DNA of 55,848 bases, filler included, from Sphacelaria rigidula (Eukaryota), in the NCBI GenBank assembly GCA_964200075.2. It is 5 parts of 5 records of this genome, joined end to end, with 100 filler letters (N's around TTAATTAATTAA, not from the genome) between each part and the next. Parts side by side here need not be neighbours in the genome. Positions count along the whole stretch, not along the records: positions 44,760 to 55,848 come from CAXNAA020005409.1; 4 more parts are not named here. The stretch is one strand, 5' to 3'. Under the pieces are notes generated by a model, which saw nothing but the letters and a program-made list of their open reading frames with translations, had not been told where the DNA came from and made no database searches. Shown here one piece after another: positions 1-55,848 of this stretch (positions are counted from its first letter, which is position 1; every line of letters begins with the position of its first letter). A program made the translations under genes and the position numbers.

Positions 1-13235: not shown

Positions 13236-13397
13236 GATCAAGAGATAGATAACGAAACACTCCGTTGAAAACAGCCAGAGTGCGGCACTACTTGCACGGT
13301 ACTGCGTAGGAAACACCTGGGCCCTTCACTGCCCCACTGTATGCTGCACTGTACTGTTCTACACTGCACTGTATTGTACTGTATTTATACTGCAGCC

Positions 13398-13754
13398 GGT
13401 CGCCCCTGTGGCTCAGTTGGTAACCCCGAAACCTTCTGACGGTCGGATAGTGGGTTCGAATCCCGGAGCGATCTGGGAGTTTTTCTCACGCAATGCCCAA
13501 CAGTCGAGAGCGACCATGTCGTGGGTACACAAAATTCGACTCGATGGTCGACGGGGGAAAGGGACTCCTAAACCCCTCTCGCGATGAAAAATAAAGGCAA
13601 GAACCGCAGAAGAAAGGTAGAGAACTGAAAGTAATCAGAAAAACAAACAAACCTCTGTGTTGGCCTTCCTCCTGTGTGACCTGGGCTGGTGCGCCCACAT
13701 ATACCGAAAGGCGTAGACCGGCGTCCAGAATAGATGGAGCCACAACGCACACAA

Positions 13755-13796
<42 letters not shown>
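13398..13796 (+). mobile_element. tRNA-derived SINE-like element ending in (CA)n
   Basis: A-box TGGCTCAGTTGG (13409-13420) and B-box GGTTCGAATCC (13453-13463); does not fold as a full tRNA; unique body followed by an (AC)n tract at about 13761-13796. Confidence 0.6.
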
Positions 13797-13799
<3 letters not shown>

Positions 13800-13945
13800 C
13801 AATGACTCGAGTGCTCGCCCTATTATTTTTCTAACCACGAGTAATGACTCGTGTGCTCGCCCTATTAATTTTTATCGCCACAAGCAATGACTCGAGTACT
13901 CGCCCTATTAATTTTAATCACCACGAGCAATGACTCGAGTGCTCG
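13795..13945 (+). repeat. 42-43 bp tandem repeat, 3.5 copies, with hairpin core
   Basis: Units start at 13795, 13837, 13880 and 13923; core CGAGCA-ATGACTCGAG-TGCTCG followed by an AT-rich linker. Confidence 0.9.
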
Positions 13946-15075
13946 GGGACCCCCCAAACGGCCCACGAGCAGCCGAACGAGTGCGAGTGCCACGAGTCAT
14001 ACTTGTACTCGTCCGACGTGTGAAAAGTTTTCACTGCAAACATTAGAGAATCTTCACTGCAGAGGCGTCCGTACACGAAAATCAAGTCACATTAAGTCAC
14101 ATTCGCTCGTCATCGGTATGGATCCCGCCGCGCCCCCGTGATTTGACGGCACAAGAAACGTTGTGAACCGGGAGACATGCGGGTTCGATTCCCAGCGGAT
14201 GCGTTTGCGCTTTTTTCTGAGAAATATCTGACTTACGCCATTGAAAACGTGACGATGTAAATAGCAAGGAGATATTATTTGATGATAATCGACACGATAC
14301 TAGAGTGCTGTCTGGTTCAACCCGCGATGCCAAAGTGCGAGGCTTGCACCGGGAAAGATGTGTTAATCCCTTGAGACGATGGACTCGCCCCGAGGAAGTG
14401 GGCGGGGTTGCCAGTGTCCACCCCCCTCAAAAGATACGGGACTCAAGATAATGACATGTTGACAGTCAATGAGTTATGATCCAGAATACAGAACGATACC
14501 AATACTTCCCACCGTGGAAAAAGAAAAACGAAACCTCCACCCCGCGCGCTTTCGCGTCAGGGGAGAGGTTGATAGATGGATGTAGACTTGACCTTGGGAC
14601 TACGGACTCGTCTCGAAGAAAGCGGCGGAGGGGGTAGCTTAACCCTTTCAGCGTCCGCGGATGTACATATAAATCTGGCATTTTCCCAAGTGGATGTGGT
14701 GCTCATTCAATAGATGGACGCCGTTCGGGCGGTCAAAGTGTTACCATTAAAGAACGGCAGAGAGAAAAGGAAGAACACCCCAGCAACTGACCCCTACCGC
14801 CCCACCTCTCAACCCCGTCGTCGTACCGTGTCGTTGGTCTGTGTTCAGCTCGGTTCTGGAGGTGGCCCGGAATAGGCGCCGTCTAGCATGGAGTAAACCT
14901 TGTTGTTGGTAGCTCTGCTGGCCGCCGTTGTGGACGTAGGTGTTGCACAAGCTGCCGCACCCGTCGTCTGGGCTGAGAAGTTCTCACCTGCGGTGGTGGT
15001 GACTACTGGCGGACTTCCCACGACATATCAGTCAGTTTGTGACATGGCGAAGAAGATGCAGGGAACGGAAGGGTA

Positions 15076-15325
15076 GACTGCTGCCGAGATAGCACCCCCC
15101 CCGAACCGGCCAAAAAAGTGCACGGAGGCGATGATCGTAAATGCCGTGAGAGCTGCTTTCGTGCTGCAAGACGCGACTCATTCGGGCGTTGTAGTTGATG
15201 TCGGACAGCTACAAGCCTCTCATGTGGGCGTAATTGCTGCAAACAAGCGCAATGGTCGGATCGCAGCCGGTTTGTCAGACGGTCTCCGGTGCACTTTTTA
15301 TGGGGGGGCTATCTCGGCATTAGTC
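15076..15325. mobile_element. 250-bp MITE
   Basis: Imperfect TIRs GACTGCTGCCGAGATAGCACCCC...AAAAAAGTGCACGGAG / CTCCGGTGCACTTTTTA...GGGGCTATCTCGGCATTAGTC, flanked by GGTA on both sides. Confidence 0.65.
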
Positions 15326-15649
15326 GGTAGTTGAAAGCTGTGCCTTTGTACAACCTGTATCCGTCTAGATTTTTTCCCTCAACTTGTATCTGGTACGTTC
15401 AGGGTGGGATAATCATGAGAGTTTGGTTGTGTGGTGACGTTGGTAGATGTCGAATCAGTTAGTTATTCGTCACATGGATTGTCGGAAGCGGTGCCTGATC
15501 CTGCACATGCACCCCGTACGGGCGTCAGCTAATGATTTGGTTGAAATAATGATACGCTATCGCGTCAACACCGTAGCGTTGTGTGAGTTGAGCCCTGAAT
15601 GGTAGACCTGTACGTGGAGAAACAAACTTGAAAAGTCGTTGGAATGAGG

Positions 15650-18138
15650 TCTTACGGCAGCGGGAGGGCTTACTCGAAAAAACAATCGAGGTCGGGATTT
15701 GCTATTCGGTTGGATGGTGTACCACGTATATCGTCTACGAAACGCGCAGTGAAAGGAGGAATATGAGGAGGAGGAGGGCGATGAAGGGGGAGAGATTCCT
15801 TGTGAATGCAATTGAGCTTCGGATTTTCTCTCGCCCTGGGTGGCATACCACGTATATCACCTACAGTATACGTAGTAGCTAGGCAAATCTGTGTAATAAG
15901 ACAGGGGGAAAGGTGGAGGGATTGCTTGTGGCTGCACTTGAGCGTGGGATTTACTCTCGCCCTGGGTGGCATACCACGTATGTCACCTACAGTATACGTG
16001 GCGGCTCGGCGAATCTGCGTAAGAGGACAGCGGGAAAGGTGGAGGGATTGCTTGTGGCTGCACTTGAGCGTGGGATTTAATTTCTCTCTGGGTGGTATAC
16101 CATGTATATCATCTACGGTATACGTAGTGGCTAGGCGAATCTGTGTAGGAGAACAGCGGAATAAGGGGAGGGATTGCTTGTGGCTGCAGTTGAACGTGGG
16201 CTTTACTTTCGCCCGGGGTGGTATACCACGTGTATCATCTACGGTATACATGGTGGGAGGAGAAATGTGCGGAGGAGGGCGGGAAAGGGGAAGTATATTG
16301 CTTGTGAATTAAGTCGAGCTTGGGATTTGTTCTCACCCTGGGTGGTACACCACGTATACCACGTACGGAATGCGTAGTGGCTAGGGGAATCTGCGAAGAA
16401 GGAGGGCGGAGAAGGGGAGATATTTGCTTGTGGATGTAGTAGAGCTTGGGATTCGCGTTCGCCCTGGGTGGTACACTACGGATATTACCCATGGAGTGCG
16501 TCGTCGATGGCTAGGCGAATCTGTGTAGGAGGACTCCGGGAAAGGTGGAGAGATTGCTTGTGACTACAGTGAAGCTTGGTAGTTGCTGTTGCCCTGGGTG
16601 GTGCGTACCACCTACGGAATGCGTGTTTGCAGGGGGATATCTGCGTAGGAGGACGGCAAGAAGGGGGGGCATTGTTCGTGAATGTTGTCGAGGTTGGGAT
16701 TTACTTTCGCCGTGGGTGGTATACCACGTATATCATCCACGGAAGGCGTAGTGGCAGGGGGAGTATGCGGAGAAGGGCGGAAAACGGGGAGGGGAATGCG
16801 CAGCGGCAGGGGGAATATGCGGAGAAGGGCGGAAGAGGGGGAGAGATTGCTTGCGAAGGCATTCGTGCTAGGAATTTGCTTTCGCCCTGTGTGGCACTAC
16901 GTATATCACCTACGGAGTGCGTGGTGGCAGAGGGAAATCTGCGTAGGAGGAGGGCAGAAAAGGGTGGTATGAGACGTGCATCACCTCCGGATTGCGTAGT
17001 GGCAGGGGGCATATGCGGACGAGGGCGGAAAAGGGGAGGACTTGCTTGTGAATGCAATCGAGCTTGAGATTGCTTTCACCCTGGATGATATACCACGTAT
17101 ATCACCTACGGAATGCGTAGTGGCTAGGCGAATTTGCGTAGGAGGAGGGTAAGAAACGGGGAGGGCTTACTTGTGAACGTGGTCGGGCTTGGAAATTGCT
17201 TCCACCCTCGCCGGTATACCAGGTATATTGCCTACGGAATGTGTAGTGGTAGGGGAAATTGGCGAAGAAGGAGTGAGGATAAGGGGGAGGGATTGCTTGT
17301 GACTGCAGTCGTGGTTGGGATTTACTTTTGCGCTGGGTGGTCTACCACGTACATCACATACGGAATGCGTGGTGGCGGGGGGAAATTAATTCGCGTAGGA
17401 GGACAACAGGAAAGGTGTGGGGGGGGAACGGTTGTGGATGCAGTCGAGCGGGGTATTTACTTTCGCCCTGGGCGGTACGCCACGTGCATTACCTACAACA
17501 ATGGCGAGGGGAATCTGCCTAGGAGCGGGTACGGGAAGGGGGGAGGGCTTGCTTGTGAACGCAGTCGTGCGTGGGATTTGCTTTCGCCCTGGGTGGTATA
17601 CCACGTACATCACCTACGGAATGCTCAGTGGGAGGAGGAATATGTGGAGGAGGGCAGAGGGGAAGGGCGTGGTTGTACATGCAGTCGATGTTGTTGCTTT
17701 CGCCCTGGGTGGTATACGGCGTACATCATCTACGGAATGCCTAGTGGCAGGGGGAATATACGGACGAGGGTGAAAAACGGAGAGGACTCTCTTTTACGTG
17801 CAGTCGACGTTGGAATTTGCTTTCACCCTGGGTCATATATGTGGTATATCACCTACGGAATGCGTAGTGGAACGGGGAATATGCGGACGAGGGCGGAAAA
17901 AGGGGAACTCTCTCTGGCGATGAAGTCGAGCTTTGTATTTTCCTTCACCCTGGGTGATATACCACGTACATCACCTACGGAATATAAACGTGGCTCGGCG
18001 AAACTGCGTAGGATGGTCGAAAAGGGGGAGAACGTACTTATGAATGTAGTCGTGCTTGGAATTTGCTTTCGCTCTGGGTGGTATACTACGTACATCACCT
18101 ATGGTGTGTGTAGTAGCTGGCTAGGCGAATCTGTGTAG
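15650..18138. repeat. 126-bp satellite array, left block (~20 diverged units)
   Basis: GGGATTGCTTGTG recurs at 15918, 16044 and 16170 (period 126); conserved core GGGATTTGCTTTCGCCCTGGGTGGTATACCACGTATATCACCTACGG. Confidence 0.92.
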
Positions 18139-19056
18139 AGCGATGTCACGATAGAGGTTGCACCTTTTGTTTCTGGGTCTCGTTTTTGTAGGAGCCCGAA
18201 TATATGGGGCTCACAATGCAACCCAAATCCCCGGGGACAGGACATGGAGATGCACACAGGGGCCTTTTCGTGAATCGGCATCATTTTCAGTCTTCAAGTG
18301 AAAATGATGCCGATTCTCAAAGTGATCCGTGCAACACCCCGAGAAACATTTTCGCTCAAAAAGTGCAACCCTACCGTAGCATCACTTGTTGCGGATCGCG
18401 GCGTGATGCGGTGGAAGGGGGACAGTACAATGATGGACCGTTGATTCGGAACGAAGATACGCGCCCGGAGGGCTGATCGCAGGAACTGGCTAGTACCTGC
18501 GGTCAGGGGTGAGGATGTTAAGTTATCCGTCAAGATACGGAGTACAGAAAAACATGCCTCTTACATCTGGTTGAATCCGATTCTTTCTAAGAATCGGGGC
18601 AACGCTAAGATGACCCTGGTGTTCAGAACGATCTCTCGAGAAGACGCTGGCTATCAACACCACCAAGGAACAAAAGAAATCGAATCACCTGAAGCTGTGA
18701 ACAAGGATATCCTGACGATCGACGAGTACTGTACTGCGTTGGACTGTCTCCCCACGCGCTGTCAACTTACGATTGTTACAAGATCGACGGTGAGACGGTT
18801 TGGAGTTTGAACACCGTAGTCCTGCAGATGTGAAAAGATCGGCCTATAGTACATAAATGAACATGAACGAACTGGTGCACAAATGAATGGCAGTCAAATA
18901 ATAAGTAGAATAAAAGGTTCCACATGAAACAGTGAAATTCCGTAATCGTTGACCGAAGTTTTGTTGTTGGCCTAGTTCAGTGATCAACCTGCACTGTAGA
19001 GTTAAGCAAATGTTGATAGACAACGGGCGACTGCCGTTTACTTGTATCACACTCTT
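18139..19056. mobile_element. 918-bp insertion interrupting the satellite
   Basis: The satellite stops at ...ATCTGTGTAG and resumes in register at TAGGAGGG...; TAG appears duplicated. No clear TIR or ORF. Confidence 0.55.
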
Positions 19057-20570
19057 TAGGAGGGCTGCGGGTATGGTGGAGGGATTGCTTGTGAGTGCAG
19101 TCGAGATTGAAATTTGTTGTCCCCCTGGGTGGGTGTACCGCGAACATCATCTACAGTATACGTAGCGGCTAGGCGAATCTGTGTAGGAGGACAGCGGGAA
19201 AGGTAGGGGGATTGCTTGTGACTGCAGTTGAGCTTGATATTGACTTTCGCCCTCGGTGGTATACCACGTATGTGCTCTTCGGTGTGCGTAATGGCTAGGC
19301 GAATCTGTGTAAAAGGACAGCGGGAAAGGTAGAGGGGTTGCTTGTGACTGCAGTTGAGCTTGGGATTTGCTTTCGCCCCGGGTGGTTTGCAACGCATATC
19401 ACCTAGAACAGTAGCAGGAGGAATATGCGTAGGAATAGGACGGGAAAGGTGGAGGGGTTACTTGAGAATGAATTAACGCGTGGGGTTTGCTTCCCCCTGG
19501 GTAATACACTACACACATCACCTGCGGTATTCGTGATGGCTAGGGGAATCTGTGTAAGAGGACATTAGGAAAGGTGGAGGGATTGCTTTTGAATGCAAAC
19601 GAGGTTGGGATTTACTGTCGCCCTAGGTGGTACACCACGTGCATCACCTACAACAGGTGCGAGGGAAATCTGCGTAGGAGAGAATGCAGGAGGGGCGTAG
19701 GGACTTGCTTGTGACTGCTGTCGAGCGTAGGATTTGCTTTCGCCCTGGGTGATATATCACGTAAATCACCTACGGAATGAGTAGTGGCAGGTGCAATATG
19801 GGGAGGAGGGCGGGAAAGGCGGAGGGATTCCTTGTGAATGCAGTCAAGCTTGGCATTTGTTTTCGCCCTGGGCGGGGTACTGCATTCGTCACCTAGAGTA
19901 TGAGTAGTGGCTAAGCGAATCTCTGTGGGATTATAGCGACAAGGGTGGAGGAATTACTTGTGAACACAGTTGAGCTTGGGATTTACTTTTGCCCCGGGTA
20001 GTATACCACGTATATAAGCTATGGTGTACATGGTGGCTAAGAGAAGCTGTGTAGGAGGACGGCGGAAAAGGTCGAGTGACTGCAGTCGAGCTTGGAATTT
20101 GCTTTTGCATTGGGTGGTCTACAACGTATATCAGCAACAACAATGGCAGGGGGAATATGCGTGGGAGGAGGGCGGGGGGGGGGGAGGGATTACTCGTGAC
20201 TGCAGTCGAGCTTGGGATTTGCTTTTGCCCTGGGTGGAATACCACGAACATCACCTACGGAATGCGTAGTGGTAGAGGAACTCTGCAGGGAAGAAGGGTG
20301 GAAAAGAGGGAGGGGGGGGGGTTGCTCGTGGATGTAGTCAAGCTTGGGATTTGCTCCCGCCCTAGGTGGTAAACCACGTACATCACCTTCGGTGTGCGTA
20401 TTGTTGAGGGGAATCTGCGCAGGAGAAGAGCAGAAAAGGGGGAGGGATAATATGCGAATGCAGTCGAGCTTAGGGTTTGCAATCGCCCTGGGTGACATAC
20501 ACCACGAACATCGCCTACGGTATGCACAGTTTCAGGGGAAATCTGCAGAGTACAGCGGAAAAGGGGGGGG
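19057..20570. repeat. 126-bp satellite array, right block (~12 units)
   Basis: Same consensus and orientation as the left block. Confidence 0.92.
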
Positions 20571-20574
20571 GGGT

Positions 20575-22171
20575 CTACTACTACTGGGGTCACCGGCACC
20601 ACCGGCGGGGACGAAGCCCCGCCCGCAGAACCAAATTGCAGCGGTACCCCGGCCGGCGCAGCAGCGGATTCAAATTTCAGCTGGGAACCGGCTGGCTCCG
20701 CAGCCGGCACCGAGCCCGACACTACAGAGGTCGGTCCCACCTGCACCGCCCATTGCGGAGCAGCAGCCCCTGCGGCTGAACCGAACCCCGTACCGGACTC
20801 CTGCTGACGCCGCTGCCCCTGCTGCTGCTCGGAAGTCGACTGTGCACCTCCACCGCTGGAGGATTCGCCACCGCCGCCACCACGACTACCTCGTCTTTTG
20901 CCCTTGTGAGGGCGCGCGGCACTCGTCTGCCCAGACTCCCCTTCAGAAGGCGTTGGGCACTTCCGTGCGATGTGACCGACCTGGCCACACTGAAAACAAG
21001 TAAAATTGGAGACAGGACTGCCTGCGGATTTTGATCAGCGGTTATGCGAGCTCGAAGACTGCGGCGACGAAGTGGATGACTTTCCGAATACTTCGACGCG
21101 CCGCCATGCCTGAGCCTCAGCCACCACGGTATTCATGAATATGTACGGGTCCGACTTCCAATTCGTTTCGTGCTGTAATTGTACAAGCACGGCCTGCTTA
21201 AATTCCGCCGGTGCCAGACCCTCCCCCATCGCTTTGGTGACCACCGCAGCGGGCCCTGGGCGAAATTTCCCATCGGACAAACGATAAACCATCTCTACGT
21301 TGGGATTTTCCGCAAAATACGTTTCCAACTTACCCATTATGGGCTCCACCCTCTCACGCATGGTCCTCCCCTTGTGCTTCATTGCGACAGCCTTTGCCAC
21401 GGCTGCGGATGCCTGAGTAAGCTCTACCTCCGCGCCTGCCGCATGCTCTACGTGCTTCTTTATCGCTGCGGCCAACTGCAGCGGCGTTATGGTATGCTTT
21501 TCATGGAACCGTCTCGCGAAGACGCATTGCAAGGGTGTTGGTACTAATTGCGCCATCGACACCACCTGATGCCTCACCGCACCCCCTGCATTCGCATGCT
21601 CCACCCTCCTTCTGTATTCCATGTATCTCGTGTAAAACGATCGAGAGGCACCCTCAAAATACAAACTCCCGTAACTGGGCGGCAGCAACTCTTCCCTTAG
21701 AACGACTGGGGTTACAGTGTTTTCTGCTGGCTCTATTGTCGGTACCTCCATAGTCGACATTCTTGAGCCTAAATCGAAGATCTCTCAAACCTTCTGGAAC
21801 TTCAGTTCACACCTGCTTGCTTCGCCGCTCCAACACAGCCCTGGGTTTGTATAAATACCCGCTGTACGCAGCTCCAGCAAGTCTCCAGTCTGGATCAATC
21901 ACGGGCCAGCCGCCTTTTCGGCTACTTCAGCTTGAAGCCTCCTCACGCGTCCGTGAAGCTCTGTGCCCGAAGCTAATCACTAGTTGTCCAGACTCTCCCT
22001 GCTAAACTTTTTCAGCAGTCTCAAACGATAGCATCTACTAGCACGCCAGCACTAGCACTAATACCGATATTCTGACGCTAGCAGGTTTGCTAGTACTGCA
22101 GCGTCTAAATTATGTTGAGGGACTCCCCAGCTCCACTGGCCTCAAGGTCTCAGTTGTCAGCCTTTACAACA
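20575..22171 (-). mobile_element. 3'-truncated Ty3/gypsy LTR retrotransposon (5' LTR, leader, gag)
   Basis: Reverse complement starts TGTTGTAAAGGCTGACAACTG like 28191; leader and gag are homologous to the pol-bearing element in contig 3. Confidence 0.85.
21035..21760 (-). CDS. Gag-like protein of the gypsy element (truncated)
   Basis: 241-aa ORF homologous to 28589-29381 (TVTPVV.R.EL.PP.YG; AGAE.LTQASA.VAKAVAM; GLAP..FKQAVLV.LQH.T.WK.D). Confidence 0.75.
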   Translation of the reverse strand: MSTMEVPTIEPAENTVTPVVLREELLPPSYGSLYFEGASRSFYTRYMEYRRRVEHANAGGAVRHQVVSMAQLVPTPLQCVFARRFHEKHTITPLQLAAAIKKHVEHAAGAEVELTQASAAVAKAVAMKHKGRTMRERVEPIMGKLETYFAENPNVEMVYRLSDGKFRPGPAAVVTKAMGEGLAPAEFKQAVLVQLQHETNWKSDPYIFMNTVVAEAQAWRRVEVFGKSSTSSPQSSSSHNR

Positions 22172-22281
22172 AACAACAATTTGTGCGAAATGAGGTTTAA
22201 CTTCGAGATGAGGTTCAAGCCTAAAACGGTGTTTTCCTCACAATTTCAGCGATGGTGCCCAATGACGTTTTTGTCGGCCTA

Positions 22282-22381
22282 NNNNNNNNNNNNNNNNNNN
22301 NNNNNNNNNNNNNNNNNNNNNNNNNTTAATTAATTAANNNNNNNNNNNNNNNNNNNNNNNNNNNNNNNNNNNNNNNNNNNN
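22282..22381. other. Artificial contig spacer
   Basis: 44 N + TTAATTAATTAA + 44 N. Confidence 0.98.
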
Positions 22382-23761
22382 TAAGTTGCTTGGTGTGGTT
22401 TGACTTGGTGTTATGTATGCGGCTGATAAAGGAATGGAGGGGCGGGGGTGTCGGGCTGGGGGTATTTCGGGCCACTTCTTGAACGGACTTCCAAGTCAAA
22501 TCGTCGTTGAAAGTAGCAACGGTTGTTCGAACGTGCTTGTTCAAGATATATGACGCTCATTAATATTGCTGAACACCCATTTAACCAAATATAAGCCCAT
22601 CGCGAGTGAGGCAGTTCGTCTGACACACGCATGAGCCTATTTTTTCGTGCAATACAATACCGCCACCCATCCCCTATCGCAAAGTGGCTCTACGGTCGAA
22701 CCACATCGAGGTCACCTCTGCCTATCGAAATAATGTAGTACCTCGTGACTGAGCTTTGAAATCGGCGGTGATAGTCGTGGGAACTCGAGTAAGACACTGC
22801 CTCTTGATGTTATGTGCATCTCGAAGACCCACGAAAACAGTGAAACGGTGCCGGTTGCATACGGAATATTTTGCCCTATGAAAGAACGGTACATAAATTA
22901 CTTCAGACACAACAGGAATAGGTTGTGTTCGCGTGCCGTTTTCTTCATGATAGCTCACGATCTTTCGTGCGAGTTGATGGTGGTGTTTTTCGAACAAGCG
23001 ATCGTAATTTCCCTCAATATACGAAGTACATGTCATCAATAAACGAAAATGCAATCTTTCGCGCGCATTCCGTTTGCTCAATAGCTTGCCTAGCAACGCG
23101 AGGAATACTTTTGGCCCGTTTGGGGCGCTACCTTTTGCTCAGTGCGCAGCAAACACCCTGCTGCTCACCATACGATATTGCGCCACAATTGTCGACGCTT
23201 CTGTCGCCCTATGCATAGGTGTCAGCTGTGCCAATACTCAGACTCTGTTATGACAATGGCAACAGCTGAGATACCGCAGCAAGAAGAGCCCGAGCGGGGA
23301 CCCTTTGATGGCGTACTCATGGGGTCATCATGGGAAGGTTCGCCGGCCTTTGAAGCTACATGCATGGCCAGCATAGAGCTTTTTTCAAGGCGTACTGCCG
23401 GCCGTTGGATCGGCTACATGTAGCAAAGAAAACAATGGACAAAACATACTCAGGGTTTGACACGGTCGTCCTTGATTTGACTCACTCGAAGCGAACCGGG
23501 CAGGCTGGAATGAGGGTTACGACCACCACGATTCGAGTATCGTCGTACTGTACTTGTTGCACCCTACTATGTAACTGGCGCCTCAAGCATCATATGATAA
23601 GCCACAGTGTACCAGTAACCCGTGATATACAGGAGCGAAGCAACGGGAGTACCCCGAATAATGCACGGGGTTACGCATCGGGGTAGTTCCCACAGACGAA
23701 TAACTCAGGGACAAAACGCACCTCTCTCCTCCCCATCCACACACCACGTGGCGGCGAACGT

Positions 23762-23972
23762 TGTAATGCGTGAGAGGACCGCGTGCTTAGAGAACCGCGC
23801 CGTAGTTCACAACATCTCAGGATCGATGCTTTTCAAAACCAACCGGGCCAGTCCCTGCAGGTACCACGCCCCTGACCATAACCCCAATACTAATCCTAAG
23901 CCTAACCCTTACCATGGGGATGTTCGAATTCCGACGCGGTTCTCTAAGCACGCGGTCCTCTCACGCACTACA
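23762..23972 (+). mobile_element. MITE with internal telomere-like repeats, copy 1 (211 bp)
   Basis: ~30-bp TIR TGTAATGCGTGAGAGGACCGCGTGCTTAGA; degenerate CCCTAA units; flanks (A)ACGT / ACGT. Confidence 0.9.
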
Positions 23973-24698
23973 ACGTGTCCACGTGATCCGAAACATACCC
24001 GTGACCGCAGTACAAACTAGACAATGTCTACCAGGGGGCGACCTGGTTTCTAGTCATACCCTGCAACCTACGACCGCGCGAACAGTAACTTCTAGTGCCA
24101 AGACATGTTTTTGCCAAGCGTATAACTTTGCCTGCCCCCCCTGCATGTTCCAGGCGATGCCTTACCTCTCTCAAGGGGGGCGGTATAATGTTTGTAACAC
24201 AACACATTCGAGGCACAGTAAAGAACGATCTCCTTGAGGATGAGTCTGCGAAGGGAGGGGAGACGTTCGCTTGCAAAAAACAGGCGAACTCATAGATATA
24301 CACATCGTGCTTGTGCTTGGCTGACATATACGCGATCGGGGTGAATGGATGTGTCACGATGATACCGGGAGCATATGAAACTTGCTGCCGACAGCGAAAC
24401 ATTAAAGCGACGCTCTTGTGCATTACCACCCCCCTCCTCCTCGCACACCCATTTGTAGCATTAGTCCTTGGTATATGTTGAGTGTCATATAATATTGATA
24501 GCCAGCTCACAGTCACCACTTCTTAAGTCGAGCCCTACAGGCATACGCCGCATCGTGACCCGTCGAGCCCTGATGCCCGCCCCTGCTCGATGCAACCTGC
24601 TCCCCCTGCATGCAGTAGCTTTGACGGAACCTCGGACGGTGTGGAGGTTGAGCGAAGCGAGGCGACTGCTACTGTCACTAGCAGAGAAATACATTGCA

Positions 24699-26251
24699 AT
24701 GGTGTCAAAAAGTCAGGCGAATAACATATCTGACGAACACTTTTTTGAAGAGGTTAAATATGACAAGACCACCGCCAGGGGCAGCTACAGCGGGGGCACG
24801 AGATTCCGTGACAACGTCGCTCTCGTACTGTTTCTTGGTGCGATGATGTACATCGGCGCTTTGTTCAACGCCGTTGGGGGAGAACAATCACCTCTGAGCG
24901 CGTCCCATGCGCTATCCAAGGGCACTGATAATGTCCATGAGGCTGTCCCCACTGAACAGCTTTTAGTTGAAAATGGAACCGTTGTTGATCCTGTGGTTGG
25001 TGACACGGGTGAGACACCGACCCATCACGACGTTCGAGACAGCATCGTTAACAAACCGGGTGGGGAAAGCAACGTTGTCGGCACGGATAGTGGCGACAGC
25101 CCCGAAGTTACTGTGACTCGCGAGTTCCCGTTTTATCGAGAGCCGGTCCATGTCCTCCCAGCATACGCAGTGAAGCACACATCGTCCCCGAAGTTTCACC
25201 GGTGGACGCCCGGCGAGTACATCGCCGTTAACCCCGAGGCACCAATGCCGAATAAGATTCCAGAATCGCAAGTCCAAGGCGGAGGTTTGTATGTTTGTTT
25301 CGGTAAATTTTGCGTTTGTGCTTGAGAAGTGGCGTGTTCATCGCTATGTCAGGCACTTTTACGAGTCGGTGTATCTTCTTGGATACCCCTCAGTTGCAAT
25401 ACTATGAAACCCTAAGGATCCTGTCGGATGGCACATGTGACGCGGATGATCCCAAGTGTTGACCACATCGCCACCACGTAGTCTCAGCTGGCATCGTCCA
25501 GAGTACGAGTATCTTTTGAGTCCTATTTCCCCCATTCTTCTGAAGTAAAGGGGTGGTAGACCGTACGCCCTCCGGGTTGACTGACATTGCCGATCATCTA
25601 TAGGACGTTTCACACACGGTCATTGCTTATCTCTTACTGAAATTTACTAATGTTAAATCTCTGCCCCGCCCTATCTGTGACGACAACAATAACAATATTC
25701 ACACCACCCGGAAACGGACAAAGAACCACCCTTCATCGATGCGGGAACACGCTCAGAGCATTACGGGGATGCACAGCGCGAGAGGCAGCTCAGCCTCAAC
25801 GAGAAAGCCCAGAATATCTTGCGATACCCGAAAAACGAGCGGGATCGTGGGTTTATCCCGGGGTCATTACAGGGGGGCACTGCTACCGACCACAAAAGGA
25901 TAGAGATTCTGCAGCAGGGAGTGAAGCTGTGGGGCGCGACATATGTACCCGCCATTGATCCTGAGCGACGCCAGCAATTAATAGAAAAATGGTCTACGCT
26001 GGGGGATGGTCAGGTGATGCATTATGCGGTCGTGAAGTATTTGTGTAGTGAGATGTAGTCATATAACCTATCCAGAAAGCACGAGGTGTCGCTGCTAAAA
26101 GTTTCGTACGGCTACTCAGTTTTCACGAGTTATGGAGTCGCTCAGAGATGGAGGGGAGTCAAAATCGTCACACTTCGACAAGGTGACGCAAGAGGCGTTT
26201 TCACGGGTTCCCGTTGTGGACAAAGCGAAGAACACACTGCGTGCTATCAGA
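24699..26251 (+). pseudogene. Probable pseudogene of a type II membrane protein of unknown function
   Basis: Exon 24699-25284 has a short N-tail, one hydrophobic helix (VALVLFLGAMMYIGALFNAV) and a stem region, then G|gtttgt. A phase-compatible second exon from 25712 has GG instead of AG at the acceptor, an in-frame TAG at 26056 and an apparent frameshift. Confidence 0.45.
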
Positions 26252-26709
26252 GGTGCCGCTTCGTCCTTCTGTCTTACTAAACATTTCTCTTTGACCTCGT
26301 GCAAGCTTGCTTCACAGAACAACCTCGACGTTTCCCCACGCAGTACAACAGAGGACGAGGCGTGGGGGAGATGATGGTACCACCCCTCCCCCCTCCCCCC
26401 ATCATGATGAGTACCCCCCAACCCCCACCTCCCTCCTGTGCGGTAAGCATAATGATTGTTGAGTTTGATCATTTTGTGCTGGGTGGAGAACCTCAACTCT
26501 GCGCAAACGGGATGATCGTGCTGGGTAGTGTTTAAATGGTGAGACGCTCTTGAGGCAGTGTAGCACGTGACTTTCTCTGGAAGTGGCGATACCACGAAAT
26601 GAAGCAACTCATTGGAGGGTGTCATCCATATGCAAGATAGTTCGCATGCTTCAGACCGAACGATCCTATTAGGATGCAGCTCAACCTTTATGCGAATCAG
26701 GGAACATAT

Positions 26710-26926
26710 TGTAATGCGTGAGAGGACCGCGTGCTTAGAGGGCCGCATCGGAATTTGAACACCCCTATGGTTAGGGTTAGGGTTAGAGTGAGGGTTAGGG
26801 TTGGGGTTGGGGTCAGGGGCGTGATCCCTGCAGGGACTGGCCCGATTGGTTTCGAACAAAGTCTACCCTGAGGTGTTTTGGACTACGATGCGGTCCTCTA
26901 AGCACGCGGTCCTCTCACGCATTACA
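26710..26926 (-). mobile_element. MITE with internal (TTAGGG)n, copy 2 (217 bp)
   Basis: Same TIRs, inverted interior, GGTTAGGGTTAGGGTTAGAGTGAGGGTTAGGG; perfect 5-bp TSD CATAT. Confidence 0.93.
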
Positions 26927-28588
26927 CATATCACGGCGCTTTGCCCTTGGTGATTACGAGACTGGTTCGACGAAAACCCGGCGTTCTCCGTCCCGGCTTT
27001 GTAGGGATGCGGAGTAAATGGTCGTATGACTAGGGCATGCAAGATCAGGATGACTACACTCCTCCCCACTTACCGTCGAACGCCTCAATTCGTTGCTGCC
27101 ATTCTTTTTCTCTCTCTCTTGACTATTTTCACGCCAACAAAATCGCGAAATGCGACGAATGACCGACTATCCGTGCTGAACGGAGAGAACAGGGGAATGC
27201 TGAACGTAATGATGCGAACGATGAGTCGAAGGGGCGGATACTCTACGTAATCACGTCCTTTGATCGAGGTACCAGCCATGAATGGAGTGAGGGTTCTTCA
27301 CTGGACAAATTGGACTTTGTGCTAATGATGATGGACGAGATGAGAGAGGCGTGTGAGGTACGTGAATCTTAAGATAGCAGGGGGTGATACACCACATCAC
27401 ACGGATTCCACTTCTAGCTATTCAACATATATGAGACGATTGTCCCAGGGTCATTGCTTCGCAGTTTCGCCAAACGTCATCTTCAGGAAAGACATATATG
27501 TATATTTCAATATGAAAATCTCGGGCGCCGAATGTCGGGAAAGGTCTACAGCGCTCTCAACATCGACCTACATTTGAGGTTCCTCCATTCAGCATCGGAA
27601 TTCCATCAAGTTGAGCACAGCTTAACAGCAAGATACGACCAAGCTCGAAAGGAAGGATCATTCCACGATAGGGGAAGGGGACGGGGTAGGGGGTGGGCCG
27701 TTTCTTCCACGAAAACGCCACTACTTCAAATCGCCGTTGAAAGCAGCAGCCTTCAACTGAAAGCTCTAGGTACAAACAAGGCACGCTCATCTGTGCTGCT
27801 TGATACATACAGCCGAATATAAGCATACACCTATGAGGTCCTCTTTTTCGTGGTATGAAATACCTATTCCAGGATCATTCCGAACCAAGAGCATTCATAA
27901 TTGTTGATGTAGTGTGCCGCGCAACCTTCATTCTGAGCAGAATGTCCGCTTGAGGGGTGACAACGGCGCACGAACATCGTAACATGCCGGCCGAGCGTAC
28001 TAGATAGATAACCCGGGTTAAGTACTGTGACGAAAATACGCCGTTACATTGAGTTGGTAGTGATGATATGGATAATGACTGGGGGCACGGGGACTCTGGA
28101 GGGTCTTGGATAATGACCGGGGGAACGGAGATGGTACTTGCGGGTCTAGAAAAGCTGGTGCCTTCGAAGGTCATTCCTGAATGATGAGAATGTTGTAAAG
28201 GCTGACAACTGAAACAGAGGCTAGTAAGACTGGGGAGTTCCTCAACAGCAGTGATCCATCAATCCTTCTTCTGGCTGGCGTCACAATATCGATATCAGTG
28301 CTAGTGTTAGGGCTAGAAACCTGCTAGAAAGGATTTCGGTAGGAGTCTGGTAGCTGTGGAAATCTGTAAACCACGGACGCGTGGAGATGGTTCCAGCTGA
28401 GGCGGCTGCAGAAAGGCGGCTGGCCTGTGATTGATCCAGACTGGAGACTTCCTAAAGCTGCGTGCAGTGGGAGTGTGGAGGCTCCTACGACTGTGTGGCG
28501 CGGGGACGAAGCAAGAAAAGTGCAATTCGCGAAGGTCCGCTGGCTTGTAAAGGTCCGCAGGTAGCCAGTTACAGCTACAACTACAGCT

Positions 28589-29381
28589 ATGGCTAGCGGC
28601 TCACGAGGTACGTCCACCGTGACACCCGTGGTCATGCGGAACGAGTTGCGACCTCCCCAATACGGGGACAGGTACTCAGGGAGTGTATCTTGCATTTTTT
28701 ATACAAAATACGTAAAGTACAAGAAGCTGCGGAGCACACTAATGCAGGGGGTACTGTGCGGCATCAGGAGGTGACAATGAACGAGTTCCAACTCATGTGC
28801 AGAGAGTGTTCGCTTGTTTGGAACATAATGAGAGCACTATCACCCCGCCGCAATTGGTTGCGGCGATCAAAACGCATGCTGGGCATGCGGCGGGCGCCGA
28901 GATAGACCTAACCCAAGCGTCCGCACCCGTGGCGAAAGCCGTCGCCATGGATTCTCGGGGGGAAGCGATGTTGGAGCGGGTGGAGCCCCTCCTGTCATAT
29001 TTGGAGAAGTACTTCACGGAAAAGCCGAACGTGGAACTAGTACATCGTTCCTCCGGTGATGAGTTCATTCCCAGCCCGGCTGCAGAAATCACTAAGGCTT
29101 TGGTGGAGGGATTGGCACCGGAAAAATTCAAGCAAGCCGTGCTTGTCGAGCTGCAGCACCGAACAGACTGGAAGGCCGACTCATACCTAGTGATGAGCAC
29201 CGTCGTGACCGAGGCCAAGGAGTGGCGGAAAAAAGAGGTGTTCGGCAAGTCGTTCATGTCTTCGCCGAAATCTTTGCGCAACCATGGCTCGAAATCGACC
29301 GGTCGCGCCGCGAGTATTACCTCCCACTGCTGTGGCCAGGTCGGCCATCACGCGCGCGATTGCTCAATGTCTTCCGGTTGA
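28589..29381 (+). pseudogene. gag (frameshifted) with degenerate zinc knuckle
   Basis: Two ORFs (28589-28774, 28797-29381) are homologous to 21035-21760; ends SHCCGQVGHHARDC. Confidence 0.75.
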
Positions 29382-29939
29382 GAGGCTGGGCAGTCTCAAG
29401 CCGCGCGCCATCAGTAATGTCAGCACAAGGGCAAAGGACGACGTAATCGGGGTGGTGGCGGCGGCGGATCCTCCGGCGATGGAGGGTCGCAGGCGAGCTC
29501 TCAGCAGCAGCTAGAGTAGCGGCGGCAGAATCAGCAGCAGCAGGGGCAGCGGCATCAGCATGGGCCTGGTTCGGGGTCCGGCGCCGCTGTAGGTGCTGCT
29601 GCTCCGCAAGGGGCGATGCAGATGGGCCCGACTTCTACAGTGTTGAACACTGCGCCAGCGCCGGTGGTGGCGCCGGCGGCGACACCGGCAGCAGCGCCAG
29701 GCGCGACGCCTGTTGATGCGCTGGTTGGAGGGTCGCCAAATTCTTGGTCTGCTGGCTGGGGGGCGTACCCACCGGTGATGCCATTTGAACCTGCCGGGGC
29801 GTCTTTGCCTGCGCAGCTTGCGCAGCCGTGTTGTCAAGTGGAATTAGCGGCGCATAGGTCGGCGGAAGAAGCTTCCGTGGAGGTTGCCGACAGATACATT
29901 CCTGCGGAGTTATGTCTTCCGAATCAACGGCAGCATGGT

Positions 29940-32900
29940 CCATTGTCGTTCGGTCTGTGTTGGATTCTGGCACCCACTTCACTAGTCTGCCGGTGCAGAT
30001 GGTTGAGATGCTGGAGCGTCAACTCCCGGGTGTGCCGCTGCGCATCCCGTTTTCGCTCGGGGCGCGGTAGGCCGTCACCTCGTCGGGTCAGCATGCTGCC
30101 GTCACGGAGCGAACTGTTCCGTTGCAGCTAGCTTGCAAGACTGCTTGGGGGCTGGCGCCATTGCCTCAGATCTCGTTTGCGATTATGCCGGGGTCGGATG
30201 GCGTTGTTTTTCTTGTGTTGCCGGCGCTTCAGGATCTAGGAGTCGACCCGTATGAGCGGTTGCGGGACTCCATCAAGACGCGGATGTCTCCGCCTGGTTC
30301 GCACGTAGAGACGCTCGCCTTTTGGGGCAGTCGTCGCGTGAGCTTGTCGGTGGATGCTTCTCAGGAGGCTGGGGGGCAGGTGACCGAGGAGCGGGATGCG
30401 GCGGTGGAACGCTTAGTAGAGCGCGGCCCGGACATGTTCATGGACCCGGCGGAAGAGGAGTCCGCTCGGAAGGTCGCGCTGGAGAAAAGCGTGACGGATG
30501 CCGCGGCGAAAGGCCTCAGCGTCCCCAAAGCGGAACGCCTGCGCGGCATCTGGCATCGCTGCGTCAACGCGTATCGTCGTGCGCTACGGGGTGATCCCCC
30601 TGCGCGCGTGGAGCCCATGCGTGTCCAGCTGAAACCTGGGGCGTCCGCGGTGAAGACGAAGCCTCGGCGGTACGATCCAATGAAGTTGAGCTGGTTGGCG
30701 TCGGGCATGGCGGCTCTTTCGGCGCTTGGGTTAGTAGTCCAGAACCTGCAGGCAGTATGGTCTAGTCCGGCGATGGCGGTTCTCAAGAAAGACTCGTTTC
30801 GCCTGGTAAGCGACTACAAGGCTGTCAATGATCAGGTTGAGGAATCGCCGTGTGTGATGCCAATTCAAGGGTCGGACATGCGTGATCTCTTGAGTGCTCG
30901 TTTTATTGGCAAGTTGCACCTCCTCCAACGTTAATGGCAGATGCCTTTGGCGGAGGAGGCGCAAGAGATTTTCACAACCACGACCCCGCTAGGCTTGTTT
31001 ACCCCGAAGCGAGTGCCGCAAGGCGTGATGAATGCCACGACATATTTTCAAGGTATCATGACAGAACTGCTTGTCGGCTTGAAATGCAAGATATGGGTGG
31101 ATGATGTGTTTGCTTTCGCGGACACGGAAGACGAACTTTTAGACAGGCTTGATGCTATCTTGGCTCGTTTAGAGAGTGTTGGTTTGTCTGCCGCGGCGTA
31201 CAAATGCACTTTCTTCGCTAGTGAACTCGTGTGGTGTGTGAAAGTGTACTCACACGGACGCGTATCTCATGACCCTGCCAGCTTGCAAGGCTTGTCTGAC
31301 ATGCGGCGCCCAGAGACGGCCGCAGAACTCATGCAATTCCTGAAGGCTGCGAATTGCCTGCGTACCTCGTTGCCGCGTATGGCAGAAACCGTAGCTCCCT
31401 CGCGTTTTTTCCTTGAAGAGCTTGTAATGCGTGAGAGGACCGCGTGCTTAGAAGACCGCGCCGTACTTCAAAATACCTCAGGATCGACGTTTTTCAAAAC
31501 CAATTGGGCCAGTTCCTGCAGGTACCACGCCCCTGACGCTAACCCTAACCCTAACCTTAACCTTAACCCTAACCATAGGGGTGTCCAAATTCCGATGCGG
31601 TCCTCTAAGCACGCAGTCCTCTCACGCACTACAGAGCTCATGCCGGGTGCTGAGAGGCGGATGAAGCGGGTTGCAAAAAACCACGCTATTCCGCCTGCAT
31701 CGTGCACGGAGGGCAGGTTGCAGGCGTGGGCGGCAGCGAAGGATCTGGTAGCTCACCCCGTGACGCTGTTCCATGCTCGTCCTGGTCGTCAGGTGCTCAT
31801 GTTTCCGGATGCATCCGAATGCCATCGGGGTAGTTTCGTTACGCTGGTGCCTAAAGCTGAAATGCAAAGACACCTGCCGGTTGAGGATATGACGCATGAA
31901 CCGCTGGCTTTCCTCAGTAGCATTTCCAAGGGTTCGCAGTTGCGATGGGCCACAATTGATAAGGAAGGTTTTGCTATCGTAAGCACATTTCGTCGTTTGG
32001 AGCATTTTCTGTGGGATGGGGTGCACATTTTCACGGATCACCGGAATGTCGTGTATATTTTCAACCCGGAAGCGTGCGTTACGCCTGTGTCAAAGGAATT
32101 GGCACGGCATTCGGAGGGTTTGAAAGCTATTCTTGGCCAGTATCGTTACTCGATTTGCCATATTTCGGGTGACCGTAATACGTGGGGTGACTTGCTTTTG
32201 CGTTGGGTAAATATTCCGGCTTTGCCTGTGCGCGCTGTGGCTCTGTGTATGGTCCGTGTGAACCTGATGACTCGGTGCCGTCCATGTCTGTTGTCCGCCA
32301 AGCACACCGAAACGACCTTGGGGCCGAAGATGCGGATGTGCAATCTTTCGAGTCGGACGGTGGTACTGCTATCTTGGACAATGAAGGTCTATTTCGTGTG
32401 CATGTGCGTGGCCGAAACGTTTTGTGGATTCCGAGGTCTGACAAGCAGTTGCACGTACGCCTGATGATTTGCGCGCACATGCGCGACGCCGGGCATCGTG
32501 GTGTGGCTGCGACGCTCGTGCGCTTGCAAGAGTTTTGTGTCTGGCAGGGAATAGAAACTCATGTGCGCGAATTTTTCCGCTAGTGTCTTCGCTGTGCTGA
32601 CTCGAGGGCGGGCGATGTTGTTCCCCGCCCGCTCGGCGAAACGGTCCATGGGACCACGCCGAATGAAGTCGTTCATTTTGACTTCCTGTACGTGGGCGAG
32701 AGTGGCCCGCTAGCTTCCCAAGGGTTATCGGAGGATGCTGGGTTTCGATACATTTTGGTAATCATGGATGATTTGAGCAACTTCGTGTCTCTGGAGCCAG
32801 TAGCGGTGTGTACTGCTGAATCGACTGCTACATCTTTGCTGAATTGGTGCAAACATTTGGGGGTGTTGGGTGTGTGGGTGAGTGATACCGCCACGCATTT

Positions 32901-33470
32901 CAAGAATGCAATCTTGGCTCGATTGCGGGAGGCTTTGCGCGTTGATCACCAGTTTGCGGTGGCGTATTCTCCGTGGCCTAACGGCACGTGCGAACGCATG
33001 GTCAAGGAAGTAGTTCGTGCTCTTCGCTCTATACTTCTCGAGCAGCGTAGAGCGGTTTCCGAGTGGGTGGACGTGTTGCCTGCGGTGCAATGGGCGCTCA
33101 ATGCAGCGTATCGTCGTCGGTACGATGGTATGCCGTACCACGTGATGTTTGGTCGTGCCCCTCTGACGTCTTTCTCGGTGTTGGCGTCTTCGTCGGCGGA
33201 GGAATGGAACTGTGATGTTTCGGACGATGTTAAACTTAAACGTGCGCTGCAAGGAGTCTTGGACTTGCAAGAACGTTTCCACGTTCAAGTGCAGGAACGT
33301 GTTGCCGCTGAACGTGCGCGTAGACGTGAGGGGTCCTCGTCGGGACTGGAATTGCGGGATTTTGAGGTAGACGACTATGTCTTGTATGCACGCGTGCGTC
33401 GTCCGGGTGTTACGCCCAAGTTGATGGCGACGTGGACTGGTCCATGGAGAGTGGTTGGTGCTCACCACCC
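29940..33470 (+). pseudogene. pol (PR-RT-RH-IN), disrupted
   Basis: Motifs are spread over ORFs 30122-30934, 30941-32464, 32203-32583 and 32692-33470. Confidence 0.9.
31423..31633 (+). mobile_element. MITE with internal (CCCTAA)n, copy 3 (211 bp), nested in gypsy pol
   Basis: Same TIRs; perfect 5-bp TSD GAGCT (31418-31422 and 31634-31638). Confidence 0.95.
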
Positions 33471-33570
33471 NNNNNNNNNNNNNNNNNNNNNNNNNNNNNN
33501 NNNNNNNNNNNNNNTTAATTAATTAANNNNNNNNNNNNNNNNNNNNNNNNNNNNNNNNNNNNNNNNNNNN
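33471..33570. other. Artificial contig spacer
   Basis: 44 N + TTAATTAATTAA + 44 N. Confidence 0.98.
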
Positions 33571-33928
33571 TAGCTCGACCACCATTATGGTTACCGCAAA
33601 AAAACGCAACCACGCAAACAAAAACGGTAACCTGGTTGCCTAGCTTCCGCAGTGAGTGGCGTGTTTTACAGCGTCATCGCCAACAGACGCCAACCCCTTC
33701 GGGGGTCCGCCCCTACAAAGCCGGGATGGAGCACGCTGGGTTCTCGCCGGACCAGGGGGGGGGGGGTTCTAATCCTCACCAGCTAGAGCGTTGGCTACCC
33801 GCGCTCGAGCGCACGAAGCAGTGGGGAATCACAGTGTCAAACACCCGTGGTTGAAGGCATTGATCCCTGCATGTAGTATACACCTGGCAGGTAGATAAAC
33901 CACAGTAATCGCTCTCAACTTTTTCATC

Positions 33929-35117
33929 TCATGGCTCGTTGTACGGGTTGTTCCTGTTGCAGTGGGTGTTCCCAACATTGACATTGACACACAATCCCTT
34001 CCACCACATTGCACGTACCGCATCCCACAGTCCACCGGGTAGTGTTAAAGACACCACCTCATCCTTCGCCTCCCCGTCGATGTTGCTCTCAGCAACACCA
34101 GTAGTACCTGCGCTAGAACCAACGCCATCGCCATCGCAGGGGGCAACGCAAGTAGACGACCCTCGTGCCTCTGCTCCTCGTTCACCTCCACCTCCGTTAG
34201 CGTCACTACTTTTCTGGCTATCACTACCATTGATGCTGCTGCCAGCAGCACCACCAGCACCATCACGCCCACCATCAACAACACCGACAGTGGGCGCAAC
34301 GCTACCAGCCCCTTCTTTTGGTCCTGCTTCTCTACCCCCGTTAGCGTTACTGTTTTCACGGCTAATATCATCATCGAAGCAGCTGTCAGCAGCAGTAGAA
34401 CCAGCAGTAGCACCAGCATCACCAAATTCACCACCACTACCAACGCTGGAGGTAACACTGCCAGCTCCCCCTCTTGGTCCTGCTGCTCCTGTACCTCCAT
34501 CACAGTTACTGTCTCCGCGATTGCTATCACCATCGCCACTGTTGTCACCAGCACCGTCATGACCACCATCAACACTGGAGACAACGCTACCACCCGCTCC
34601 TCCTGCTCCTGTTCCGCCTACATCTCCACCTTCTTTATACTTGCTGTTTTCGCCGCAATCATCGCCATCGACGCAACCATCAGCACCAGCCGCACCAGAA
34701 CGATCATCACCACCACTACTGGCTGCAACGCTACGAACCGCCCCTATTGCCCCTGTTACTCCGTCTGCACCACAGCCTTCGCAGCTATCCTCGTCGACGC
34801 TAGTGTCAGCAGCAGGACGAGCATCACCGCCACCAAGACCATCACCACCGCCGCCGGAGGCAACGCCACCAGCCAGCCATCTTACCCCTGATTCTCCACC
34901 TCCGTTAGCGTTACTGTTATCACCAGCATTAGTGCTGTTGTCAGCAGCATCAGCAACACCCGTAGCACTATCACCGTCACCGTCACCACTAGGAGAAACG
35001 CCACCAGCGGGGGACTCGTCGAGAGAAATCGGCGACGGTGACAGGACGAAACGAAACGCTTCCGCCCATCGACCTTCGGCTGCCCTCTCCGGCACGATGC
35101 CCAAAGGTACCAGTACC
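33929..35117 (-). CDS. Last exon of a large low-complexity protein gene (Gly/Asp/Ser/Ala-rich repeats)
   Basis: Acceptor ccgcag|G GTA CTG is phase 2 and matches the preceding donor; open for ~395 codons to TAG. Confidence 0.6.
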
Positions 35118-35624
35118 CTGCGGGTGTCAAGCGGAGCGGGTGGAAATGTAGTATATCTTTGCTATGATATACTGTATAGAAGAATCTGCTCGGATATATT
35201 TCGTTACTCTGTAAGGAGTACATCGCGTCACATGCAAAAAGGAAAACAACACGATGGGAGACTGACGTGGAGGACGGTTCTGGATCTTCCCCAGCCGAGC
35301 ATGAAGGTGATCACAAACATTGCCTCCATCTGTCAGTTTTCTGATCACCCGCAGCCCGCAGAACTGAGCGATGAAAAAATATTTTTTGCACAAGCAGCGT
35401 GACTTGGACCTCAACACGTACGTCTTATCAGTGCGTGCGCTTGTAAAACCGATCCAAGTTCAGGCTTGGTTCAGCAACACACAAACCCGAGACCACTTTA
35501 TACGGCCAGCCAAATGCACGGAGTCTTGACGGCCAGCCAAATGCACGGAGTCTTGGGTGCAGCATGGCCCGCCTGTGCGGGACAACAACGACCACAACAT
35601 CAGCGTATAGTAAGGTGAACTCAC

Positions 35625-35905
35625 TTAGCTTCCCATTCCCGATCTGTAGCTGCCGTCCCTCTTCGTCCCGTATCATTTTCACGTACATGCGCTAGGGACC
35701 CGCTACCTTTCCCTTTCCCTTTCCCTTTCCCTTTTCCTTCCACGTGATCATTACCATCGTCCTGGTCGTGCTCATGTAGCACTTCAATGTGCCCATCCTC
35801 GTTTGATTTGGCACCGTTCCGCTCATCCCTCTTTTGGCCACCGTCCATTGCCTCACCGAGCGCCTTATTGCTGTCCAATACAGGCTGGCACATCATCGGT
35901 ACCAC
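35625..35905 (-). CDS. Internal exon of the same gene
   Basis: Acceptor cttctccttag|GTG, donor AA|gtgagt; VVPMMCQPVLD...GKGKGKGKGKG...EWEAK. Confidence 0.6.
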
Positions 35906-36555
35906 CTAAGGAGAAGGGGTTCAACAGTTACACATGCTGCCGATAGGCGTTGGCGCGTCTTACAACAAAATAGAAGTGAGCAAACTCGACGACACGTATA
36001 ATAGGCGTGAACGCGCGACGTGTCTCTTACCCCAATGCCTCTGGTGTCCAATGCGACCCATGAAGCAATCGCGTGGGTCAAGCTCTCTGGGACGACGAGT
36101 CTGTCGGAAGGGAATCACACAGGAAAAATATTCGAATAGTCGGCGAGGGGGGCTGGGGTCAAGTGAACCTCATCTCCGAGTCATCTTGCGCAGGTTGACG
36201 GCGAGCGAATATGATATGTCGAAAGCAGGGCAAACGAGGCACTCAAGCCACATTCTATATGGGAAAATGGCGAGTTCGTGGAACGCAGCGGCTGTTTCGT
36301 GGTCGTCACCTCCAACATTGCCAACACTCCGCAAACATTGAGACACGCCAAACCACGTCTACTTCTCGCTCGCGTTTCCACTGCACAAGCGCCTACACCT
36401 ACAGTGACCCACACGAGAGTGCAGTGATAATTCCAAAAACATGGAAGTAACTATGCTTTCACCAAACCAAGGCAACAACGACGCTGCTTTGCATGTTGAG
36501 AAGGTGTACCATACCCGGGGAAACGAGCAGCTATGTCTGCCACGCTCCACGCCAC

Positions 36556-39500
36556 CTTCGCCAGCGGGATAGGAGGCAAACGCTGACAGATGCTGCTGGT
36601 ACCGGCGGCGACGGCGCTAGCGGTTCGCTCCGTGGGTGGGGGGGTTGCCTTGACCGGCGCGTCCTCGCCAGACCTTAGACCAGCGGCTTGCGGTCCGACG
36701 TGGGACGGACACAGTGAACCGTTGCCAGGTGCTAGTGCGCTTCCTCCCTTCTGTTTGTTGGATTCTTCTGTTCCTGGCTCCGTCGACCTTACTTCAAGCT
36801 GTCTCGCCTTCGCCAGCGTTTGCTCCAATATTCGAAGCTTTTTCCTCTTCCTTTTCTTACGTCTCAACTCCCGCCGCATGTTATTCTGCAGCTCTTCGGC
36901 CTCCCGAACGCCCTCGGGCGATGGGTAATCCGCCAAAGCGTATCCCTGTGGCGGGGGGGAAGAATCAGAAAGATTACAAACACTCCCAGACGACATAATA
37001 GAAGCATCACGGATGTCTTCATCGTCGCCCCCGACCATCTTCAAGCATCGTTCCTCAGCTTGCCACATCGCCACGCTGAGACCACGACCGCAAGTGCCAC
37101 GTGCGTTATCCTTCTTGCCATTTCCGCCATCTTCACCCAGATGGCTCCAAACAGATTGTTCAGATTGACCCGGTCCCTCGGCATTCTGCCTTACACCAAC
37201 TTGCGGACCACTTGGTCCCTGCTGGGATATTGCAACTGGCTCACTCGGCCCTCGGTTCCCTTGACCGGGACCACCCCAGCCCTGGAAATTTTGTCGTGGT
37301 CCCATCGGCGCATGAAACCCTGGGCCTTGCTGTCGATGGGCCACGGGATGCTGCTGCGGGGGTAAGGGCCCCCGGGGACGTATCGGGATTCCAGATCCTC
37401 CACCAGGGGGTCCCCTTGGGGGTAAGGGCCCCTGGGGACGTATTGGAATTCCGGGTCCACCACCTGGGGATCCCCTTGGTGGCAAGTGTCCCCGGGGAGG
37501 TATGAGGAGTCCAGGTCCACCGCCTGGGGGTCCCCTTGGGGGTAAGGGTCCCTGGGGACGTACCGGAATTCCAGATCCACCGCCTGGGGGTCCCCTTGGG
37601 AGTAAGGGTCCCTGGGGGCGTACCGGAATTCCGGCCCCACTACCTGGGGGTCCCCTTGGGGGTAAGGGTCCCTGGGGACGTCCCGGAATTCCGGATCCAC
37701 CACCTGGGGGTCCCCTTGGGGGTAAGGGTCCCTGGGGACGTACCGGAATTCCGGATCCACCACCTGGGGGTCCCCTTGGGGGTAAGGGTCCCTGATGAGG
37801 TATCGGAATCCTAGATGCACCACCTGGGGGTCCCCTTGCCATCATATTTTCAGATCCAGCGCGTGGGGCTCCCAGCACCACCAGCCCTCGAGGTCCAGCA
37901 GGCCCAGCAGGCCCGGCCGGCCCGACAGGCCCGGCGCCAGGTGCCCCGAAATACCTCTTGTTATGCATGGCTTGAGCGTACGCAGATCTTCGCTGCTGCC
38001 CATTCGACCACACGTCAGGACCGTGACCTGTCGGCGGCGCCGGGGTCGCGGTGTGTTCCACGCCTCTAGGGGGATGGAAACCCTGTGAATGCTGCATGTG
38101 CGTTTGATGTTGTTGCTGCTGCCAGCAGTGAAAGGCTCCGTCGCCACCACCACGGCTGCCACCGCCGCCCATAGCAGAGGCATCATGGAACCCATTAGCA
38201 TTCGCAGCAATCTGCTTTCCATCCCACGAGCCTTGACCTTGCTGCCGTGCGTGAGGAGGAATATGTCCCGTCTCACGATGACCAAAATCGGGGCGCAAGT
38301 GTCCGGGACCATGGGCTGACCCATGGTGCTGCGGCTGCTGAGGGTGCTGCGGCTGCTGAGGGTGCTGCGGTTGCTGCGGGTGCTGCGGGCGCTGAGGGTG
38401 CTGCGGGCGCTGAGGGTGCTGGGGCTGCTGAGGGTGCTGGGGCTGTTGAGGATGCTGCGGTTGCCAATGCTGCATTGAACTGTGGTCGCGAGGGGAAGAA
38501 TTATGAGGTCCTGGGGGCGCCCCCCGAGGTGCGTCGGGGGGTGGCGGTTGGCGGAGTGGAAGACGCACGTGAAGGTCATCAGGGTCTTGAACGCGCGGCT
38601 GATTGTCTCTGCCTCCAAGCGTCACCCGCTCAATGGACACAGCGAGAGGGCCTTCGAGGCCCGTATTTTTCCACGGCGCTGCCCCTTCGCTAACGATGCC
38701 TGAGCGCAGAACATCATTTCTGTGGCCACCATCTTCAGGTGCAGCATCCGACGAAGGTTGCACAACTCCACCGAAACTACTGCCGCCACCGCCGCCACCA
38801 AGTTCGCGACGTGTGTCGCTCCCACCATGATTGCGGTCTGACCGCGCCAAAATGTCGTCTTCACCAGGCACAACGACGTCATGGGTAAATGGTTCCGCCG
38901 GCGGGGAGACGAGTGGTACGGTCAACTCTGCTCCAGAACGGGGGACTGAGAGTGGTGTACGTCGGTGAGGATCATGCGAGGTCGGTCCTGTTGCGGCGCT
39001 TGGCGACTCCGACCCTGAGTCCCGTCCTCCAGGTGGTTCCGTTGGATGTAACTGCTCGAAAGCTTCATCAAACGTTTTGTCGTCACATCGAGGAGAGCGC
39101 TCACCATGTGGCGGATGAGGAACACTCTGGTGGTCCTCATGTAGAACGCGTTGCTGCTGCTGCTGCTGCTGCTGTTGCTGCTGTGGTGGTGGGAAGTCTT
39201 CAGTATGGGGAGGTGCTCCCCCCGCAGGTTCTGTGGTTCGACTCCGGTCCATCTCCGTGGCTAAGCCTTCACCACCGCCATCTTTCTCCAGCGGACGTGC
39301 CGGCGGGTGATGATCACTCGAAATCAGATTCGGTTGGTTGCCTGGTGAGGCCCCACCACCATCATGACTCGGGCAACCCGGTCGCTGGTTGTCGGTTGGG
39401 TCACTGTTATCTTCCTTGCTGGGATGAGCAGCACCCGCGACTGCTTTTAGTCGCCGCCAGTCTACCTCCAGTGCTAACCCTGGGCCGCCACCAAACTTTT

Positions 39501-40283
39501 CCAGAGGATCTTCTGGATCCAGATTTTGGTTCAGTTGGTTGCCGGTTGGGACCCCGTCACCATCATGACTCGAGCGACTAGGACGCTGGTTGCTGATTGG
39601 GTCACTAATATCATCGTGGCTCGGATGAGCAGCACCCGAGGCCGCCTTAAGCCGCCGCCAGTCTGTATCCAGTGCCAACCCTTCGCCGCCCCCATACTTT
39701 TCCAGCGGATCTTCTGCAGGCCGGTCATAACTGGGCTTGAGGCTTCGATTCGGTTCGTTGTCTGCCCGTTCTCTGCTGTCATCACGACTCGGGCGAGTCA
39801 GAGACGATCCCACTTCTTGCGGATGCCAGTCAACGTTTGGCGCTAAGCCTTTGCCACCGCCGAAATTTTCACACGCAGCTGACGGGGGGTTTGGCTTGTG
39901 TCGATCTGTTTTCGGAGCGCCGCGATCATCGTGCCTCGGGGGAAGCGGAGCTGGTTCCCTCTTTCGGTGCTCCAGAAGCTCGAGCTCGTCGGGGTCTTCC
40001 GACATTACCGGGGGCGGTGGACGTTTACGAGGGATAACGAAATCTTGCGCAGGCGGCAGCGGTTTGCTTTTGCGAGGGATTTTGTGTTCCTCCGCCGGCG
40101 ATGGATTACTTTTGCGGGGGATCGTGTAGTCGTCCGCCCGTTGCTGCTTGCTTTTACGGGGGATGACATAGTCGTCAGGCGACGGTTGCTTGTTGTGGCG
40201 AGGGATGGGGTATTCATCTATAGGACGTTTTTTGCGATGGATCACCCCTGGCGGCGTCAGCTGTTGGTGCCGATTGTTCCAGC
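36556..40283 (-). CDS. ~3.7-kb exon encoding a disordered Pro/Gly/Gln-rich region with several repeat modules and a basic NLS-like stretch (RRKKRKRKK)
   Basis: 1264-codon open frame; acceptor tattcag|GC at 40283 is in phase with the upstream exon. The 3' donor is uncertain (AAG|gtggcg at 36556 fits phase 0). Confidence 0.8.
37359..37838 (-). repeat. Coding 60-bp minisatellite, 8 copies
   Basis: Encodes (RGPPGGGSGIPVRPQGPLPP)x8. Confidence 0.95.
38327..38463 (-). repeat. Coding 18-bp repeat (HPQQPQ)n
   Basis: About 7 copies of HPQQPQ/HPQRPQ. Confidence 0.9.
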
Positions 40284-42166
40284 CTGAATATTCCGGTACA
40301 CGCGGATAAAGGCATGGAACGAATTGAGAGGGAATGGATCATCGTGGTACAATTACAGGTGTGAGAAACGGAATGCACATACTGCACTGTCTTGCAGCGT
40401 TTTCTCGTATTTTGTGGGGTCAATGGCCTGTAACGAACACAACAGTGATCAACTACATCGCCACGACTGCAGTGAAAAACGCTGCGGGATACGGTCACAG
40501 TGTAATCAAGTCTAACAGCGGAGCCGACAAAGCGTTGTCCGTGCCCCCACGTTTGAAAATACCAAATTGCCACACGATGCGCGACAGTAGCAACGCTCGG
40601 GTTGAGCATGCCCACCCTCACGCAGTTGCTACAACACATATTTTACCATTTTTTACAGGGGTGGGCGTCAGACCACCTCTTATGGGAACGAAAAAGTTTG
40701 TCACTTTCGTTTGGATTTCTCATTTTTGCCCCGTTATGGAGTTAACTTTTCTCACAAAGAAAGTTCCGCCTTTTTCGTTGGAGCAATAAACTTGCTTATA
40801 ACGTCGGGAAGTACAGTAACTTTCCTTTGTCGATAACGTTGAACGAAATTTTCCCCCCCTCCCCCCCCCCTATATTTTGATTGCGCCGCGGTGAAATCAT
40901 AGCTCAATCAGTGCTGCCTCCATCAACGGTATGATTTTGGCAACGCCGTATTTGAGCTGTCGAAAAAGCCACGAGCGTCTGCGTGGGAATATGTTTTGTG
41001 CGCGATATGAAACGAAGGCAGTGCTGCCACAACAAACAATATGGTACATAAATTATAGTACGTTTGGAACCCCAGTCTTCTGCCCAACTGTGTGCCACCT
41101 GTAGTGATGCCGGCACCGGCCTGGATTGCCGTAGTTCGCGAATTAGTGGATGGTGAATTCCAGCTAAAACAAGCCTCAGGTGTGTAACCGAGCAGGGACG
41201 AAGCTCGGAGCTTTCATGACTGCGTATACGCTGCATCTCTGTGCGTATCATTATACCGCCCAGGCACTACGTGGGACCCAGACCGCCACTGCATGCGTTC
41301 TTTCACGTACCCTTCTTTACTTTTTACATGCAATCTGTCGCTGTAATCTACCACTCGATACACAGTTGGAATGTGGCAAGATTGCACACATATTAGTAGC
41401 TGCTGGACGTGGCCCTTTCCAGCAACGCTCGCCTTGATCAAGGGGTGGGCTTCGTTGAGTAGCTATCGAGCTTTTCATCACCACCATACGTGTTCTCCAG
41501 TGCAGGGATGTTTCTCTTGGGGCACACACAGGTCCTCCGGTCAAAAGCTGCTCCGGCTATCAATGCCTTTCAATGCTGCTGCGATCTCCTGAGGTTATGA
41601 GCACCTTTTTTTCTCAATTTCTAACTCCTCATCTTCCTCGGGACGAGTTTATGGTCTCAAGGGATCAACCCATCCGCCCGTCAGTAAAATGTTGGCCTCA
41701 AACGACGACTGCTAGTAGGTGTTGCTTGCAGGTGAAACGGCCTCGGGCGTGGGTGATCGCTTTAGAAGATTGCAGAATGGAGAATGGCGAGAATGTACTA
41801 ACAACAACATCTGGTGTTGATTCCTTTCGAACATCCATCACCAGTTTGTTCCCGTCAGTGTGTGCAATGGAGTCGGAGTCATTGAGGACTTACTTTTACA
41901 GATTCTTCATACATGAATGCCCGTATATTGCTAATCGCACGCTTAATTGATTTCGTCGACTCCGCCATCTTGTTTTCTAGGGGGTGGTAGCTACGGTGAC
42001 ATTGTTACCGACGAAAGTCTGAAGGAAATCATCCGCTTTGGGAAGTCATCGATGAGAGCATCATTGACACAGGTCTCGACCTCAGAGGTGTGATCCTACC
42101 AAAGATGAGAATCACAACGTACCTCAGCACTTGGCACATTTCTAGATTCCGCCACTTTCCACGTAC

Positions 42167-42617
42167 CTGGTTGTTGGTCATCGACGTCGTAGCGGGAAGA
42201 TGAAGAAGACGAGGATCTCTCCCTCCAGTGAGACGGCGAGCGTTCCCTGGCAACGCCGCGATGCTGCTTCGAGATTGCTGGACCCGAGCTGTGAGATGCC
42301 GGAGGAGTACCGTGAGGCTGAGGGCCATCATGCCAGCGGCCACGGCCGCGGCCACAAACAGCTTCTCTCCCTTGGGGCAGCAACGGTGGATCCAGTAACG
42401 CATCCGCCTTATCGAGGTGGTGTGACGATGGCCGGGGGCCAAAGCCATGGTCAGTTATACTACCCTCGTCGTTGTGATGTTGCTGTACGGTGGAATCATG
42501 AGGATGATTAGGTGCTGAGTTCAGTGCAGAGTTAGCTGAGGCACTTCGGGCTGTCTGCGCCAGCCACTCTGACCAAGCATCTTCGTCGTTAGGAGGGGGA
42601 ACGGCCAAAGGGTCCAT
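42167..42617 (-). CDS. First identifiable coding exon of the large low-complexity gene
   Basis: ATG at 42617 (MDPLAVPPPNDEDAWSEWLAQ...); donor CCAG|gtacgt; 451 nt is phase 1 and joins 40283 to form GGC. Confidence 0.65.
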
Positions 42618-44659
42618 ATGTACTTCTGGTCGCTGCCACCGTATCGATTGTGAACAAGTATACTCGTAGGTCTCCCGTCCAGAGTTTCGGCCTGAAGTCG
42701 TGTAAGACAGAGCTGGAGTGCGACAATACTGTACTGATTGTGCTGCTGACACAAGCACTGCAGTTTGATCACCCAGGCATCCAGTACGGGGATCAAGATT
42801 TGCAAGGATATTCTCGTGTGATGGGCCCCTCGATATCCAAGGCGTTCAGTGCAGCACACCCTCCCTACCTGCGCGTCGTAGTTCAAATTGGAGTATGGGC
42901 AACGGGACACGCGTGGTGTGCTTCGCCACAATTACGGACATGTCCCGTCGGTCAGTCGGGGGGAAAGCACAAGTATTGACACTGCAGGAGCGACGTACAA
43001 TATACAGTGCAGTAGGGTGGTCTAGTCGAAGGAAGACCAGGACAAACATGTTTGGAACCATTTCTCGTCGTTTTCGAAAGCTTGAGGACGAAATTTTGCA
43101 CACGTTTGAGGGATTCTACGGTAGGTGCAAGGGTCTGTCGGTAAAAAAAAATTGGGCACGGAGCCCGCCCCCACTCCCCCCTCCCCCTCCCTCCCTTCCG
43201 GAGGGCGATTTTCCGAAAATTGTCATGAGTTTTCTATTTATTTATGTTGATATTGAAAGAAACTTATCAACACTGACAAAAACCAAAAGTTCAAGCGGGC
43301 TTTGCGAGGTTCGTGTATTAACTTCTGCTCCGCGCTCGCCCTGTCCCGATGACCTCGGATGCCGGCAACGCTCACACACATCCACTTACAATACACGAGC
43401 GCACGGTCGCGACAGCCTGCAGCCAAAGTAGCATCATCATCTCATGCCTCGCCATATTTACTCGTACTAGTTGTAGATGGTCGACGCACACCACACGGGA
43501 CATGATCCCATATATGTAAGCATGGTAGGTGATGAGCGTGGAGGGGCGATGTGTCCGTCATATCAGCAGTCTCCATGCCAAGGATCTCTGCACACGGCAT
43601 CTGATCGCATTCGCCAACCCCTCGGCAATCAAGTACAAAAGGGGACAGCAGGCTGGGTTCCCCCCCCCCCCCTCAAAATCCCGAATTTTCGATCATGGGG
43701 CATACGTGTCCCGAAATATTTTTTTGACAAACCCTTGGTAGGGGTAACTTTTTGATCCGGAAGTTTTTGAGGCTGCACACTAGGGCCCAAATGTTTGTCA
43801 TTCACAGGCTCCGACAGTGCAGAGCCTCAGAAAGAAATGTGCACCCCTACCGTAGAAGACGCTTCTTCACGGAAAGCCCAAGGTAGCCAGTGCTCGGGCT
43901 TCGTTCGTTTCGGGCGAATTGGATCGTTTTTTGCTGTCCCCGGTCGTTTTCTGAGGAAGAGGACCCCGAGAAGCCGGCGAATCGAGTCAAATTATTAGGT
44001 AAGCCCTCAAACTGGCGCCTCCATCTGTCATTTTCTACATGTTTGAAATTTCGTCTCCCAGCTCTTCAGGACGGCGTGAAAAAAAGGAGGTTAGTTTACA
44101 ACTTAGTAGGTACGAGAAGTTTCTCGGAAATTCATTATTTCAAATAACACCAACTCCAACGCAAACTCAACCCTGACCACAACGAAGACATACCGAGAAC
44201 CCTCGGGCAAGATTGCAAAAGCGTGCGGCGCATCCACGATTATTATATAACGCGACGACGGGGGGGGCGACGGGGGACGGACGTGTTTTGATTTTGCGCA
44301 TCCTTCACAACGACACCGACGTCTCTACATCAATGTTTTCGTAAGATTGAGAGTAGAAGATACGGCTGAGAGTGAAGAGCGCTCAATTCGTGAATGATTC
44401 GTTTCAGTTCCGAAATGCCCCTCCACGAGGTCTGACATCCTTTGTGTAGTAGCTCGCCGCTGAGGCCCTTGCTACCCCTGAGTAGGATATCGACGCGTAC
44501 GAGCTGGGCCAGCCTGAAAACGGATTTAAGCTCTAAAAGCAATATCTCATCGACGCAGATGAGTTGGGCCGTGATCCGTACATCGTATTAATCGTCCTAT
44601 CAAAGGGAAGGTGCCCATCTGCTCAAAAGATTGGGCCCATATTTTCTCGTTGATTAAAC

Positions 44660-44759
44660 NNNNNNNNNNNNNNNNNNNNNNNNNNNNNNNNNNNNNNNNN
44701 NNNTTAATTAATTAANNNNNNNNNNNNNNNNNNNNNNNNNNNNNNNNNNNNNNNNNNNN
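44660..44759. other. Artificial contig spacer
   Basis: 44 N + TTAATTAATTAA + 44 N. Confidence 0.98.
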
Positions 44760-45093
44760 ATTTCTGTACCCCTACCGTAGCATCACTCCGCATCCTGCTC
44801 CAAGGGGCACCTGGACACACAGCAGTTGCCGGTGCCTACCTAGTATCATCCTCCAAACCGAAGTCTTGAGTGAGGAGCCCAGCCTTCCGTGCTCATGTAC
44901 AGGATGATCTACATCTACTATCATACTCATTAGAGGTATCTCATAGTCGGCGATCCTGAATCATTGGACAAATAGTCCAGGATGTCCTGGACTACGAGTT
45001 GGATACAACTCAACGGAGATCCCGAAATGACATCGAGGATTCTCCAAATGGATCTTTGGGAAAGATCCCTCCCGGTATATGACGTGAAGGGGC

Positions 45094-48000
45094 TGTTTGA
45101 GTGTTTGTAGCTTCGTGACCCCGTGAGAGGATGGGATACAGACTCGACTCAGATAGTCGATCAATGCACACGACTGCGATAGTCGATCAATGGACACGGC
45201 TGACTGCCGATCAAGATGAGATAGAAATGTATATAAAGCTTTGTTGCTGAAGAGGGAAGGAAGGGGAGTGGGCCCAGTAGGCGACAAAGTCTCAGGATGT
45301 GACAAGCACCACTCACGTATGTCTAGTCGCCAACATCACAATATAAAGTCATCCTGCATAGTACCCGGAACTCAAAACAGGTATGCCACTAGACCATTGT
45401 ACCTTGTCCCGACTTGGTGTATCTTACTGAACACCGCAGGCCATCCTACAAACACCCCCCCCATAGACTGCGCGTGTCAAAAGTAAGGTTCATGGACCAT
45501 ACTTGGTGAACAGAACTACTCACCGGAAAACGAACTCTTCCGCTCACGGCGCATTCAACAGGTGTATCCTCTCAAGAGATGAGTTTCATCAGCAACCGTA
45601 AAACAACCGCAAATCCCGAAACTCGTTACTTCTTTCAACGACTATGGGACCAGCCAAGAACCAAATACATCGGTACATTTCTTTTCACACCAAGACAAAA
45701 ACAGCGATGGATGAGCTGTGTGTTTCACCACCCTGTAGCTCCTGATAGTCAATCCAAGCGAAACGCAAGTCAAATTCTTCAACTGTACTAGCCCATGCCC
45801 CTTACAATAGCGTGGGTGGTCGTACTTAGCATTCGAGTAACCTGCACTACGCACGCGAGATCAAGCTCCTAGGTAACATATATGAACCCACCCAACACAG
45901 GGCAGTTGACAACTTTCGAAACTCGGACCACATATAGCAAAATCCACTTCACAGTTAGTCAGCTGCCTACAGTACAACAATCAAATTTCAAAATTCATAT
46001 TCAGCAATCCATACTACAGTAGTGCCTACGTCATCAAGCCAAACTAGATACTCACGACATCTACTTAACCCCTTATTCCCCCTCGGTGACCGGCGAGCAA
46101 AGCAGCTCAACGCTTCCAGACAAAACACACGATCAGAATCAGCCCCCCCCAATTCTTGCTTTTCAAAGTCTTTCCCCCCCCGCTTCTAGGCCACGGGGAA
46201 GGAGTGCTGCATTCATCATCCTTCCCCCATAGCGGGGAGATTCGCAGCGAGGGACTGTCTTGATCCTGGTCGGTCACCGCCCTCCAAAACCAACCGTCAC
46301 GTCATGCTCGTCTCAGCCTTACAGACAGCACCTGTGTCGGACAAAAATGGTTTTTGGAGGCTCAGCGTCTCACATATCGTGCAGACCCGAGGAGAATGGG
46401 CAGTGGGACAACAGAAAGGAAAAGTATTAATATCCATGTCACTCAGGCGCGTCAATCACCAACCGACGAACATACTTTTACCACGTACCGCACTGTGGTG
46501 TCGCGTTACGGCAGTCGCGAACGCACACCCACATATTATACCCGGATTTAGCACTATTTTTTCAACTCTTCACTTCTCCATCACATACAACACATGGATC
46601 AAACGACAGTTCGGCCGCTACCATCCTGGTTGCATGAAACAGTACACTTTGCCTTTTACATGCCGGGCCAACGTGGGTAGACCTGTATGGAAATCGCCAG
46701 GCCAGCCAACCGAGCAACGACTAGCTCCCATATGGGTGATACAATGCACTCTTCTTTTATCATGCTGTGCACATGAACCGCATCTCGCTCATGACGTCAG
46801 CTCTTTCTATTAGCCATCAAATATGTGTCATATGCGTTTTGCTGACCTGTAGCACAGGAATTTTGTTTGTGCCCACAGTCACTCTTCCGATATTATCATG
46901 ATCAGGCCAAGCTACTAGTATTGCGCTATACTCAGTCCTTGCTCCTACCATAATAACAGTCTCATCAACCAATCCAGTCAAGAAGCCGATGCCTCGCAAA
47001 TCCTACACCTCTCGGAATGATAACAACTTTTTCACTTAGATGTCGAGTTTCGGAACCCACCTCAATTTTTGTGGTCTCAACCATCATTCATCCGCATACC
47101 CCTCTGCGGAACATTTTACCGACATCACCCTCTAGTCTAGTCAGACAGCAGTGCCCTACCTGCCTGTACTTACCAAGGCGACGAACAAGGTTCCACCTCA
47201 ACCGATCGAGTAAGGGTGTGGTGCCCCACAGTCCTACGTTCACCGGGGTGGCAACAATGTTACACATAAGCGTTGAGTTTCGGCAACCATGTCAAAACAT
47301 GTTCTCAGCACTCTTCACGCACTTCACTCTGTGCAATTTTACCGACACCGTTCCACAGTCAAGTCAAGTCGCGGTGCCCCGCTCTCCTCACACTTACAAA
47401 AACGGCAGACGATTTTCTATTCATCAATCGAGTCAAACAAACGCGCAAAGTAGGTCTGCACTCATCGAGACAGAAATTCGTCAAACATCAACACTGAGTT
47501 TCGGTGTCCATATCAAAAACATGATCTCAGCATTGTCCAGAGATATCCAACATCTCGATCCACCGGGGCAACAACCTTTCCTTGGGTACATGAATCGCTA
47601 TCTGCATGACGGTCACGAACACTCAAAACATAAAGACAAAGGGGTATTTGAGTCATGCATAGGTCTCATGCCATCATTTTTCAAAAGGCTTCTGCGTCCG
47701 CTTCCGAACAGACTGAAGAATCGGTACTACCCGACGGCCCTACTGCCATCGCTTTATCTTCGTTTTCTCCTGTATTACAATCCTGATAAGAGTGCTCCTT
47801 CTTTCCGCATCTCATACAATGTCGTTCCGGACAGTCACGCGCGAAGTGTGTTGTTTGCTTCCGGCAAATTCAACATCTCCTCTCCTTCGCAGAAACATTT
47901 TCACGCCCGTCTAGTTTTGAATCCCCCGTACTTCCCGAGGTCCCTTGTAAATTCGTAAATTTATTTTTCGACTTCCCTTGCCACTTCACGGGGGTCCTGG

Positions 48001-48654
48001 CCAGTTTCCTGTGTCAAACGGAAATATTACCCGTCTTTCACGTGAGGCGCTTATGAAAACCGCGGCACTAACTTGCGTCAGGGAATCATCATCACGGAAC
48101 AACGGCCAATTTTTCTCCTTACTGTCAAACTTCTCATCGAATCTTCCATCAACACGAAAATAACTCTTCACGCCTAGATGAGGGTAGTAAGCCGGGGACT
48201 CCTCGTTCATACTTACATGGGCGGATCCATCGCCTGTGGATCCTCGGAGAGGGCCTGATGCAATCCCTACACCGAGTGGTGACCGGACCCTCCCTGTTCC
48301 GGCACCGGCGACGGTGTGCCTTCCGTCGCCCGCCTCCCCCTCCTCGTCCGCTGCCGCTCCGGGGCCAGTGGACGATGTCCCGCGTACTAACTGGGACACC
48401 ATCATTGTCTTCAGCTCCGCCAGCTGCTCGGTGATATCCGTCACCGATCCTTGCAAGCTGGCGACATTCTCTTTCACCTCCAGCATCTCCGTTCGAGACG
48501 GTGTGTCTCCCACGACGGCCGAGTGTCTTTCCGCAGTGCTCCAGTCCGCCATCGGTCCCTTGGCCACAAAGCTCCCAAGTTGGGTAGGGTTTGGCTCTAG
48601 AGTGTTTGAGTGTTTGTAGCTTCATGACCCCGTGAGAGGATGGGGTACAGATTC
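45094..48654 (-). mobile_element. Degenerate gag-bearing, pol-less LTR-like element (LARD-like)
   Basis: ~52-bp direct repeat at 45094-45145 and 48603-48654; coiled-coil gag-like ORF from ATG 48552; tandem zinc knuckles C*ICRKQTTHFARDC and CMRCGKKEHSYQDC at about 47775-47876. Confidence 0.6.
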
Positions 48655-49779
48655 ATGAAAGATACAGCTGAAATTCCCGGATAAACCAGGAGTTTTTCGG
48701 ACTGTTTGTTGGAACCTACGCTTCGGGTTGTGCACACTCATTTAAACCTCCGACGCAGTCACGACATACCGTCTATACAGGCATGGCTCCGCTGCGTTGC
48801 TAACATGGGGGATGAGACAGAAAAAGTCCCCGTGCCTCCTACACCAAGAGGAAGCACGAGAGATTGGCCGCCGTCGATGTCAGCAGTGAATATTACACGA
48901 GTGACACCCGGTCGACCCTGCCTTCACGGCACGAGGGACGGCGACAGTCGAGCCCGCCTCCCATCGCTCTTGTAATAGCGACAAAAAACGTGCAGATACC
49001 GACAGCACCTGAGCCCATTGTTCACATTCGAGCGTATGAGCACAGCTGTACGCGCGGTGCTCAGCGTGGTGCAAAAGTGGGCCTGTAGCTTACCGCAGCG
49101 GCATGTCTGGAGACACAATAGCACCAAACCGACCGCACCACAGCGTCCGCCGTTGAACGCGATAGGCCTTTATAGCCACCTACAAGTCACTGTGCTGTAA
49201 TGTCGGCGTTGGTCTAGAAAACATCAACAGTTGATATTACCTGGTTCGAGCGTCAAACTACGTCATTTTGAATTGAAAATGATGAAACAATGATGCCGAT
49301 TCACATGAAGAGAAAGCAGCACTGGGTCCCAAAAGGGTCTACCGACGACACATACTGCCCGAAGAACCTTGTACACCTCCCTTGCCCGACGGTTATCGGC
49401 ATGCCATTGGTCGGGGTTGGCCCTTAGACCGCGAAGAGGGCAGTCCATCTGGATCGCGCATACTTCTTCAAGTGGAACTTATGCCGACTGAACAGGTCAC
49501 CTACTCGCTTTGTGTAAGGGTTAACCCTTAGACCGCGAGGGCAGTCCATGTGGAACGTGCATAATTTATTCAAATTCAACTAACTGATGCCGATTCAACA
49601 GATGATCTCCTTTCGCTGCCCAAGTGTTGATCCTTTCACCGCGAGGGTATGCGTCACCTCCTGCTGAATTCTAATCACTTTCACTTGAAAAACTACGTAT
49701 GTTCCAGGTGGACTACCCGCATCGAGGTCTAAGGGTTCACAAATGGGATACGGAGCTTTGTAAAATGTATCAAACATTG

Positions 49780-50281
49780 ATACATGATGCAGCCCAGCGC
49801 CGGTGAACCCGTCTCGTTGATACGGTAAGAGAATGCACTGTCAAACCACCAAGTACGGGAGACACATCAAACGATGCACAGACGCGAAGCAGCGGAAAGG
49901 GCGATCGCGACCAGCGTCTGCACAACGCGGTGGAATGCACATCTCGGTCACACTCGTCTACAGTACGTAGGTCTCTTCCTTGTCATCCCTGAAAAAGTTG
50001 CGCTAAGGTAAGTAAAGTGTGTGTGAGTGTGTGTTCATCGCCTGAGAAACATAACATGATCGAATAAAACCCATCGCGGCCAGGGAAAGCCATGTTGTTG
50101 CTTGGGTCCTCATCCACTTGAAGTCGCGCTCGAATATCGCTGCTCTACGTCCCCACATCTCCTCCATGTCGTAAAAGTTGTAGTCTTTCCGCAGCATCAG
50201 TAGCCAGCACAGGACACGATCTCTATCACACATGGTGCCACGGATAGAGCGCCGTAGCTTGTTATCTTCTGGTGTATACAC
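49780..50281 (-). pseudogene. Possible PIF/Harbinger-like transposase remnant
   Basis: DRVLCWLLMLRKDYNFYDMEEMWG...IFERDF resembles the HTH N-terminus of Harbinger transposases; no intact DDE domain recognised. Confidence 0.3.
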
Positions 50282-53039
50282 TCCCTGGTGATTGCGGGGC
50301 TTGCCGAACAGATGGCCACGATCACCTCCCTGTTCCTCGTAGAAAGCGTCAAAACCAGCGCGCCGGAATCCTGTGTATTGCTGAAATGAATCTACGTTGC
50401 CGTGTCAAGGCCGATGGCAGAGGTATTGATACACCCCTTGCGCATGCACCATCTACTTCCGCTTGTTCGACGCTTCACTGTTTGCCTCGCTCATCCCCCG
50501 TCCAATCGTGGGGAGGTACGGCTTTAGCTTCTTCAATGCTGTCTGTGTAGCGGAGCGCCTCACACGTGGACAGATAGCACCCTGTAGGACGTGCTGCACA
50601 GGGTTCTTCACAGTCTTTTGTGGGAACCCTGCATTACATTTGCAAACTATAGTACCTCTACCAGCAATGTTCATAGCGTTTTTGTCGAAACCCTGCAAGC
50701 AAACCTGTGGAGAGGCCCTCCCAATTTTAAAAATTGCACATTTGTTTTTCGAAAATTCCAAATTATTTTGGTACAAGATCAATAATATTTTTCATTTTGA
50801 ATAGCTTCTCCTGCTGTCCGAGATACATCCTCTTTTTGCCGGAATCGAATCGGGCAAGAAGGAAGTTATCTCCCACTTCATGCACCAATTGGGCTAAGGC
50901 ATGAATTCTCAAGAGCTTTTGCTGAATAGAGATCCCACACACTGCTTACGAGTGTATATCCACACGCCTGTGCTTCGAAGCGACGCTTCCGCTGCAGGCG
51001 CGGTATATATGCGGATGTGACGTAATATACCTTGCATATGAATCCACATAGCTTATGAAAACCCGCGGTCCAATGTCTACCAACACGAACCAAAATTAAT
51101 CGCGGTATACATGTGCTCTGATGGGGATGATATATAGATTGATTGATTGATTGACTATGTCGCACTAATTTAACTGACCCCGCGCAGCAGGGGTCCAGCC
51201 GTGGTCTATACTATCACAACAATAAACTGTATAAAACCATGCAGGACAGTACAACTCCGCGTGCTTATACGTCAGGTGCTATATACTGCAGAGTGAGCGC
51301 GGCATATGCGTTACGTATGGCTATGGAATGTGGATATATGCTGCAGCCTATATTTTGATACACGGGGGTGTTCTATGCCGTCAGGAGTAACTACAGAGTT
51401 CACACGCAGCACGCGCACACAAGTGCAGCACGTAGTGAGCGGGGCATGGAAAGGAAGCGGGGAAAGTACAGTACAGACAGCGCAGGACTATATATGTTCT
51501 CTCCCTACACTGCGACATGAAAAGGACTTCAATGACGTGCATCACATCATGATTCGAAGGCAGCAACGCATCCGACCTATATCATGTGGCATGTTAACCC
51601 GCACAGTAAAAAAAACAAAATTAGCTTTGCCGTCGTAAACCAGCGAGCGGCAAATGGCGGAAGTGTCACCTGGTGGTGATGCTGGCGGAGACGAAAGCGC
51701 GGTTGGGAGCGCCGGGGCGTCATTTCCACGCATGCCCACGGTGTGTGAACTCTCAACCGTTTAATAATTTGCCCATTTTGCCCATGCCAAAGCAAATGCA
51801 TTGACAATCACGCGTATGTGCGGGAGTCGCAGAGACACGGCTATTCACGGTATTCGCAACTCTTGATACTGTCGAAGACTGGGGTGATGTTTCACGGACG
51901 ACATGATGAGGGTCACAGTCGACGAGATCGTCCTCTTTACACTAGAGTGTCTGACTCACAAAGCGCGTTGAACGCCAAATAATGATATGATGCTCACCGT
52001 TTTCAGTCTCCCACAAAGGTCTGTACCGATCTCGGGATCCTGCCGCCGCCTGTGATGATGAGCTTGAAGTTATTTTCCATCGACGGCGTGTTATGGGGAA
52101 GGGTGCCTTTGGGATGGTGAGTCCTACTTAGGGTTGCACGTTCACTTCGTGCAATTTCCTGCGTGGAAGTGAACCTGAGCCTACGTTCGGAATTCACTAT
52201 CCAAAAGGATACTTGCGGTGTTGGGCCATCCTCCCCAGTTACAGTCAGAACGCATATTGCAAGTGTAGGGAGGAACGGCGACTGGCGGGGGTGACGAACT
52301 TAAGCATACGCCCATGAGTACCTATATGTATAATACATGCCGTATCAATCAAATACCCCACTGGCTAGATCGACTCGTATGTACCACATGTATATGAGAC
52401 GAATACACCTGGATTAGATCTCTGTGCATGTGCACTCACGGGTGGGCCCTGGCTTTCCTGTAACCTGGACTTCGGACGTTACAGACCTTACACAACGTCT
52501 GTAACGTCCAAAATTCCATGTACCCAAAGTTACAGGCATCCACTTTGTATACCCATACGTAGCGCACATGGCACGCTAACTCTGCAGTATATTGTACCGT
52601 ACGTGTATAAGCACGATGTCGTTTTGCCCTACACGGTATTGTACAGTCCAGTATACAGCACCAAATCGCGTGCGTACGTTGTGATCGTCATACCGCCATC
52701 AAAGTACGGTATATACCGCGGCCAGAAGTTTTCGGTTTCATAATCGAAAAAAAATGCTTTGGTTTTCATTTCGGAGACCATGGACTATGGGTTTTTCAGC
52801 ACTTGTATATATATATATATTAAAGCGAGGTATATCCCCTGTAATCACCATACCCACCAGCCAAACCTGTACAGTGCGGCTATGTGGACATATACTCGCA
52901 ATCAGTGTGTGGATTTGTATAATGTACAACAGTTGAGGCTGTTGACAACACTCTATCTCTTTGCCCAATTGACATGTATCTCCCTCTCCGGGCTGCGCGG
53001 CCCGGGGCGAGTGAGTGAAGTGCGAACCTGCACGCACAC

Positions 53040-55665
53040 ACCCGAAGTACAAAAAAAGGCATCGTCGTCGACAGTAGCAGTAACAACAGCAACAGCAGTA
53101 TTTGAGTAGCAACCGTCTTGCTGCCCTACCTGCTGCTCACGCTCGACGATGATGACGGCACTAAATCCTGATGCAGCGGAATTCTTTCCAACGGCGTATT
53201 CCCGAAAGACAAAATTTTCCGCGGCTACACAGCCCGGGGCAGCGGCACCAAGTAAGCGTCGCCGAAATCGTGGGATACGTAGCAAGGAGAGTAGAGCTGC
53301 TGGGTATCTACACGTGTGTAGTCACAAGAAACGATGCGGCGGTGGAAACGATCGAGGCATGTCGGGACTGCTGCCCCCGAAACCATGTCTGATAACAAGC
53401 ACGCACGGAGCAGTGTCCATTGCGGAACATAAATATATACTTGCATGTAAAGGGACAGAATCGAAGAAAAAACACGCCGCACGAAAAAAGAGACGTAGGA
53501 GACGAGCAGATCGGAGGGCTGCCGATAAGAGGAAAAAGACTGCGAGGGCGAGGGCCAGGATCGGTGAGCTTACTGTCGGCACCTACAATGTTCGTACGCT
53601 CGCTTTTAAAGGTGCGAACGGCATTGGCTACAGTAAGATTGTCCAGAAACCTTGTCAGAGTCTGGGATGTGACATCGTAGGGTTGCAAGAAACCAGGATA
53701 GATAGTCAATCGGTGTTCAGTGCGGCGAGATTTACGGTATTTTGTTCTGGTGACACAAGCGGGGCTAAGGGAAGGGCAGGGCAGGGCAACATGTTGTAGG
53801 GATCGCTATCAAGGACTCAATCCTGGAGGAGATGGGAGGAAAAGGTGCTACAGTCGAGTACCTCAGTGCTCGACTTATGAATGTGAAACTTGAACTACAC
53901 GGTAAATCCAACACAGTATCATTTGTAGTTGGGTATACCCCGACGGCGACCACTCCGCTGCGCGAGGAGAACAAGTTTTGGGATGGCGTATCCGATACCG
54001 TCTCACAAGTACCTGGTAAGGGAAATCTATTCGTCATGATGGATGCCAGCGCCCGCACTGGAAAACGAGGGGAGGAGGGTGGAAAGAATGATAGCAAGGT
54101 ACTTGGCGGATACGGGCGGGACGTACTGAACAATAACGGTGAGAGGCTACTATCCTTCGCAGAGGAACAACGCCTACTGTGCTCAATACGTTCTTCAGAA
54201 GACCCAAGCGGGGCATCTCGTACACTTTCCAAAGCTCCAACGCTGGGAAGGAACACTACCGGCTTGACTACATCCTCACAAGATAAACGGACCGACAACT
54301 CCTACGCAACATTTCCGTCCCCCGCCCACCACCCGGAAAACGCGAGTCTGACCATAACCTCGTATCTGCAAAGGTCCAGCTCCGTGGTCTCTTTGCGCCC
54401 AATCGCAAGATGCGGAAACATGCATCAAGACGCAGAACGGCCGACCTTGAGAGGGTGATGGCTGACCCGACGTTAAGATCATTGACGTTGCAAACGGCTT
54501 TCCCTGTCGACCCCTTGCTTATAAATGCTACCACCCCTGACATGACTGCAGGCCTCACCAAGGTGCTAATATCCGCCGCAGCAGACACCGAGCCCCACGA
54601 GAGAGGCCAACGAAGCTCCCACGGCTGGTGTGCGAGTGCCGAGACCAAGGCAAAGATCCACACTGCACGGATGGCGAGGGGAAAAGCACGGGGGGCATCG
54701 ATGTCAACGCCCACTGACACCAACCTCAAGAAAGACTTGAAGAAGGCCAACAAGGAACTTCGTCGTGTTACAGCGCATGCGGTGGAGAGGTTCTTCGAGA
54801 CCTACGTCAGCCGACTTGAAGCGCGCATCGCGAGAGGTGACCAACGCGATTTCTACAGGCAACCGAATGGAATCGATGTCGAAGGGAGTGAACCATGTAA
54901 CTCACAGCAGCAATATATCCGCGACAACAAGGGTCAACTGCTCAGAGACGAAAAGCTCATCCGCCCGCGTTGGGTACAGTGGTTTCACACCCTCCTCAAC
55001 ACCAAGTCACCCCGCCTCAACCCAGCAATCATCGACCAACTCCAGGCGTGACTTCTCAGCACGTCGCTAGACAAGGTGCCTGCGATAGACGAGACAGCGG
55101 GTGCCATACGATCTATGTCCAACGGAACAGGCGTTGATCCAGATGGACTGCCGGCTGAACTGCTCAAGATACCCCTCGACGACGACGACCCTAGCCGACT
55201 ACAGAGATTCCACGCTATCATTGTTGGCATCTGGGGCGGAGCAGCCGTACCACAAGAATCGAAGAATGCCACCATTATCATGCTCCATAAAAAGGGCGAT
55301 CGGACGGAATGCGGGAACTACGGAGAAATTTCACTCGTGTCACACGCCGGCAAAGTGCTCCTCAAGATAATCGCCCGGCGCCTAAGCACCTACTGCGATG
55401 GCGATGGAATTCTGCCAGAAGAGCAGTGCGGTTTCCGCCCCGGACGCTCAACCGTTGACATGATGTTCACCGTCCAACGATTCCAAGAACTTGGCCGGAG
55501 ACGACAAATCCAGCTCTACATGTGTTTCGTCGACCTAACGAAAGCATATGATTTTATCGACCGCCCATTGCTGTGGAAAGAATTGGAACGCTATGGCGAC
55601 CCACCCATCATGCTCTCGATCATCCCCTAATTCCACGTCGGTACGCAAGCTCAGGTGCGCACGAA
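53040..55665 (+). mobile_element. RTE-like non-LTR retrotransposon (APE endonuclease + RT), disrupted and 3'-truncated
   Basis: APE motifs [32 protein letters not shown] and SDHNLV; RT motifs [32 protein letters not shown] and FVDLTKAYD. Several frameshifts and stops. Confidence 0.93.
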
Positions 55666-55689
55666 CGTCAACAAATGCGCGGTACTCGT

Positions 55690-55848
55690 CTGTCACGAAG
55701 ACAAGAAAAATCCGATATAGTTTAAATGGAAGTGGGGAGAAGAGGAACTGCCAATCGTAGACCAGTATACATACCTCGGCGTAGAGATCTCAAGAAACTG
55801 ATCTCAAGAAACTGTTCTTGGGATGCACACATATAAACAAAGTTATAG
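55690..55848 (+). mobile_element. C-terminal RT fragment of a LINE
   Basis: KWKWGEEELPIVDQYTYLGVEISRN.../CSWDAHINKV, interrupted by a short tandem duplication of TCTCAAGAAACTG. Confidence 0.6.

Follow-up and report, generated by a model that had tools for sequence, protein, structure and literature searches.

Our analysis showed that a LINE in the genome of Sphacelaria rigidula opens its single reading frame with a canonical PAM2 motif, the consensus for docking on poly(A)-binding protein (PABP) at its MLLE domain, and that related motifs stand at the same place in diverged LINE families and at the start of a Gypsy-type LTR element. To judge from the sequence comparisons, the motif is real and apparently selected. 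We consider it fairly probable that it is a functional PAM2, kept by selection, which docks the nascent protein on the PABP bound to the mRNP that it comes from, so that the RNP forms in cis and the template is protected.

The window copy of the LINE and its N-terminal motif

The element lies on the plus strand at 52981..55667 of the window, by which we mean the whole stretch of DNA analysed (55,848 nucleotides, filler included). It sits on contig C5409, the end of which is also the end of the window; runs of N near 11092, 22282, 33471 and 44660 separate the window's contigs of about 11 kb. This copy belongs to a family that we call A, and is decayed and 3'-incomplete, its bounds being set by the start and limit of homology with other copies. 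A DNA search for family A gave at least 44 genome matches, 30 loci of which were analysed. Because homology starts at 52978-52982 in 20 of the 29 other loci, the element is placed from 52981 onwards, with a 5' UTR of 168 nt (52981..53148) and no ORF1, which agrees with the sequence-only reading that no separate ORF1 is visible. An ORF1 further upstream was considered and rejected, as the sharp 5' end lies only 168 nt upstream of the ATG. The UTR is free of AUG; among the 24 family A copies with a 5' end, the ATG is kept in 22, and 17 have no upstream ATG, scattered ones occurring in the other 7.

The first open frame (53149..53799, plus strand, 216 aa) begins with tandem start codons, ATG ATG, at 53149-53154 and opens MMTALNPDAAEFFP; it comprises the PAM2 motif, a linker, a basic tract and the start of an APE endonuclease, and ends at a decay stop. 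The motif, TA-LNPDAAEFFP, occupies 53155..53190, with LNPDAAEFFP at 53161-53190, and residues L5, A9, F12 and P14 of the ORF fit positions 3, 7, 10 and 12 of the PAM2 consensus, XXLXXXAXXFXP (PMC6486636). With the Pfam gathering score of 20 bits as cut-off, the PAM2 profile PF07145 gave 21.6 bits (E 1.6e-4) for the first 30 residues and 20.2 bits for the same motif in a genome-wide six-frame scan; within the whole 216-aa frame the score was 17 bits, below the cut-off. When the 143-aa extension was shuffled 200,000 times, the pattern L[NS]xxAxx[FW]xP arose at a frequency of 7e-5, or of 1e-5 if confined to the first 12 residues, and the six frames of the window hold two matches to it, the second one stop-containing. 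The sequence and the Pfam score thus confirm the earlier claim of a PAM2 at the ORF start. Its possible refutation by a start codon downstream of the motif fails at the sequence level, since the first AUG is upstream of it.

The region flanking the motif is rich in Ala, Pro and Arg and has no Pfam or Atlas match, nor did the ESM Atlas give a usable match for the N-terminal extension. A second, weakly conserved block was seen by eye at 53314..53379 (VCSHKKRCGGG..RGMSGLLPP); it is common, as KH..R..G..RRG.G.L.P, to families A, B and D and to the database relatives P0002, P0005, P0007 and P0057, and matched no known family. Just 5' of the endonuclease comes an Arg/Lys-rich tract (53464..53559), with invariant Arg columns in the alignments and a counterpart in 4 of 4 families (A, B, C and D), for which we infer a role in RNA binding or nuclear import. 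As had been read from the sequence, the frame stays open through this tract into the APE domain, which it enters at LTVGTYNVRTL (53569). The endonuclease itself (53569..54362) was delimited by tblastn with P0002; it has a frameshift near 53770-53799 and matches Pfam PF03372 weakly (E 0.22), whereas the match is clear in intact relatives. The window copy is dead: a stop at 53797-53799 falls about 75 aa into the endonuclease, the frame changes again near 54180-54360, an additional stop occupies 55049-55051, and homology with four longer copies ends at 55665-55667, inside the reverse transcriptase (RT) region, only the N-terminal half of which is present (55286..55606; Pfam RVT_1, E 5.2e-11). All of these features are on the plus strand.

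Full-length copies give the anatomy of the element. Three from family A measure 4340, 4516 and 4379 nt and terminate in (AATC)n. In intact relatives a single ORF of about 1200 aa encodes both APE and RT (1236 aa in P0002, 1199 aa in P0207); neither of these two proteins has a Pfam match to RNase H or a Cys/His knuckle, and a CCHC pattern after YADD is absent in 5 of 5 relatives. RTE-clade elements are characterised by a single ORF with APE and RT and by a short tandem repeat at the 3' end, and they lack an ORF1, RNase H and a Cys/His knuckle at the C-terminus. By its anatomy the element appears RTE-like, in agreement with the Ectocarpus RTE entries (PMC12477816): RTE-1_Ec32 and RTE-2_Ec32 likewise have a single EN-RT ORF, a length of 4.0-4.6 kb and a tandem-repeat 3' end, which is (CAA)n as in family C described below. 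One LINE relative, P0012, is named as an Ectocarpus protein. Family A contigs were present in 30 of 30 bins of three runs guessed to be RNA, one contig starting at the 5' end of the element, an observation that we do not count as evidence. Elsewhere in the window, 3'-end fragments of family B lie at 2952-3141 (plus strand) and 51128-51207 (minus strand).

Recurrence and constraint across LINE families

Leaving aside two loci without the region, the core residues are kept in most copies of family A (L in 24/28, N in 26/28, A in 26/28, F in 24/26 and P in 26/26), as expected if the motif belongs to the family and not to one copy. This retention alone means only that the master element carried the motif. 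Codon retention (0.93 in the core, 0.85 in other codons) was rejected as a test of selection, the difference being slight and expected of neutrally decaying copies.

The wider sample came from a search with the APE domain, which gave 150 scored matches; 69 loci (9 + 60), picked from the more diverged rows, were examined and comprise 48 of family B, 11 of family C, 5 of family D, 2 of family A and 3 singletons. A PAM2-like pattern is found upstream of the APE domain in 29 of the 48 family B loci (4 with less than 300 nt upstream), and the family has two tandem motifs 15 residues apart, such as LNPAASEFYP and LNPAAVAFYP in L094, with Pfam PAM2 scores of 21.5-24.2 bits. Both tandem motifs are intact and synonymously diverged in L061, L094, L123 and other loci; the family A stretch EFFPT-EFFPT-AKFAA may be a worn second motif copy. 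Family C has a Trp-type motif, LNAKAPVWTP, in 7 of 11 loci (10 with a looser pattern), a form that gave no Pfam PAM2 match at E<=1; Trp at position 10 characterises the functional PAM2w variant of LARP4 (PMC6486636). The distance from the first Met after an in-frame stop to the motif is 8 residues in family B and 2 in family C. Family D has the motif in none of its 5 loci and no Pfam PAM2 match in the 2 tested, and it amplified nonetheless, which shows that the motif is dispensable for some lineages. Loci recorded under family D are L108, L110, L113, L118, L119, L215 and L221.

At the start of the APE domain the families are identical at 35-44 of 83-89 aligned residues. The five core residues of the motif are identical among A and the family B sequences B1 and B2, yet any two of these three differ in the codons for 3-4 of the five; family C agrees with them at 4 of the 5 residues, 2-4 of which it encodes differently. 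As far as codon comparison allows, this pattern speaks for constraint at the level of the peptide and not of an element in the DNA.

Relatives in other assemblies carry related starts. P0006, P0014, P0132 and P0207-P0210 begin with M(x)xLNPxAPxWTP, the Trp form; P0005 has a non-canonical variant, LNPQVRLFVP, and only a degenerate trace is seen in P0002, which among intact relatives is the one closest to family A. An APE tree of 54 rows with unnamed outgroups (3 rows with half or fewer of the columns filled, 10 cut without a detected APE start) holds the motif-bearing families and the database relatives in one clade of 33 rows (support 100/99), with the branching order at its base not settled. 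The motif occurs in the deep branches A and B+C and as a variant in the P0005 branch, and is missing from D; on this tree, an ancestral origin with losses would be the simpler reading. Of 150 representatives that a profile search gave, 32 had at least 25 aa ahead of a detected APE start, and the motif was present in one of them, the family C relative P0132, which suggests a lineage-restricted trait, albeit as a weak negative since gene callers may clip N-termini. A search of this genome for a family near P0093 found none above 52% identity. None of the refuting conditions that can be judged from sequence overturned the earlier claim: the motif stands in most copies of family A and recurs in diverged families and in other assemblies, family D being without it.

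A Gypsy-type element and the presumed PABP partner

The genome-wide scan with PF07145 (E<=10) gave 89 matches, 85 of them in retroelements: 54 in LINE families, mostly read directly with about 4 assigned by position only, and 31 in another repeat, of Gypsy type, some but not all of them traced to a pol gene. The remaining four PAM2-like peptides are probably in host genes (L235 on contig C66, L237 on C16358, L166 on C9562 and L167 on C5534), and the one in L235 looks eRF3-like by eye. In the Gypsy-type LTR element the first ORF opens MSGNPLNPQAQPFYP (L154:1040-1090, contig C13376; 20.4 bits on 30 aa) and continues into a Q/P-rich tract, with RT, RNase H and integrase downstream in Gypsy order; the ESM Atlas gave only leads below 0.9 for this ORF (CCCH, CCHC and Retrotrans_gag). 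Several copies of the repeat keep the motif and diverge immediately after it. PAM2 starts were also seen in L151, L152, L155 and other loci among L131-L170, and one copy has a Tudor-like Pfam match after the integrase. It is conceivable, and we propose it tentatively, that a PAM2 mimic arose independently at the N-terminus in RTE-like LINEs and in a Gypsy-type LTR element, which belong to unrelated classes of brown-algal retrotransposons, and that in both it captures PABP during translation.

The partner that such a motif would need is present in brown algae. PABPs P0031, P0038 and P0046 have a canonical MLLE domain with KITGMLLE (109.9 bits in P0038), close to solved MLLE structures, and a PABP exon of the host is 85-92% identical to proteins of Ascophyllum, Discosporangium and Scytosiphon, which, like the Ectocarpus LINE relative, indicates a brown-algal host. 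MLLE exons were sought in the host genome by scanning with PF00658, by matching a degenerate DNA pattern and by querying with the MLLE of a relative, and none turned up; because the PABP gene runs off contig C725 before the MLLE, absence cannot be concluded. In the complex prediction the host domain was replaced by the MLLE of P0038, from a brown-algal relative. The window peptide scored 0.37, against 0.01 for the best of 3 controls, on a scale uncalibrated for peptides; runs shared at least 87% of contacts and the partner pLDDT was at least 55. Among solved pairs 51 of 78 attain the mark applied, as do 2 of 108 mismatched ones; at scores of 0.60 or less it is attained by 5 of the 78 solved pairs and by all 4 of the mismatches (of 180) that pass. 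As PAM2 with MLLE is a textbook combination, the pass may reflect what the predictor has learned, and the prediction lends weak support to a likeness to PAM2-MLLE, not to binding.

Possible roles of the motif

The general idea that contact between a nascent LINE protein and PABP brings about cis-preference is already proposed for human L1, via a different element (PMC7617806). There, a direct contact of ORF2p with PABPC1 is predicted, and retrotransposition is disrupted by substitutions at that site; the element concerned, the PIE (ORF2p 272-297), is predicted to bind RRM1 and has been proposed to set cis-preference co-translationally and to protect the tail (PMC7617806). The likeness, one of function, lies in a predicted direct contact between LINE protein and PABPC near the N-terminus. 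The PIE is a linker after the endonuclease with RRM1 as its predicted target, whereas the algal motif, at residues 3-14, precedes the endonuclease, has the MLLE consensus and would bind MLLE; L1 also has an ORF1 and a poly(A) end, and the algal elements have neither. Cellular PAM2 proteins (eRF3, ataxin-2, LARP1 and, with its PAM2w, LARP4) share the consensus and its spacing with the algal motif, which can be tandem as in eRF3 or of Trp type as in LARP4. They are host regulators, whereas here the motif is on the proteins of selfish elements. PAM2 is unmentioned in the main text and five supplements of the Ectocarpus TE survey (PMC12477816), and in the excerpts of the L1 PIE study (PMC7617806), and we found no report of PAM2 in any retrotransposon in the open-access literature.

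From what was observed, namely the motif, its position, its conservation pattern and the MLLE of brown-algal PABP, we infer binding, its co-translational timing and the step that it would help. Emerging from the ribosome ahead of the rest of the APE-RT protein, the motif would dock on the MLLE of PABP on the mRNA under translation and keep the new protein with that mRNP. Next, the element RNA would be engaged by the basic tract and the RT, and its reverse transcription would begin at the tandem repeat of the 3' end. In sum, the RNP would be assembled in cis and the template protected against deadenylation or termination factors that depend on PAM2, so that the tether would do part of the job done for L1 by ORF1p and the PIE.

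The 3' ends bear on how far the analogy with L1 can be taken, and L1-style cis-preference may be just one possible use of the motif. Insertions of families A and B end in (AATC)n, those of C in (CAA)n and those of D in (TA)n, so that poly(A) is not the copied primer site, unlike in L1. Family D, alone without PAM2, is also alone in its (TA)n ends as opposed to the A-rich (AATC)n or (CAA)n, four families being too few for a pattern. The earlier interpretation, in which the protein grabs PABP on its own mRNA tail, is supported in part: a canonical N-terminal PAM2 on a single-ORF LINE with no ORF1 stands, whereas MLLE binding and cis-preference by way of the poly(A) tail would be its conjectural side. 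All that a non-autonomous element of Ectocarpus has in common with autonomous RTEs is the last 12 bp and (CAA)n (PMC12477816), and RTE-clade LINEs are prominent among SINE/LINE pairs with shared 3' ends, which is taken as specific 3'-end recognition (PMC3747384). The tether may therefore be of more use for stability, translation or localisation than for the choice of a template.

These same tails and shared 3' ends favour a reading to which we give a lesser but real chance, that the motif binds MLLE for translational or stability control or for condensate targeting and not for cis-preference: it would compete with eRF3, PAN3 or TOB-type PAM2 proteins, or feed back on its own translation, and the 3'-end sequence would set the template. 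A general mRNP or condensate role of this kind would also suit the PAM2 on a Gag-like protein that has a Q/P-rich tract, and the two overlapping PAM2s of eRF3 (PMC4829321) resemble the two tandem ones of family B. Co-translational capture is nevertheless better suited by the extreme N-terminal position of the motif in every motif-bearing family, and stringent 3'-end recognition is unsupported here too, since in none of 6 cases did a 3'-end hairpin exceed shuffled sequences in stability (z +0.23 to -1.05).

It is unlikely, in our estimation, that the motif is kept for some other partner (RNA binding like that of the LARP4 PAM2w, another MLLE-like domain, N-terminal processing) and resembles PAM2 incidentally or secondarily. 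The LARP4A PAM2w does bind oligo(A) RNA as well (PMC6486636), family C combines the Trp form with (CAA)n tails, and the complex score is weak; yet the conserved positions are exactly those of the PAM2 consensus while the variable ones drift, and in the genome scan the motif and the PAM2-type peptides of the host itself score alike. Most improbable of all is a neutral relic or chance match, for instance one captured with a host 5' region and spread by copying. The motif is short, family copies share one master so that their counts are non-independent, and family D does without it, but such an origin sits badly with a motif kept across families at about 50% endonuclease identity with synonymous changes in its core codons, with a duplication in family B of which both copies are intact, with a PAM2 in an unrelated LTR element and with the low shuffle frequency (7e-5). 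The codon pattern, in particular, leaves this last explanation largely refuted. A selected PAM2 that tethers the nascent protein to its own mRNP is the reading that we prefer.

How a LINE protein selects its own mRNA has long been asked, and the answer is least clear for ORF1-less elements without a copied poly(A) tail. The PABP-tether model lends itself to direct testing, since the motif is 12 residues long, its partner is of a structurally solved class and substitutions that abolish binding are known, and natural variants are available in which it is single (A), double (B), of the Trp type (C) or absent (D). The PAM2 at the start of a Gag-like protein suggests that mimicry of PABP partners may be a recurrent strategy of retroelements, overlooked by domain-based annotation. 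If it is true, the convergent mimic would be a short, portable module that serves cis-preference or packaging in place of part of what ORF1 does, and another solution, reached by convergence, to the problem that is solved in L1 by PIE and RRM1.
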